IMG/VR virus record: IMGVR_UViG_3300008120_000036 | DNA from: an uncultured virus (IMG/VR IMGVR_UViG_3300008120_000036) | Lineage: Duplodnaviria > Heunggongvirae > Uroviricota > Caudoviricetes | Reading direction: 5' to 3' (one strand) | Length of the DNA: 64,000 bases | Shown: piece after piece, positions 1-64,000 of the stretch | How positions within the stretch are numbered: position 1 is the stretch's first letter | Layout: every line of letters starts with the position of its first letter | The notes under the pieces: model-generated | What the model was told of the DNA's origin: nothing | Databases searched by the model: none | What the model saw: only the letters and a program-made list of their open reading frames with translations | Made by a program: the position numbers and the translations under genes

Positions 1-141
1 AGCGGTTGTTTCATTTACATCTCTACCGCAAAGAAAACATTCACCGCGAACTTCATCTGCGATACGGCTTCTGCGTTTTCTATTTTGTTCAAACTCTTCA
101 TAAGTTGGAACAAGTGATGAATAGTCAAACTTAGTTATCAT
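1..141 (-). CDS. Hypothetical protein with a CxxC motif, truncated by the window edge
   Basis: ATG at 141-139 preceded by AAGGAGGT; reads MITKFDYSSLVPTYEEFEQNRKRRSRIADEVRGECFLCGRDV..., open to position 1; not in the ORF track. Confidence 0.7.
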   Translation of the reverse strand, partial: MITKFDYSSLVPTYEEFEQNRKRRSRIADEVRGECFLCGRDVNETTA

Positions 142-925
142 GATTACCTCCTTGGGGTAATTGGTGTTTTGTCTAAACACCATAGAAGGACATAGACCTC
201 ATAAATCTATGTCCAACTAAAGAATTTAGATTCTTACTGGTGCTATCTCCATTAACACTTATTAGACCGCCCATACTTATATCTACTCTTATCTATGAAT
301 TTGGCACTGCTACGATTTCTAGCAACCCCCGACTCTGAACACTTTGTAACTTTGTCTGCGACCTATCATTCATAAATATTCGCTCCGCTTAGAACGCTTA
401 GCGTTACATCTCGGTCAAAGCACCGATTAATGTTGGTTTGATTATTTACTCCCGATAAACCACTGTCACTGATATCCAGTTCACTCATCCTTATCTTGCA
501 GATGGGGTCTGACAGTTTGTTAACTCACTTAGTTATGTTTCCGTACTTCTGTAGTTTTAACACTAAGTCACATTTACTCCTACAGGTTCAACAGATGGGG
601 TACTTGACTACGCACTCGGTCTTTCCCTCAGCCCCAGTTCCCAATTGTCACTCCGTCTGTCACTTCGGATTGGTTATCGCACCCTTATCGGTTATGGTCG
701 TTGTTCGCTCCTAGATGCCTGTTGTCTTGAAGGCTATCGGTCTGAATCACACTCGCAAGTGAATCCGCATTCACTAGTAACAAACTAGATGTAGTCGGAT
801 TGTTCGGACTCTTAGGCAGTAACCGCGTTGGGCTGTTGGACTGCTGTTCTTTCACTCTATTTAGTTATCAATCTTCGTATGCGACCCTAACCCTTGCTCC
901 CCTGTCGGGGGGGCTAACCGTGCAT
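142..925 (-). ncRNA. Candidate large (~780 nt) structured non-coding RNA or very long structured leader
   Basis: No credible ORF; lies just downstream of the promoter at 932-960; more than 10 helices found by eye, several with G-U pairs that form only on the minus strand (e.g. 368-378/290-300, 203-214/188-199). Confidence 0.6.
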
Positions 926-931
926 GGGTCA

Positions 932-960
932 ATTATGCCTTATATATACATATGGTGCAA
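932..960 (-). promoter_or_regulatory. Sigma70-type promoter TTGCAC-N17-CATAAT
   Basis: -35 at 960-955, -10 at 937-932, exact 17-nt spacer. Confidence 0.7.
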
Positions 961-1004
961 GCATCTTCAGATACCTATTTATATGCGTGTTTTAGGCGTA
1001 TTTA

Positions 1005-1057
1005 GGGGGGGGTGGGGTCTGGGGGGTCTGGGGGGGGTCAAATCTGGGGGTCTGGGG
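1005..1057 (+). repeat. Six G-tracts with TCTGGGG(GG) repeats; G-quadruplex potential
   Basis: G runs at 1005-1012, 1014-1017, 1021-1026, 1030-1037, 1046-1050, 1054-1057. Confidence 0.8.
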
Positions 1058-1108
1058 CTATGAGGAGTGGGTCTTCTCCAGACCTATCCAGAAAAGTACT
1101 CATGGACT

Positions 1109-1490
1109 CCTGGCTGAAGTCCTGGCTGGTTTTGAGTACTTTTTAGAATCATTACGCGTAAATACTATGTAGTAACTGTGGATAACTATTAAAAAGTACT
1201 CAAAGAAGCCAGGGCGGAAGCCAGGCTGCTGAAAAGAGTGTCTTTTTATTTTGTATATACAATGTGCGTACAACTTAATATGCACTGGTGTAAATTAAAT
1301 TTAATTATGCACTGGTTTATATTTTGGTGAATTTGACTTTAGAAAAAATGTGACTAGACTTCACGAGTATCGTTTACGATTTATTAAGTACTGAGTATTA
1401 GTACTAAGTATCTATATATATAACTCTAATAATAAATACACTAGTGTAAATATGTAATACTCTATGTATCGGGTTGATTTCATCTAAACA
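1109..1490. other. Putative replication origin region
   Basis: Inverted repeat 1109-1145/1190-1225 with perfect 15-bp core TTTGAGTACTTTTTA; DnaA box TGTGGATAA at 1177-1185 between the arms; AT-rich tract ~1240-1490; directly upstream of the helicase/primase operon. Confidence 0.45.
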
Positions 1491-1502
1491 TTAAAGTATC
1501 GT
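1474..1502 (+). promoter_or_regulatory. Possible sigma70-type promoter TTGATT-N17-TATCGT for the replication operon
   Basis: Near-consensus hexamers with 17-nt spacer, ~35 nt upstream of ATG 1537. Confidence 0.4.
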
Positions 1503-1536
1503 TGAGTATAGACATTTAACGAATAGGAAAATAAAC

Positions 1537-1836
1537 ATGACAGAAACGATTGAAGTCCAGCCCCTCCCAAAAAAGACTGTTGCAAAACGCAACGGTATGA
1601 ACCCACACGGATTTCGGAATAACTCTGATTCGGCAAAGATTGTTGAGATAATGATTGCTGGTGGACTTGACCGCCAAGATATTAACGAGAAAGTTGCTGA
1701 TGCTATTACAACTGAAACTCGTAACGGACACCGTAAGAACATCCCATCATTAGTATCTGGATTACTCGCTCGTTTAGAAAAGCGCGGATATGTGATTGAG
1801 TCTTCTTGGAAATTAATCCCACCAACTAAAGAGTAA
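1537..1836 (+). CDS. Small basic putative DNA-binding (HTH-like) protein
   Basis: 99 aa; C-terminal 'SLVSGLLARLEKRGYVIE' resembles a winged-HTH recognition helix; first gene of the replication operon. Confidence 0.55.
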   Translation: MTETIEVQPLPKKTVAKRNGMNPHGFRNNSDSAKIVEIMIAGGLDRQDINEKVADAITTETRNGHRKNIPSLVSGLLARLEKRGYVIESSWKLIPPTKE

Positions 1837-1991
1837 TATGCACTGGGTGTAGATTATTTTTATATCTGCACCAGTGAAGATATGTGTTTTAGGTTGCGAT
1901 TGATAATTCAAAATGCTTAGATAGTTTTCTAGACGACCAAGGTGGTTGCAAGGTCTAGAATGAATTACTGGAGAGCGAAAGGGAATTATCA

Positions 1992-3272
1992 ATGTCAGTT
2001 AGTCCAGAAATATATTTAATTTCATCTATCCTTCGTGATGGCGATATGCAAATTGCTATGCAAAGGGGTGTTAACAATAATCAATTTCATGCCTGTCCTG
2101 ATGAATGGGAGTGGGTATCTAATTACTATCTGAAGCACCGCAAAGTTCCAACTAAGAATGCGTTTAGACAACAGTTCCCTGAGTTTGCACTGAAAGCCGT
2201 TAATGATACGGCGCACTATGCAGATGAAGTAAGAAAAGCACACGCTCGGTTTATGTTAACAAGTGTGATGCGTGATTCTGCGGATTACATTGCAGATGGA
2301 AATATTGACCAAGCGGTTAAAACTTTACATTCACAAATCATTAATATCTCGGCTGCAATTGGCGATACTAATAATGACAGCGACATTATGACTTCATGGC
2401 AAGATACTTTTGAAGAAGTAGCAAAGCGAGTTGACCGTGTTAAGGAACATGGAATGTCGGGTATTCCAACTGGATTTACAACACTTGATGAGCGCACTGG
2501 CGGACCACAACCAGGACATATGTGGATTGTAGGAGCGCGATTAGGTCAAGGTAAGTCTTGGACAATGATGCGAATGGCAACTGCTGCGGTTATGTCGGGA
2601 TACAGCGTTCAATATGATGCATTAGAACAGACTAGGGCTGAGGTTGCAATGCGTATCCATACTTTTTTATCTTCGGGTATCGGTAAAGATGTATTTAGAA
2701 ACCTTGACTTAATGATGGGTAGAAACTTTGAGTTAGATGCCTATAGGGAATTCCTGCATAGTTTGAAAGACCATGTGCAGGGTCGTCTTCATGTATCCGA
2801 TACTTCTCGCGGAAGAGTATCTACTTTGACTGTTGCTGCCCAGATTGAACGCAATAAGCCAGATATCGTATTTATTGATTACCTAACACTCATGGAAAAA
2901 TCTGGTGAAGGTGATTGGAAATCTATTTCTAAGTTATCGGGTGAAATAAAGAACCTTGCTATGGAATATCAAGTTCCTATCGTGGCTGCATCTCAATTGA
3001 ATAGAACAATGGGAATGGGTACGAAAGAACCTGCTGGTGCGGAAGCACTATCTCAGTCGGATTCTATTGGTCAAGATGCTGATGCAGTATTAACTATGCG
3101 CCAGACCTCACCATCTGTTATTCAGATGAAAATGGCTAAATATCGGCATGGACTTTCGGGATTCAAATGGTATTGCGAGTTTAAGCCCACGCAAGGTGTC
3201 TTTCGTGAAGTTACTTATGACCAAGCCCTTGCTATCAAAGATACTGATGACGATACTGAAGAGGCTGAATGA
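1992..3272 (+). CDS. dnaB: DnaB-like replicative helicase
   Basis: Walker A GARLGQGKS; IVFIDYL; SQLNR; DSIGQDAD; KYRHG motifs. Confidence 0.95.
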   Translation: MSVSPEIYLISSILRDGDMQIAMQRGVNNNQFHACPDEWEWVSNYYLKHRKVPTKNAFRQQFPEFALKAVNDTAHYADEVRKAHARFMLTSVMRDSADYIADGNIDQAVKTLHSQIINISAAIGDTNNDSDIMTSWQDTFEEVAKRVDRVKEHGMSGIPTGFTTLDERTGGPQPGHMWIVGARLGQGKSWTMMRMATAAVMSGYSVQYDALEQTRAEVAMRIHTFLSSGIGKDVFRNLDLMMGRNFELDAYREFLHSLKDHVQGRLHVSDTSRGRVSTLTVAAQIERNKPDIVFIDYLTLMEKSGEGDWKSISKLSGEIKNLAMEYQVPIVAASQLNRTMGMGTKEPAGAEALSQSDSIGQDADAVLTMRQTSPSVIQMKMAKYRHGLSGFKWYCEFKPTQGVFREVTYDQALAIKDTDDDTEEAE

Positions 3273-3448
3273 TGCCTGTTAAAAAAGTAAAGATGAAAGC
3301 ATCAAAGAAAAAAGAAGATGACTTTTTTATGGTGATACCTATGAAAAATTGGCAAGATAAAGCGTTGAGATTTTTTGCTTATTTAATCGGGTTTCGCGCT
3401 ACTGGAAAGATTTATGTAATTACTATCAATAAGGAATCATTAAAATGA
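3269..3448 (+). CDS. Hypothetical 59-aa protein
   Basis: Manually translated (MMPVKKVKMK...NKESLK); ATGA overlaps with both the helicase stop and the primase start. Confidence 0.6.
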   Translation: MMPVKKVKMKASKKKEDDFFMVIPMKNWQDKALRFFAYLIGFRATGKIYVITINKESLK

Positions 3449-4317
3449 GCGATTATTCAAAGATAGTTGAATCCACTTTTCAGATAGGTCTGCGTTCGGG
3501 TGATGAATGGATGTGCCGTTGTCTATGGCATGATGACTCTTCTGCATCCCTACAGTTCAATATCCGTAAAGGTGTTTATGTCTGTTTCGGCTGTGGGGTA
3601 AAAGGCAATATCAAATCACTCATGCGCTTTCTTGGAAGGCGTTTTGAAGATATCGGTACGGATATTGCGGATATCACTGCCAAGTTAGATGCGCTTGATG
3701 AGCAAGCAGGTAAGTCAACTAAGTTAAAACCATTGCCTGAATCTATATTGAAGAGATATGACTTTCCTACCGAGTACTGGCATAGTCGCGGATTTACTGA
3801 TGCCACTATCAAAGCGTTTGACTTGGGATATGACCCTATTGAAGACGAGGCTACTATTCCTGTCCGTACTAGCAGTGGGGATTTGATTGGAACTATCAAG
3901 CGTAGATTAAGTGCTGATTATGGTCCGAGATATATGTATCCAAAAGGTTTTCCGCGAAAGACCTCATTATTTGCTTCATGGCTTGTCGCTAAGACAATTA
4001 CGGATGAAGTGGCAGTGACTGAAGGTGCGGTTGACTCAATGACTTTGTGGCAGATTGGCGTTCCTTCGGTAGCACAATATGGAAGTGCTATATCTAGAGA
4101 GCAAGTTTCCCTGCTACGCCGTCTTGGTATTAATAGATTAATTTTGTTTTACGATAATGATAATGCTGGCGAAAAGGCTCTAGATACAGCACTAGAACTA
4201 ACGAGAGATTTCTTGATTCGTGTCGTAGAATATAAGAAGGGCGACCCTAAAGACCCTAACGGTTTTGATTCTGATACATTACGGAATCGCATAGAGTTTG
4301 CTAGGTTGGTCTTATGA
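3445..4317 (+). CDS. dnaG: DNA primase (CHC2 zinc finger + TOPRIM)
   Basis: CLWHDD...CFGCG zinc finger; TEGAVD and FYDNDNAG TOPRIM motifs; adjacent to helicase. Confidence 0.92.
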   Translation: MSDYSKIVESTFQIGLRSGDEWMCRCLWHDDSSASLQFNIRKGVYVCFGCGVKGNIKSLMRFLGRRFEDIGTDIADITAKLDALDEQAGKSTKLKPLPESILKRYDFPTEYWHSRGFTDATIKAFDLGYDPIEDEATIPVRTSSGDLIGTIKRRLSADYGPRYMYPKGFPRKTSLFASWLVAKTITDEVAVTEGAVDSMTLWQIGVPSVAQYGSAISREQVSLLRRLGINRLILFYDNDNAGEKALDTALELTRDFLIRVVEYKKGDPKDPNGFDSDTLRNRIEFARLVL

Positions 4318-4346
4318 CCTTTCGCTCTCCAGCGACCTAGCAAATA

Positions 4347-4389
4347 GAATCCCTCCAGTACACCACCACCACACCTACTGGGGGGATTC
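4347..4389. terminator. Hairpin between convergent primase and endolysin genes
   Basis: GAATCCCTCCAGTA...TACTGGGGGGATTC stem; second stem TTGCTAGGT...ACCTAGCAA at ~4298-4342. Confidence 0.6.
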
Positions 4390-4403
4390 GCCTTTGCTAA
4401 TAC

Positions 4404-4949
4404 TTATTTCTTTTTAGATTTATTTAATTCTTCACGCAACAATTTGATTTCAGCCTCTAGTTTATTTAACCTAGCATTGTAATCAATTTCTGCATAAGGC
4501 TTTTTTAATTTTGGTGCTGCAACACTAGCCTTTATTTGATTAACTAGTTTAGGTTGATTCATCCACCAGAACCAAGGAGATGTGTCGTCACCGTGACCTT
4601 GTTTAATACTTATATGCAGATGTTTGCTATGCGAATTACTGCCACTGTACTTTCTATTGCCTTCTTTTGCTCTTGCCTTAGACCAAATTTTACTATTAAA
4701 AATTAAGTAATCAACGCGTTCATCTTCTTTTAACTTTTCAAATATTACGGCGCAATCTATTCCATTCTTCGGGTCATGAGTTAAATCAACAGCGTGACCA
4801 GTATTGTGGTCTGAATCTGGACTTGCTTTTTGATGTGCAAGAGATGGTAATAATCCGTCAGATGCTTTCTTTCTTTGTGGCGATATTGCAGTTGCTTGTC
4901 GTAATACTGCTAATGCAGCAGGAGTTGCTTTCTTAACTAACGGTTTCAT
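4404..4949 (-). CDS. Endolysin, M15/LAS-type zinc peptidase
   Basis: SDHNTGHAVD (H-x6-D) and HSKHLHIS motifs; at the end of the late operon. Confidence 0.7.
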   Translation of the reverse strand: MKPLVKKATPAALAVLRQATAISPQRKKASDGLLPSLAHQKASPDSDHNTGHAVDLTHDPKNGIDCAVIFEKLKEDERVDYLIFNSKIWSKARAKEGNRKYSGSNSHSKHLHISIKQGHGDDTSPWFWWMNQPKLVNQIKASVAAPKLKKPYAEIDYNARLNKLEAEIKLLREELNKSKKK

Positions 4950-4960
4950 ACATTTTTCCT

Positions 4961-5083
4961 TTATCTATATTGAGGTTCACCTTCACAGCAATTTGCTTTT
5001 TGCTTACAGTGTGGGCAAAGCCAGCGTGTTTCTATCGGATTAAAAGCCTCTTGGCAATAATCACAATTTATACTACTTGCCAT
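4961..5083 (-). CDS. 40-aa zinc-finger microprotein
   Basis: MASSINCDYC...WLCPHCKQKANCCEGEPQYR; manually translated. Confidence 0.55.
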   Translation of the reverse strand: MASSINCDYCQEAFNPIETRWLCPHCKQKANCCEGEPQYR

Positions 5084-5156
5084 ATTTCATCCATATGTAC
5101 ATAACTACCATTCCAGTAGCCATACAATACAGAGGAAATATTAAATCCCAAAACAT
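5073..5156 (-). CDS. 27-aa hydrophobic single-TM micropeptide
   Basis: MFWDLIFPLYCMATGMVVMYIWMKYGK; fills the gap after the fibre gene stop. Confidence 0.35.
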   Translation of the reverse strand: MFWDLIFPLYCMATGMVVMYIWMKYGK

Positions 5157-5157
5157 A

Positions 5158-6552
5158 TTAGTTTGGATATCTAATAATTACGATACCAGAGCCACCGTTG
5201 TAACCACCAGTACCACCGTTTTCTCCACCTCCGCCACCACCACCTGTATTAGCAGTACCAGCACTTCCAGCAATTCTTGTAGCACTACCAGTACGATTTG
5301 CACCATTACCACCGCCACCTAAACCACCTGTACCAGCATTCAAACTATAATCTTCATCTCCTGCTCCGCCACCACCTGCATAGTAATAAAAACCGCCTAC
5401 AAGTTGACCAGTATTAGTTGCATAACCAAATGAATTAATAGCAACTCCGTTACCTCCGTTGCCACCATGTTGACCAACAGCACCAGCACTACCAGCAGCA
5501 CCAGCACCTCCACCTCCACCAGACTTACCTTGACTTCCATTACCACCTGCAAAACCTTGACCTAAAGTACCAGAGCCACCAGTAGTCGTACCTGCAACTT
5601 CTGAGTATCCACCTCCACCGCCTGAACCACCAGTAAGTCCTACGCCAGTAGAAACATTTCCTCCACTACCAACATAACTTCCTCCACCACCGCCACCTAC
5701 AGACTGAATATTCATAAAACCAGATGATGAACCAGAAGTACCAGCACCAGTTACATTTGAATTTCCTGAGCCACCACTACCTACAATTGCTGAAAATGAA
5801 ACGCCAGCATTTAATTTAAGTTTACCTTCAAGACCACTACCTCCACCAGTAGCCTCTGCTGTACATCTTAGTCCACCAGCACCACCACCTGAGTTAATTC
5901 TTGAACCACCACCACCTCCAGCAACTACTAAATACTCTAAATTTGTGATATTTTCTAATGCGGTGAAAGTTCCACTAGAAGTAAATGTGTGATAGGTATA
6001 TTGACTATCTGCGGTGATAGTTCCACCAGATGCTCGGTGTGCGCCAATACCATATAGAGTGACTGTTGAATGTTGAACCCAATTACCTGAACTGGGAACA
6101 ATTGCAATTGATGTTATTGCTGACGAATTAGCCCATAAACCAGAGTTAATAGCAAGTATTTTTACTGTTGTGGAATTTTCTACAACTGTATCTATAGATA
6201 TAGATTTAGTATTACTACTAGTATAATTTGAAATATATGCTTCTGAGTTAGAAAAAGTAGAAGCGGTTGTTATACTAGAATTTCCAAAAAACCATTTAAT
6301 TCCAGTAGATGATTGGCTTGCGCTTGCTGGACTACTACCAATTCCATAAAGCATTTTTTCTGAGTAGTTAGTAGTTGTACCATTAAATTGCAATATAGCA
6401 TCAGAATATCCACTAGATTCAGTTCCAGTATTACGAACAGAAGCGACAATTTTTAAGTCATTATAGTTTTGTGGAATATTAGTAAATTGAATCGTAGAAG
6501 AGCCACCACTACCAACGGTAATAGTTTGAATAGGAACATAACCTTGTGCCAT
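5158..6552 (-). CDS. Glycine-rich tail fibre/adhesin-like virion protein (cassette B, gene 3)
   Basis: Beta-rich N-domain + Gly-rich domain (YLVVAGGGGG...GGSGIVIIRY); distal to the baseplate genes. Confidence 0.7.
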   Translation of the reverse strand: MAQGYVPIQTITVGSGGSSTIQFTNIPQNYNDLKIVASVRNTGTESSGYSDAILQFNGTTTNYSEKMLYGIGSSPASASQSSTGIKWFFGNSSITTASTFSNSEAYISNYTSSNTKSISIDTVVENSTTVKILAINSGLWANSSAITSIAIVPSSGNWVQHSTVTLYGIGAHRASGGTITADSQYTYHTFTSSGTFTALENITNLEYLVVAGGGGGSRINSGGGAGGLRCTAEATGGGSGLEGKLKLNAGVSFSAIVGSGGSGNSNVTGAGTSGSSSGFMNIQSVGGGGGGSYVGSGGNVSTGVGLTGGSGGGGGYSEVAGTTTGGSGTLGQGFAGGNGSQGKSGGGGGAGAAGSAGAVGQHGGNGGNGVAINSFGYATNTGQLVGGFYYYAGGGGAGDEDYSLNAGTGGLGGGGNGANRTGSATRIAGSAGTANTGGGGGGGENGGTGGYNGGSGIVIIRYPN

Positions 6553-7907
6553 TAGACTGGATACCTCACAATCACAATTCCAGAGCCACCTAAGCCATCT
6601 CTTGCTCCACCACCGCCACCAGTATTAGCAGTACCAGATAAGCCAGCACCAGTATTACCATATCCTCTACCTCCACCACCAGTACCACCAGCACCGCCAG
6701 CGTAAGTGCCACCTTCAGCACCGCCTCCTCCACCACCAGCATAGTAACCGCTTACACCAGTGCCAGTTGCAGTTGCCCAAGTTGAGTGAGCATTAGAACC
6801 AATACCACCATAGCCACCAGCACGATTATCACCAAAACCACCTTCTCCAGCACCACCAGCACCACCACCTCCAGCACCAGCAGCATTTCCATTACCAGCA
6901 TAACCAGTTCCACCGTTGTATCCCTCAACAGGTGTATAAGAACCTTCGTTTCCAAATCCTTCAACTGCTGGAGATGCTTGACCATTATTATTATCTCTGC
7001 GATTACCTGCACCACCACCAGAACCACCATTACCGCCTGAAAATAGTACTGTACGCCCTGCTACTGTTGCATTACCACCTAAACCTCCACCAGTAGATGA
7101 AAATGTAGTCATTCCAGAACCAGAGATTGATGAGTTACTTCCTTTATTATTAAGAGCAGCACCAGCACCAACAGTAATAGTGTAATTTGTTGAAGTAAAA
7201 CTTTGGTTTGTTGCTGACCTGTATCCACCAGCACCACCACCTCCATAATAAGTATGGCTTCCACCTCCACCGCCTCCTGCAACAACTAGATAATCTACAG
7301 TTAGAGAAGAATTAGGAGTAAATGCTCCAGAAGTTGTAAACGCATGATACCAATAAGTGCCATCAGTTGTAATAATATCTCCACCAGTTGCTTTCGGTGA
7401 TTTTGCTGCTTCAATACCGTATAAAGTAAATATAGAGCCTGATTGAATAATTGCAGTTCCATCAAAACCTTTTATTTCAAGTGAAGTTATAGGATTAGTA
7501 TTACGCCATAAACCTGTGTAGGCTTCTACCCCACCTTCTGAGTTATATCTATTTAACCATGTTTTATATGTTGTATTATTGGAATAATTCATTAAATTTA
7601 ATGTAATTGTTTGTCTAGTGCTTGAACCCTGAGCCGTGACATCAGCAGTAATACGAGCCTGATTTGCATTATTACCACGACCACTAGATGCTGCGCTTCC
7701 AGTTGATGAAACTCTAACATGAGAATAATTGCTACCAGTATCCCCATTTAATCTAATAAACAAAGAAGAGTTAGAAACAGTTAAAGAATAATTTACTTGT
7801 AATATTAGGTCGGTATAATTTTTCGGTAAATTAGAAAATGTTACAGATGCCGTATTACTACTTAAAGTTTGACTAGCAATTTTTATATGTGTTTTACCTG
7901 CTGGCAT
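6552..7907 (-). CDS. Glycine-rich tail fibre/adhesin-like virion protein (cassette B, gene 2)
   Basis: Same architecture; ends GGSGIVIVRYPV. Confidence 0.7.
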   Translation of the reverse strand: MPAGKTHIKIASQTLSSNTASVTFSNLPKNYTDLILQVNYSLTVSNSSLFIRLNGDTGSNYSHVRVSSTGSAASSGRGNNANQARITADVTAQGSSTRQTITLNLMNYSNNTTYKTWLNRYNSEGGVEAYTGLWRNTNPITSLEIKGFDGTAIIQSGSIFTLYGIEAAKSPKATGGDIITTDGTYWYHAFTTSGAFTPNSSLTVDYLVVAGGGGGGSHTYYGGGGAGGYRSATNQSFTSTNYTITVGAGAALNNKGSNSSISGSGMTTFSSTGGGLGGNATVAGRTVLFSGGNGGSGGGAGNRRDNNNGQASPAVEGFGNEGSYTPVEGYNGGTGYAGNGNAAGAGGGGAGGAGEGGFGDNRAGGYGGIGSNAHSTWATATGTGVSGYYAGGGGGGAEGGTYAGGAGGTGGGGRGYGNTGAGLSGTANTGGGGGARDGLGGSGIVIVRYPV

Positions 7908-8527
7908 TATATACTCCTAATTCCATACAAAGCAAAATTTGAATGTTGCATAAAATTTACTAAACAAGTAATTCTTAATCTTGAAATTGATGCTGTTGTA
8001 TTGTAAAAACTACTTGCAAGTAAAATTGCTCCTAAATCTCCATTGGTTGGTCCGCCGTTAGTATCAAAACCAGAAAGTGCTTTTACTGTCTTATTTTTAT
8101 TTGAGTTTGAATAATCTATAATATCTATTATTCCAGAGCCGAAATTTGATGGATGAGTATAGGCAGCACCTCCACTAACATCTGTTATTAAAGCAATATA
8201 TGGATTGTTTGTTGCAGCGAGCGCAGATGAACCGTTACCATACAGCCAATGTGCGTTAGTTGTATTTATATTACCGCTATTTATTTGCACAGCAATAACA
8301 TCACCGCTATTACCATTGTAATCTCTAGTTGACCTAGCAGTAAATCTTATCTGTAAATGAGTATAGTTTTGTGGGATATTATCAAAAATAATTTCTGAAG
8401 CACCAGAACTGCCAACTACTACAGTCGCAATACTCTCAAAATAACCTGGAAATGTTTCACCATCCCACAACTTAGACGACTTAGCACCAGTTGCGATACT
8501 GGAGTTACTAAATCGTCTAATAGCCAT
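7907..8527 (-). CDS. Virion fibre-associated beta protein (cassette B, gene 1)
   Basis: IPQNYTHLQIR and FALYGI motifs; paralogous to 11887-12474 and to the fibre N-domains. Confidence 0.65.
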   Translation of the reverse strand: MAIRRFSNSSIATGAKSSKLWDGETFPGYFESIATVVVGSSGASEIIFDNIPQNYTHLQIRFTARSTRDYNGNSGDVIAVQINSGNINTTNAHWLYGNGSSALAATNNPYIALITDVSGGAAYTHPSNFGSGIIDIIDYSNSNKNKTVKALSGFDTNGGPTNGDLGAILLASSFYNTTASISRLRITCLVNFMQHSNFALYGIRSI

Positions 8528-8562
8528 GATTCAATCCTTTGTACAGAAAGTAAGGTTTATTT

Positions 8563-8799
8563 TTAGAGTACGAGTACTTCTGCTTCTTCAGCAGTAAGCG
8601 GTTCACCAGCGACAAGTTTTGCCTTTGCTGATGCTTTGAGTGCTGCCTTTGCTGCTTCTGCTTCTTCGCGTGCTACACGGTCTGCTTCTGCTTGTGCAGC
8701 CATTTGGTCACGCTCGGCAATTTCAGCAGGTGTCAATGGAACAATCTTTGTTTGTCCAGTGGCACAGTCAACTACAACCTTAGTCAATTGCTCGCTCAT
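8563..8799 (-). CDS. Small fibre-associated protein (possible chaperone)
   Basis: 78 aa, helical, LTPAEIAER motif; lies between the fibre cassettes. Confidence 0.55.
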   Translation of the reverse strand: MSEQLTKVVVDCATGQTKIVPLTPAEIAERDQMAAQAEADRVAREEAEAAKAALKASAKAKLVAGEPLTAEEAEVLVL

Positions 8800-9176
8800 T
8801 ATTCAGTTACCTCATTTTCTGTCCATGTAATGTTCTCTTCATCCCAAGTGTAGGATTTTCCGTCACTTGGATAATCAATTGGTGCTTCCCATAGGCATGA
8901 AGATTCATCTAGATTCCATGATGGGAATGGTTTTGGTGGGATGAATGCATCTCGTTGTGCATCATAAGTATATCCAATACCTGCATAATTCTTGCGTAAT
9001 GGAGTTCCACCGTTTTGGTGTACACCACCTACTGTGTTGTAACTTGTCTTAATCCATGTACCGCCAAGTCCGAGGTCATTCGCTAGAAATTCTTGACCCC
9101 TATTTTCTTGGTCGTCACCGACAACAAGAACGCGAACAACTGTGTTATCCGCATCTATTTCCGCGAAGTGCGCCAT
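8799..9176 (-). CDS. Conserved fibre-associated phage protein
   Basis: MAHFAEI...RKNYAGIGYTYD...DAFIPPKPFPSW...WEAP pattern, commonly seen beside Gly-rich fibres. Confidence 0.6.
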   Translation of the reverse strand: MAHFAEIDADNTVVRVLVVGDDQENRGQEFLANDLGLGGTWIKTSYNTVGGVHQNGGTPLRKNYAGIGYTYDAQRDAFIPPKPFPSWNLDESSCLWEAPIDYPSDGKSYTWDEENITWTENEVTE

Positions 9177-9208
9177 TGATTTCTCCTTTTTTATCTTACT
9201 TTGTATTT

Positions 9209-10597
9209 CTATAGAACTTGCTCTTTAGTATAACGAATAATTACTATTCCTGAACCGCCTACCATACCGTTACCTGCTCCACCACCAGTGTTCGCAGTAC
9301 CGTTAGCACCGTTAGAACCTCCACCTGCTCCACCACCACCTAATCCTGCTGCACCACCAGTACCGTTAGAAGCACCACCGCCTCCACCTGCAAAGTAGTA
9401 AACTCCAGAAGATAATTGTCCAGAACTTGTTGCAAGACCCCAAGATGAATATGCGGATGAACCTATTCCACCTGCTCCACCAGTTCCTGCACCAGATGCA
9501 TTGCCACCAGCACCACCAGCACCACCACCTCCACCACCTGCCTGTGGTTCAACTTGAAATACACCACCACCATTACCACCGTTATTTCCTTGACCGCTTG
9601 TACCAGAGCCTCCAGTACCACCACCTAATCCAGAACCAGTATTTACAGCAGATTGTCCTCCACCACCGCTACCACCAGAACCACCATCTTTCTCGGCAGT
9701 AATTAATGCAGAAGAGTCAGAACCACCGCCACCACCGCCACCACCTAAAGCAACAGTACTACCAAGTGATGAATTACTGCCTCGTAAACCTCTTAGATTA
9801 GAACCTGGATAAGCACCACCTGCACCAATAACTACAGGAATTGTTCCATTTAATTTAACATTAGTAAATCCTAGTAAGCCACCAGCACCGCCACCTCCAC
9901 CGTAGAAACCAGAAGAGTTTGACGCTCCACCAGAACCACCGCCAGCAATAACAAGGATATCTGCGGATAAAGTATTACCAGATATATCTAGTGTTCCACT
10001 AGAAGTAAACTTTCGGTAATAATAATTTGAATCTGAAGATAGTGTTCCACCAGTTACATAAGACTTTCTATTATTAATAGGTGTTCTTTGCGCTCTTATA
10101 CCGTAAATAGTAAAAGTGGTGTTTGTCATAAAAGAAGCATTCGCTGCAAAAGAGAAAGAAGTTACTGGTTTTGTAAAATTCCATTGAGTACCAACTATAT
10201 TTTGATAAGCAAGGGTTGTACTATTGTTTTCAGATACTCCAAAAGTAGATACGACTTTGCCAAACCCTACTGTATAATTAGAGATATAAACATCACAAAC
10301 ACCAAAAAGATTTGAAGTAGAAGTATTTCCATTAATTCTAGAAATCCAGTTGTTTCCATAAGAAGCAGTGCTACGACTAAGAAGAGTGCTGCCACTTGAT
10401 TCTATATTTATCCAGTTAGTTGAAGTTTCACCATTTAATGCCATGTACAAGCCGTCTTCTTCAGTGCCTCTATTAGTTCTAGCAGATATTTTTAATAACA
10501 AATCAGTATATCCTTGTGGAATATTAGTAAACTCAACTACTGCTTGGGTGCTAGGAACTCTATAAGTAGCAATCTTCGTCATTGTATCTAAACTCAT
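9209..10597 (-). CDS. Glycine-rich tail fibre/adhesin-like protein (cassette A, gene 3)
   Basis: Paralog of 5158-6552. Confidence 0.7.
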   Translation of the reverse strand: MSLDTMTKIATYRVPSTQAVVEFTNIPQGYTDLLLKISARTNRGTEEDGLYMALNGETSTNWINIESSGSTLLSRSTASYGNNWISRINGNTSTSNLFGVCDVYISNYTVGFGKVVSTFGVSENNSTTLAYQNIVGTQWNFTKPVTSFSFAANASFMTNTTFTIYGIRAQRTPINNRKSYVTGGTLSSDSNYYYRKFTSSGTLDISGNTLSADILVIAGGGSGGASNSSGFYGGGGGAGGLLGFTNVKLNGTIPVVIGAGGAYPGSNLRGLRGSNSSLGSTVALGGGGGGGGSDSSALITAEKDGGSGGSGGGGQSAVNTGSGLGGGTGGSGTSGQGNNGGNGGGVFQVEPQAGGGGGGAGGAGGNASGAGTGGAGGIGSSAYSSWGLATSSGQLSSGVYYFAGGGGGASNGTGGAAGLGGGGAGGGSNGANGTANTGGGAGNGMVGGSGIVIIRYTKEQVL

Positions 10598-11886
10598 ACT
10601 GGATACCTCACAATCACAATTCCAGAACCGCCATTATATGCATATTTAGTAGTACCACTACCTCCACCGCCACCACCAGTGCGTGCTGTTCCATCTGAAC
10701 CACCTGAAATATAATCTCCAGTACCTCCACCGCCAGTACCACCACTACCACCAGGACTAGTATCACCACGACCACCGCCACCTCCACCACCATAAGTTAC
10801 GGAAGAACCAGTAATTGCTACCGCTACACCATTACCACCATTACCTGCTGCCCCATTAGCAACTGCATTAGTACCAGCAGCACCAGCACCTCCACCGCCT
10901 CCACCACAACCCATGTTCACATTTGCAGCACCATTACCACCATTAAATCCTTGATTAGATTGACCAGTACCAGCAGTTATGTAAGATGCACTACCTCCAC
11001 CACCTGAGCCACCATTTTCTTTATCGCTAGCACCGCCAGCACCTCTACCTCCACCTAGTGAGGTAATAGATGAAAAAACTGAATCTGAACCTGATGTAGC
11101 ATATAGATGGGATGTTGTATATCCACCTCTTCTGCCACCTGCACCCACTGTAACAACATGATTAGTTGGGGTTAATGTTAATGCTGTACCTAATCCAGCA
11201 GTTCCTCCGCTTGCAGTCACTGTAGAGCGAACACCACCAGCACCACCACCTCCGATATTTCCACCGCCTCCACCTGCAACAACTAGGTAGTCAACTCCTG
11301 CAAGTTCTTCAACTGGTGTAAATAAACCACTATTCCAAAATTCGTGTATCCAATATCCACTTGATTGATAAACATAATCTCCACCATAAGCCTTTGGGCT
11401 ACCACCAGAAATACCGTATAAATCAATAGATGTTCCTATACCAAATAATGTTGAACCACTAGCAAAAAACTGCAATGTATGTATTGCTTCAGTATTTCTC
11501 CAAAGTTGTGATATACCACCTACATAGCCAGTAGTAAGCGGATTAGATGCAAGAGATAAACAAGACTTAAAAATATTTGGATTAGAATAACTCATAAAAT
11601 GAACTATAGATTGTCCAGGACTACCTGGGCCTCCAATAGTAATAGCATGATAAGTTTGACCAGTACCTCTATCAGAAGCAGGAGTAGAACCATTACCATA
11701 TAGTCTAGTTCCTGAATAAATACTTGAAGAATTATTGTTAATATACACACCAACATCATTTTGTGTAGATGTTGAGCCGTAAAATACAACAACTAAATCT
11801 TCATAAGCCTGACTAATATTAGAAAATGTTATTGAGTTTTGATTAGAAGTTAAAACTATTGATTGAATTGGTGTATAGGTAGCCAT
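10594..11886 (-). CDS. Glycine-rich tail fibre/adhesin-like protein (cassette A, gene 2)
   Basis: Paralog of 6552-7907; same C-terminus GGSGIVIVRYPV. Confidence 0.7.
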   Translation of the reverse strand: MATYTPIQSIVLTSNQNSITFSNISQAYEDLVVVFYGSTSTQNDVGVYINNNSSSIYSGTRLYGNGSTPASDRGTGQTYHAITIGGPGSPGQSIVHFMSYSNPNIFKSCLSLASNPLTTGYVGGISQLWRNTEAIHTLQFFASGSTLFGIGTSIDLYGISGGSPKAYGGDYVYQSSGYWIHEFWNSGLFTPVEELAGVDYLVVAGGGGGNIGGGGAGGVRSTVTASGGTAGLGTALTLTPTNHVVTVGAGGRRGGYTTSHLYATSGSDSVFSSITSLGGGRGAGGASDKENGGSGGGGSASYITAGTGQSNQGFNGGNGAANVNMGCGGGGGGAGAAGTNAVANGAAGNGGNGVAVAITGSSVTYGGGGGGGRGDTSPGGSGGTGGGGTGDYISGGSDGTARTGGGGGGSGTTKYAYNGGSGIVIVRYPV

Positions 11887-12474
11887 TTATTTAATCCCAT
11901 ACAAAGTAATTGATGAATAAACATTAAATGAAGTTTCACCTATAATTTCAATACTAGTTATTACACTATTATTATTCCAAAAACCTGAGTGCATTCCAAA
12001 TAAACCAGAGCCATTTCTATCAGAGCCATATATATTTTTTACGGTGGTTAGTTTATTTGTGTCTGTATAATCTAATATGTCTAAAATAAATACGCCAAAT
12101 ATACTTGCTTCACTTGTAGGTGGTAAAAAATTATCAGCAATTCTTATAGATGTTTGACTTATGCCAGCATTAGGCGCACTTGCTGTAGAGCCATTAGCCT
12201 GTATCGTGTGCCTTGCATAGTTACTACCACCATCACCGTTAAATCTTATACTTAAATCTCCAGCACCAGTTGTATTACTTTTAACAGTACCTCTAATTTG
12301 CAAGTGGCTATAAGTTGATGGAATAGAACTAAAAGTAACTGAACTAGCACTGTTTTTGAGTTTGACAGTATTAATTGGTTCAACAGCAGGAAAACCACTA
12401 CGACCATCCCAAAGAGTATTAAACTTTTGGAATCCAGTCTGTAGCGTAGTTTCAGATAAACGGCTGATTGCCAT
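11887..12474 (-). CDS. Virion fibre-associated beta protein (cassette A, gene 1)
   Basis: MAISRLS...LWDG; paralog of 7907-8527. Confidence 0.65.
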   Translation of the reverse strand: MAISRLSETTLQTGFQKFNTLWDGRSGFPAVEPINTVKLKNSASSVTFSSIPSTYSHLQIRGTVKSNTTGAGDLSIRFNGDGGSNYARHTIQANGSTASAPNAGISQTSIRIADNFLPPTSEASIFGVFILDILDYTDTNKLTTVKNIYGSDRNGSGLFGMHSGFWNNNSVITSIEIIGETSFNVYSSITLYGIK

Positions 12475-12488
12475 TATTGAACCTCTTC

Positions 12489-12818
12489 TTAGGAAATCTC
12501 AGAACCGAATGCAGCAAATGACATATTTGCAGAAGATGCATATACAGTGATTACATCTGTCGTTGCAAGAGTTACACCCAAAGTTAGCGCAGTTGTATCG
12601 TTCGCTGCGATTGGGGTGTCATATGCAAGATAGTGTTGCGCTGCAAGAGATGCACCTGCTGGTCTAATTGCAATTCGGAATGTGCCAGCAGTTGAAGCCT
12701 GATTACATACAGTGATTGTTGAAACTACTGTAGAGGTAGAGGATGGAACTGTGTACAACGAAGTTGCAGTTGTCGCGCTTGGATTTGATTGTCCAAGTGT
12801 TTTATATACTGTTGGCAT
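12489..12818 (-). CDS. Small beta-rich virion protein
   Basis: Ser/Thr-rich 109 aa within the tail module. Confidence 0.6.
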   Translation of the reverse strand: MPTVYKTLGQSNPSATTATSLYTVPSSTSTVVSTITVCNQASTAGTFRIAIRPAGASLAAQHYLAYDTPIAANDTTALTLGVTLATTDVITVYASSANMSFAAFGSEIS

Positions 12819-12840
12819 TATTTCTCCTTATTTCTTTGGG

Positions 12841-13278
12841 TTAACATCCTGCTAGTAAAAAGGGGTCTAATATATTTGTTGGTACAGCAGTAGCCTCCCA
12901 AGCGACTCCATTTGTGGCAGATGTTCGTGCAGTGAGCACATACCCATCTGTTCCTATAGAGAGTTTAGCAGGGGTGTTGTCCGAAGCACCAACTATTAAG
13001 TCGCCTTTTGCATCAATTAATGAAGAAGATATTGATGCTGCTGTCTGTACATCAGCCCAAGCAGAGCCAGTATCATAGTACATTGCTGAAGTATCAGTAG
13101 CAAAAAAGAACCGCCCTTGAACTCCTGCGGATGGTCTATTTGCAAATGTATTTTGCGAATAGATAGCACCCTTTTGTTCAATCATCTGATGCGAAGTATC
13201 CATATGGGTACGAGTGAATGCATCAGCACCGCTTGACCAGCGATATATGCCGAAGCGTGATGTTGTCGTTACTGCCAT
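12841..13278 (-). CDS. Baseplate-proximal tail fibre protein
   Basis: RPSAGVQGRFFFATDT and AKGDLIVG fibre-type motifs; follows the wedge gene. Confidence 0.6.
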   Translation of the reverse strand: MAVTTTSRFGIYRWSSGADAFTRTHMDTSHQMIEQKGAIYSQNTFANRPSAGVQGRFFFATDTSAMYYDTGSAWADVQTAASISSSLIDAKGDLIVGASDNTPAKLSIGTDGYVLTARTSATNGVAWEATAVPTNILDPFLLAGC

Positions 13279-13298
13279 CTATTTCTCCTTATCAGATT

Positions 13299-14093
13299 CT
13301 ACTCAGGAATACCTTCTGCGCCTGAAGTTTCAAGATTATCCCAAGTAAGTGTCGCTTCAATAGCAGTCCAAGTGGGTAGAGCAGCCTCTAATGCATCCCA
13401 GTATAGAGCATATGCAAGATAGTATAAAACCACACCTGCTGGTTTTGCACCTTTACTTGTTACAACCTCTGCCAAGTCAAACGGAACTGGTGTTTCCGAA
13501 GTTTTGGTCATAATAGTTACATCCCACTCACTAGCAGAAGGTGTTAGTAACCCACCTACCACTGTTGAATGGTCAAAAATACGAGCAAACTTTGTACCGC
13601 TTAAAACCTCTTTAACGGCGTTAGCCATTGATTGTTTTGAACCTGCCTTGAAACCTACATAAGCGTAGAAAACTTTATCGCGCTTTGCAGCCTCAGATTC
13701 TTCATCTTTGACCTTAACACCAAGCAGTCTTCCAATCCATGTAAGCCATTCAGCATTTGCTGTACGAGCATCAAATAAATCACTGGTGTAATTAATTGGG
13801 TCAAATCCATATGTTGCACCTTCAAGACCAGCAGGGCGAGTATATGTGTTTAACGCGTTCTTTGCGTTTACATATTCTGTACGCCGTTCAATAGGTACAT
13901 ACTTCAAACGCTCAACTGTTGTATCAACATCATGCAATTGGTCAGTTAATCCAGACAAGAATTTCTTTAATGGGTAAAGAATTGGAAGAGTTGCATTGTC
14001 ATCTGTATGCAACTGTGAATCAAGATGGCGATAAACAGCAGGTAAACGCTTGTATAGGCGTTCTGTAGTAGTACCGTAAATTGGCTCTGTCAT
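13299..14093 (-). CDS. Baseplate wedge protein (P2 gpI-like)
   Basis: LYKRLPAVYR, WLTWIGRLLG, KPAGVV motifs; follows baseplate J. Confidence 0.75.
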   Translation of the reverse strand: MTEPIYGTTTERLYKRLPAVYRHLDSQLHTDDNATLPILYPLKKFLSGLTDQLHDVDTTVERLKYVPIERRTEYVNAKNALNTYTRPAGLEGATYGFDPINYTSDLFDARTANAEWLTWIGRLLGVKVKDEESEAAKRDKVFYAYVGFKAGSKQSMANAVKEVLSGTKFARIFDHSTVVGGLLTPSASEWDVTIMTKTSETPVPFDLAEVVTSKGAKPAGVVLYYLAYALYWDALEAALPTWTAIEATLTWDNLETSGAEGIPE

Positions 14094-15214
14094 GTTACTG
14101 TAATCGTCACTGTTCCAGCGTTAACCAAAACTGTATCTGCGCCAACAGATACATCTGCTGATGGCGTGGTAAGAGATACTGTGTAGTCCACACCAGTTAC
14201 ATTTGAAATCAAAGTAATGAGTTCGTTTCTACGAACAGTTCCAGACCAAGACCAAGTAGTTGGGCTTAGGTAGGCTTCAATTGCATCAACTACATCATTT
14301 AATACTTCTGTACTGTCATATGAATCAATCTTTTTAACTGTTGCAGTTACATTTACTGTCTGAATTGTTGGGTCAATTAGATGAACCCCAAGATTTGCAG
14401 AAGAGTTATTTTCTAGCAAAGTAAGTAGCGTTGCTTTATTAGGATTAGAAACATTTGCATTATTACCATATACAACAACTGTAATATGACCTGCATCATC
14501 TCCTGGGTCATTTCCAGAGGTAGGGTCATAGTTATCAATAGCATTTGCACGCGTTACATAAGGTTGCTCTAGTGCTAACTGTACAAAGTGTTCTGGGATA
14601 ACCAAAGTATCAGTCAAACGCTGTAGTCGCTGAATACCTCTTGTTAACCAATCTTCTGTAGTTTCAGGTGCAATACCACCAGTAATTTCAGTAGTAGTTA
14701 CTACCGCATCCACCGCTTCAATTGCATCCACCAACTCAGCCTCAGTACCAATGTCAATACCGTTAGCAGAAATAGTATTTTCAGTAGCCGTAGCCGTAAC
14801 AGTGCCATCAGTATCTCCCTCTGCAATAGTAAGTGCTGTGTTAGTAAAGAATGATAAGTTTTCTTCATCACTAATAGGGATAGAAATTTCTGTACCTAAA
14901 GGAATTACATATCCTGCATCATCAGCCATAGTAAACTCAACTGTTACTGATGGTGCTGCACCTGGGTCACGAGTCACGCCATAGAGTGTTAAAAGAACTT
15001 CTGTCATAACTTCTGGAAGACGGTTAATACTATAAATTGTTTCGGCTACTTCTAAAGCCATTGCTTCTAAGAGTGCTAGTTCAAGGTTGGTTTCTGAAGG
15101 TGTCCAGTCTGGCAAACGAGATTGTAAAGTTACAAGAGCAGCATCAACAATATCCTGTGGGTCTTTGTCATAAATAACAAGATTTGTATATTGCGTAATA
15201 TCTGGATTAGCCAT
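14090..15214 (-). CDS. Baseplate J-like protein
   Basis: LPDWT..ETNLELALLE, IPLGT, GGIAPET, GHITVVV motifs; size and position. Confidence 0.85.
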   Translation of the reverse strand: MANPDITQYTNLVIYDKDPQDIVDAALVTLQSRLPDWTPSETNLELALLEAMALEVAETIYSINRLPEVMTEVLLTLYGVTRDPGAAPSVTVEFTMADDAGYVIPLGTEISIPISDEENLSFFTNTALTIAEGDTDGTVTATATENTISANGIDIGTEAELVDAIEAVDAVVTTTEITGGIAPETTEDWLTRGIQRLQRLTDTLVIPEHFVQLALEQPYVTRANAIDNYDPTSGNDPGDDAGHITVVVYGNNANVSNPNKATLLTLLENNSSANLGVHLIDPTIQTVNVTATVKKIDSYDSTEVLNDVVDAIEAYLSPTTWSWSGTVRRNELITLISNVTGVDYTVSLTTPSADVSVGADTVLVNAGTVTITVT

Positions 15215-15525
15215 TATTGATTCTCCGCCCCAGTTTCAAATGAAACCGTTACTGCTTGTCTATCCACACCGATTCTAGTCAAGACTGCCTCTACATTCTT
15301 TAGTTCTGGAAAATATACTGCTACCTGATTCTGTAATGCAGAATTTTGAAATCCATCAAATGCGATATCAGGAATTCCGAGAAGAGGCTCTAAACCGCGC
15401 TCGCCTTGAATAGTAGTTAAAATTGTAGCAAGTTGTTCAGCATAATAATCGTCTGAACCCTGTACTACTTTTGCAGCCTCCCCATATTTGTTAATACGAA
15501 AAGGAATTGAAAGTGTATTAGCCAT
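15214..15525 (-). CDS. Baseplate gpW/gp25-like protein
   Basis: LSIPFRI...ILTTIQGER...LGIPD. Confidence 0.75.
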   Translation of the reverse strand: MANTLSIPFRINKYGEAAKVVQGSDDYYAEQLATILTTIQGERGLEPLLGIPDIAFDGFQNSALQNQVAVYFPELKNVEAVLTRIGVDRQAVTVSFETGAENQ

Positions 15526-15836
15526 TAGTTTAGCCTCCCAAGCACGACTAGGGATTCTGGAATAACACCGACTTGTGCAACTACCACCTTATCTCCTTTA
15601 TTGTAGTGGGTATTTGTTACTTCATGATTATGAAATGCGATTGAGTGCTGATGTGAAGTGCCAGGAGGACCAGCAGCAGCACCAGTTGAAGCAGGAGCAG
15701 TATTGTTGAGGATAGTGGGCTGTTTTTCCTGAATACAATTAATCGGACCAAACTCTTTCTGAGTTCCCCCTAATTCTGGCACTTTTACATATAACTTCGT
15801 ACCTGCAACTCTAGTCACTGTTCCGTAATAAATCAT
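15525..15836 (-). CDS. Baseplate spike/assembly protein (OB-fold)
   Basis: YYGTVTRV...VKVPEL...GDKVVV...VVLGRL; HQH...HNH tip-like motif. Confidence 0.6.
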   Translation of the reverse strand: MIYYGTVTRVAGTKLYVKVPELGGTQKEFGPINCIQEKQPTILNNTAPASTGAAAGPPGTSHQHSIAFHNHEVTNTHYNKGDKVVVAQVGVIPESLVVLGRLN

Positions 15837-16267
15837 TTATATTCCAATCCTGGAATTAAAGCCCCAGTAGTCCAGTCTTCTAATTTGAGTGGTGTAGGTT
15901 TTTCAATGAAATAACGACCACTGATATTCAATAACATATCTTGTAATCCAAGGGTTACAGCAATATCTTCACCATTAAACAACAATGCACCACGCTTACC
16001 TAGAGCAAATGAGGTAGTCACTAAACCTGATTGGCAATAAGTATAAATATCTTCATAAGTGCTAGGTAGGTCTAAACCAACTTGACCAGCAGACCAGATA
16101 ACCAAGTCAATGGTGCTTAACTCAGGACCAACATCTGAATAGTCTGAAGGTGTGCCATCCGCAATAAAGGTGGATGCCCAATACGCAAAATCTGAGGGCG
16201 AATAGGTATTCCTGCGGTTGGGCAGGATACCTGTGGTATCTACCCCTACTCCTATGCCTAGGCTCAT
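15833..16267 (-). CDS. Degenerate NlpC/P60-like baseplate protein
   Basis: LVIWSAGQVGLDLP...RGALLF...IAVTLG resembles the NlpC/P60 scaffold, but the DCS cysteine and catalytic His are absent. Confidence 0.4.
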   Translation of the reverse strand: MSLGIGVGVDTTGILPNRRNTYSPSDFAYWASTFIADGTPSDYSDVGPELSTIDLVIWSAGQVGLDLPSTYEDIYTYCQSGLVTTSFALGKRGALLFNGEDIAVTLGLQDMLLNISGRYFIEKPTPLKLEDWTTGALIPGLEYK

Positions 16268-16269
16268 AA

Positions 16270-17217
16270 TTAACCTCCACCCTTCTTTGATAGAACAGCA
16301 CCTGGTACACCACGCACCAGACCATCAAAAATACTGTCTGGGCGGTCAATAGAGCCTGTATCTCCTGCCTTCTGGGGTTCTGGGTTCTTCAGGGTAGAAG
16401 CGGTCACAGAAACCGTTCCAGACCCCACTAAAGGGTAACTCACTGATGTAATCATATAAGTACCAGAAAAGGCAGGGAAGCCACTGATTACTAGTCCATG
16501 ACCAGGTATGCACTCTTCTGCTCTTTCAAGGGGTAGTTCAAGACTAAGTTCTACATCAGTGTTATCCACTGAGTGTCTAAAGTTTGGAATGGTTATAGGT
16601 TCTTTACCATTTTCAGAATACCATTGAACTATTACTTTTGGCTTTTGGGCTACTATCCAAGTTGGCTTACCAAAATATATTTCTCCAGCAACCTCATACA
16701 TGACATATCCAAGTTCATCCGCTAAACGGCGAAAGGTAGTCCATGAAGATGGAAAATCAGCCTCGTCATAAGAATCACCTTTTTTGGGTGTATCCCTTAC
16801 TACACTACTGCGCTTTCCAGACTTTTGAATTGTAAATGGTGCTTTTACAGCCTTACATTCTGACTGAATAAAAGTTGAGGGGGATACATTTTTCATAACT
16901 TTATATCCACGCCTTTTCTTTAATTTATTAACTGCTTGTGGGCGACACCTAACAGTAATACCACCGAGTCCACCACCTGCCGAAGTTTCTACAACCGAAA
17001 CAATAAGTTTTAATCCACGATAAGTAACTGGAGTATTCAAATCAAATAACCCCGATTTTAATGTTTCAAATAAAGGGTCTTCAATACCAATTGATAACTC
17101 AGTAATTTGGTCCATTCCAAGTTCCAAAGTCATATTGGAAATTTGTTGGCTAAGGTCGCGTGTTAATTTACGACCACGAAAAAGTACATCTTGGGCAGAT
17201 GGGAGTACTGTTGCCAT
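16270..17217 (-). CDS. Baseplate hub protein (late control D-like)
   Basis: Between the LysM initiator and the spike; SSWTTFRRLADELGY, FSGTYMITSV motifs. Confidence 0.7.
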   Translation of the reverse strand: MATVLPSAQDVLFRGRKLTRDLSQQISNMTLELGMDQITELSIGIEDPLFETLKSGLFDLNTPVTYRGLKLIVSVVETSAGGGLGGITVRCRPQAVNKLKKRRGYKVMKNVSPSTFIQSECKAVKAPFTIQKSGKRSSVVRDTPKKGDSYDEADFPSSWTTFRRLADELGYVMYEVAGEIYFGKPTWIVAQKPKVIVQWYSENGKEPITIPNFRHSVDNTDVELSLELPLERAEECIPGHGLVISGFPAFSGTYMITSVSYPLVGSGTVSVTASTLKNPEPQKAGDTGSIDRPDSIFDGLVRGVPGAVLSKKGGG

Positions 17218-17222
17218 AATTA

Positions 17223-17903
17223 TTAAGTTGCCTTTATTGTAATTCGCTTACCAACTTTAAGAGTTCTTGGGTCTAAGTTATTTGCATCTGCAATTTCACG
17301 CCATCTATTTGGCGTTCCATAAAACTTAGTAGAAATTCCTGAAAGGGTATCGCCTTGTTTAATAGTGTAAGACTTAGGTTTAGTTGTAGCAGTACTTGCT
17401 GCGCTCGTTGATGATGCAGTGCCTGCAACTAATGATGCAACAGCACCTTTAGTACTAAATCCAACAGCCTCTGTACATTCTATATTTACTTCAGACCGCG
17501 TAATAATGTTAGTTCCAGATTGTCTTTCAATTGAATTGTAGTCAAGGTTTGTAATGTTCCAAAGACCAGCAGTACGAGGTTCGTACTCAATTACGATTCT
17601 TTGCTTAGTTTGTGACAATTGTTCTAATAGCGATAATTGTGAATCAATAGATTGTTCATAGTTTGTTGAACCCACAAAAAGAGTCATTGATAGTTGTTTT
17701 AGTGCTACACCTGGAGAAGTAGTAATTGGTTTACGGTCTGGTCTATCTACTTCGTTGTATCTACGACCAGTAATGTAATACTCAATTTCTTTAGGTGCAA
17801 AAGGTGCAGTGAATACAAGGTCGGAAGTTTCAGTTCTAATCAGTAGTTTTGGTTGTACTGAAGTCTGAATCTTTGTTCCAGTTTCAACTATGATTTCAGC
17901 CAT
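17223..17903 (-). CDS. Tail tube initiator with C-terminal LysM domain
   Basis: YTIKQGDTLSGISTKFYG...WREIADANNL LysM; follows the tape measure gene. Confidence 0.85.
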   Translation of the reverse strand: MAEIIVETGTKIQTSVQPKLLIRTETSDLVFTAPFAPKEIEYYITGRRYNEVDRPDRKPITTSPGVALKQLSMTLFVGSTNYEQSIDSQLSLLEQLSQTKQRIVIEYEPRTAGLWNITNLDYNSIERQSGTNIITRSEVNIECTEAVGFSTKGAVASLVAGTASSTSAASTATTKPKSYTIKQGDTLSGISTKFYGTPNRWREIADANNLDPRTLKVGKRITIKAT

Positions 17904-20203
17904 TACCTACGCTCCTTACGGTCACGCTCTGCTTCAATAATGCCCTTGCGTACTGCACGGACAACATCAAACTCTTGTGCTTGATTGACGGTGATATTTC
18001 CGATACTTACAGATAGCGCACCAGAATCTTGTTTATTTCTATTTGTAGGTATTGACTTAGTTCCTGATGCTAGAGCCATCATTGCCTTATGGTTTTTATC
18101 GCCAGCACTAGTAATTGCGCCAAGTAAGTGATTAGGAATAATAGTACCGCTAGATTTGAAATCTAGGATTTCAGGACCACTCTTACCTACTATAGACATT
18201 GAACCGTTATTACGGAGGAATGCTTCTGGTCCTAATTCACCGACCATGTATCTACGCCCTGCTAATACAGGACCGCCTGCGAACCTCTGTTCTGTCTTTT
18301 TATTATCATTTCCGAATCCAAGTTTATCTTTAAGCCAGTTACCTGCGCCTTTAATACCTTCCCATAATTTTGTAAATATTTGTGTTCTTTTGTTAATATA
18401 GCCAAGTACCATAAATATAGTTGAGAGCCAACCAATAATAGGTACAAACTTTAATCCAATCTTTCCTATGAACCCAAACAACTTACCCATTTTAGATGCT
18501 GGTCCTGCAATTCTAGACAATGCTCCAAATACCTTAGCAATAATTCCACCAACAAATCTAAGCGGTGCAATTACAAATCTAGTTAGTAGAAAACCTATTG
18601 CTTTAAGTTTAAGTCCTAAAATTCCAAATAATAATACTGCGCCAATTACTTTCTTTATTGGAGCAGGTAAGTAACTGAACATTTCTCCTATAAATGCAAG
18701 ACCCTTACCTATAATAGAAAGAGCATCACCAAGAACATCAAACAAACCTGTTCCTTCACCAAATTTTGCCAAGCCTGCTAAAAGTTTTGAAAATGATGAA
18801 AGAAAACCACTTTGATTTACTGCTTTAATAAATTTTTCTAGAGCAGGTAATAATTCTAATCTTATTGTTTTAACAGTATCCTGAAATGATGGGTCAAGAC
18901 CAAGGCGCATAATAGTTTTGAGTAAGTCACGGAATAAGTATCCAATTTCATAAACTACAGGTTTAATATCTGTAAAGAATTTCTTTAACTTCTTTTGACC
19001 TTCTGCACTATTAGCAAAGGCATTAAACTTTTCAGCAGCCTTCATAAATGAGTTACCCATATCTTTAGCAAGACCCATAGATGCTTTGCCTACCCCGATT
19101 AAGCCACCACCAACTAATTTGAAATAACGATATACATTCTTAGCAACTTTAAGTGCAGTATTAAAAAATTCAGTGAGAGAGCCTTTATTCTTTTCTGTAT
19201 ATTTTGCAGTATTTTCAAAAAACTTAGCAATTGAATCAGATAAATCAATTAACATTGGTCCTGCTGCATCAAGGAGGTTTACTAGTGACTTAATAATTCC
19301 TAGTCCAGCGCGACCAAAGTTCCCTAGAATTTTATTATTATTATCAAAGATACGACCAATAGCCTCTTGTGCATCAGTAGTCTTTAAGTATTCTTCAAGT
19401 CCAGCAGTGAATTGATTAATTACATCAATTCCACCACGCATTCCTTTAGCAAAGATATCAAAGTAAGTTCCTTGGAATAACTCAACTAATTTGGTAAATC
19501 CAGGTAATACGCCTTCTTGAATCTCACTCTTTAACTTCATCATTTGTGGTCGTAATGCAGCCACAGAACGAGCAAACTTTTGTCCTTCAGGACCAAGACG
19601 ACCAAGAGTTTTTGCTAAGTCTTCTGCGCTAATTCCAGGTGTGAGTAAGTCCATGATTGCATCACGCAAGCCATGTGTAGCAAATTTAGCAAGACCCATA
19701 CCTTGTGCAAATGCTGCGAGATATCCAGGATAAGCAACTAATAATCCTGATAGTGGTGCTAATCCTGCAATTGCAGCAGTGGCAGCAGCACCGAGTCCAA
19801 CTAATGCAGTTGCTAAGAATCCAACCAAGTCAGTAAGTAAAAATATAATGCTTGTTAATGCTAAACGGCGAAATGCACGACCTACACGAATGAAGCGGTT
19901 CATACCTCCGCCCCCACCACCAGCACGCTTTAGTACGCGGTCAAATATTCCAACCTTTACCGCAGCACCAACAGCCTCATCACCAACATCATCAATTGCT
20001 CTTCCAGCAACTTTTGTTTGTGCTGCTGTCTTACCAGCAGTACGACCAGTCTTTTTTAACTTACGGTCAAAGTTATCAAGTTTTGCACCAGAAGTAGTAG
20101 ATGAGTCACCAATTTCGTCAAGTGCTTTTGAAACAAGTTTGGCTGTTTTGGTAAGTGCATCACGCAACGAAACAAGAATCTCAATGCGTTCTTGTTCTGC
20201 CAT
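17903..20203 (-). CDS. Tape measure protein
   Basis: 766 aa, helical with hydrophobic segments; RFAGGPV...YMVGELGPE motif; position. Confidence 0.88.
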   Translation of the reverse strand: MAEQERIEILVSLRDALTKTAKLVSKALDEIGDSSTTSGAKLDNFDRKLKKTGRTAGKTAAQTKVAGRAIDDVGDEAVGAAVKVGIFDRVLKRAGGGGGGMNRFIRVGRAFRRLALTSIIFLLTDLVGFLATALVGLGAAATAAIAGLAPLSGLLVAYPGYLAAFAQGMGLAKFATHGLRDAIMDLLTPGISAEDLAKTLGRLGPEGQKFARSVAALRPQMMKLKSEIQEGVLPGFTKLVELFQGTYFDIFAKGMRGGIDVINQFTAGLEEYLKTTDAQEAIGRIFDNNNKILGNFGRAGLGIIKSLVNLLDAAGPMLIDLSDSIAKFFENTAKYTEKNKGSLTEFFNTALKVAKNVYRYFKLVGGGLIGVGKASMGLAKDMGNSFMKAAEKFNAFANSAEGQKKLKKFFTDIKPVVYEIGYLFRDLLKTIMRLGLDPSFQDTVKTIRLELLPALEKFIKAVNQSGFLSSFSKLLAGLAKFGEGTGLFDVLGDALSIIGKGLAFIGEMFSYLPAPIKKVIGAVLLFGILGLKLKAIGFLLTRFVIAPLRFVGGIIAKVFGALSRIAGPASKMGKLFGFIGKIGLKFVPIIGWLSTIFMVLGYINKRTQIFTKLWEGIKGAGNWLKDKLGFGNDNKKTEQRFAGGPVLAGRRYMVGELGPEAFLRNNGSMSIVGKSGPEILDFKSSGTIIPNHLLGAITSAGDKNHKAMMALASGTKSIPTNRNKQDSGALSVSIGNITVNQAQEFDVVRAVRKGIIEAERDRKERR

Positions 20204-20214
20204 TTGCTACCTAC

Positions 20215-20403
20215 CTAACCACTTTTCATTTTCTTGGAAGCCTCTTTTTCATCATTAACGATTATATTATGTGCTGCTTGACGAATCATCCAGTCAAACT
20301 GGTCTGCATTGAGTACAGATACAGGGTCTATCCTAAATGTTCTAGCAATTCGTGCTGCCGACTGTACTCGTACATCACGCTCTAATCCATCTAGGATTAC
20401 TAA
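20215..20403 (-). CDS. Tail assembly chaperone, -1 frameshift extension (gpGT-like)
   Basis: 63-codon -1 frame LVILDGLERDVRVQSAARIARTFRIDPV...KMKSG* begins at the slippery site C CCT TTT (20409-20403) and ends just before the TMP start. Confidence 0.8.
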   Translation of the reverse strand, partial: LVILDGLERDVRVQSAARIARTFRIDPVSVLNADQFDWMIRQAAHNIIVNDEKEASKKMKSG

Positions 20404-20906
20404 AAAGGGTCGTTATCTATATCCGATTCATCAGCATCATATCCAGCAGCCACAAAGATTCTCTCTGCGGTTTGGAGTATATGACCATCCACACCATACA
20501 TTGTACGCACTGCATCCACTGCACGGTCTGTGCCAAGCATCTCTAATAGTTCCGTGTTCTTGAAATTAATATATTCGCCATTATTGCCTACTGCTTCTTT
20601 GCCCTTATGGACAACAACCTCAGCCTGATTTGCAATTACGATACAAGCAAATTTAACTGGGTCAAACCCATCTGGCATTGATTTATCTGATGAACGCTTA
20701 CGCCACTGTTGTACAAGTCCAGCCTCAATATTGGTATCAAAGCGGATAGCAGTATCTTCACGCGAAATTACTTTTAGCGTTACTGGTTCATTTTTGACTT
20801 TTTTCTTTAACTCTTCACGAAGAGCAGACATGATATTAGGTGTTTTTGTTATTTCTTCTTCTGTTGAACTGATATCTGGGTCAACAGCATTGATTGTACG
20901 AGCCAT
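20400..20906 (-). CDS. Tail assembly chaperone (gpG-like)
   Basis: Between tube and TMP; ends ...NDPF on a slippery heptamer. Confidence 0.8.
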   Translation of the reverse strand: MARTINAVDPDISSTEEEITKTPNIMSALREELKKKVKNEPVTLKVISREDTAIRFDTNIEAGLVQQWRKRSSDKSMPDGFDPVKFACIVIANQAEVVVHKGKEAVGNNGEYINFKNTELLEMLGTDRAVDAVRTMYGVDGHILQTAERIFVAAGYDADESDIDNDPF

Positions 20907-20936
20907 TATTCTCCTAGTTTGTTATTGGTGTTAAAT

Positions 20937-20983
20937 ACCCAAGAAGCATACTACTCACAGAAGTGAGCAGTACGCAACTGGGA
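20937..20983 (-). terminator. Hairpin after the tail tube gene
   Basis: GCGTACTGCTCAC-TTCT-GTGAGTAGTATGC stem. Confidence 0.55.
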
Positions 20984-21001
20984 ACGCTTTAATTTAAGAA
21001 A

Positions 21002-21409
21002 TTAGGCTACGGTCTTGCAAGCAAACTCTAGTTCGTAGGTAGCCATGTCGCCACTGTTGGCATCATATTCAGGCTCTGCAATACGAACTAATACAGCATC
21101 TGCGTAAACAATTGGGCTTCCAATTGCAACCAAGTCACGGTCAGTTGGCTGAACAGTGATTGTCTTACGCTCTGTTCCAACCTTTGCACGAAGTTGTGCA
21201 AGTACTGAAGCATCACGGTCTGGGTCATAGTTACGAGATACAGTCAGATTATCAACATCAGATGGTGATGTGATAATTTCTGGAGTCTTTGCTCCACCTT
21301 CAAATACCTTAGTAGATTCACTAGAAACTTCTCCACCAGATTTGGTCATGAAGTAACCATTAATACCACTAATAGATACTAGAAACTGTCGTTGTGCGCT
21401 TAGTGCCAT
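21002..21409 (-). CDS. Tail tube protein
   Basis: 135 aa directly after the sheath; SGGEVSSE...EGG...DNLTVSR pattern. Confidence 0.8.
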   Translation of the reverse strand: MALSAQRQFLVSISGINGYFMTKSGGEVSSESTKVFEGGAKTPEIITSPSDVDNLTVSRNYDPDRDASVLAQLRAKVGTERKTITVQPTDRDLVAIGSPIVYADAVLVRIAEPEYDANSGDMATYELEFACKTVA

Positions 21410-21426
21410 TTTGTCTTATCTCCTTT

Positions 21427-22845
21427 TTATAGTCCAGCCAGCAAGCCGACTTTGACGATTGTTACGGAAATTAATGCTGCTGATGGTGAGATACGAACAG
21501 ACAAGCGAGCCTTAACTTCGTTATTTGCCAAGTTGTCTAGTGTATTAACTGTAGTTCCAGTTTCAACTAGATATCCTGGGTCAACGAGGTTTCCATCTGC
21601 ATCAAACTTCTCAAACAGACCGCCAGCCTGACGATATGGTTCAACGATACCAACGATAGTGCCATTGATTGATGAGAGCAGTTGTCCACGACCATCTACA
21701 GTCTGGAATACAAATTGCTCTAAACGCTTTTCTGATTCTGTTACCAAACGGTTAAGTAGGTCACGACCAGTTAGCAATGCATAGTTAGCAGTGTCATCAG
21801 ACAGTGAACGCCATCCGTAGTTACGGACAGAGTTGTTAATGATACGAATTGCATTTACCTTATTTGCATCAAGGTTATCGCCTTCAGTGCGTGTGTATTC
21901 AAACTTCAAACCAGTTACGAATCTAGCAACTGCAATTCCTCCTGCTGCTGCACGGAAAGGTCCTGCTTCAACATGAGCACGATTACGAATCGCTGCAATG
22001 TATCCGACAGGTGGAATGTAGCGTGAACCGCTTACTGTGCTGATTTGTACCCAAGGGGCAAACAAACCTGCATACTCGCTGTTTACTGCATCTGCTGCTG
22101 TAATCAAGTTAGCAGTTGTTGCAGTTTCGCTGTGGTCAAGAAGAGCGATACGGCGATTTGCTGATGCGTGTGCAATTAGTCCTGCATGAACTGTTGTTCC
22201 AATTCCAGGAATTGCTACTGCTCCATCACCTAGATTGATTGTGAATTTTTCCAATGCATCTGTGTAATGTGTTGCAGTGATATTGCTACGGTCATCAGTT
22301 CCACCAGTTAGTGAGAATGTACCGTTAGCAGGAAGTGGGTTCACTGATGCTGAACCTGAACTTGTAATTGTTACCCAACGAGAACCTGCTGCTGACTCTA
22401 GGATTTCAGCAATAGTTGTTCCAGTGAAAGTTTCTTTTGTTTCGCCATCATAAACAATAGCGATTGATTTAGTGGTTGTTCCAGTTACGACAACATCAAT
22501 ATCTGCACCCCATGCACCAGCGTTTTCTGCTGTGACAACAAGAGTGTCAGCAGAAGATGCATCATCTAGGGTTACAGTTGCTTTAGTTGCAGAAGGACCA
22601 ACAACACGAACTGCATAGCACTTAGAGCCACCTTCTTCAAAGAAGGTTTTAACTGTGTCAGATAAATGGCTGTAAGTTACTCTGTTGCCAAAATATTCTT
22701 CAAAATCGGCAAAGCCAAGTAGCAGAGTTGCTTCGGTTGTTGAACCACGCTCTGCTTGTCCAGCCACAAAAAATTGACCAGAGGGGGCTGTTACAACGGC
22801 TGTCGGACCAGTGCGCGTTGCCGTAGTTACATTTACACCAGGCAT
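21427..22845 (-). CDS. Tail sheath protein
   Basis: MPGVNV, GQAERG, FFEEGGSKCYAVRV, GAWG, PPVG, VNAIR, YGWRSL motifs. Confidence 0.92.
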   Translation of the reverse strand: MPGVNVTTATRTGPTAVVTAPSGQFFVAGQAERGSTTEATLLLGFADFEEYFGNRVTYSHLSDTVKTFFEEGGSKCYAVRVVGPSATKATVTLDDASSADTLVVTAENAGAWGADIDVVVTGTTTKSIAIVYDGETKETFTGTTIAEILESAAGSRWVTITSSGSASVNPLPANGTFSLTGGTDDRSNITATHYTDALEKFTINLGDGAVAIPGIGTTVHAGLIAHASANRRIALLDHSETATTANLITAADAVNSEYAGLFAPWVQISTVSGSRYIPPVGYIAAIRNRAHVEAGPFRAAAGGIAVARFVTGLKFEYTRTEGDNLDANKVNAIRIINNSVRNYGWRSLSDDTANYALLTGRDLLNRLVTESEKRLEQFVFQTVDGRGQLLSSINGTIVGIVEPYRQAGGLFEKFDADGNLVDPGYLVETGTTVNTLDNLANNEVKARLSVRISPSAALISVTIVKVGLLAGL

Positions 22846-22849
22846 TAGG

Positions 22850-23128
22850 TTACTCCTTTGTGGTTACTGAGCGTTTTTTAATTCTCTTCATAGTATCCCC
22901 TGTTTCTTCGTCAGAATCAGTTGACACTACGAGAGTTTCCTGAACTTCTTCAGCAGGTTTTGATTCTACAGTCTTAGGTTCTGTTTTTGTACCTACTACC
23001 TTAACCAACTTAGCATCTAGCAGTTCCTGAAATTCTTCGGTTGTACCCTCTGCCCATTCGCATCCGCCAATAGTTTTTCCATTGCCATAAATCAAAGGTG
23101 TGGACTGTGGATTGTAAACTTTAATCAT
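22850..23128 (-). CDS. Hypothetical protein (neck/tail region)
   Basis: Tightly packed ORF in the operon. Confidence 0.55.
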   Translation of the reverse strand: MIKVYNPQSTPLIYGNGKTIGGCEWAEGTTEEFQELLDAKLVKVVGTKTEPKTVESKPAEEVQETLVVSTDSDEETGDTMKRIKKRSVTTKE

Positions 23129-23766
23129 CCCTCGTCAACCTCTCCTTCATACGGCGTAAACTCTTGACCTGGACCGACAAGCACTACAGGGTCAATGCTA
23201 ATGTTATCAGCATCTCCTAGAATATTACGGCTCAACGACTCGTCAACTTGTAGGTCAAAATTGTGGATTACGCCAGCCACGAACCTATCGCCCTTTACAG
23301 GGGTAATTTCTGAGTATTCTTCCGATAAGGTGTCTTCATCCCATAAAACCGTCAGATTGTTAATTGTTGGGGATAGCAAAATGGCAGCACGGACTATTGC
23401 AGCCATATCATCTCTTAAACGAATGGTCTGGTTATATTCTGGCTTCAAGGTCTGTTCAGCACCGTCTAATGGAGTTCTAACCCAAGTAAATAACCTAATT
23501 GTGTAGTTAGTTAAATACTTTTCAGACATTGTTAAATCATAATCAACACGATTGAAATTACCAGCCGAAGTTACATTAATTCCAATAAGAGGATATCTGT
23601 CTAAGGCATATGGTTCATATTCACGATATGAAACTGGATATGGAAGTTCGTATTCATCCACACCCCAATCATCACGCGCTCTATCAATAATTGTTGGAAT
23701 TTTATCTTCTAAATATTGTGCAATTGCTTCACGAACATAGGTTGCACCACGCATAATCGTAGTCAT
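23125..23766 (-). CDS. Putative tail terminator/completion protein
   Basis: Position between the morphogenesis gene and the sheath; YPLIGI motif. Confidence 0.55.
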   Translation of the reverse strand: MTTIMRGATYVREAIAQYLEDKIPTIIDRARDDWGVDEYELPYPVSYREYEPYALDRYPLIGINVTSAGNFNRVDYDLTMSEKYLTNYTIRLFTWVRTPLDGAEQTLKPEYNQTIRLRDDMAAIVRAAILLSPTINNLTVLWDEDTLSEEYSEITPVKGDRFVAGVIHNFDLQVDESLSRNILGDADNISIDPVVLVGPGQEFTPYEGEVDEG

Positions 23767-24239
23767 GAAATCAACCTCTTAACTTGTGTTTTTCTTCCCA
23801 TTAAATAATCTGCAACAATTTCATTAATAGATTTTGTCATTTTTCTACTAACTTTCATTACTGGTCTTGCAGGCATCTTACTTGTGCCTTCATGGTGATA
23901 TTGTGCATATTTAATTTTAGTTCCATATTTTGCAGAACTCTTTAAGTATTGTTCAATATTCATAGGTCTAGAAACATATGAACGCTTCAAGCGACCAGTG
24001 CGAACTAGAGTACCTTGATTATAGCCAGATTTAATCTTCCACTGTAAATAATTTGGCTTTAATGGCTTCCATGCTTTTCCACCATAAGAACCATTTGTAG
24101 AAAATACTTTACGGTTGTAAAGAGATAAATAAGAACCTATAGTCCTAAATACTGGCTTTGGATTATTTAATCTTCTTTCAATCATCTTTACCTTACCCTT
24201 AACAGATTTAAGGGCTTTGGCATCAATACGCATACTCAT
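23763..24239 (-). CDS. Virion morphogenesis / tail completion protein (Mu gpG-like)
   Basis: WKPLKP...LVRTGRL...GTKIKYAQYHHEGTSKMPARP. Confidence 0.85.
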   Translation of the reverse strand: MSMRIDAKALKSVKGKVKMIERRLNNPKPVFRTIGSYLSLYNRKVFSTNGSYGGKAWKPLKPNYLQWKIKSGYNQGTLVRTGRLKRSYVSRPMNIEQYLKSSAKYGTKIKYAQYHHEGTSKMPARPVMKVSRKMTKSINEIVADYLMGRKTQVKRLIS

Positions 24240-24838
24240 CTGTAAACCGTTCTACGGCGAAGTCTGTCTAGCGGTGCTAGGTCTTCAGGTGTCCAGCCTT
24301 TCCGAATAGATTCAGCATTAGCAGGCTCTCTTGCAAAGTCATCTTTAATAGATAGAACATCATCATGATTAAAAGTCATTTCGCGTGATGCAACACGAAG
24401 AATTGCTAACTTAACTGAGTCAGCATAAGGGTGTGCAATTCCACCTGCTAAATATTCAATTATGTACCAAGTCCAAGGGCGACCAATAAAGAATCCACCA
24501 GGAACAATATTATTTTGAAGTGGTTGCATATCTACAACTCGTTCTGCACTTGTAACTTGTAAAACAGCAGGTGTTAGCGCAGTAACTGTCGCTTGTGAAA
24601 AATTAAGTGCTTGTGCAGTAAGAATTCTTTGAATAGGACTATAACTTAATACTGCTTCTCCAGTGTGGTCAGTACGAACTTTTTCGCGTACTTGTATTTG
24701 TTCTAGTGGGCGATTTAGATAAGCCTCTAACTGTTGTTGGGTAGCATCAAGTATCAATTGTGCAGAAGCCTGTTGATTCATAGTTAGGCTTATGTCACTC
24801 ATGTATTCAATTAGGTCATCTACAGTTACTAGTGCCAT
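24236..24838 (-). CDS. Head-tail connector/adaptor
   Basis: MALVTVDDL...LEAYLNR...IEYLAG...LDRLRR; follows the capsid gene. Confidence 0.75.
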   Translation of the reverse strand: MALVTVDDLIEYMSDISLTMNQQASAQLILDATQQQLEAYLNRPLEQIQVREKVRTDHTGEAVLSYSPIQRILTAQALNFSQATVTALTPAVLQVTSAERVVDMQPLQNNIVPGGFFIGRPWTWYIIEYLAGGIAHPYADSVKLAILRVASREMTFNHDDVLSIKDDFAREPANAESIRKGWTPEDLAPLDRLRRRTVYR

Positions 24839-24844
24839 TCGGTT

Positions 24845-25300
24845 TTACCCCAATTTTTGTGCAGAATGTTTTGGTACTAATGAGCCTTTAGGAAATAACA
24901 GGATATAAGAAGAACGCTTTGAATTACGCGGTAACACTTCACGGTACACATCTTCAGATACACGGATAGCAGTACCGAGGTCATCTCCAGGAACTACAAC
25001 CTCTTCACCTAAGCGAATAATGTGTCCGTTAGGCTCTGATTCCTTAAAAGGAGAGCGTGGGTTCTTAATAGCCTTTGTTTCATGGGTTTTAGGCTTTACA
25101 GGCTTTTCTTCACTAATAACGCGCTGCGTTACTATTGCCTCTTCAACAAGTACTTCAGGTTCAGCAAATTCTATAGTTGTATCAGTTGTATTTTCTTCTT
25201 CAATAAATGAAATTGAATCGTTAGCAATAACCTCTTCAGCAACTTTTTTAGAACGCTTCTTTTTATTAGTTGGCTGGTGGGAATGGGTGTTGGTTGTCAC
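24845..25300 (-). CDS. Hypothetical protein
   Basis: Start re-called to GTG 25300, which has an AGGAGG RBS (track gives 25345). Confidence 0.55.
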   Translation of the reverse strand: MTTNTHSHQPTNKKKRSKKVAEEVIANDSISFIEEENTTDTTIEFAEPEVLVEEAIVTQRVISEEKPVKPKTHETKAIKNPRSPFKESEPNGHIIRLGEEVVVPGDDLGTAIRVSEDVYREVLPRNSKRSSYILLFPKGSLVPKHSAQKLG

Positions 25301-25504
25301 GATATCCTCCTGGAACTTCAAAGCAGGCATAACCTGGTGAATCATCTATTGGGCATCTATTGTAACTCGTATCCCAAACATATTCTGATGCAGTGTTAGG
25401 ATAATTAATAGAGGTGATGCCAGTCGTTACTGTAACTACATACAATTCCGACATAGCATCACCCCTATTAGTTTACTTCTTATTACCTTCTTTCAAAGGT
25501 TAAA

Positions 25505-26776
25505 TCACTCAGAGTACCAAGTACCCTTTACGAATGATTCTGGTCGCTTAACTGCAAGAGCAATACGCTGTTCAGCGAGAATTGCTACTGCGTTGCGAAT
25601 GAAGAAGTCAGAGTGCTGTTCTGCAATACGAACATTAGCAATCTGGCGGTCATAAATCTGTGCGCCAAGACCGAATGCTCCAGCAAGGAATGTACCTTCT
25701 GCAATTGCAGGTGTTTCAACAACAGGCAAACGCCAGATACGAGTATCTGCGCCGACTGCAACATTGACTGCCAACATATATTGACCGTCTTCACCACGCT
25801 GCAACTCTGTGTTCTCCCAGTCATTTGGATGAATTACATATCCAGTTGGCTGGTAGTTAGCAAGGATTACCTTGGTTGCTGCACGGCGTAGTGCATCTGA
25901 GTTTACTTCTGATGATGCTTGGGTGTAGGTCTGGATATTTGCAGTCTGGAGAATACCAGTCAATCCATCTCCACCAGCACCGTTAAGGATTTGGTTATCT
26001 TCTTCAAGACGAAGACCATATAGCAACTCGTTGTCAATTACTGACTGAAGTTGTGGAACATCATCTAGAACATTGCGGTGTGCTGCTTCATAGTGAGCAA
26101 TTGTGCGAACTGGTGCTTGTGCTGATTCAAATACTAGATTTGACTTTGCCTTTGCAACGAATGCGCCTGATGCGTACTCGCCAACTGGTGCTGCGTTTCC
26201 GTTTTCGCCACCTGCTGCATATCCAGTAACTCGGAAGAAATCAATCAAGTTTGCTGAAGTTGCTGCAACTGGGAATAGGTCACGAACGCGTGTTGGGCGT
26301 TGACCGCGTGGTACTAGTGGGTCAAATTGAATTGTTCCCATTGTACGAGTATATGATGCTGAACCGTTTGCTGAGTAAACATCCTTTTGACCATATCCTG
26401 CAACATCAAATGCATTGATTTCAAAAGGTGCATCCATAGTTAGACGACCAGACTTAACAAGATTCTTAAACTCTTGTGAGTTTGTGAATGCTTGACCAAG
26501 TGAAGTTGTCATAGCCTTTGGTGCTGCATCTAGTGCAACACTGTTATCTACTGGCTCAGTCATCCAAGCCTTTACTTCTCCTGAGAACTTTTCAGCCTCA
26601 ATCAAAGATTTAATTTCATTTGCTTCGCCCATCAAAGAACGAATTGAAGTTGCAACATCTGCTGAAATTTCAACATTTGTTCCTTCAACCTTAACGCCTT
26701 TGCTTGTTGCTTCGTCAATCTTTGCAACGCGCTCGGCTAGGGCAGTTTTGAGTTCTGTAACTCTTGCCTTATCCAT
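25505..26776 (-). CDS. Major capsid protein (HK97 fold with delta domain)
   Basis: RVRDLFP, RTIAH, LQSVIDNELLYGL..EEDNQILNG, IHPNDW, RIWRLPVV, AVKRPESFV; GGAGG RBS favours ATG 26776. Confidence 0.95.
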   Translation of the reverse strand: MDKARVTELKTALAERVAKIDEATSKGVKVEGTNVEISADVATSIRSLMGEANEIKSLIEAEKFSGEVKAWMTEPVDNSVALDAAPKAMTTSLGQAFTNSQEFKNLVKSGRLTMDAPFEINAFDVAGYGQKDVYSANGSASYTRTMGTIQFDPLVPRGQRPTRVRDLFPVAATSANLIDFFRVTGYAAGGENGNAAPVGEYASGAFVAKAKSNLVFESAQAPVRTIAHYEAAHRNVLDDVPQLQSVIDNELLYGLRLEEDNQILNGAGGDGLTGILQTANIQTYTQASSEVNSDALRRAATKVILANYQPTGYVIHPNDWENTELQRGEDGQYMLAVNVAVGADTRIWRLPVVETPAIAEGTFLAGAFGLGAQIYDRQIANVRIAEQHSDFFIRNAVAILAEQRIALAVKRPESFVKGTWYSE

Positions 26777-26883
26777 TAGTGGACCTCCGTTGTCCAATTT
26801 TCGGTTAACTAGTTTCTGAAAACAGACTACGCCCAGTCAACACCGAACGAACCGTCTGGCTCTATTTTCGCTTATAGATTGAA

Positions 26884-27309
26884 TTAATCTAAAACGACAC
26901 GCAGGGATTTGATTTCCTCTTGCAAAGATTCAAATTCTGCCAATTCCATTGTGATTGTTTCTTCTACAGACTTTTCGCCATCCATCCATTTTTCTGGAAT
27001 CATGTCTTCAAGTCCGAGTTCTTTAGCACGCTTCATAATATGTTTCTTTGCTTTTTCTTTATCCTTAGCGCGACCATATGCTTGGATAGCATTTTCTAAA
27101 TCTGCTTTATCTTTGATTGGATAAGAGCCATCTGGAAGAGCCATACCTTCCTTAGCCATTTCCATACGCGTTTCTTCAGAATACATACGCTTTTCGTCTT
27201 CGTACATACCTTTTTCGTCAGTCATATCTTCGTTCATATATCCACCTTTGGAATCAGAGCCAGCAATCTTCATAGCACGCTCTTTACATTTATCTAATCC
27301 ATTATGCAT
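26884..27309 (-). CDS. Head-associated/scaffold-like protein
   Basis: AKEGMALPDGSYPI..DLENAIQAYGRAK domain flanked by acidic, Met-rich E-K linkers. Confidence 0.55.
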   Translation of the reverse strand: MHNGLDKCKERAMKIAGSDSKGGYMNEDMTDEKGMYEDEKRMYSEETRMEMAKEGMALPDGSYPIKDKADLENAIQAYGRAKDKEKAKKHIMKRAKELGLEDMIPEKWMDGEKSVEETITMELAEFESLQEEIKSLRVVLD

Positions 27310-27313
27310 GATA

Positions 27314-30300
27314 TTACTCGCTCTTCATACTGTCTAAGAAATTCTTCAATTCTTCAAGGGGAATTGAAATACTTTCTTTCTTTTGGACACTTTCTTCAGT
27401 CACAGGCTCTGCATCCATTGGCGCATCATCTTGTGAATCTTCATCTTCAGTTACTTTCTTAATAAATTCTGCAAGAGTAACTGCGATACCACGAAGAATG
27501 CCTTTAGTCTTATCATCAGCACCTTCCATTGCAGTTTCAATCATGTCTAGTAATTGATTACCTGCAACATCAAGCGCATCCATATTCTTGTCTTTCATTG
27601 CCTCATCAAAAGCACTTGCTATGGTGTTCATACCTTCTAGCATCTTTTGTGGCAACTTAGCATCTGAAATCATGGTTTGAATTGCTTCAGAGAGAGTATC
27701 AAATCCAATGATTTCTTTCTTATCGGATTCATCTTCAGAATAACCCATCTTGGCATCCTGCTCATCTTCATCCATAGGGGCGTAACCTTTTTCTTCGCCA
27801 CCCTGTGACACATCAAGAATTTCACGCAATACTTCAATAGCCTGCTTTACCAAATCCATTTGTTCAGCAGAGAGCATACGCTCTTTCTCTTCAGTATCCA
27901 TCATTTCTTCAGTTTCGTCTTCAAGCATTCCCATTTCTTTACCTTCTTCTGCTTCAGGAATTTCTACTTCAGAAGATTCTTCAGTAACTTGTGATAACCA
28001 AGATGCTGCTCCGCCACGAAGTTGCTTTAGTGCAAGTTGTGCTTCTTTAACAGAAGTAGTGCGTGCTAATGGCATTGCACCGAATAGCACTGGGCTGTAC
28101 TCATAAAGTTCTAATGTGCTAATTTCACGAACACCAGATTTTTGGTCAATCTTTGCACCGCCAACTGGAACATTGTAACCAATTGACCATTCTTGCTCGT
28201 CACCAAAAAATACAACATCTGCATACGCTTCTTTACCGCGTTGTGTTTGTAAATTGAATTGTGTTTTAACTGCGAGCGCACCTGCCTCTTTGGGCCAAGG
28301 CTCACCGTTTGGCATAACTTTTGGAAGTGATACATCTCCAGGAAGTAATTCTTTTACGCCAAGTGTTTTAGAAACTGGTGAATCCCAGTCATGACTCCAT
28401 ACACCTTTTGGCTTACGCTTTGCAAGTGTCTTTGCATAAGCACCTGGCATGATTCTGTCTTTAACCTCATCAACAATACCAGTAACGCTTATGATTGTTT
28501 CTACAATGCCTTCTTCTTCAGAAACGACATTAAGACCTTTAACGCCTACCGTCTTATGCTCTAACATGAACGCTCCAGTATCTTTAGTCTGATTTTCACT
28601 GTCTTCAGGATAATCGGTATCCCATTGAATTGGTGTTGAGAAACTCATAGATTTCTTATTTCTCCTATCTCCAGGATACATCCCAGTCATTTCTTTGTGT
28701 CGCAAAGTGCAGTAGCCTTTTGCCCTAACACCAAGATATTTTGATAATTGCCTAACACAACGAGTCCAATCTCCATCAGTACCCCAACGGATTTTTAGAC
28801 CGCCTTTTCCTACAGTCCAATAACGGCGTAGTTGTTCTGCTTGACCACGATTACGGTCTGCTCCTCCAGCCTTTTCTTCCCCCACCATATCAGAAGTGAT
28901 GTTGCCACGCTCTTCATATATTTTAGTAAGGCGGTCAACTTCAGTCCAGTCTTCGTCATCAAACGCATCAAATAGTGCTTGAATCTCTTCGTCTGTTAAC
29001 TCTTTAGTTAAATCAATATCGTCAATGGCATCTTCAAACGCTTCCGCTACAGCATCCTGCAACTTGTCATTAACTGCTTCTCTTTGAGTGTTAATGTCAG
29101 GTGTCATTTTTGCCTTCTTTCCGCGTGAGGCTTTTGGATGCCCAGAGGGTAATAAATCGTAATCTACAGTATATTGCACCCTCTTTGGTTTTCCCTTTTC
29201 CAACAAGTATAGAAAAGCATTTACTCTAGCAACAGCCCACTGATTGCGTGTCATACCAGGTCTATGAGAAGTGGAAAATGCTCCAGCACCTCTTCTAGCC
29301 ACTGCTTTTAAGGCACGAAGATTTGCATATGTCCAAGTTGGCTTGCCTTTTTTACGCATCTTTTCATTGTGTTCTTTTACCTTGTTTTTTAAGGTAGTTG
29401 TAAGACCTTCACCGAAACTAATGCTTCCGCCTCTAGCAGCAGAATTTGGCTTATTGCGCTCGCTACCAGTAACTCTTTCTGATGGCTTAGATGGTTTAGA
29501 GCCAGGAGTCATCTTCTTAGATACTTTGTCATAATCCTTGATTGTCTGTCCAGGTTGGATGCCAAGAGTACGACCATTACTTACATGGGAAGTCAAAGTG
29601 TACTTTTCAAGTGGATTATCGTCATCATCTAGTTCTGGAGAATTATCTATTGGTTTAGCCTTTTCAAACTTATCTGGAACTAACCAAAACTTAGATGGAA
29701 GAATTGCAGTCTTCTGTTGTGCGAATCCATTCTTGCGAGTGTTATACCAAGAATTTTGTCCACGCGTTTCTGTTGTTAATGCTGCCCTTGCATCCATAGT
29801 AAACATTTGTGAATGGTGAATCCAAGCAGACTCTTCTCCATCTTGTCCGAATCCACGACCTGTAGCAGCGTGACCGAAGAAATCGTGTACTGCGCGAAAT
29901 TTATTATTCTGCTCATCAGTTAGATATGGATGTGAGCCAGTTGAGGCTGTATCTAAAACTCTTAACTTACCCTTGCTAACTTCTTCAAACATTTCTTTAG
30001 AAGTTTTATATGGGTCTTCTGGAACGAATTCAACTTCAATACCCAATTCTTTAGTCATGTACTCATATTGCTGTTCTATTTCTTTAGCAAGTTGGTCATA
30101 AAAAGGTAATGCTTTTTCATCATAGACTGGCAATGCATCATATGCATCAGCAATCTCTTCAGCACGCTTACGATTAGCCACTGTTATTTGATAGTCAATA
30201 TCTTCGTCATGCTTGATTTCATATTTCTTAGAATAGGCTAATGCACCATCTCTAGCCTTCTTTACAGAATCTTTATTAAACCGCGTAGGCTTTTTGATAT

Positions 30301-30445
30301 CAGGTAATTTATCGTCTTTAATTACCGACCCAATAGGCTGGTCAAATTTTCTAACACCATCAGGAGTACGGACACGGCGTTCTTTACCTTCTAGTAAGTC
30401 CACAATTTCTTGCAGTCTTTTTAGTTGGTTAATGATTATGTCCAC
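27314..30445 (-). CDS. Multidomain prohead (maturation) protease with N-terminal accessory domains and C-terminal scaffold
   Basis: HK97-type protease: GIVDEVKDRIMPGAY, WSHDW (His), EWSIGY (Ser), LYEYSPVLFGA; N-terminal part includes an FRAVHDFFGH domain and two other modules. Confidence 0.85.
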   Translation of the reverse strand: MDIIINQLKRLQEIVDLLEGKERRVRTPDGVRKFDQPIGSVIKDDKLPDIKKPTRFNKDSVKKARDGALAYSKKYEIKHDEDIDYQITVANRKRAEEIADAYDALPVYDEKALPFYDQLAKEIEQQYEYMTKELGIEVEFVPEDPYKTSKEMFEEVSKGKLRVLDTASTGSHPYLTDEQNNKFRAVHDFFGHAATGRGFGQDGEESAWIHHSQMFTMDARAALTTETRGQNSWYNTRKNGFAQQKTAILPSKFWLVPDKFEKAKPIDNSPELDDDDNPLEKYTLTSHVSNGRTLGIQPGQTIKDYDKVSKKMTPGSKPSKPSERVTGSERNKPNSAARGGSISFGEGLTTTLKNKVKEHNEKMRKKGKPTWTYANLRALKAVARRGAGAFSTSHRPGMTRNQWAVARVNAFLYLLEKGKPKRVQYTVDYDLLPSGHPKASRGKKAKMTPDINTQREAVNDKLQDAVAEAFEDAIDDIDLTKELTDEEIQALFDAFDDEDWTEVDRLTKIYEERGNITSDMVGEEKAGGADRNRGQAEQLRRYWTVGKGGLKIRWGTDGDWTRCVRQLSKYLGVRAKGYCTLRHKEMTGMYPGDRRNKKSMSFSTPIQWDTDYPEDSENQTKDTGAFMLEHKTVGVKGLNVVSEEEGIVETIISVTGIVDEVKDRIMPGAYAKTLAKRKPKGVWSHDWDSPVSKTLGVKELLPGDVSLPKVMPNGEPWPKEAGALAVKTQFNLQTQRGKEAYADVVFFGDEQEWSIGYNVPVGGAKIDQKSGVREISTLELYEYSPVLFGAMPLARTTSVKEAQLALKQLRGGAASWLSQVTEESSEVEIPEAEEGKEMGMLEDETEEMMDTEEKERMLSAEQMDLVKQAIEVLREILDVSQGGEEKGYAPMDEDEQDAKMGYSEDESDKKEIIGFDTLSEAIQTMISDAKLPQKMLEGMNTIASAFDEAMKDKNMDALDVAGNQLLDMIETAMEGADDKTKGILRGIAVTLAEFIKKVTEDEDSQDDAPMDAEPVTEESVQKKESISIPLEELKNFLDSMKSE

Positions 30446-30456
30446 TGTACACCCGA

Positions 30457-30741
30457 CTACTTTCTGGTAATAAGTATCTGGTAAATCTCATCTACACGAC
30501 TTTCAAGTTTATACACTAAAGATTTAGTTTCTTTAGTATCTACCTCTAGTCGGTTAATCTTATCTGCTACTGAACTTCCACCATTCGGCTTCAATTCTTG
30601 AACTGTGCTTGCAGTTGTTTTTAGGTCATCTATTGCATCACGGAAATAGTGATGTACTAGCCACCTAACAATAGCAATAAATCCACCTACAAGAGTAACT
30701 ACTGATACGCCTATTGCGCCAATCTGCTGAATGGTTGTCAC
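30457..30741 (-). CDS. Single-TM membrane protein, holin-associated
   Basis: N-terminal TM, PNGGSSVADKINRLE motif, coiled coil. Confidence 0.6.
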   Translation of the reverse strand: MTTIQQIGAIGVSVVTLVGGFIAIVRWLVHHYFRDAIDDLKTTASTVQELKPNGGSSVADKINRLEVDTKETKSLVYKLESRVDEIYQILITRK

Positions 30742-30764
30742 TTTATCTATCCCTATAAAATTAG

Positions 30765-30797
30765 GTAGGGGTCTAAGTAATAAACCTAAACCCCTAC
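30765..30797 (-). terminator. Hairpin after the holin
   Basis: GTAGGGGTTTAGGT-TTATT-ACTTAGACCCCTAC. Confidence 0.5.
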
Positions 30798-30814
30798 GAG
30801 TTTACGATTAATTA

Positions 30815-31024
30815 CTATGCACCGCGCCCAAAAGCCTCGTCATTGGGATTTGCCCAACGCAATGCCACTGGGAGGAGTGCTGCTACACCTGCTGAAACGA
30901 TTGCCTTTAGACCATCAGCATTCAGGGCAAAAATATCGCCACCTGTTGCGAGGAAGGTTGCTAAAGCAGCACCTACGAATGAACGACCATAAGATGCCAA
31001 TGCTTTTTTAGTTTTAGAACTCAC
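30815..31024 (-). CDS. Holin-like two-TM protein
   Basis: SYGRSFVGAALA...LPVALRWANPNDEAFG. Confidence 0.65.
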   Translation of the reverse strand: MSSKTKKALASYGRSFVGAALATFLATGGDIFALNADGLKAIVSAGVAALLPVALRWANPNDEAFGRGA

Positions 31025-31141
31025 TTGGTTCTCCTATTCACGCTTAGTACCTGAAATTTCAGGACACACTTAGTGTACTAGTTACTAAGGTGAAAAGACC
31101 CTCAACTTGCGATATTTTTATTTATTAGAAATAAATTGAAG

Positions 31142-31555
31142 TTATTTGTCTTTGTCTGGAAGCCTGTGACGAATAACTCTACGAGTACGCATTCTTCTGC
31201 GCTGTCTAGTAATTGCCCTTAGTTCTTCGCGCCTTGCAGGTAGCCCTGCGTGTAGTGGTGTTGCTGTAACTAAAGTAGCACTACCAGAGTAAACATCTTT
31301 AGATTCATCTTTGGGCTTTTTATCCCTATACGCTGGAACAAAATATTGCCCATACTCTTTACGCAATTCATCTATAAGACTTTGTGGCATAGCCCTACCT
31401 ACAGGCAGATAAAGTAACTTAAAAAAGTATCTTCTTAGTTCATTTTTATCTTCATACATAATCTTAAATTCATCTAAAGTACTCGGCAAATCCCAAGTAT
31501 TTTTAGTCCAGTCTGCCAAATTTAACTTGGCATCAATATTATTATTTATTTCCAT
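31142..31555 (-). CDS. Hypothetical protein coupled to the ART gene (candidate immunity/partner)
   Basis: Start overlaps the ART stop; ADWTKNTWDLP motif; basic tail. Confidence 0.5.
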   Translation of the reverse strand: MEINNNIDAKLNLADWTKNTWDLPSTLDEFKIMYEDKNELRRYFFKLLYLPVGRAMPQSLIDELRKEYGQYFVPAYRDKKPKDESKDVYSGSATLVTATPLHAGLPARREELRAITRQRRRMRTRRVIRHRLPDKDK

Positions 31556-33897
31556 GCTATTTCTGCCTTTCCTAGACCACCGAGGACAACTATTTCGTTT
31601 TCACTAAGGCATCCCACACCACTAAATGCTGTACTAAATACAAGTTCTGCTGGAACAATTGTTCTTAAAACAATCTTGTATGTGCCATTATCTGCAAAAG
31701 ACTCTGCTTGCTCTTGGCTTAATGACCATGAAGAGATTGGCTGCATAGATATTTCACTCTCATATGTATCTAAACTAGTAAATGAATCTCTCAAAATTTC
31801 AGACCTTGCTTCATCATAACCATTATCATATTGCCATGAAAATACAGCATCTTTTTCCATAGTTCCTTTATATTCATCAATCATTTTATCTTCATTATTA
31901 GAAAACCAACTTTTATATTCTTGACTATCTTCAAGCCATTCATCACTTCCATCATTTTCTGGAGTAATATCTGGGAATAGTTCGCTAAATTTATTTTTAC
32001 TATATTCTTTCATAGAATAAGTTAAATAATTCCTATCAATCCAATCAGCAATATATTCTTGTTTGCGTTCTTTTAATGATACATCAGTAGCATTTTGTGC
32101 TTTCTTAAAATTATCAGATTCTTTTAAGAAATCTGGTATTTCATCTTCACTATCAAAATGCATACCGCGATATACCTCAATATATTTGACATTATTACCT
32201 GCCAAGAATTCTTGTGTTTCAGCATACATAGCACGAATCAATGTTTTTCTGAATGTTGACATTTCTTTAATGTTTTCGTAAATATTAGCACTCATATGAT
32301 TTGTTGCTGCTTCATCAAGTTCAAATGCTTCTTTAACATCTAATTGAAAAGCGACAGATTCAGGTTTAGTATCTCCAGAAGTACCAGCCCAAGACCTAAT
32401 TTGATAATTTGTTTCAAGCATGAATATTAAAGATTCTGTGGAATGAGAACTATAGTTATCATACTCTTTCATATTACTTATTAAATCCATTTCGTATAAT
32501 ATTCTATATCGCGCTAATGCTTCTCTATCTTTAGTTTTAGGAAACATTTTTTTAGTCCAAGAAGCCCAGTCTTGATTATTTTCTGGCAAATCTAAATTTT
32601 CATCAATGTTAATAAAAGAGCCATATTCTCCCTCTAATGCTTCTTCAAAAGAGGTTGTCAAATCAATCATGTTTAAGTTTCTTAAAAATTCATATCTAGT
32701 TTTTTGTGAATTTTCATCATTTGCCCATTTTTTATTATATCCAATATTTAATACGGTTGTTTCAGTAAGTTGTTTAATGGTTCTACCAGAGTCATTAACT
32801 TTACTGTCTAAATATAATCTAGTCCATGTTTGTAACTCTGGGTCAGTATCTAAATGGTCTAAAATTCTTTGTGCAACACGATATTGAACATTAGCCTTTA
32901 AGTTTTTAGCATCAGGAGAATTTCCTTCCCAATCGTATTTATCAACAGTTAATGCGTTATATAATTCCTGTACAGTTTCTTGACCCTGTGGAATACCTAA
33001 CTTATCAACATCTTTCCAATTACTTTGATAATCTGGCAATTCACTATATACAGGTGTGTCTGGCAATTGTTCAGTATCTTTTTCCATTACAGGGAAGCGA
33101 GTACTGCTACCAGCAAAATATTTATCTAGATTAACAATTGGAATTGGTTTTCCAGTTGCTGTTACAACTTCATCACCCAGACCATCCGTAGCATAACTAA
33201 CTTTAATTACTGGTCTTTTACGAGGCTTTGGTTTTTCAGGCATTCCTGGTAATTCCATTTGTAAATCTGGAAGTACATCATCTTTAATAACTGTTCCGAT
33301 AGGTTGACCAAATCTACGGCGACCTTCAGGAGTCTTTACACGCCTTGTAGCCTTATATGCCTGCGCTAATAAATGTTTTGGAGGATTTGATTCATCTAAT
33401 ACATGGAATGCAGCAGTCTTTACATCAGTATTTAATACACCAGCCAATTGCTGTAAGTTTTCAATTTCATCACCGTTAGGTAGCCAGACTGGTAATTCTT
33501 TTTTACCGTCTTCACGATTCCAGCGATTAACGAGCATTGTTGCCCATGTACGACCAGCATCACCACCCCAAAGTAGCCATGCAATCTTTCCGTTACTTGG
33601 TCTTTCTTGGTTATCCCAATCTTTACCTTGCTTATCAACCTCATGACGGTCAAAGTAAGCCTTCATGCGCCGAACAGTGGATTCAGATAAATTCTTTCCA
33701 TTAGAAATATCTCTAGCGCGTGCAACACCAACCATAGTTCCACCGCGATTAAATTTACGGCGTAGTTCTAGTCCACGCTTCGCTGCTGCTTGCGCTCCTT
33801 TAGGTGGCACACCACCACGCGCTTGTTTACGCTCCAACATAACGAGCGTTTTAAGTAGCGTGTGTAGATACTGGGAATCAACTTGTACTGGCTTCAT
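31546..33897 (-). CDS. Head-module protein with C-terminal ADP-ribosyltransferase (R-S-E) domain
   Basis: VYRG...SSWS...ENEIVV triad; N-terminal RGL..RGGT.VG..RA..IAWLLWGG module; RRVKTPEG..GQPIG motif. Confidence 0.7.
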   Translation of the reverse strand: MKPVQVDSQYLHTLLKTLVMLERKQARGGVPPKGAQAAAKRGLELRRKFNRGGTMVGVARARDISNGKNLSESTVRRMKAYFDRHEVDKQGKDWDNQERPSNGKIAWLLWGGDAGRTWATMLVNRWNREDGKKELPVWLPNGDEIENLQQLAGVLNTDVKTAAFHVLDESNPPKHLLAQAYKATRRVKTPEGRRRFGQPIGTVIKDDVLPDLQMELPGMPEKPKPRKRPVIKVSYATDGLGDEVVTATGKPIPIVNLDKYFAGSSTRFPVMEKDTEQLPDTPVYSELPDYQSNWKDVDKLGIPQGQETVQELYNALTVDKYDWEGNSPDAKNLKANVQYRVAQRILDHLDTDPELQTWTRLYLDSKVNDSGRTIKQLTETTVLNIGYNKKWANDENSQKTRYEFLRNLNMIDLTTSFEEALEGEYGSFINIDENLDLPENNQDWASWTKKMFPKTKDREALARYRILYEMDLISNMKEYDNYSSHSTESLIFMLETNYQIRSWAGTSGDTKPESVAFQLDVKEAFELDEAATNHMSANIYENIKEMSTFRKTLIRAMYAETQEFLAGNNVKYIEVYRGMHFDSEDEIPDFLKESDNFKKAQNATDVSLKERKQEYIADWIDRNYLTYSMKEYSKNKFSELFPDITPENDGSDEWLEDSQEYKSWFSNNEDKMIDEYKGTMEKDAVFSWQYDNGYDEARSEILRDSFTSLDTYESEISMQPISSWSLSQEQAESFADNGTYKIVLRTIVPAELVFSTAFSGVGCLSENEIVVLGGLGKAEIAWK

Positions 33898-34112
33898 TAG
33901 TCCACCAAAGGAAACTCTATCGGGCTTGGGAAGTCATCAATGATTATATTAAATTCTTTTCGTGCTTCTTTAATGCTTTCTAAAACATCACCAGGAACAT
34001 CTAACATACTCTTAAATCCTTGATTTTCCAAAGGAATGTTAATTGCATAGCCATGTGTTAAGTCAACAATGATTTGTTCAGGGATATCAAATTTCTTACT
34101 TGGACTAGTCAT
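33897..34112 (-). CDS. Small acidic protein following the metallopeptidase gene (candidate immunity/partner)
   Basis: 71 aa; abuts both neighbouring genes. Confidence 0.5.
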   Translation of the reverse strand: MTSPSKKFDIPEQIIVDLTHGYAINIPLENQGFKSMLDVPGDVLESIKEARKEFNIIIDDFPSPIEFPLVD

Positions 34113-35945
34113 TTACTCTTCCTCATATTCTTTTTCTAGGAAATCATCTAGGGCATCTGCGAGCATATTACCCACTTCTGTGGCTAATGGTCTAGGGGAA
34201 GGACTGTACATATATTCAGCCCATGATTCTGCTAGGAACTCATGAAGGCTATCTGTTCCATAGGTGGATAGCAACTTAGATACATAAGATTTATCAAGTG
34301 TTACATATCTTGGGTTATCTGGGATATCAGAGTCCTTATTCTCAACTAGGATTCCGTACTTTCTAAATATCGTCAGCATATTTTCTACGAAAGCCTTTTT
34401 ACGGTCTTCCTTATTGCTCTTTCTTCCATTCAAATCACCCATAGCAATACGCGCTACAGTGTGACCAGTTTCGTGTAACAAGATGCCGAAGAAGAGGCTT
34501 TCCCATTTTTCTAGGTTCTTATCAATTGCTACCTGTGTGTTATTTACAGACCACCATTTTGGGTCTTGAATATACAAGCGTTCTAGTTTCCAAGGTTCAA
34601 AGTCATCTCCAAATACAGCCTTGTCTAATCCAACGCCAGCATAATCCCATTCAATATTGTCATCAACATAAGGTAGATAACGCTTTTGATATTGCGCCCC
34701 TAACTTAAAGAATGGTTCTCCAGCGTGAACATTGTAGGCAAGTGCATTACCTTTTGGAACTGAATCTAATGCGTAAATTGGCTGATAGGCACTAAATCCA
34801 GGAAATAAATCTTCCATTGCTCTGGCAACTACATTGATACTTTCTTGTGCTTCGTAATGAACTTCAAATCTAGAAGTAGGAGAAGATTTTTTAATATCAA
34901 TTCCCAAGTCCATTTTTTCTTTTTCAATAGCCATCCAGCGTTGTTCAATGTCAGTTTCATCAATCTGGTCTTCGTCTTCATTAACCCATTCAATACCATA
35001 AACTCCTTGGAATACATCAAAGAAGTTTTCGTGTGAAGGTTTAGCACCTGCATATTCTGCATATGCTTTTTCAATATATGGTCGCTTTAGTTCGCGTTCC
35101 ATTTCAAGATAAATTGTTTCTTTATTGCGTGCGAATATGTCTTTAATTACTTCAGTCTTATTGTCTTTATTGATTTCGCTCATCTTCCATCTATCACCAC
35201 CGCCAGTGACAATAATGGTGCGCTTGTTTTTAGGGTCTTTTGCAGTGTATGTATGAACTACACTTCCAGAACTCTTATCGCGTGAATGTTTAATCTTAAA
35301 GAATGGAATATCAAATTCAGGTGGTGCAATCTTTTTACTTTTACGCGTATTGGTCTTTGGCTTTCCAGTAGGCTTCTTTGCAGTAGGAATAGCAGCCATC
35401 TCACGAACATCAGGTACATAATCAGGGCGAATTACCGAACCAATAGGTTGGTCATATTTATCTACACCTTCAGGTGTACGAACTCTCCGTACTTTTTCTT
35501 CTGGTTTATTTTTATCTGTAATTGGTCCGCCAGAAATCCACGCACTACAAGTACGAGCAGATGCACACTTAAAATCAAATGCTTCGCAATATCCTAAATC
35601 GCCTGCTTTGATAGTATCCCAAGCGTTTTCTTTTGTATCACCTTCTGCTAATCCATCCTCAATGCATTTTTTCATTTTGCTTGTTTGGATAAATGCAGCA
35701 CAATTACCACAACGCTGTTTCTTAGCATCACTAGTAGATACATCCCAAATATCAGCAAGTTTCTTCCAATACTTTTCGTTTGGCTCTTCTGGATTTAGAG
35801 GACCATATTCAGCAACATCAATAGCCTTTTGACGATTCTTCAAATTAACAGAAATATCCCTAGTAGCAATTGGGCATGAGTTTTTAGCCTTACCTTCTAA
35901 GGAAGCAATAAGTGCGCCAAGGACTTCAGTAATGCGGTCAGTCAT
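34113..35945 (-). CDS. Head-module protein with Cys-rich N-domain and C-terminal zincin metallopeptidase
   Basis: LLHETGH (HExxH)...YG...HEFLAESW; N-terminal CGNC...GYC...C...C; RRVRTPEG..DQPIG motif. Confidence 0.7.
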   Translation of the reverse strand: MTDRITEVLGALIASLEGKAKNSCPIATRDISVNLKNRQKAIDVAEYGPLNPEEPNEKYWKKLADIWDVSTSDAKKQRCGNCAAFIQTSKMKKCIEDGLAEGDTKENAWDTIKAGDLGYCEAFDFKCASARTCSAWISGGPITDKNKPEEKVRRVRTPEGVDKYDQPIGSVIRPDYVPDVREMAAIPTAKKPTGKPKTNTRKSKKIAPPEFDIPFFKIKHSRDKSSGSVVHTYTAKDPKNKRTIIVTGGGDRWKMSEINKDNKTEVIKDIFARNKETIYLEMERELKRPYIEKAYAEYAGAKPSHENFFDVFQGVYGIEWVNEDEDQIDETDIEQRWMAIEKEKMDLGIDIKKSSPTSRFEVHYEAQESINVVARAMEDLFPGFSAYQPIYALDSVPKGNALAYNVHAGEPFFKLGAQYQKRYLPYVDDNIEWDYAGVGLDKAVFGDDFEPWKLERLYIQDPKWWSVNNTQVAIDKNLEKWESLFFGILLHETGHTVARIAMGDLNGRKSNKEDRKKAFVENMLTIFRKYGILVENKDSDIPDNPRYVTLDKSYVSKLLSTYGTDSLHEFLAESWAEYMYSPSPRPLATEVGNMLADALDDFLEKEYEEE

Positions 35946-38289
35946 GGACTAATTCCTTTTTGCGAGTTGAGGCTTTTGGTCGCTTAACAATATCCCATTC
36001 AATCCAGCAACGGCAGTTTGCAGTTTCCTCAATAGGTGCTGTTGGGTCACCTGGATACATCAAATATGAGTTGCCAAGACGGAACTTTTTGCCACCTTCT
36101 CGCACCTGTCCAGATGCCTTCCAGTGTGATGGGCGAGTACGCTCATCCTTAATAGTTATCCACTTACGCTTTACGAACCGACCACATTGGTTTAGAACTG
36201 AGTTACGCGCACCTTCAACTACCGCAGTAGTTACTGCTGTAGATAGACCACGCTTCCAAGATGAACGGCTACCAATACGCTTACGAACCTCACGCTTAAT
36301 TTCTTCAAGTGATGCACCATCAGCATCAAGTGCTGTAATAATTTCAATAACTTTTTCTGATTGGCGTACAGCAGACTCACGAATCATATCTTTAGCAACT
36401 GATATTGGATATCCGATAACTGATTCTTCAGCAAGTTCCCCACCACCAGTAATTCTATCTAATGCAGAGCGACCAGAAGCATTACCTTCGCCAGCAGATA
36501 GCATTGCATCAACAACACCAGACTTTTGTAATTCGCGTGCTACGCGTTGTGCATGGCGTTTAGCAATTGGTTTTAGAACATCATCAAGGTCATTGAGTAA
36601 TTCATCTGCCCATTTATTGATATCAACTATGTATGAACCGCGTAATGCTTTAGTTCCAGAACCTTCACCTTCCCAGTGACGAGTTCCTTGTCTTGTCTTT
36701 GCACTACCAATTCTTTCAAGCACTGCGCGTTCTTGACGGCGTGACCAAGCAGAAATAATTGCTGCTATCTCGGCTTCAGTGCTAGTTCTGTCGCCTTCGT
36801 ATGGGTGTGACTTTGCCTTCACTTCCATTGGCGACTCCGACTTGGTTTCTGTCAGAGTCGCTTGTACTAAAGGGTCTTCAGGCATCACCGACTTTCCTGC
36901 AATTGCCAACGCTCTTGCAGCCTGAATATTAGCGATTTCTCTTTGTGCTTCTGAAATTCCTTGTATTGCACCAGCGCGTGCAGATTCTGCATTACCTGGA
37001 ATTGGTGCTCCCATTCCAACTTGCTGCAATGCTTGTGCTTCGTTAGTAGTATTTGGGTCAAGACCAACAGGAATTTTTCCAGTAGGTAGCCAGAGTACTT
37101 TTGTACCTGCAACATTAAATTCTTCACGACCAACCATTTTTAGATATTGGTCAATAGTTAGCAAACCTGCGTTATATTCAGAGAGTGCTTTGTCATGTCT
37201 TTCGCGTGAACGGCGTTGTAAAACATCAATCTTGCTGTAATCATGCGCTACAAAATAGTTATCATTAAGACCACCAACAGTTAAATTATCAAATCCTGCT
37301 GCAAGAGCATCCATAAATGGAAGCATTGTAGTAGTCCAGAAAATTTCAAATTCAGCATCAGCGTTGTCAAATGTACGACCTGCTGCGTTACCTAGAACAG
37401 ACTCAGGTACACCGAAAGCAAGAAGGATATCTGCCTTAGAACCTGCAATTGCTTCAAGATACATAGCATCTCTTGGGCTTGTGCTCATATCTTGTACATC
37501 AATACCGTCAGATTCAATTACTGTAGTAGAACCAGCAGAAAGTGGTCCGCCAGAAAATCTACGGCGAATCTCTTCTGCATCTTCACGACTTAATTGCCCA
37601 CGAACACCAACAAGCATTCCTGGTCTTCCATCATTACTGAGGAAGTTACGATTAAATAAACGCGCTAAGAAATCTGTATCAGCAGCAAGACCAGCAGCAA
37701 CTAATGGAGTTGTTTGTGCATATGGGTCTGTTGGATGTGGCTTAACGCGAATCCAAATAACTTTTTCTGGTGGAAGAATAACTTCGCCTTGTGTTGCACT
37801 TTTAACTGAATATCCTGAAACATATTTTTCAGCATCAGCAATTGGCTTAACTGCTGTTGGAGGCAATAAATGCAATTCAGCAGGGCGACCATCACGACTA
37901 GATACAATTTCAATAAATGCACCTACACGCGACATTAATAATTGTGTTGCAAGGCGATAACGGAATTGCTGAGATGTTTCATATTTATTTGGTCTGCGAT
38001 TAAGTAGTTTATGTATTGCAGGGTCTGGAATAATACTTCCATCCACATCATCAAACTCACGAACTACCATTGGTACTGAAGATGCGTTAGATGCAATAGC
38101 ATCAATGCAACGATATACCCAGATTACTCTTTCATATCCTTGGCTAATTGCTTGTTCAATATCCCAAGCACCATAACCATTATGTACTAGGTTATATCCA
38201 CCGCCATTAATACGATTTGCAACAGCACGAGGAGTTGCGTTAACTGAGGATAGCCCTTTAGTAAACAAACCTTCTAAGAATTTAGGCAC
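35938..38289 (-). CDS. Portal protein fused to a MuF (gp7-like) minor head domain
   Basis: WVYRCIDAIA, LLNRRPN, AFGVPESVLG portal motifs; C-terminal KWITIKDERTRPSH...YPGDP...NCRC. Confidence 0.9.
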   Translation of the reverse strand: MPKFLEGLFTKGLSSVNATPRAVANRINGGGYNLVHNGYGAWDIEQAISQGYERVIWVYRCIDAIASNASSVPMVVREFDDVDGSIIPDPAIHKLLNRRPNKYETSQQFRYRLATQLLMSRVGAFIEIVSSRDGRPAELHLLPPTAVKPIADAEKYVSGYSVKSATQGEVILPPEKVIWIRVKPHPTDPYAQTTPLVAAGLAADTDFLARLFNRNFLSNDGRPGMLVGVRGQLSREDAEEIRRRFSGGPLSAGSTTVIESDGIDVQDMSTSPRDAMYLEAIAGSKADILLAFGVPESVLGNAAGRTFDNADAEFEIFWTTTMLPFMDALAAGFDNLTVGGLNDNYFVAHDYSKIDVLQRRSRERHDKALSEYNAGLLTIDQYLKMVGREEFNVAGTKVLWLPTGKIPVGLDPNTTNEAQALQQVGMGAPIPGNAESARAGAIQGISEAQREIANIQAARALAIAGKSVMPEDPLVQATLTETKSESPMEVKAKSHPYEGDRTSTEAEIAAIISAWSRRQERAVLERIGSAKTRQGTRHWEGEGSGTKALRGSYIVDINKWADELLNDLDDVLKPIAKRHAQRVARELQKSGVVDAMLSAGEGNASGRSALDRITGGGELAEESVIGYPISVAKDMIRESAVRQSEKVIEIITALDADGASLEEIKREVRKRIGSRSSWKRGLSTAVTTAVVEGARNSVLNQCGRFVKRKWITIKDERTRPSHWKASGQVREGGKKFRLGNSYLMYPGDPTAPIEETANCRCWIEWDIVKRPKASTRKKELVHD

Positions 38290-38299
38290 AGCACGCTCC

Positions 38300-38515
38300 T
38301 CATGTAGTTAGACCCAATAAAACACCTAGTACTAACAATATTAATCCAAAGACGATTAATCCTGCTGGTACTGACCAGAGCAAACTTACTCCTACAGTGA
38401 CAAGTATCGCGCCTATCATCAATAAAAGCACGGCGACAAGCGCAGGTGTACTAGAAATTGCGAACAAAGCCGAATTTTTATTTTTACTATCCGTAGCCAT
38501 TAATCCTCTTTTCAA
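38300..38515 (-). CDS. Small two-TM protein between terminase and portal
   Basis: Hydrophobic, with PAGLIVFG motif; start uncertain. Confidence 0.6.
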   Translation of the reverse strand: MKRGLMATDSKNKNSALFAISSTPALVAVLLLMIGAILVTVGVSLLWSVPAGLIVFGLILLVLGVLLGLTT

Positions 38516-39961
38516 TCACACGATAATTCTAGCGCGTTTTCCGAACGCAATGTTATGGAATGCCCCACTCACTGCATCTACTTGGTCATCATGTGCGCCA
38601 TTTGGAAATAAAGATATTTCATCTAAGAAATCTTTATTCCAAGGTGCGCTCACAACATAGACATTACCTGCTTCGGCAGCAGAAGATACTGGCATTGCCC
38701 TAGTAACTTTTGAACCTGTAGGTCTATCTCCTGAGAAATCAAATCCCAATAAGATATTTCTACGATAGTGGTCAATAGTTGCTAATCCAGACGAACCACC
38801 TTCTTGCTCAATCATAATCTTAGTTTCAATACCATCTTCCATAGCAGTTTGGCGAACTAACCTTTCAACATTTTGTGGTGTGAGCCTAACACGCTTTATG
38901 TCTGCTATAACCCATTTTCCATCTGGTGTTAATCCAACTTTTGCGCCAACTGTCCAGTCACCATCAACAGTCGCTGCCATATCCCAGTATCTGAGGTATT
39001 TGGCTTCTACAGGGGCTTCAGGAAGTACATTAAACCAATGGCGTTGGAACATAGTGCCTTCAGCAGTTACATCCCAGTCGCCGTGTAAGAGCCTTTCACG
39101 GTCTAATACGCCTAGGTGGGAAAGATTCTTAACATATGAGTCTTGGTCTAGAGATGGGTTGTCTGTAAGGCTTGCAGGCACGAAAATAGACCCTTTACGC
39201 CGAGTCTTAGGGTCAATGAAGTGTTCTCTAACCCAAGTATGTCCAATGCCACCTGGATTTGTTGCAGCACGCATTCTTAGGGGAACATCAAATAGAGTCA
39301 TTCCGTCTTTAGCAGCACTATATTGAGCCAAAACTTTTGGGTCTGGATACATTCGGTCACATTTAACTTCTGATTTTGAATGCTTATATTGATTACCGAC
39401 TTTCTTAACAGAAGTTTTGCAAGTTAAACAAGATACGGATGGTCGGCGAATACGAGAGAACATATATTCATAAGTTTCTTGTTGAAATTGGGTTAACTCA
39501 TCAAAACCAATGAATTGAAATTCAGCAGATTGATAGCGATATTTGTCTTTGTCATATTGCAAGTATCCGAAAGTAAGTTTTGCTCCAGAAGGGAATACCC
39601 AGATACGCCCACCATCTTTAGGCTGTGCATCAGTTTCATCTAACCACTGGCGAGTTCTATCCATAATTGCACCAGGTAACATGAGGTCGGGCCATGTACG
39701 GCGTAATAGCAATGCGGAGTATCCAGGAACATCAACATATTGTAGTGCAGCCATTAAAAGTGCATCAGATTTACCACCACCTGCTGCACCACCATAAAGT
39801 GCCTCTTCTTCATTAAGTGTTAAGAAGAATTGTTGCGTAGGGTGTGGAATGTGCTTGATATATTGTTCAACAACGCGTGGCATAGCCATACGAATTAACT
39901 TAGAGCGTTGGTCTTCGTCTAAGTTTGTCGCGTTTTTCTTTAGTTCATCCAGTGTTTTCAT
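38516..39961 (-). CDS. terL: Terminase large subunit
   Basis: YGGAAGGGKS, IGFDELTQF, ATNPGG, WDMA, HDDQVDA. Confidence 0.96.
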   Translation of the reverse strand: MKTLDELKKNATNLDEDQRSKLIRMAMPRVVEQYIKHIPHPTQQFFLTLNEEEALYGGAAGGGKSDALLMAALQYVDVPGYSALLLRRTWPDLMLPGAIMDRTRQWLDETDAQPKDGGRIWVFPSGAKLTFGYLQYDKDKYRYQSAEFQFIGFDELTQFQQETYEYMFSRIRRPSVSCLTCKTSVKKVGNQYKHSKSEVKCDRMYPDPKVLAQYSAAKDGMTLFDVPLRMRAATNPGGIGHTWVREHFIDPKTRRKGSIFVPASLTDNPSLDQDSYVKNLSHLGVLDRERLLHGDWDVTAEGTMFQRHWFNVLPEAPVEAKYLRYWDMAATVDGDWTVGAKVGLTPDGKWVIADIKRVRLTPQNVERLVRQTAMEDGIETKIMIEQEGGSSGLATIDHYRRNILLGFDFSGDRPTGSKVTRAMPVSSAAEAGNVYVVSAPWNKDFLDEISLFPNGAHDDQVDAVSGAFHNIAFGKRARIIV

Positions 39962-39996
39962 TGATACCCATTTCGTTGATGATAAAAGTTACTGGA

Positions 39997-40926
39997 CTAC
40001 GCTCCCATCATCATAAAGATATCTTGTAATCCTGCACCTGCTGAAGCAGCAGTACCCCATTCAACTCCAGTTCCAGTTGATTTTAATACCTGACCGCTAG
40101 TTCCAGTACCACCACCAGCAGTTAAAGTTCCAGTCAATACAGCAGAAGAAAGAGTTTTATTTGTAAGTGTTTGTGAATCACTTGTACCTACAACAGTTCC
40201 AGTAGGTACTGCTTTTTGTGCAGCAGAACCATCAATATTTCCAGAAGCATTTGAGAGAACAAAACTAGATGCTGCAACTCCAGAAATCGTATTGTCGTCA
40301 GTACTGATTGTCTTATTAGTTAAAGTTTGTGAGCCAGTTTCAGTTACATATCCAGTTAGCGAAGGTATATCGCTAGTAAAAGCAACAGTTCCGCTTGCAT
40401 CCTTGAATGTTATTGTTCTATCGGCAGTAGGGTCAACTACAGTAAGAGTTGTTTCAAACGCATCAGCAGTAGTACCTTCAAAAACAACTTGATTGTTTAC
40501 ATTAACTGCTGTGCTATTAATTGTTGTAGTTGTTCCATTTACAGTTAAGTCGCCTGACAAAGTAAGACTTGTACCAGATATCGCTCCAGTAAAAGTTGCT
40601 CCTGATAATGGTGCGTATGAAGATAAATCTGAAGTTAATGCAACAGTTCCAGTTGCATCAGGAAGAGTAATAGTCCTATCTGCGGTTGGGTCAGTTACTT
40701 GAAGTGTAGTTTCGTATGAATCAGCAGTAGCACCTTCAAATATGATATTGGTATCAAATTGGTTTCCACCTGCTGCATATTGCAATGAGTTCCAAGCAGT
40801 TGAACCATTACCAATTTTGATTTTGAATGTATCACTTTCAAATCCAATTTCACCAGCAGCAAGTGTTGGGTTGGCTGAAGTCCATTGTGAGGCAGTACCT
40901 CGTCTGACTTGAATTGTTGCTGACAT
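39997..40926 (-). CDS. Fibre protein (Mtd/hyaluronidase-like N-terminus)
   Basis: IQVRRGTASQWTSANPTLAAGEIGFESDT.KIKIGNG; FEG.TAD..ETTL...DPTADRTIT and QTLTNKT repeats. Confidence 0.75.
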   Translation of the reverse strand: MSATIQVRRGTASQWTSANPTLAAGEIGFESDTFKIKIGNGSTAWNSLQYAAGGNQFDTNIIFEGATADSYETTLQVTDPTADRTITLPDATGTVALTSDLSSYAPLSGATFTGAISGTSLTLSGDLTVNGTTTTINSTAVNVNNQVVFEGTTADAFETTLTVVDPTADRTITFKDASGTVAFTSDIPSLTGYVTETGSQTLTNKTISTDDNTISGVAASSFVLSNASGNIDGSAAQKAVPTGTVVGTSDSQTLTNKTLSSAVLTGTLTAGGGTGTSGQVLKSTGTGVEWGTAASAGAGLQDIFMMMGA

Positions 40927-41774
40927 TATGAAACTCCTCCGCCATCTACTAGTTCTGTAATCCTACCGCCAGTTATTTCTGCGTATTGGATTCTACTAGG
41001 CTCACTACCACCGTCAAGTGTAGTTGACCAATTATAGACTCCACCAGTGCTTGCTCCAGGAAGCCAAGTACTCGTAGTTGTGTCGTAAACAAGGGTATCA
41101 CCATCTGCTAAACCTGATAAGTTAACATCAAAGATATCTGATATTTTATTGCTTTGCCTCCACATACGGACAACAATCCGACCAGCAGTTGAATTACCTA
41201 TCTTAGTAACGATAGCAATAGCATCACTGGGATTAGGGGCTGTCGGATGAGTTGTGGTAAAAGTACCAGCAGTAGTAGGGCTGATATAAAGTAAATCACC
41301 TAAAGAAAAACTGGTTGTATCTACGCCTTTAATTTCACCAAGAATATTTACATAACCAGTTGAGGAATTAGCAATACTTTGAGCAGTTACACCAAGAAAT
41401 CTATGTGGGTCAATAGAACCATTTGCAATAGCAGGGGCAATTTGAATTGTATCTCCTACAGCACCTACTGCATAAACAGGAACACCTTTTGCAATTGTGC
41501 TACCGCTATCATTTTTGCAAATAAATCTAACTTCTTTGGCGTAGTTATCAATCCAGCCAGTTGCATAATCTGAGTCAGTTGTCTTAGCAAGGATTTGTCC
41601 TTCAAGTCCACCAGAAGGTAGAACAGCAGCACCACTGCCGAGTGCTACCCATGCAGAACCAGTAAATACACGAACTTCATTAGCATCAGTGTTGTAATAC
41701 ATCTCACCAGCACCGACACCAGAAGGATTAGTGGTGCGTTGTGTTAAGGCTACTACCGATACAAACTTCGCCAT
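40926..41774 (-). CDS. Fibre/decoration-type virion protein
   Basis: GEMYYNT, LPSGG.EGQILAK, KNDSGSTIAKGVPVY modules. Confidence 0.6.
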   Translation of the reverse strand: MAKFVSVVALTQRTTNPSGVGAGEMYYNTDANEVRVFTGSAWVALGSGAAVLPSGGLEGQILAKTTDSDYATGWIDNYAKEVRFICKNDSGSTIAKGVPVYAVGAVGDTIQIAPAIANGSIDPHRFLGVTAQSIANSSTGYVNILGEIKGVDTTSFSLGDLLYISPTTAGTFTTTHPTAPNPSDAIAIVTKIGNSTAGRIVVRMWRQSNKISDIFDVNLSGLADGDTLVYDTTTSTWLPGASTGGVYNWSTTLDGGSEPSRIQYAEITGGRITELVDGGGVS

Positions 41775-41796
41775 AGGTTTTCCTCTTTAGTTGTTA

Positions 41797-43587
41797 TTAG
41801 CCTACGACTACTACCTTATATGCGTTAGATGATGGAGCAGAAGCGAATGCAACAGTTACTGTATTATCAGTTGCGTGCTTAACATCAGCGAATACTACTT
41901 CATAATCGCTTGAATTCTTGTAAACAGTAACAATTACATCACGAGTACCAAGATTGTGTGTAACTGTATAACTAAGAGTACTACCATCACCAATTGCTTC
42001 TGAAAACTTAGTTGTAAATCCAAGGCTGCTCTTAGCACCAGAAGTAGTTGTTGCTCCAGTACCACCATTTGCTACTGCAAGTGTTCCAGTTACAGTTGAA
42101 GAACCAAGGTCAACAGAAGCATCAGCCATCTTGGATGAGGTAACTGAATCTGTTGCTAGTTGTGTATCAGTAATTCCACTATCAGCAACCTTAATTCCGC
42201 TTGCACTGATTGATATTGTTCCACCATCAGCCTGAGCAGAGATTGTATTGCCAGACTTTGTAAGACCATTACCAGCAGTAATTTGTCCTGCGCCAGTGAA
42301 CTGTTGGAATGTAAGTGCTGTGCTACCAATTGTGATTGGATTATCTGTTGTAAGAATCCAACCTGAGTTTTGGTTTGTAGTACCTTCTTCAACAAATGTG
42401 AATAAACCTGCTGTTACTTCAGCATTTCCATCAGCATCAGTTGCACGAGTAGGTGCTCCAGACTCATTAACTGTGTAAATACCGTTTTCAGTACCAGTAC
42501 TTTGGTTCTTAATAAGGATTCTATCGCCAGTAACAAGAGTTACACCATCAATTGTGCTTCCGTTAGCGAATGAAGTATTGAATGTTCCGTTTGTAGTAGT
42601 TGCAACGCGTACTGAAGCCTTAACATCAAGTCCGAGTCGTGCTGCATCTACATAAGCCTTTGTTGCAGCATCTTGTGCATCTACTGGGTCAGCAAGACTT
42701 GTAATCTTTTGGCTGTTAAGTGATAGTGAAGAAGTTGGTGCAGCAAAATCTGTTAGTTTGTTATTTGTTAGCGCAACTGTACCGCTTGCGTTTGGAAGAG
42801 TAATTGTACGGTCAGCAGTTGGGTCAGTTACATCAAGTGTTGTTTCATAATCATCTGCTGTTGCACCCTCAAATACGATTGAAGTTGGAACACTTACTGT
42901 TCCAGTAAATGAAGGATTATTAATTGGGGCTTTGTTATCCAATTGTGTTTGGATAGCAGAAGTAACACCATCTACATAGTTAAGTTCAGTAGTAGAAAGT
43001 GTTGCTCCGTCTAAAATATTTAATTCGGATGCACTTACTGTCGCACCATCAAGAATATTTAGTTCCGCAGTAGAGGCTGTAATACCATCAAGTACATTGA
43101 TTTCTAAATAATCGGCAGTAACACCATCAAGGATATTGAGTTCTGCTGCTGTGGAAGTAATAGCAGTGCCAGAAATCTGTAAAGTTGTAGCATTTACTTC
43201 TCCTGCTGCACCATAAACTACCGCTTTGCTATTTACAATCGTTCCTGCTATTGAACCATCTACTAAATTAAGTTCTGATGCTGTAGAGGTAACGCCATCA
43301 AGAATGTTAAGTTCAGCAGTACTTGAAGTTATTCCATCTAGGACATTAAGTTCCGCAGTGCTAAGGGTTGCGCCATCAAGTATATTGATTTCAGCAGCAT
43401 CAGCAGTTACTCCGTTAAGACCTACTGCTTCCCATACTGTTCCGTTATAGACACGGATTTCATTAGATACGGTGTTGTAATAAATTTGACCCGATACTGG
43501 GCTTGCAGGGTCAGAAGCAAGGTTTTGGATACGAGCGTTCTGTAACTCGTTCTTAACGAGGTCTAGATTTACTAAAAACTTACTCAT
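41797..43587 (-). CDS. Fibre protein with tandem T..ELNILDG repeats
   Basis: About 9 E[LI]N[IVLY][LV]DG repeats; DAATKAYVD; GDRILIKNQ..ENGIY; VTHNLGT. Confidence 0.75.
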   Translation of the reverse strand: MSKFLVNLDLVKNELQNARIQNLASDPASPVSGQIYYNTVSNEIRVYNGTVWEAVGLNGVTADAAEINILDGATLSTAELNVLDGITSSTAELNILDGVTSTASELNLVDGSIAGTIVNSKAVVYGAAGEVNATTLQISGTAITSTAAELNILDGVTADYLEINVLDGITASTAELNILDGATVSASELNILDGATLSTTELNYVDGVTSAIQTQLDNKAPINNPSFTGTVSVPTSIVFEGATADDYETTLDVTDPTADRTITLPNASGTVALTNNKLTDFAAPTSSLSLNSQKITSLADPVDAQDAATKAYVDAARLGLDVKASVRVATTTNGTFNTSFANGSTIDGVTLVTGDRILIKNQSTGTENGIYTVNESGAPTRATDADGNAEVTAGLFTFVEEGTTNQNSGWILTTDNPITIGSTALTFQQFTGAGQITAGNGLTKSGNTISAQADGGTISISASGIKVADSGITDTQLATDSVTSSKMADASVDLGSSTVTGTLAVANGGTGATTTSGAKSSLGFTTKFSEAIGDGSTLSYTVTHNLGTRDVIVTVYKNSSDYEVVFADVKHATDNTVTVAFASAPSSNAYKVVVVG

Positions 43588-43599
43588 GTAGAACTCCTC

Positions 43600-43989
43600 T
43601 TAGTTGAGATACGCCTTGCCCGAAAAAGGCGCACTGAAAGTCACAACTAGTGTATCGGTACTTGTGTATGTAACGCTCCCATAAACCTTCGTGTCTGCAC
43701 TGTCAACCACTGACACTGCTGGCTTCTTACCAAGATTATGAGTAATTGTCCAAGTTGCAGAAGGAACTGACTGTGTAAAAGTAAAAAATGAGTCTTCTCC
43801 AGCATCTCCTTTTGGTCCTTGCGGTCCAACTGGTCCTTGTACTCCTTGAATACCTTGCGGACCAGTTGCTCCTTGCGGACCTTGCAAGTTAGAGATAACA
43901 ATATTAGTTCGTGGTTCTTCATTTACGATTACATTAACTGCATTCGTAAGTTCTTGAATCACAATATAGGTTTGGTTACGCGTTGTCAT
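43600..43989 (-). CDS. Collagen-like repeat virion protein
   Basis: Gly-X-Y run GPQGATGPQGIQGVQGPVGPQGPKG; WTITHNLG domain. Confidence 0.75.
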   Translation of the reverse strand: MTTRNQTYIVIQELTNAVNVIVNEEPRTNIVISNLQGPQGATGPQGIQGVQGPVGPQGPKGDAGEDSFFTFTQSVPSATWTITHNLGKKPAVSVVDSADTKVYGSVTYTSTDTLVVTFSAPFSGKAYLN

Positions 43990-44333
43990 TAGTAAGTGAC
44001 TCCTCTATTCACAAGCAGTCTTCCTTCTAGTACACGATTTACTTCGCCACCACCTGATATAAGTTCAAGGTCATAAACATGGCGACCAACTGGGAGAACA
44101 TCTGTTTCAGAAGATGACATTGTGATTGTTACAGTTCCAGCAGTTCCACCTAAAGCAATTTTTCCATTACTTGTAGTCAAGGTTTTTAGAACAGCACCTG
44201 TAGATGAGTTCTTACGGATTTTCATTTCTGCGGTGTATCCAGTTAAGTTCCAAGGATTTTCATTTGTCTTAATAGTAAAAATAAGACGGAAGACAGAACC
44301 CTTATCTACTTCCATAGAGTATTTACCACTCAT
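43989..44333 (-). CDS. Small Ig-like/BppU-like virion protein
   Basis: WNLTGYTAEMKIR...YDLEL...RVLEG. Confidence 0.6.
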   Translation of the reverse strand: MSGKYSMEVDKGSVFRLIFTIKTNENPWNLTGYTAEMKIRKNSSTGAVLKTLTTSNGKIALGGTAGTVTITMSSSETDVLPVGRHVYDLELISGGGEVNRVLEGRLLVNRGVTY

Positions 44334-44553
44334 AATTGCTCCTTGAACCTAGAAATACCAATAACAGAACCCACGCTAACCCATTTTACGATTAAGAGTA
44401 TAACTTATGGTTTGGTGACTGGCTTATCTTCAGATATTTCATCTGAAGACCAAGCGGTATTCTGTTTTACAGTTGGTTTTTGACTACCCTGATTCTTTTG
44501 TATCGCCTCTTGAAGTTTCTTTACGACTTCTTCAAGGTTTTCTATCCGTTCGG

Positions 44554-44922
44554 TCAACGAACACCTTCCATTAGTAAATCTGCCAAGTCGTCTATTACAT
44601 AGGCTCTGGTCAATAAGTCTTGGCTTTCCTTGACCTTTTCCATATCGTTGGGATTAATGATATCCGCAATATTGCTACCTAATAAGTGCCATAAGTTTTT
44701 ATTTGCTTCAGCACCTAAGCGGAGAGATATTTCTAGAAGTTCTTCCGCTACAACAGCCAACGCAATATCAGCACATTCCAGTGGTGATAATCCATTGTTT
44801 TCGTGCATCTCAATGTACAACTGCTCGCCAATAGTAGTACGCAAGCGTTCGCGCATAGTCAATGCGTTATTCTCTTTCATAGTAGAAATGATAGCGTTAG
44901 AATTCAATGCCGACCCAAACAA
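44554..44922 (-). CDS. Hypothetical protein
   Basis: ORF on the operon strand; start uncertain. Confidence 0.5.
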   Translation of the reverse strand: MFGSALNSNAIISTMKENNALTMRERLRTTIGEQLYIEMHENNGLSPLECADIALAVVAEELLEISLRLGAEANKNLWHLLGSNIADIINPNDMEKVKESQDLLTRAYVIDDLADLLMEGVR

Positions 44923-45030
44923 ATATCAAGTCAATATCTAGAGAATATTTACTTATACTGAATCCAATAGCGAATCTTTTCCAGTTAATACCACACACAA
45001 ACCACCATTTGCCAAGTTTATGTTCGTAAC

Positions 45031-45228
45031 TCATTTATCAGTATCCATACTATGAATAATTTCAATAAATTCATCATCAGTTGTTTTTAGTTCTGTAGAT
45101 GCGAGTAGTTTTACATCACGCTTTGTTACATAACCACCCTTATCGTCTAGGGTTGTTTTTGCAGCATCCTCATCTTCTGCAAGGATTTGAATAACCATCT
45201 TAACTTCATATGTATAGCACTTTGTCAT
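45031..45228 (-). CDS. Hypothetical protein
   Basis: 65-aa ORF on the operon strand. Confidence 0.5.
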   Translation of the reverse strand: MTKCYTYEVKMVIQILAEDEDAAKTTLDDKGGYVTKRDVKLLASTELKTTDDEFIEIIHSMDTDK

Positions 45229-45391
45229 GATGCTAAAAATTCTATTAGTTGGTCAACGCGTACAACATTATGTCCATCAATGTTATGTGAATAATCTCCA
45301 GCAAATGCTTTGATTTCGCGGATAACTAAATCGCGTTCTTCCATCAGTCTAACTTCAAGCGTTTTAGGAATTTCCTTTTCTTCGCCCACTA

Positions 45392-45586
45392 TTACTCCTT
45401 TGGTCTAGGTTTACTATCTGTCACATAGAACCCTGATGCGTTAAAAGTTACAGCAGGGCTAGACCACAATCTAGTCATAATTGTTCCGCAAGGCAAGCAA
45501 GGGGGCGCACTAACTTCAGAGTGAATTGAATACTCCGCTTCAAACTGGGTACTGCACTTATCGCATCTAAACTCATATGTAGGCAT
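45392..45586 (-). CDS. FmdB-family zinc-ribbon protein
   Basis: MPTYEFRCDKC...CLPCG...FNASGFYVTD; start re-called. Confidence 0.8.
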   Translation of the reverse strand: MPTYEFRCDKCSTQFEAEYSIHSEVSAPPCLPCGTIMTRLWSSPAVTFNASGFYVTDSKPRPKE

Positions 45587-45750
45587 TAGATACTCCACCA
45601 TCCAACTTCTTTCCATGCAAGGGGATTATCTTTTAACCACTTTTTATGCATAGCGTTTTCCTTTACCCAATCTATCTCATGGGTTGGTCTATTACAGTTA
45701 GGGCATATTTCAGCACCCATGTTTTTATAGATATGCTCGCACTTGTTCAT
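45586..45750 (-). CDS. Small zinc-binding hypothetical protein
   Basis: MNKCEH...CPNC; start re-called to 45750. Confidence 0.5.
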   Translation of the reverse strand: MNKCEHIYKNMGAEICPNCNRPTHEIDWVKENAMHKKWLKDNPLAWKEVGWWSI

Positions 45751-45849
45751 AGTGAATTTACTATAGAGCCACGCGCCCACGAACGCCCCACGCGCCCCCA
45801 CGCGCTCGCGGTCAAAAACGCCGTCAGGCGGTCACACAGCCCCTAGCAC

Positions 45850-46068
45850 CTATTGGCAGGCACATTCTGTACAACAAGCCCCATTAGGGTCTGTATCGGG
45901 CATCTCTGGCTGATATTCGCCCTTTAGTACTTGGTTGGCTGCTTCATAGATGACTAGTTGATGCGTACCGTTGTATCGCCTAGCAAATTCTGATAACTCC
46001 TTGAAGATATGGATGCGGAATTCACCTTCAGGCACTAGTCCTGCGCTGGTCTTGATTTCAAATGTCAT
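45850..46068 (-). CDS. Hypothetical protein
   Basis: 72 aa with a Cys-rich tail. Confidence 0.5.
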   Translation of the reverse strand: MTFEIKTSAGLVPEGEFRIHIFKELSEFARRYNGTHQLVIYEAANQVLKGEYQPEMPDTDPNGACCTECACQ

Positions 46069-46301
46069 TACTCTGACTTATCTTCCTTCTTACCAGCGAA
46101 GTAGCCACCGATAATACCGATTAACCCCACGAGTGCGTTCTGTACCAAGGCGATAGCATCAGGATTTGTTCCCACCGCATCACCTGTTATGTTTTGTGCA
46201 TTGAGCATTGCCACATATTCACCGATAACGACTAAACCGATAAATCCCAAAATTCCCAGTGTAATAACCATCATTAGTTTATCTTTAATTTTCATTCCCA
46301 T
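46068..46301 (-). CDS. Two-TM membrane protein
   Basis: Two hydrophobic helices; LIGIIGGYFAG. Confidence 0.55.
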   Translation of the reverse strand: MGMKIKDKLMMVITLGILGFIGLVVIGEYVAMLNAQNITGDAVGTNPDAIALVQNALVGLIGIIGGYFAGKKEDKSE

Positions 46302-46515
46302 TCCTCCATTTCGTCTTCATCATCCTCAAAAGGTGTGAAGTTAGGATTATCGCTATGCACAGGGCCCCAATTAGGGTTAGGTAGTATGTCCGAGGTGAAT
46401 CCTATAGCCATTTTGTATCCTTCCGCAAACTGTTCATTTCTAAAGCCATGTCAACTGCATCATCAACACTGTATGAGTGTTCTTTAGTGCAACTACCGCA
46501 GTTTAGGCACATGAC

Positions 46516-46719
46516 TTATAGCACCCCCATAGGGTCATAGATATTGACCGAGGTATCTTTAATGGTAGTCCTATACGCCTTAGCATGATGACCGCAAAAC
46601 AGTAATTCCCCACTAACTAGGGATACCGCAACCATTGCCCCTGCCCCACATCTATCGCACCTATCCACTGGGAGTAATTCCCGAACATAGGTCTGAGTAT
46701 CTTCCGCCGTATCCGTCAT
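46516..46719 (-). CDS. Small actinobacterial-type zinc-finger protein
   Basis: DRCDRCGA...GELLFCGHH. Confidence 0.7.
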   Translation of the reverse strand: MTDTAEDTQTYVRELLPVDRCDRCGAGAMVAVSLVSGELLFCGHHAKAYRTTIKDTSVNIYDPMGVL

Positions 46720-47022
46720 TGCTTATCCCCATTCTTATATAGCGAGTGTGATGGATGAAGTTCCGCGAGGGTGTATAAATTTTGTAACAGGCTACGGACA
46801 CCACCCTGACTCCATCTGTCAAGCGTTTTGCCTCCCCCTAGGGGGGTCTTGGCACTCAGTTTAGCGTGCAAGGAGGCAAGTGTGTCTGGGTCTGGGAGGT
46901 CTAGCATGGTCTGGTGTGTCCTAACGAGTCTGGTACTACTACTGTACAGAGATAAAACTAGAAGTGCCAGTAGAGGGAATTTCTTCCGCAACTACTGGCA
47001 CTCGTTGTAGTGCTAGTGAGGC

Positions 47023-47298
47023 TTAGTACTGTACTTGAAGTGCAGCAATCGCTGCTGATTCTCCTGCGCCACAAATACCATAGAGAACCTCATTGTTCTT
47101 TAGTTCAATGTTCTCTAGTTGTGCGCCTGATGCTAGAGCGAAACCTGTTGTCGCTGTAACATCTGATGCACCAATGTAGCAAGCATTTGCTCCGTTGTTC
47201 TTCAAGGTCACAAAACCCTTGCTGGTGATATCTGTATCTGCTGAGGTAATTGCTACCGCAGTTGTGGATACTGTTGTCTTCTTTACTTTAACTGCCAT
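47023..47298 (-). CDS. Small beta-rich, probably structural protein
   Basis: LKNNG..CYIGASDVTATTGF.L pattern. Confidence 0.55.
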   Translation of the reverse strand: MAVKVKKTTVSTTAVAITSADTDITSKGFVTLKNNGANACYIGASDVTATTGFALASGAQLENIELKNNEVLYGICGAGESAAIAALQVQY

Positions 47299-47662
47299 TC
47301 TTTTTCTCCTCTGAGGATTTGTTCGGTTTACTAGTAACCTCGTTAGTTTTATCTAACTTCGGCAACTTATTATCTCGTATGTTCAATGATTCTAACCCTG
47401 CCTCCACGCTGCCAATAAACTTTTCTTGGGATATGTGCCAGTTATGAGAATCAACTAAATCATGTTTTAGATATTGCATATGTTGCATCATGGCTTTCAT
47501 CATTTGTTGAGTCATATTCACCATGTAGTAAGCCTGATTGAATGGGGATGAACCTGGCTCTAAGTCTTCAACAATGTCTTCATCTACCAAGATGCCATCT
47601 GGATTATCAGTGTCTAACTCATCCTCATCATCATAGTCTTCGTCATCCCAGTCATCACTCAT
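47288..47662 (-). CDS. Acidic hypothetical protein
   Basis: AAGGAGG RBS supports a start at MSDDWDD rather than 47803. Confidence 0.55.
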   Translation of the reverse strand: MSDDWDDEDYDDEDELDTDNPDGILVDEDIVEDLEPGSSPFNQAYYMVNMTQQMMKAMMQHMQYLKHDLVDSHNWHISQEKFIGSVEAGLESLNIRDNKLPKLDKTNEVTSKPNKSSEEKKNGS

Positions 47663-48464
47663 TTGACTCATCCTCCTTAGTTGTATCCAGTATTTCCGCT
47701 TCCACAATCTCTGGGGTCTGGTTAGATATCTGGATGTACTCAGTATCCAGCAACCCTGCTCTCTGGGCTGCGTGTAGAAATGCAGCGAGTCTTTCTGGGT
47801 CATCTCTACCCAGTTCAGCAGTGATGGAGGTTACTTGTACATCTATGTCTATATTCTCAACTTGTCCTGATATTTCATGTTTGATTACATCAGTACCTAG
47901 AGCCTTTTGTCCTACTTGTTGCCATGCCTGTGCTGCTCTAGCAAGCATATCTAGTTCCTTAGAATCTATAGCCGAGAGTAAATCTTGGGGGTCAATTTGA
48001 AACCCTGCTGCTTGTAGTTTGATTGCTTCATCTCTCCGTCTATTCTGTTCTTGAATATCCCTAGCAATCTCTCCCATTCGGGCAGTAATAATACCTACAC
48101 CCATTTTGGCTAACTTGATATTGGATGAGTCAAAATCTAATGATTCCTTGGAGAGTTCTGTTATTCGCTTGGCTTGCCTCTGCTTTGCTAGTTGTAATTG
48201 ATACGCCTGTCTATTCTGATACCACGATTCAATTGCTGCTCTCTCCCTAACTCTTTCATAGGGAACATTGGAGCGTACTGCTAGTTCTTTTAAGTTTACG
48301 AACTCTCTATCATCATTGTCTTTGATTATTCCTTCAATGAACTGTACTCGTAGCGCATCCCAATCGTACTTGTATCCTCGCGTAGCCTTTCGTACTTTTG
48401 TGTGCTTTTTGCGCTTAGTAATAGCACCAGTGTCAGTATCAATAATCTCTGTATCTGTGCTCAT
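47655..48464 (-). CDS. Probable terminase small subunit
   Basis: N-terminal HTH (YDWDALRVQFIEG...LKELA...VRERAAIESW), helical middle, KHEISG motif; upstream of the TerL operon. Confidence 0.55.
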   Translation of the reverse strand: MSTDTEIIDTDTGAITKRKKHTKVRKATRGYKYDWDALRVQFIEGIIKDNDDREFVNLKELAVRSNVPYERVRERAAIESWYQNRQAYQLQLAKQRQAKRITELSKESLDFDSSNIKLAKMGVGIITARMGEIARDIQEQNRRRDEAIKLQAAGFQIDPQDLLSAIDSKELDMLARAAQAWQQVGQKALGTDVIKHEISGQVENIDIDVQVTSITAELGRDDPERLAAFLHAAQRAGLLDTEYIQISNQTPEIVEAEILDTTKEDESNE

Positions 48465-48541
48465 TTTACCTATTCTTTAATCTTTCATTGAAGTGTGTAC
48501 AGTAGGGCATTTATGTATGATTTTACACCTATAGTGTACGG

Positions 48542-49330
48542 TCATTGAATGCCTCTCCTACGCTTCTCATCTAATACCATCTGATAGGTCATTAGGTATC
48601 CATGTGAGTCTGTAATGTTATCTCTCTTCTTGCGGTTGATTTCCCTAGCCACCTTTACCTGTAGCATCATGAGGGCTACATCTTCGGGGGTTATTACCTG
48701 ATTAGGCTTTAGTTTGTAATAGAGAGTTCCTGACCACATATGGGCATTAGCGGTGAAGTTATCTATAGGGTGTCCATAAGATTGTTGCCTATCACCGAGT
48801 ACAAGTCTTTCTGCTTCCCTATGGGGAAGTTCTGTATCTTCTTCCCCGCCGTTGAAGTCTTCAGAATTTAACCAGAACTCTTCCCATTCATGTTGAATAT
48901 TGATAACAGGGTCGTATTGAGGTGCTGTGGCTGGCGCGGCTTCGCCGATTTTGTTCTCGCGTGGGGCGTGCGCGGTCTTCAATAACTTGACACCCTCATC
49001 CCAGTTGAAGATAGGAATTTCTAGTTCTTGGGCGATTGTATGTTCTAGGCACGCTCCTTTAGATTTCTCCCATCCATCTATCATTACTACGGCTTCGGCG
49101 AATAGGAGTTGTTTTATATCTTCACGCATATAAACGCTTCTAGGTAGGTCTATTCTGCCTTCAAAGTTCTCCGCAGGATTGAATACGATTGCCCCATATT
49201 TTTCACGAATCAGTTTTGATACCTCATTGAATTTAGGGTAGTTGTATTCTGGAACGCCAGTCATCTGCCCTGATAGATATAGTTTTGCTCCAATAAGTTC
49301 TGCTGAATACGGCTTGATAATGTTATCCAT
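48542..49330 (-). CDS. DUF4406 (deoxyribosyltransferase-like) + DUF6378-like fusion
   Basis: YLSGQMTG...NPAE...GWEKSKGACLE; GDRQQSYGHP...DVALMM..KVAR...DNITD..GY. Confidence 0.7.
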   Translation of the reverse strand: MDNIIKPYSAELIGAKLYLSGQMTGVPEYNYPKFNEVSKLIREKYGAIVFNPAENFEGRIDLPRSVYMREDIKQLLFAEAVVMIDGWEKSKGACLEHTIAQELEIPIFNWDEGVKLLKTAHAPRENKIGEAAPATAPQYDPVINIQHEWEEFWLNSEDFNGGEEDTELPHREAERLVLGDRQQSYGHPIDNFTANAHMWSGTLYYKLKPNQVITPEDVALMMLQVKVAREINRKKRDNITDSHGYLMTYQMVLDEKRRRGIQ

Positions 49331-49340
49331 GTTTATCTCC

Positions 49341-50531
49341 TTACAAGATATTTAAGTTATGCCATGCACCATCTAAAACAGTAAAGTTAAGCATTCCAGA
49401 AGGAGAATCATCACCATGCTTATTACGAAACCAGTTTGAACCACCATCCATTGCAGGTACAACCATAAAGGTCTTTCCTCCGCCAGTATGTTGAATTTCA
49501 AAGTGATGCCTATGTGCTGATAGCAATAATGTTGATTGACCACTTGGGAGCATTCCATGTGCTTGTTCTGCCCACCACTTACGGATATCTCTTCCAAATT
49601 GATGACCATGTGCAAATGTTGTTATGACTCCACCCATATCACAAGTAATCGTTAGTTCATCAGGGCGAGGAAAGATAAACTGTACATGACCAAATGCTGT
49701 TGGGTTATGCTTTAGTCCATCTTGAACCGCACTAGCACCTTCAATAGCCCATGAGTCATCATATGTTGTTGACATAATATCGCCAGTGCGTACAGCCTCA
49801 TCATGATTACCTGGAACTACAGGTACAACTATTTTCTGCGCTAGTGGCGCGAATTGCATAATCTGCCATTCAACTAGTCTGCGATATACACGAACCATCT
49901 GCGTAAGAGTTAATTCATTACGCCATACCAATCTTGAACCTTGTGAGTTAAATCCTTCAATGCAATCACCAAGCCAAGGAAGATAAACTTCTCCAAAACT
50001 CATTCCTTCTTTTTCATATTTCTTAAATAGTTCTACGGCTTTTAATGTTTTAGTGCGAATTGCCTCAACTGTACCTTCTGTACCATATCCATCAGGTTTT
50101 CCTATTTGAGTATCACCAATTGCAACTACGAACACATCAGTACCAGATGAACGCTCTTTCTTCGGCGGTTTTATTTTACTTATACGCTTTAGCATTTCAT
50201 CAATATCTTTGTCATCTTTAACAATACCTTTAGGAGCAAATGTTGCACGAAATGCTTCTAACCATTCACCATTAAATGCTTGCCACTTAGAACGGCGTAA
50301 ACTCGTTATTGTCCATCTAGAAGAATCTAGATTAAATTCCGAGAATAACTCTTCTTCACTTGGGTCTGTATCTGTTGCTTTACGCGGTACGGATGTTAGG
50401 AATCCACCTGTACGCTCATCATAATCAACTGTTGCTTCCCAACCCTTTGGTGGTCTTGCTTGCTCCCTTTTTGTTTCTGGAGAATACTCACCAGACTTTG
50501 AAAGATTTTCTAAATCGTCATTGAACGACAT
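49341..50531 (-). CDS. Metallophosphoesterase (calcineurin-like)
   Basis: GDTQIG, LGDCIEG, PGNHD, AHGH, SAHRH; start re-called to MSFNDD. Confidence 0.85.
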   Translation of the reverse strand: MSFNDDLENLSKSGEYSPETKREQARPPKGWEATVDYDERTGGFLTSVPRKATDTDPSEEELFSEFNLDSSRWTITSLRRSKWQAFNGEWLEAFRATFAPKGIVKDDKDIDEMLKRISKIKPPKKERSSGTDVFVVAIGDTQIGKPDGYGTEGTVEAIRTKTLKAVELFKKYEKEGMSFGEVYLPWLGDCIEGFNSQGSRLVWRNELTLTQMVRVYRRLVEWQIMQFAPLAQKIVVPVVPGNHDEAVRTGDIMSTTYDDSWAIEGASAVQDGLKHNPTAFGHVQFIFPRPDELTITCDMGGVITTFAHGHQFGRDIRKWWAEQAHGMLPSGQSTLLLSAHRHHFEIQHTGGGKTFMVVPAMDGGSNWFRNKHGDDSPSGMLNFTVLDGAWHNLNIL

Positions 50532-50802
50532 ACGGACACCTACACCCTGTTCCTCTTGCGCGTTTACGGTGATAACGAATTTGTGAAACGCTAACGGTAT
50601 ATCCATTCTTAAATAAGAATTGACTCAATATTGCTGTTTGGATATCTGGATTATCAATTAGTTCATTCAACTTATCCGCTTCTTTTTTGCCATGAGCAGA
50701 TTCAACTTTTGTCAATACTCTTTCAATAATGCAACGCGGACCTTGCACTTTGTAGCGACCAGACTCATCTTTAAGTTCATCTATATTTATGTTTAGACCC
50801 AA
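50518..50802 (-). CDS. Hypothetical protein
   Basis: C...HR...CRC; coupled to the phosphoesterase gene. Confidence 0.6.
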   Translation of the reverse strand: MGLNINIDELKDESGRYKVQGPRCIIERVLTKVESAHGKKEADKLNELIDNPDIQTAILSQFLFKNGYTVSVSQIRYHRKRARGTGCRCPYVVQ

Positions 50803-50849
50803 GGACTTATATCCCTTTCATCTAGTAGGTACTCCCTCAGCCTACCATA

Positions 50850-51113
50850 CTACTTGCCCAACTTCTTGCTTTTTCTTCTCTGTTCTCTAATCTTTACCCT
50901 CTCCTGTGGGGTAGTGCCTCCCCATACGCCATATTGCTCAGAAATGCCAAATTCAAGGCATTCTGCAATGACTGGACAGTTATTACATATCCTCTTGGCT
51001 TGTCGGTAGAAATCCCTAGATACTGGCTTATCGTCAGGTGGGAAGAAAACCTCCACCCCGATTTCTTGGCATAACGCATCACGCTGCCATGCAGGTGGAG
51101 AGAATTTAATCAT
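50850..51113 (-). CDS. whiB: WhiB-family transcription factor
   Basis: WQ..ALC...FFP...CNNCPV..EC...GVWGG. Confidence 0.95.
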   Translation of the reverse strand: MIKFSPPAWQRDALCQEIGVEVFFPPDDKPVSRDFYRQAKRICNNCPVIAECLEFGISEQYGVWGGTTPQERVKIREQRRKSKKLGK

Positions 51114-51350
51114 TCTTAAAGTATAAGGCTTAGGTACTTTTATTCAAAATTCGGTGCTGGTCAAACTCTTTTCTTTGACACCATCTGCAATAAGTTTGAG
51201 TTTCATATTTCCATGCATTGCAATCGCAACGGATAAGTTTTATATTTCTTTGACTGTCATTAATTCTTGTATTCATTATTTTACCTATCCTCAAAATGGA
51301 AGATAAGTGTATTTTATCAACCGCCATTATTGTTTATGAAAAAATGCTTT

Positions 51351-51656
51351 CTACTCTTCGCTGGTGTCTTCTTCATCTAGGTAATCACTAAATTGATTCA
51401 TACCTACAAACATCTCCACATTAGTTTTAATTATTGTGTCTGCTGCTGTAATTATTGCTAAGTTATCAAACCAAGTGGCGGTATCACTAGTTCCGAGATG
51501 AAGACCTATTTCACCATCAGGGTGAAGAGTACGCACGATTAGCATAGCCTGTACTGGCACACCATCTTGCGTATCCACATAGAGAGATAACTTATCCACA
51601 ATCTCTTGCGCTTTATTAAGTTTAGGGTCGCGCTGTTGCTTATCCATGTTAGCCAT
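51351..51656 (-). CDS. Hypothetical protein
   Basis: 101-aa ORF on the operon strand. Confidence 0.55.
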   Translation of the reverse strand: MANMDKQQRDPKLNKAQEIVDKLSLYVDTQDGVPVQAMLIVRTLHPDGEIGLHLGTSDTATWFDNLAIITAADTIIKTNVEMFVGMNQFSDYLDEEDTSEE

Positions 51657-51819
51657 TTGACTTTATGTGCTCTTCAAACTTAGTAGCGGTATCAAGTACC
51701 GTATTAGTTCTAGCAGGGATTGAACCCTCTGCAAAACACGATAAGCCATGATGAATAACTGCGAGCGCAAGTGATAAACCTTTTACAGTTCCCAATGCAC
51801 CTAGTTCATTCTTTTCCAT
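51649..51819 (-). CDS. Hypothetical 56-aa protein
   Basis: Manually translated MEKNELGALG...HIKSNG; fills the gap after the JAB gene. Confidence 0.45.
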   Translation of the reverse strand: MEKNELGALGTVKGLSLALAVIHHGLSCFAEGSIPARTNTVLDTATKFEEHIKSNG

Positions 51820-51821
51820 GT

Positions 51822-52196
51822 TTATTTCCTTATCTCACTTTCTAATACACCTGTTTTATTGTACCAATGAATAGTTTTACTACTCGGATGATAAACGATT
51901 CCTATTAAATCATCAGGAATTGAAGTTACATCTGAGTATGAGGGGTTTTTATGTTGTTTTTTAGGATGGGTGTGAACAATGCCTATAACCTCACCATCTA
52001 CATTACTAGTGGCTTCTTTTACATCACCTGTCTGAATTACAAAATGCTTATCAGGCTCTGCATGACGATTCGGCACTTCAATAACAGAATAGCCATCTGA
52101 AGATTTCACTATGACACCACAACGCTCTTCGGTATTTAATCCATCATCAAAGATAGATAAATCGGGAAGAGGGTACTTACGCAGAGTATCCACCAA
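51822..52196 (-). CDS. JAB/MPN+ (Mov34) metalloprotease
   Basis: EERCG...VPN...HTHP(x7)SYSD JAMM-like motif. Confidence 0.8.
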   Translation of the reverse strand: MVDTLRKYPLPDLSIFDDGLNTEERCGVIVKSSDGYSVIEVPNRHAEPDKHFVIQTGDVKEATSNVDGEVIGIVHTHPKKQHKNPSYSDVTSIPDDLIGIVYHPSSKTIHWYNKTGVLESEIRK

Positions 52197-52989
52197 AATT
52201 CCTTACTGGCTTTTTATTAATAGTTAGGATAGGCAACATAGGTTTTCCATGATTTTGTAAAGTTCCAAGCATAGGAGCAACTTTATTAGTCATTCTTTCA
52301 ACGATTAATCGGCATAGTTCTAAATATGCACCTTCACCCATTAATTTAATTAATTCCATCTTCATCTCTTGATAAACCATGTTATGACCGACATAAGCAT
52401 CAGGAGTATCTACGCACCACCAACACATCCATGAATTGTGAGTTCCATCTTCATTCATGCCACCCCAATCATCTGCATCCCATGCATCAATCACATTTAC
52501 TTTGTCTTGGTCTTCATAAACTCTTAAAGGTACTTGCCAGCAAATAGTGGGCTTTGTTTCAGTGTAATGAACACCTTTGCGCTCCGCTAATATATGAAAG
52601 GCGCATCCTACTTTTCCATTGCTTCCACCAGCGCGATTATTGAATACACAACTCTTCTCATATACGCGTGTTTTACGCTCGTTTTTATTAACAAACCAGC
52701 CTTTAGATTCCACAATGGCTCTAAGTTCAGGTTGCCATTCATCATCTGTTAATTCTTTAATGCGTGCATCTAATGCTTCAAATTCTTCAGGTTCAATATA
52801 AGCACCATCTGAGCAACATCCAACATCAGGGTAAGTATTTTTATCTTGTATCCCGAAATGACCTGCACATCCATCTCCAAAAATACATTTCCAGTTAGAC
52901 ATTAAAAATGAAAGATTTACTCGCCAATTTTTATTTTCGTGTTGAAATTCTAAATAGTCTGTAGGTGCATCATGTGCTGTACCGCGCAT
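52177..52989 (-). CDS. DUF3109-like Cys-rich (putative Fe-S) protein
   Basis: WKCIFGDGC.G, GCCSDGA, CVFNNR, GCAFH, KPTICWQVPLR, WWC. Confidence 0.75.
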   Translation of the reverse strand: MRGTAHDAPTDYLEFQHENKNWRVNLSFLMSNWKCIFGDGCAGHFGIQDKNTYPDVGCCSDGAYIEPEEFEALDARIKELTDDEWQPELRAIVESKGWFVNKNERKTRVYEKSCVFNNRAGGSNGKVGCAFHILAERKGVHYTETKPTICWQVPLRVYEDQDKVNVIDAWDADDWGGMNEDGTHNSWMCWWCVDTPDAYVGHNMVYQEMKMELIKLMGEGAYLELCRLIVERMTNKVAPMLGTLQNHGKPMLPILTINKKPVRNFGGYSA

Positions 52990-53036
52990 TTATTATCTCC
53001 TTGTTGTTGATGATGATTAATAGTATCAAAATAGAA

Positions 53037-53066
53037 ATCCCCTGCCAATTTTTAGTTAGCAGGGGA
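53037..53066 (-). terminator. Hairpin downstream of the basic-peptide gene
   Basis: TCCCCTGCTAA...TTGGCAGGGGA followed by TTTCTATTTT. Confidence 0.6.
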
Positions 53067-53084
53067 GTTTCTTGTGGTTAAAGA

Positions 53085-53300
53085 TTATCTACGCTTCTTA
53101 CGGCGAACTGCGACTTTCTTCTTCTTGCCTCGGGCTGCTGCTGTACGAGCACGACCACGAGCAGGAACAGCACGACCACGCGCACCGCGCTTGGCTTTCT
53201 TTCCTCCTCGGCGTGAAGGTGTAGCACCTGCACCACGACCTGAACCACTTGCGAAAACCTCGCTCACAGGGAGAGCGATATTTACGGTATCTGCCATCAT
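53085..53300 (-). CDS. 71-aa Arg/Lys/Gly-rich protamine/histone-tail-like peptide
   Basis: AAGGAG RBS before MMADTV; ...FASGSGRGAG...RRGGKKAKRGARGR...KKKKVAVRRKKRR. Confidence 0.7.
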   Translation of the reverse strand: MMADTVNIALPVSEVFASGSGRGAGATPSRRGGKKAKRGARGRAVPARGRARTAAARGKKKKVAVRRKKRR

Positions 53301-53457
53301 AACTTCCAACTCCTTTTTGAATCGGATGTGGGCATTTATTGGCACTTTACCAACAAACCTCTCCCCACATCTCATGGGTTGCAACACCAGAGATATCTGG
53401 CTTGCTCTAATGATGCCATACATCTGCATTAATAGGCAATGCAAACGCATATCATTA

Positions 53458-54939
53458 TTAGAATTCTTCGTCTGTGTCCTGATTCTGCGACTTTAACTCA
53501 TCCAATGGGATGCCTAGGCGGTTGGCTTCTGCCTGTTGAACTCGCTCTTTCAGTTTCTTCTTTTGGTGTGCGGTTAGTTTTGCACCACCATCCTTCTTGT
53601 CAAACACTGCACCTCTACGAACGGCAGCATAGTTCTCAACATGAACACCCTCTGCGCCATGTAAGTCCAGACTTTCCATTACACGCTTTGCAGGGTTGCC
53701 ACCATAGATGAGTACTTGCTTTGTAGGTTCAACTATGTCTAATGCCTTTTGAATAATACGAGCAACATTCTTTTCATCTTCCTTTTTGTTTTTATCTTCA
53801 GTTCCAAAATTCTGTACTGAGATTGCAACAATAGGTGCATTCTTTGGTATTCCCAATAAACAAAATTCAAGAGAGTTCTCATCATCAAATTGAATTCTTG
53901 GAATTACTTTCATGCCTGCTTCTTGAAAGAATCTACCTAACCATTGTGATTGATATACACCTTGCAAATGAATTACTCTTGGTGTTGTATAGTAAAAAGA
54001 AAAATCAGGGCAGATTGCATATCTTGTTCCAGCCGAGATTACTTTTGCTGTGTAATAAGCAGGTAGTTCCCACCAGTTAGAAAATTTACTATCGTGAGTA
54101 AAGAATGAAAGAATTGAACGGTCAAATGGTAATCCTTTAACGCCACCTAATCCGTAATTGTAAAGATACCAAGATTTACCATCATCAGGAGTTGCATCAT
54201 GTCCACCCCATGTAGTTAGTGGCTTCGGCAATTCTTCTAACAACATATCTTCTCTGAGAGATGGTATTCCCCAAAAATTATCAAATGGATAAATTGTTTC
54301 CTCGCGCAATTCTAGTAAGGCTTGCAATTCAGTCTGCACATCTTCTAGGTCTTCCAGTTCTTTATCAGAATCTAGATTGACTCTTGTAGCACCACGATTA
54401 CGCTGTGCTTCACGCTCTTCATCAGTTTCTTCATCTAACATCTGTTGGCGTGGGTCTTTCTTAGGAGCAAAATCTAATTCGCTAGGCATTAAATCTGTTA
54501 AATCATCTAATGACTTTTTTGCATCTGCTACATCACTCTGAATATTCTTAATCAAATCATCAAATTCAGTCACGCTATAACCAGTACCAGTGACTTCAGG
54601 TAGGCTTGCTAGGAGTTCTGCAAGGATACTATCGTCATAAGTTCCCATATCTGAGGTCTTATTATCTGCTAGGACTATTCTCTTTGCTGTATCGTCATCT
54701 ACATCTATGAATGATGCATAGATAGTATCCCAACCTAGAGAACGCGCTGCAAGATAAGTGTGATTACCTGCGAGTACTTGCATAGTTCTTTTATTAACTA
54801 CGATTGGCTTGAATTGCCCATTCTTTGCTAATGATTCCGCAATTACATCAACATTACCGATACGAGGATTTTTGTCGTAGGTTCGGATTGAGGTTATCTT
54901 AATTTCTTCCGTTGACTTAACAATTACACCGTTAGTCAT
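53458..54939 (-). CDS. ParB/Srx-like N-domain + DUF4417-like domain
   Basis: KNPRIG..IAESL...GQFKPIVV...LAGNHT...LADNKT; FFTHD.KF, CPDFS, G.FFQEAG.KVIP, LIYGG. Confidence 0.75.
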   Translation of the reverse strand: MTNGVIVKSTEEIKITSIRTYDKNPRIGNVDVIAESLAKNGQFKPIVVNKRTMQVLAGNHTYLAARSLGWDTIYASFIDVDDDTAKRIVLADNKTSDMGTYDDSILAELLASLPEVTGTGYSVTEFDDLIKNIQSDVADAKKSLDDLTDLMPSELDFAPKKDPRQQMLDEETDEEREAQRNRGATRVNLDSDKELEDLEDVQTELQALLELREETIYPFDNFWGIPSLREDMLLEELPKPLTTWGGHDATPDDGKSWYLYNYGLGGVKGLPFDRSILSFFTHDSKFSNWWELPAYYTAKVISAGTRYAICPDFSFYYTTPRVIHLQGVYQSQWLGRFFQEAGMKVIPRIQFDDENSLEFCLLGIPKNAPIVAISVQNFGTEDKNKKEDEKNVARIIQKALDIVEPTKQVLIYGGNPAKRVMESLDLHGAEGVHVENYAAVRRGAVFDKKDGGAKLTAHQKKKLKERVQQAEANRLGIPLDELKSQNQDTDEEF

Positions 54940-54941
54940 TT

Positions 54942-55514
54942 TTACTCCAGTTCGGTTGTTGTTGTTTTTCTTTTGACCATCATACCGTCTAAGGTTTTAT
55001 TTTGTAAAATCTTTTCCCTCAATTGTACTACTTGCTTACCATATGTATAAATCATGGCTGAATCGCATAAGTCTTGGTCATTACACACCTGCTTGTACAT
55101 ACCCTCCCATGCCACGCTTAACCATTCTTTAATAGCATCTTTATTGGCATTACCCTTACCTATAACCTCTTTTTTAACTTTCACATTATTTACTGGAATA
55201 ACATTTACCCCTGTAGAGAATGCACCTGCTAATAATGCTCCATTTACCTGCGCCTGTGGAATTGTGCTACCTGCGCCACCCCTACCTAATACTGGCAACT
55301 CAATAAATACGAAAATGTCTTTGATATCTGTATCTTCTTTTGTAGATTCAATCAACCCTTTTATCCATTCATAGGCTATAGAACAACCCTCTGGCTTTTC
55401 TTGCGGTAAGTTTTTAGTAATAAACTTAGTTTTATTTTCTTGACCTAATAAGCCATAGACCACTGCTAACTTTCGTGAGGATGGGTCTATTCCGTATATA
55501 AGGGTCATGGTCAA
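54942..55514 (-). CDS. ruvC: RuvC-like Holliday junction resolvase
   Basis: IYGIDPS, VFIE, VKKEVIGKGNANK, DLCDS. Confidence 0.8.
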   Translation of the reverse strand: MTMTLIYGIDPSSRKLAVVYGLLGQENKTKFITKNLPQEKPEGCSIAYEWIKGLIESTKEDTDIKDIFVFIELPVLGRGGAGSTIPQAQVNGALLAGAFSTGVNVIPVNNVKVKKEVIGKGNANKDAIKEWLSVAWEGMYKQVCNDQDLCDSAMIYTYGKQVVQLREKILQNKTLDGMMVKRKTTTTELE

Positions 55515-56020
55515 CTATCTATAGGTATTGGAGTGTATTTAATAGGTATCTGTACAAATCCTATCGCATCTTGTACAACTGGCACTTCATATGGGAGATA
55601 ATTTTGATATGCCGTACCTGCTGGCAAGGCTATCAATCTATCGCTTTGTCTTATGTAATAACGGTTATGGCTCTTATCCCGATAAAGTAAAACTTCTCCG
55701 CTTGGTAAGTTTGCTGGATTAGGTTCTTTTGAATTTTCCCTGCGCCTTGCTACTACCTTGCATTCTTCATCTGTACACTTCCATTTAGACTCTGATTTAT
55801 CAAACGACATTTCAGATTTATGTTTAGGGCAGGAGGGCTTTTGCGGAGTCCAATCAATTACTTCTATAGTCTTAATGCGAGAAGAGGTTTCTTCTTCCGC
55901 TTTGGATATGTTATTGGTCGTCAAATTGGAAGACTGGCTCTTCTTACTTACAATTTCTGCCACAATTTCATCAAGTCTTTCATCAAGAATTGACTGTTGC
56001 GCCTTTGTCCTCCGTGACAT
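55511..56020 (-). CDS. Hypothetical protein with zinc ribbon
   Basis: CPKH...WKCTDEEC. Confidence 0.55.
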   Translation of the reverse strand: MSRRTKAQQSILDERLDEIVAEIVSKKSQSSNLTTNNISKAEEETSSRIKTIEVIDWTPQKPSCPKHKSEMSFDKSESKWKCTDEECKVVARRRENSKEPNPANLPSGEVLLYRDKSHNRYYIRQSDRLIALPAGTAYQNYLPYEVPVVQDAIGFVQIPIKYTPIPIDS

Positions 56021-56026
56021 TATTTT

Positions 56027-56239
56027 TTACAACGCCCATTTCCATAACCAAACGAGTACAGGAATTGTTGTTAAGAAAATAGAAAGTCCAATAATTCTAA
56101 GCAATCCTGATTTTGCTCTGTACAAATCAGACTGGGCTAAACTAGCATTGACAAGAGATTGATAACCGTCTTGTCCTAGTGTTGCTTCAACATGACCGTA
56201 TGCTTTAGCGATTTCTTCAAACCTATCGTCTTTATCCAT
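56027..56239 (-). CDS. Small membrane protein
   Basis: C-terminal TM helix. Confidence 0.55.
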   Translation of the reverse strand: MDKDDRFEEIAKAYGHVEATLGQDGYQSLVNASLAQSDLYRAKSGLLRIIGLSIFLTTIPVLVWLWKWAL

Positions 56240-56260
56240 TTTAATATCTCTCCCTAGTTA

Positions 56261-56872
56261 TTAATCGTGATGGATTCTATTACGAGATTCCCTACCATGC
56301 AGTGCCATCTCAAATTGTAGTTGCTCTTCTGTCAACCGCCTACTACCTAATTCAGATGCCCTACGAGCCATTTCCATAAATGTCCTTAGTTCACCTGTTC
56401 TGAATTTATAGTGTGCAGACCCTTTGGTAATAGTGCCTTCACGCTCTGCCTTCTGCAATAGCATAGTCATTTCTGAGGCTCTTGCAAAGTAGGCATCCGC
56501 TACTTCCATTAAAGTTAGATGACCAGCATCAATTGGAGGCTGGATACGCCCCATAAGTACATCTGTCATATCTTGAATTTCTTCAAGCATTACTGGGATA
56601 GACGGTACTCCTCTACCGATAGGTACTGCTCTTAGGAATCCTGTTGAGGATTGCTTATCATTTGTTGCACTTGAAGATATGACTGGGCTTGTACGCACAC
56701 GCCCTGATTCCCTGCGAACGGACATTGTTTCCACTCCTGACTGGTTCGTTTTTGGCATCCTTGTAACATTGATGGAAGAGTTTCTGTTTCCACCGCTTGA
56801 TTTAATCTTTGTAGTTCCTCTTCTTGCTGTTTTAACCTTTTTGGTTCTGGTGTCACTACCCATTCTGTCCAC
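56261..56872 (-). CDS. Hypothetical protein; N-terminus overlaps the Cas4-like gene
   Basis: AGGAG upstream of ATG 56872; helical C-terminal domain; start uncertain. Confidence 0.55.
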   Translation of the reverse strand: MDRMGSDTRTKKVKTARRGTTKIKSSGGNRNSSINVTRMPKTNQSGVETMSVRRESGRVRTSPVISSSATNDKQSSTGFLRAVPIGRGVPSIPVMLEEIQDMTDVLMGRIQPPIDAGHLTLMEVADAYFARASEMTMLLQKAEREGTITKGSAHYKFRTGELRTFMEMARRASELGSRRLTEEQLQFEMALHGRESRNRIHHD

Positions 56873-57465
56873 TCCTGATTGTCTTTGTTTTCATATACCA
56901 CTACGAATAAATCAAATCCACCGACTAGAAAATATCTGTGTATCTGATTAAGGTGTTCCTCTTTCAATCCATCTTCAATGGCTTTGCGATAGACGAAAGA
57001 ATTAGTTCCCTTTAATTCAAATCCAAATTCCAGACCACGCCAATCTGTACGAGGATGGTCTTCGGGTACTGTGCCAACACCATCCATAGTTCCACGACTG
57101 CGCTTTGCATCCCACTTTAGAGGTACTTCAATATCGTCAAGAATTTTTGCTTGTAATAAAGTTGCCTGCCAGCGTAAGTGCCTCCAAGTTCCATCATAGA
57201 AAATTTGTTGCAACTGTGGATTATTAACTGTTCCTGAATCAATTCCAATATAGTTAAAAATCTGCCTACGCTCACACATTCCTGCTGCGGATGACGAAAA
57301 TGAACCTGAACGCTTACGAGGTTTTTTCTTTAGTTCAGTGTGAATCATATCCGTAACTTTTTTATCTAAAATTAGATTAGGGTTTCTCATTAAGAATAAC
57401 TGTAATCTAGGAGTTATTACCAAGTCAGAATTTTTAACTGCACGCAATAATTTATTTAGGCTCAC
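56632..57465 (-). CDS. Cas4-like PD-(D/E)xK exonuclease
   Basis: SSAAGMCER, GT.RH, GTMDG, ELK, QIHRY, C-terminal C...CPF...C. Confidence 0.8.
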   Translation of the reverse strand: MSLNKLLRAVKNSDLVITPRLQLFLMRNPNLILDKKVTDMIHTELKKKPRKRSGSFSSSAAGMCERRQIFNYIGIDSGTVNNPQLQQIFYDGTWRHLRWQATLLQAKILDDIEVPLKWDAKRSRGTMDGVGTVPEDHPRTDWRGLEFGFELKGTNSFVYRKAIEDGLKEEHLNQIHRYFLVGGFDLFVVVYENKDNQEWTEWVVTPEPKRLKQQEEELQRLNQAVETETLPSMLQGCQKRTSQEWKQCPFAGNQGVCVQAQSYLQVQQMISNPQQDS

Positions 57466-57863
57466 TTAGGTCTTCTCCTTATGATGCATTCCACTGTTAA
57501 TTCAGGGAATTGAATTAATAAGACTGCATCTTTGCTTTGTTTAATCGCATTTACATATATGCCATTGAGGTAACTAGCATTCATAGTGAATGATTTATTG
57601 GCATCTTTCACTTCAACCACCGCATCCTCATTACTTCCATCAAATTTAATCTTGCCAGCACCACTGTTAGGGTGTTGCCTTATTCCGAGTCTTTTGAGGA
57701 TTTTCTTTTCACTTTTACGCCCTTTGATTTGAGGGGTGTCTGCTCTCCAAGGGAGTGCAATTCCATCACTCTGGTTTTCAGTGCTTCCATTAGTGTCGGG
57801 TCTTCCATCACTTTCTTCTTGAAATTCTCCCGACCCACTACTTTCGTGTCCTCGTATATCCAT
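57462..57863 (-). CDS. Hjc-like PD-(D/E)xK resolvase/nuclease
   Basis: GRKSEKK...PNSGA...FDG...VEVKD..KS. Confidence 0.7.
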   Translation of the reverse strand: MDIRGHESSGSGEFQEESDGRPDTNGSTENQSDGIALPWRADTPQIKGRKSEKKILKRLGIRQHPNSGAGKIKFDGSNEDAVVEVKDANKSFTMNASYLNGIYVNAIKQSKDAVLLIQFPELTVECIIRRRPK

Positions 57864-58753
57864 GATTTACCTTCCTGTGTGATGAAACCTTCTTCTAATC
57901 CCATAGCAATGAGGAATCCTGCTTCATCTAATCCACCAGTTGTAAAATCCCAAGTGAAATAAATATCGCGGAATGGCTTACTGAGTTTTGACTTCTCTAC
58001 TATTGCTTTGAATTTCTGTCCTACCTGTTCTTTGGATGCAACCCATTTTTCACCATCCCAAGATTGAGTATCGTTAGTTACTTTGCCAACTTTCTTCATG
58101 TTGATTCGGTATGAGGCGTAGTAAGGCATTGCTTTACCACCTGGAATTGCCTCTGGATTACCGAAAGTAATTCCCACATTTAATCTTGTTTGATTTATCC
58201 ACATCATTGCTGTGCGTGAATTTGCTGCTGTGAGTTTACGCATTGCTTGTGACATAAGGCTTGCTAATCTTGCAGGTTGCATTGATTCATCATGCATACG
58301 CTTATTGCGCTCTGCTTGCGGTAATGATGCTGCAATTGAATCAAATATGATGAGGTCGCAATTGCCACGAATTAATGCTTCTGCTGTATCCATAGCAAGT
58401 TCACCAGTTTCAGGATGCTGAACAATTAACTCATCAAGATTTACGCCAATTGATTTTGCCCATGATGGGTCAAATGAATGCTCCGTATCAATGATGGCGC
58501 ATACGCCACCCTTCTTTTGTGTATTAGCAATTGCACTTAAACCTACATAAGATTTTAGTGTTGAGTAATCACCATAGATTTCTATGAATCTTCCCCTAGG
58601 TAATCCACCTTGTAAAAGAATATCAATCGGTAAAACACCAGTCGGGAGATATTCCACTACTAGTGAATCATCACTAGCCAGTTTTAATACATCACCCTTT
58701 AGTAAAGAGTTGATTTCTGCCATTAGATTTTTTGCTACTGATGTTGCGCTCAC
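57680..58753 (-). CDS. recA: RecA-like recombinase
   Basis: [46 protein letters not shown]. Confidence 0.95.
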
Positions 58754-59718
58754 TTGCTCTCCTTTGTTAGTGACTTTAATATTCTGCGCTTTGCAAGTTC
58801 TGTATATTCAGGATTTAATTCAATGCCTATAAATTTTCTGCCATGCCGTAACGCTACTACTCCAGTAGTTCCACTACCTGCGAATGGGTCTAATACTGTA
58901 TCGCCAACCTCAGAACCTGCAAGGATGCAGGGTTCAGCAACACCTTCAGGCATGACTGCAAAATGTGCTCCTTTGAATGGTTTAGTTGTAATACTCCAAA
59001 CTGAACGCTTGTTTTTCTTTTCATAAGATTTAGTTAGTCCAGTATGCGGTGATAGTCCAGTGCCTTTATTGTGATACTTACCGTTAGTTCTATCCCTAGT
59101 TCCCCAATCTTGTGCAGGCTCTTTTATTGCTTCATTGTCATAAAAATATCTATCATTCTTTGCAAGTAAAAAGATATATTCATGAGATTTAGTGCATCTA
59201 TCCCGAACAGATTCGGGCATTGGATTTGGCTTATGCCAAATTATGTCTTGTCGGAGATACCAACCATCTTGCTGTAATGCGAACGCTACTCGCCAAGGAA
59301 TACCAACCAAGTCTTTATGTTTAATATTAGCCTGCTTTAATATTGCAGGATTTCTATTAGATGCACTCGGTACTGCTGTTCCTTTATTTCCATTTCTTAA
59401 AGTATCGGGTACGGCTTTACTATCACGCATTGATGCATATGAATCGCCAAGATTTAACCAAACAGTTCCATCATCAGCAAGTACTCGTTTTATTTCACGA
59501 AATACTTCTACGATAGATGTTACATAGTCATCAGGAGATTGTTCTAAACCAATTTGTGTTTCAATACCATAATCCCTTAAACCCCAGTATGGAGGAGATG
59601 TAATGCAAGTTCTAATTGAACCTGCTGGCATTTGACTTAGTATTTTGCGACAGTCACCAGTATGTAAATTAAAATTTGAGTTGCGTTTTAATTTAACGGT
59701 GATTAGTCGTTTAGTCAT
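58750..59718 (-). CDS. DNA amino-methyltransferase (N4-C/N6-A, beta class)
   Basis: TSPPY catalytic motif precedes the SAM-binding [10 protein letters not shown]. Confidence 0.92.
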
Positions 59719-59989
59719 TCTTAATAATACCTAGCCTTTTCGCTTCGTTGGGATTTGCATAAGCATTGCCAACACTGAAACCAAACAATAGTGCCTGTCT
59801 GAGTACCATGTCAAATAGTTCCAAATTGAGCATTTCTGCGACTGAATCACCCTGTGTAAATTGATGCACTTTGTCTGAGTATCGTATTGTGTGGTCTTGC
59901 GCCCACATAATCAATTCAATATCCCTAACCACTGGATGAGTTCCCGACAATACGGCTTTTGTAACATCTTCTAATTTAGCGATATCCAT
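59711..59989 (-). CDS. Hypothetical protein
   Basis: Tightly packed ORF in the operon. Confidence 0.55.
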
Positions 59990-59993
59990 GTTG

Positions 59994-62687
59994 TTATTTA
60001 CTTTCTATTAGAGATTTGAATGCGCCAGCACCATCTAACTTTGCCAGCACACCATTGAGTTTTTTATCTTTTAGATATGTCTTTCCACCAGTAACAGCGC
60101 GTGGGTCACATTTTGTAATCAAGTCTGCAATGGAATCGTATGGAGCATTTGATGCAATTGAATCTGCTGCGGATACTCCAACACCCTTGATTGAAACTAG
60201 ACCACGCCTAATCGCTTTGTATTTACGGTCAAGTGTCCATGATGCTCCACTAATGTTTACATCAGGTGGCAATATGCGTATTCCCATTCTTCGGGCTTCT
60301 CTCACATATAACGCTTCCTTATCTGAACCAGCCCATGACTGCAATAACGCTGTCATAAACTCCAGTGGATAGTGTGCTTTCAAATATGCACACCGATATG
60401 AACGCAATCCATAACCAGTAGCATGAGCACGATTGAATCCGTATGAAACGAATCCTGCTGTTGAATCCCATGCTTTCTGAATATCTTTACTAGCAATACC
60501 AGCACTTAAACAGAGTTCACCAAATTCTTTACGAACTTTTAGTAAACGCTTTTCATTTGCATCAACTGCTCCTGCACCCGAAGATTTAACAATCTTGAAG
60601 AATATATTTACGCCATCAATACCCATTCCAAGACCTCTCATAATATTGATAACTTGTTCTTGGAATATAACTGCGCCATAAGTATCCTTCAACGCTTTTT
60701 CAAATGCATCATGGATATATTTCACTCTTGCACGCGCATCAGGATTTCTACGGCGTTCAAGATATAACTCAGTTTGTCCAGTGTTCATTGCACCTGGCAT
60801 AAAGAGTCCAGTTGCTAACACTGCATCCTTTGTTGTTTTAATTCCCATGCTTTTTCCACCTTTGGCTTTTGTATAACCTTCAAAATGGAATATGCCATTA
60901 TCAGTTCTGCCCTCTCTAAGAATCTTGCACGCTGCTGCATCATCTTCAGGAATCCAAGAAAAGTCTGTTGGGTTTTCTCTCCCAATCATGGCTTGGCAAT
61001 TACGCATTACTGTTAATGTTGTTTGACCTAAGATATCCAGTTTTAGATATCCCAACTTCTCCACATCATCCATATCAAATTGACTTACTTCAGTATTAGA
61101 AGATGCAACGAGCATTTTTGGTACATAGGATTCAATCTTTTGTTCACTGCCACTAATCAAGACACCACCAGCATGAACACCATATGAGCGCAATACACCA
61201 CCCATTTCTGCAATGCGAACTAATCCTTTGTAATCTTTTGGATTAAGTTTTTTCACATCCTCAATGGTTTGAATATTGGCATACATCTTGGCGCGTTCAT
61301 CTTTGTCGGTGACTTGCTTACTTAGATAAGACTTGTAAGAAACCATGACAGAGCCTTTACCATCTTCACGCGAACCTAACTTTGCCCATGTGCCGATACG
61401 AAGAGTGTCAAATGTTCTTTCAAGATATCCCACTAATCGTTCACGCGATATATCTTCAATATCCATATCAATATCAGGCGGTGTAACTCTGTCGCGTGAT
61501 AAGAAACGGTCAAATAACAATCCCCATCTAACAGGGTCAACCTGAGTAATACCTAGCAAGTAGCAGACTAGTGAACCATTCGCTGAACCACGCGCTTCAA
61601 TACATATCTGCTTTTCATTACACCACTGCACATAGTTATAGACGAGCATAAAATAGCCAGCCATTCCTAAGTCGCGGATGATATCTAATTCATATGAAAG
61701 GCGTTCTTCATATTGATTACGATTACGAACTTGCATATCGGCGAGCGCATCAAGACATAACTGCTCAACTTCTTTTTGTGGATTCTTTACCAATGCAGGA
61801 ATTTGAGCCTTGTACTTATCTAATGCAGGTATGGATAACTTATTTAGATTTAATAAATGTAATGCGCCTTCTTCTGCACGATTCCATACTGCATCTTCAT
61901 AATGGTCTGCAACCCACTCAGTTGTCGCAACATGAAATGAATCTCCTGGAAATTCATCCTCTGCACCACCATAAACCATACGCTTCATCAATGCATGAGC
62001 GTGTTTATCTGATTCATGTAAGTAATGGCTATCTTGCGTAACCATAATCGGCAGACCTGTTGTATCCGCAATTGATACTAGAGCATTCACAATGTCATCA
62101 TCAGTTTGTGGATGCGCTTCATTATCTTGGTCATGACATATTGAGTGATTCTGTATTTCTACGAATGTGTGTGGAAACCATTTGGCATACATCTTTACGA
62201 GATTTTCTGCCTTCTTGATTCCATCAGTAACTAAACCTTGTTGCACTAGACCGAAATAGCAACCAGTAAGGAGTGCTATGTCATCACCTGCCAAATCAGA
62301 TAATTCTGCTAAGTCAGTTAATTGCAACCTAGGGAATCGGTTAAACCTCGGTCTAGTGTGGCTTGTACTTACGGCTTTAATCAACGCTTGATATCCATTG
62401 AAGTTAAGAGCGTGTAATCCAACATGGTAACGCTTTGCATTCTTATCTTCTAGATTTGCGCGTGGGTCAAGAATGTATGCCTCCACACCAGTAAACGGAA
62501 CTATCCCATGCTTCTTTGCATTTAGATATAACTGCACTGCACTTGCCATATTGCCATGTTCAGTTAATCCGAGTGCTGGCTGTCCTTCCTTGGCAACTTT
62601 TTCAACCATATCTGCAACAGGTGACATTCCATCTAGCACTGAGAATGCTGAGTGTGTATGTGCTGACCACCAATTTGATTTCTTCAT
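59994..62687 (-). CDS. dnaE: DNA polymerase III alpha subunit (family C), short form
   Basis: HTHSAFSVLDG (PHP), RGSANGSL, PDIDMD, HAGG, KLDILG, FQEQ, YGFNRAHA, YLKAHYP. Confidence 0.95.
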   Translation of the reverse strand: MKKSNWWSAHTHSAFSVLDGMSPVADMVEKVAKEGQPALGLTEHGNMASAVQLYLNAKKHGIVPFTGVEAYILDPRANLEDKNAKRYHVGLHALNFNGYQALIKAVSTSHTRPRFNRFPRLQLTDLAELSDLAGDDIALLTGCYFGLVQQGLVTDGIKKAENLVKMYAKWFPHTFVEIQNHSICHDQDNEAHPQTDDDIVNALVSIADTTGLPIMVTQDSHYLHESDKHAHALMKRMVYGGAEDEFPGDSFHVATTEWVADHYEDAVWNRAEEGALHLLNLNKLSIPALDKYKAQIPALVKNPQKEVEQLCLDALADMQVRNRNQYEERLSYELDIIRDLGMAGYFMLVYNYVQWCNEKQICIEARGSANGSLVCYLLGITQVDPVRWGLLFDRFLSRDRVTPPDIDMDIEDISRERLVGYLERTFDTLRIGTWAKLGSREDGKGSVMVSYKSYLSKQVTDKDERAKMYANIQTIEDVKKLNPKDYKGLVRIAEMGGVLRSYGVHAGGVLISGSEQKIESYVPKMLVASSNTEVSQFDMDDVEKLGYLKLDILGQTTLTVMRNCQAMIGRENPTDFSWIPEDDAAACKILREGRTDNGIFHFEGYTKAKGGKSMGIKTTKDAVLATGLFMPGAMNTGQTELYLERRRNPDARARVKYIHDAFEKALKDTYGAVIFQEQVINIMRGLGMGIDGVNIFFKIVKSSGAGAVDANEKRLLKVRKEFGELCLSAGIASKDIQKAWDSTAGFVSYGFNRAHATGYGLRSYRCAYLKAHYPLEFMTALLQSWAGSDKEALYVREARRMGIRILPPDVNISGASWTLDRKYKAIRRGLVSIKGVGVSAADSIASNAPYDSIADLITKCDPRAVTGGKTYLKDKKLNGVLAKLDGAGAFKSLIESK

Positions 62688-63124
62688 TTCACCACCTCAT
62701 CTTCTTCATAAGGTCTTTGTACTGCACCAACATAATCGGCAACACTATCAACCTTCCTACCTTCTTTCCAAGTAAATGGAGTGCTCTGTCCTTCAGGCAA
62801 TATCCATAAGTGATATTGATTAGCACCATCAACTAGTGAACTTTCAGGAGGAAAGATTTCTAAACCTTCTCTTTCCGCACCTGCTAATTCATTTTTGATT
62901 CTTTGAAAGTGTCGCCAATCTCTAATTGCTTTCCTGTCATTACGGCGAATTGATAACCATAATGCGCCAGTGAGTCCAACATCAGGTTGCAGTACTTTGA
63001 GTAACACATGAAACAATCCATTTGCATAAAGTGTTTCATTTTCATCAAGTGGCTGTTCTTCACCAGTTACGGAGTTGAACGCCTCTTTTGTTTCAGTCCA
63101 CTTTGTCCATTGTGGGTTTGGCAT
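62684..63124 (-). CDS. Conserved phage hypothetical protein
   Basis: LSIRR.D...DWRHFQRIKNEL.G.E.EG.EIFP.ES.LVD.AN.YHLW. Confidence 0.7.
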   Translation of the reverse strand: MPNPQWTKWTETKEAFNSVTGEEQPLDENETLYANGLFHVLLKVLQPDVGLTGALWLSIRRNDRKAIRDWRHFQRIKNELAGAEREGLEIFPPESSLVDGANQYHLWILPEGQSTPFTWKEGRKVDSVADYVGAVQRPYEEDEVVK

Positions 63125-63150
63125 ATATAACCTCCTTGGTTATTTGTTGA

Positions 63151-63990
63151 TTATGGTTTTGTATATGAAACGGTGCATCCAAGATTCCTGCTTGTCTGCG
63201 TTCCTCCGTTATATGTGTATTCAGTTCTGCATAATGCATCACCCGAAATACTTTCAACAACATAGTTCCAACTCTTACCGCCGACACATCCTGCATCAGC
63301 ATCACCTACACCACCTGCAACTACTCCACCATCTGTAGGACAAGCACTACCTCTTGCACTTGGTGCTGTTATCTGTGGCGCAATAACTTGTGGCACAAAA
63401 ACAGGCTCAGGTGTCGGTGTTGGAGTAGGTGTCGGTGTAGGCGTTGGGGTCGGTTCAGGGGTCGGGGTACTGGTCGGGGCAGGGGTTGGGCTAGATTCAG
63501 CCTGCCCATTTAAGGGGCTGGNNNNNNNNNNNNNNNNNNNNNNNNNNNNNNNNNNNNNNNNNNNNNNNNNNNNNNNNNNNNNNNNNNNNNNNNNNNNNNN
63601 NNNNNNNGGGCTATTAGACGGACTTTCAGGGGTGGGGGTAGGTGTAGGGGTGGGGTCAAGCGTGGGGCTAGGGGTCGCTGTAGGGGTAGGGGTAGGGGTC
63701 GGTTCAGTCTGAGTACTTGCAGTTGAAGTATCTGATTCAGTCACGCTAGTTGAAGTATCACTCAGTGATGCTGTCACTGTACTTGTATCTGATGTTGTGA
63801 GTAGCGTTGAAGTTTGACTTTCAAATATCAATACGCGGTCTTCAACAAATGGTTCTTCCTCTAACATTGTTTCTTCAACTGGAATTGGTTCACCAAAAAT
63901 ATCTGTGTCAGCAAATATTCCTGTTGAGTACATGATGATTGATTGTGCTGGTGTTGGCGCGATAAATAAAAGTACTACAAACGCTAACAC
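63151..63990 (-). CDS. Secreted/membrane protein with Pro-Thr linker (spans an assembly gap; true start may lie outside the window)
   Basis: Hydrophobic N-terminus, (PT)n repeats, Cys-containing C-terminal domain; Ns at 63522-63607. Confidence 0.55.
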   Translation of the reverse strand: MLAFVVLLFIAPTPAQSIIMYSTGIFADTDIFGEPIPVEETMLEEEPFVEDRVLIFESQTSTLLTTSDTSTVTASLSDTSTSVTESDTSTASTQTEPTPTPTPTATPSPTLDPTPTPTPTPESPSNSXXXXXXXXXXXXXXXXXXXXXXXXXXXXXXSPLNGQAESSPTPAPTSTPTPEPTPTPTPTPTPTPTPEPVFVPQVIAPQITAPSARGSACPTDGGVVAGGVGDADAGCVGGKSWNYVVESISGDALCRTEYTYNGGTQTSRNLGCTVSYTKP

Positions 63991-64000
63991 GAATTTAACT

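Follow-up and report, generated by a model that had tools for sequence, protein, structure and literature searches.

Long untranslated leaders are known to carry terminator hairpins or hairpins that sequester the Shine-Dalgarno sequence, by which they act as attenuators, or 5' stem-loops that stabilise the mRNA. Large noncoding RNAs encoded by phages are also known, among them GOLLD and ROOL, which we take to be Rfam families RF01998 and RF03087, and a transcript of phage ICP1; their function is unexplained. In phage genomes GOLLD and ROOL frequently have tRNA genes as neighbours (PMC7567579), and in the Vibrio phage ICP1 no transcript is more abundant than an ORF-less RNA of ~800 nt (Barth et al. 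2020, PMC7567579).

The stretch analysed here lies in a window of 64,000 nt, by which we mean the whole piece of DNA under analysis. The window represents most of a tailed-phage genome, in which Pfam models identify capsid, portal, large terminase, baseplate J, DNA polymerase III alpha, RecA, DnaB, and primase proteins. DnaB and the large terminase are 43–56% identical to those of Brevibacterium phage Cantare and Gordonia phages Chidiebere, GMA6, DalanDe, and UBSmoodge, and the stretch occurs in sequencing runs that carry the label freshwater or lake water metagenome, with the exception of one from the subsurface. Because the DnaB and terminase relatives are from actinobacterial phages and the run labels point to freshwater, we infer that the host is a freshwater actinobacterium. 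The original prediction, which proposed a large, highly structured phage RNA with its own promoter on the minus strand, described the surroundings as gene dense, and genes are indeed tightly packed across the window except between 141 and 1537. The ORF-free stretch forms the left 800 nt of this gap, and a 99-aa gene, DnaB, and primase follow on the plus strand from 1537. In the right part of the gap (960–1537), which resembles an operator or origin region, short direct repeats of three families occur together with several inverted repeats and a single perfect DnaA-box 9-mer. No tRNA gene was identified by ARAGORN anywhere in the 64-kb window.

Copies of the stretch are rare. Pattern scans of IMG/VR recovered a single real copy, G001, together with chance matches (among them L165 and L166), and the same type of scan recovered 11 loci from the metagenome collection, two of which are real (L016 and L017) and nine of which are chance matches, as are all five loci recovered from the species-representative genomes. 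BLASTN against 50,697 GenBank phage records gave no match to the stretch, and neither did nhmmer and BLASTN searches of L007, L008, and 79 IMG/VR loci that include a relative of DnaB. The collections searched, then, hold three other copies, or four with the window. Of 819 positions, L016 has 6 that differ from the window; L017 has 10, as well as a 2-nt insertion. G001 is 99.8–100% identical to the window over 33 kb (30506–64000), and its ORF-free element lies within a replaced block. There are effectively two lineages, one comprising the window, L016, and L017 and the other G001, and the element is best read, from the searches made, as a new and rare sequence family. Its features and their relation to G001 are as follows.

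955–960, minus strand: -35-like hexamer TTGCAC, read from the sequence and identical in L016 and L017.

932–937, minus strand: -10-like hexamer CATAAT, 17 nt after the -35-like hexamer, with a predicted start near 925–923.

883–930, minus strand: 5'-proximal hairpin UUAGCCC / CCCC-GACA-GGGG / GGGUUAG with GCAUG-like outer closing pairs, found in the minimum free energy (MFE), centroid, and consensus folds.

581–872, minus strand: sequence-conserved 5' half, with 276 of 292 positions (94.5%) identical to G001.

263–580, minus strand: variable middle with covarying helices, 60% identical to G001.

381–396, minus strand: hairpin CGUUCU-AAGC-GGAGCG in a conserved island, 15 nt identical to G001 within the 60% region.

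142–262, minus strand: tandem array of five hairpins, the last of them at the ribosome-binding site (258–240, 235–220, 219–183 with a 12-bp core at 214–188, 182–162, and 161–143).

143–161, minus strand: last hairpin of the array, AUUACC/GGUAAU, which includes a portion of the Shine-Dalgarno sequence AAGGAGG (151–147) and ends one base before the start codon.

1–141, minus strand: first downstream gene, starting at 141 and encoding a 92-aa CxxC protein; it is present at full length in L016 (247–525).

A likeness to GOLLD and ROOL had been suggested for the RNA, and a search against these families and group I and II introns had been recommended. Using cmscan, we found no Rfam match at the gathering thresholds in the whole window, and at an E value of 10 or less positions 1–1600 gave three unrelated weak hits only (sR6, mir-1277, and TtnuCD22). 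Rfam 15 also gave no match at an E value of 0.5 or less in G001 and the loci of four relatives. Because no Rfam family matches, the stretch is not GOLLD, ROOL, an intron, or a member of another curated family. A group I or II intron is further disfavoured by position, the stretch lying between a promoter and a ribosome-binding site and not inside an ORF. The stretch resembles GOLLD and ROOL in size class and in its occurrence in a phage, and it has a lake origin in common with GOLLD, but it differs from both in having neither a covariance-model match nor adjacent tRNA genes nor, over most of its length, an unusually stable and ornate fold. The suggested kinship was thus not borne out. We also considered a diversity-generating retroelement, an idea that came from the Mtd_N domain at 39997–40926, and rejected it, as a scan of 40 window ORFs revealed no reverse transcriptase, a set from which about 22 smaller ORFs of at least 100 aa were left out, and none was present among the 11 ORFs of G001 that were scanned. 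In the literature searched, we found no report of the RNA of the window or of the corresponding stretch in Gordonia phages.

The stretch codes for no protein. All six frames of 142–935 hold TAA, TAG, and TGA, with 11–25 stops per frame, and no reassignment of a stop codon opens any of them, so that the claimed absence of a credible ORF held. The longest ORFs of the stretch are 72 and 87 aa on the plus strand and 56 aa on the minus strand, none of the five longest matches a Pfam model, and there is no credible ORF in all of 142–1536, an ORF-free gap of ~1 kb as described for the ICP1-type RNA. The minus strand is purine rich as had been stated (58%; A 33.2%, G 25.1%), and G exceeds C on it, matching the coding strands of the window. 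A purine-rich strand of this kind is like a coding strand, and a few short ORFs do follow Shine-Dalgarno-like motifs, which would fit small proteins or another genetic code concealed in the stretch. Against this stand the presence of the three stop codons in every frame, the lack of any Pfam match among those five ORFs, and the comparison with G001, in which ORFs of 56 aa and 47 aa are retained with amino-acid-changing substitutions only and the best Shine-Dalgarno-linked ORF, of 11 codons, is without its GUG. We regard hidden coding as almost certainly wrong.

The promoter that had been proposed, TTGCAC-N17-CATAAT, is present as a sequence match on the minus strand at 960–932. It agrees with the sigma-70 consensus at 8 of 12 positions and was not listed by our promoter scan because the scan threshold is at least 4/6 for each hexamer. 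An internal promoter-like site at 469–441 (10/12) was dismissed, as it is lost in G001. Since the promoter abuts the repeats and the perfect DnaA-box 9-mer of 960–1537 and lies beside the DnaB and primase genes, we considered whether the RNA might prime or activate replication at the repeat-rich region in the manner of ColE1 RNA II or the T4 origin transcripts. We hold this to be very unlikely: the RNA would run away from the repeat region, DnaA-box-like sites with at most one mismatch are not enriched (25 vs. 21.8 expected), and there is no sign of an R-loop.

In the other direction, the stretch leads without interruption to a gene on the same strand, with its hairpins at the ribosome-binding site. 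The downstream coding sequence starts with ATG at 141–139 (not at 142), preceded by GGAGG at 151–147, and because a transcript would run directly into this ribosome-binding site, the stretch qualifies, formally at least, as a 5' leader. The original prediction had not remarked on this contiguity. The 92-aa CxxC protein matches no Pfam or PHROG model. In G001 its place is taken by a different gene, of 47 aa, and the leftward operon continues with genes for a vWA protein and an ATPase of the AAA_5 type. We entertained a relation of the vWA protein to Y RNA and Ro60, and this was abandoned as Pfam gives AAA_5 and VWA only and no TROVE domain. The last hairpin of the array (143–161) is retained in G001 with a loop that is 2 nt shorter.

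The reading that we prefer, to which we assign a probability of roughly 0.42, is that the stretch is a long leader or attenuator at the head of an early leftward transcription unit and that its upstream product accumulates. From TTGCAC-N17-CATAAT, RNA polymerase would start near minus-strand position 925 and produce a leader of ~650–780 nt toward the 92-aa gene and, as the synteny of G001 suggests, toward an AAA+ ATPase/vWA operon. Most molecules would be ended or cut near 270, before the five-hairpin array, leaving a stable noncoding RNA from ~925 to 271 (about 650 nt), and the array, the last stem of which holds part of the Shine-Dalgarno sequence, would gate the reading, stability, or translation of the downstream message. 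Long 5' leaders and attenuators resemble the stretch in having a promoter, untranslated RNA, stable hairpins, a stem that overlaps the Shine-Dalgarno sequence, and, here as a hint, a shorter upstream species; unlike them, the stretch has no recognisable ligand or protein sensor and no U-tract terminator. It is also, to our knowledge, several times longer than known 5' leaders.

Conservation between the two lineages is markedly uneven. Downstream of the conserved 5' half (581–872), positions 580–231 are 60% identical to G001 over the aligned positions with 58 gapped columns, and the last 89 nt before the gene (230–142) are again 97.7% identical (85 of 87 aligned positions). For the second downstream protein, identity between the window lineage (L016) and G001 is only 52%. 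As far as these alignments go, the neighbouring coding sequence is far less well kept than the 5' half and the 3' island of 89 nt. One could suppose that the stretch is a functionless transcribed spacer whose 5' half owes its conservation to recombination breakpoints at ~580 and ~230 and whose RNA contigs, described below, stem from read-through or DNA. The block is plainly mosaic, only two lineages are available, and most of the length has an ordinary folding energy, all of which would suit a spacer, but to produce the 89-nt island with its 97.7% identity, two breakpoints would have to fall within ~100 nt. Breakpoints alone are hard to accept for the 3' island because it is flanked by the 60% region on one side and a nonhomologous gene on the other. 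For this reason and others that follow from the structure and RNA data we judge a functionless spacer to be quite unlikely.

All of the helices named in the original prediction were found in the sequence. Helices picked by eye in a long sequence nevertheless need a shuffle control, and folding energies compared with those of shuffled sequences do not indicate an excess of helices across most of the stretch. The whole region (142–935) has an MFE z score of -1.27 on either strand, a value matched by 3 of 20 shuffles. Segments 925–628 (z score -0.73, 46 of 200 shuffles equally good) and 560–263 (z score -1.19, 21 of 200) are likewise ordinary. Only segment 262–142, with a z score of -4.58, none of 200 shuffles equally good, and an MFE structure identical to the centroid, departs from this pattern, and the description "highly structured" therefore applies to the hairpin array but not to the region as a whole, the folding energy of which equals that of shuffles. 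The 5'-proximal hairpin (883–930) is invariant in all three sequences that cover it, so it provides no evidence from covariation. An 11-bp long-range helix that had been proposed (378–368/300–290) exists in the window but, as we read the alignment, not in the divergent G001, and RNAalifold pairs 376–367 elsewhere. The hairpin at 396–381 is listed as terminator-like, and its U-rich tail is lost in G001; a terminator scan found no U-tract intrinsic terminator near 271.

Comparison of the copies nonetheless points to selection on RNA structure in part of the stretch, though not in its 5' half. In L017, the 12-bp hairpin of the array has two double compensatory changes, at 212/190 (A-U to U-A) and 209/193 (U-A to C-G), which together make up four of the five private substitutions of this copy. 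In G001, ACUUAGU/ACUAAGU has become ACUUGGU/ACCAAGU, and near 787–773 CUAG...CUAG has become CAAG...CUUG, a single compensatory pair in the 5' half. The RNAalifold consensus of the four sequences contains 223 pairs, of which 23, mostly in 263–580, are changed on both sides, compared with 6.0 ± 2.2 in shuffles (0 of 500 reaching this count) and 0–2 in slid controls; the count of 23 is biased upward because the consensus structure was derived from the same four-sequence alignment, and each covariation represents a single event because there are effectively two lineages. As a less biased control, we compared the consensus folding energy of the window and G001 with that of 60 column-shuffled alignments, with the following z scores.

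560–271: minus strand -3.02 (0 of 60 shuffles better), plus strand -1.29.

260–142: minus strand -3.93, plus strand -2.81.

870–560: minus strand -0.23, plus strand -0.86.

By these values the variable middle and the hairpin array appear to have a selected fold that is better on the minus strand, and that strand, chosen as the RNA strand in the original prediction, is the better candidate in both regions. In the conserved 5' half, neither the MFE shuffles nor the alignment-fold control revealed a selected fold. The compensatory changes in the hairpin and an alignment fold that beats column shuffles on one strand only speak against a functionless spacer. The leader reading, for its part, does not explain the conservation of the 5' half because the best-kept part of the RNA folds no better than shuffles.

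The stretch is also present in lake RNA libraries; the mapping of metatranscriptome reads had been proposed as a check. In a k-mer index, 20 runs from 15 studies hold the stretch or part of it, and of 24 runs listed, six are metatranscriptomes, in which 29–61% of the sampled words of 100–1100 are present. We compared contigs with window positions 1–4500 for three of the six metatranscriptome runs, which come from three studies, and for one DNA run. All three RNA libraries yielded contigs with no differences to parts of 271–907, as listed here; the strand is not readable from the contigs.

X15: RNA contigs at 271–706 and 697–907.

X16: RNA contigs at 276–599 and 602–817.

X17: RNA contigs at 332–597 and 754–904.

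The contigs of the DNA run cover 1–1005, including across 172–597, and 1597–4417. Outside 271–907 (that is, in 1–270 and 908–4500), the RNA contigs gave only an unrelated 44-nt match at 3278–3321, and the uncovered part is no evidence of silence in the flanking genes or of a higher abundance of the RNA. RNA contigs stop at 904/907 in two studies and at 271/276 in two studies, with no loose end listed, where the DNA contigs continue, and the -10 box predicts a start that lies about 20 nt beyond the stop at 904/907. As a hint of RNA ends, these stops near 905 and 271 are weak, because strand, true ends, and level cannot be read from contigs and because the depth is low (2.6–4.3). An RNA library can contain DNA, a caveat that applies to all metatranscriptome contigs. 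The 100% identity in three RNA libraries of three studies is a further point against a functionless spacer. We conclude that the stretch is largely real as an expressed noncoding element, expression here meaning presence in RNA-library contigs.

With a predicted RNA of ~0.65–0.8 kb, an ORF-free gap of roughly 1 kb in a dense genome, RNA data, and no tRNA neighbours, the element resembles the ICP1 transcript (PMC7567579). The ICP1 RNA lies by the lysis cluster and its abundance was measured in culture, whereas the stretch of the window heads an apparently early leftward operon beside replication genes and is seen through its presence in environmental RNA-library contigs alone.

We also examined the corresponding junction in related phages. 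In each of the six annotated relatives examined (DnaB identity 43–52%), a rightward DnaB–primase pair diverges from small leftward genes that include an AAA+ ATPase gene nearby; the ATPase is annotated as "porphyrin biosynthesis" or "AAA-ATPase" in these genomes. Four of the six have an unannotated junction gap of 1054–1178 nt, and the individual gaps are as follows.

Chidiebere: 1167 nt.

ChisanaKitsune: 1162 nt.

UBSmoodge: 1178 nt.

GMA6: 1054 nt.

Cantare: 661 nt.

DalanDe: 403 nt.

The Chidiebere stretch is 86–100% conserved in 11 records representing nine phages; nine of these records have no annotated feature in it, and the other two have a hypothetical protein. IMG/VR contig G003 (DnaB identity 54%) begins with at least 1180 nt in which the GC bias by codon position that marks its genes is missing, and the long junction gap is absent from several IMG/VR relatives of low GC content. 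The stretches of Chidiebere, ChisanaKitsune, UBSmoodge, GMA6, and G003 are like the element of the window in place, in length, and in being read on the strand of the leftward genes. The element of the window has no sequence match to the junction stretches of relatives in nhmmer and BLASTN searches. Homology to the Gordonia, Cantare, and G003 stretches was rejected, as local alignment scores of 23–27 equal the means of shuffled sequences (24.6–25.9), and motifs that by eye seemed to be held in common (AGUGACAG, GUGCGUA..AAGUACC, and GAAYCUG) occur at chance level in comparison with 100 shuffles. The alignment fold of the Gordonia stretches is weakly better than shuffles on the sense strand (z scores -1.06, -1.76, and -2.82). 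On present alignments, the junction stretches of the relatives appear to be counterparts by position, with homology unsupported. The portions consulted of two Gordonia phage papers (PMC4524720 and PMC5559632) contain no mention of the junction stretch.

Taken together, the evidence that we count for a leader or attenuator comprises the noncoding nature of the stretch, the RNA libraries, the contrast in conservation with G001, the z score of -4.58 of the array, the double changes in L017, the strand bias, and the junction gaps in relatives. Counted against it are a promoter that matches at 8 of 12 positions and is unlisted, the lack of a U-tract terminator near 271, the weak RNA ends, a long gap that is absent or short in two of the six annotated relatives (Cantare and DalanDe) and in several low-GC IMG/VR relatives, and the ORF that annotators place at the corresponding position in two of the 11 Gordonia records. 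The idea with which the original prediction began was a different one, namely a free-standing, trans-acting large noncoding RNA of a new class, in which the ~650-nt RNA would act on host or phage components as a decoy, a scaffold, or part of a ribonucleoprotein, as is supposed for GOLLD, ROOL, and the ICP1 transcript, and the link to the downstream gene would be incidental read-through. The RNA contigs lie within 271–907 and include neither the hairpin array nor the gene, as a free-standing RNA would have it, and identity of 94.5% in the 5' half next to 52% in a neighbouring protein is what one expects if the primary sequence is functional. Such an RNA would account better than a leader for a near-invariant and unfolded 5' half, and the ICP1 ORF-less transcript of ~800 nt (PMC7567579) offers a precedent. 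But 925–263 folds no better than shuffles, no Rfam family matches, complementarity of at least 14 nt to the rest of the window or to G001 does not exceed chance, no partner is known, and the collections searched hold just four copies. Antisense targets within the window and G001 were sought as well and discarded, the matches of 12–15 nt being at chance level. We consider a trans-acting RNA somewhat unlikely, and it does not exclude a leader, as both readings can hold. The core of the original prediction thus survives in the noncoding nature of the stretch, its promoter-like site, and its presence in RNA libraries, and fails in the pervasive structure and the kinship to GOLLD and ROOL. The element is best read as belonging to a known kind, that of large phage-encoded RNAs or long leaders, and its function is inferred.

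The stretch is arranged in modules of conservation, with a 5' half that is invariant yet thermodynamically ordinary, a middle that is variable and covarying, and a hairpin array fixed at the ribosome-binding site. This unusual pattern makes the RNA divisible into modules that can be tested, and bench work is possible because cultivable Gordonia and Brevibacterium phage relatives carry an ORF-free stretch at the same place. The RNA of the window, for its part, is seen in natural lake RNA libraries of several studies. A bolder proposal, which we think unlikely, is that the stretch is the first member of a new class of large phage RNAs, an early noncoding RNA of ~650 nt that would accumulate in infected freshwater bacteria to a level sufficient for assembly from the community RNA of several lakes, with the near-invariant, weakly folded, and purine-rich 5' half as its working part (e.g., a decoy of or platform for a host factor) and the unrelated ~1.1-kb ORF-free junction stretches of Gordonia and other actinobacterial phages as its fast-evolving functional counterparts. 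If this were true, a giant early leader RNA would be a general device of this clade of phages.

Sequence comparison indicates a sharp mosaic boundary between the window and G001, an IMG/VR contig with a divergent copy of the element (the non-coding minus-strand stretch at window 142–960), near that element. Window 30506–64000 is ~100% identical to G001 1–33322 across 33 kb, and the early leftward module is present in different versions (window 139–872 versus G001 43920–44648), with the first gene swapped and the second protein 52% identical. Within the 94.5%-conserved half of the element, one site has three bases among the four copies: at window position 806 the minus-strand RNA has C in the window, U in the close metagenome copies L016 and L017, and A in G001. 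The small hairpin predicted here places a C across from this position, which therefore appears to be a free mismatch site.

The spacer that separates the leftward RNA promoter from the rightward replication genes resembles an operator or an origin:

Window 960–1537: repeat-rich spacer, containing the following four features
Window 1013–1057: three copies of GGGGGTCTGGGG
Window 1092–1204: AAAAGTACTCA in direct and inverted copies
Window 1177–1185: a single perfect DnaA-box 9-mer
Window 1279–1452: three copies of a TATGCACTGGTGTAAATT-like word

Contigs from the metagenome DNA run placed on window 1–4500 are interrupted at 1005 and 1597.

ORF-free or unannotated stretches were also found in two other loci, the IMG/VR relative L094, whose DnaB is 48% identical to that of the window, and L022 from Gordonia phage Chidiebere:

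L094 2510–2800: two copies of a ~70-nt module, each folding as a stem around two small hairpins
L022 4797–5660, minus strand of the locus: unannotated 860-nt stretch

The L094 modules lie 5' of DnaB in ~1 kb without an ORF of at least 60 aa, which had no match to Rfam at E ≤ 0.5. The Chidiebere stretch, which is kept in nine Gordonia phages, has an internal duplication of CACGCGAGCUAYGAACGG ... GGGAAC units and is preceded by a TTGACT-N17-TATTGT site identified by eye.

Two further sets of ORFs carry recognizable domains:

Window 39997–40926, minus strand: 309-aa ORF whose N-terminus carries an Mtd_N (major tropism determinant) domain
Window 5158–11886, minus strand: four paralogous ORFs in a row (~430–464 aa), all with a Gly_rich_2 domain at the C-terminus

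Short repeats of 73–76% link window 40361–40740 and 42767–42879; the ORFs scanned included no reverse transcriptase, so nothing points to a diversity-generating retroelement. The four Gly_rich_2 paralogues are probably tail-fibre or receptor-binding variants.
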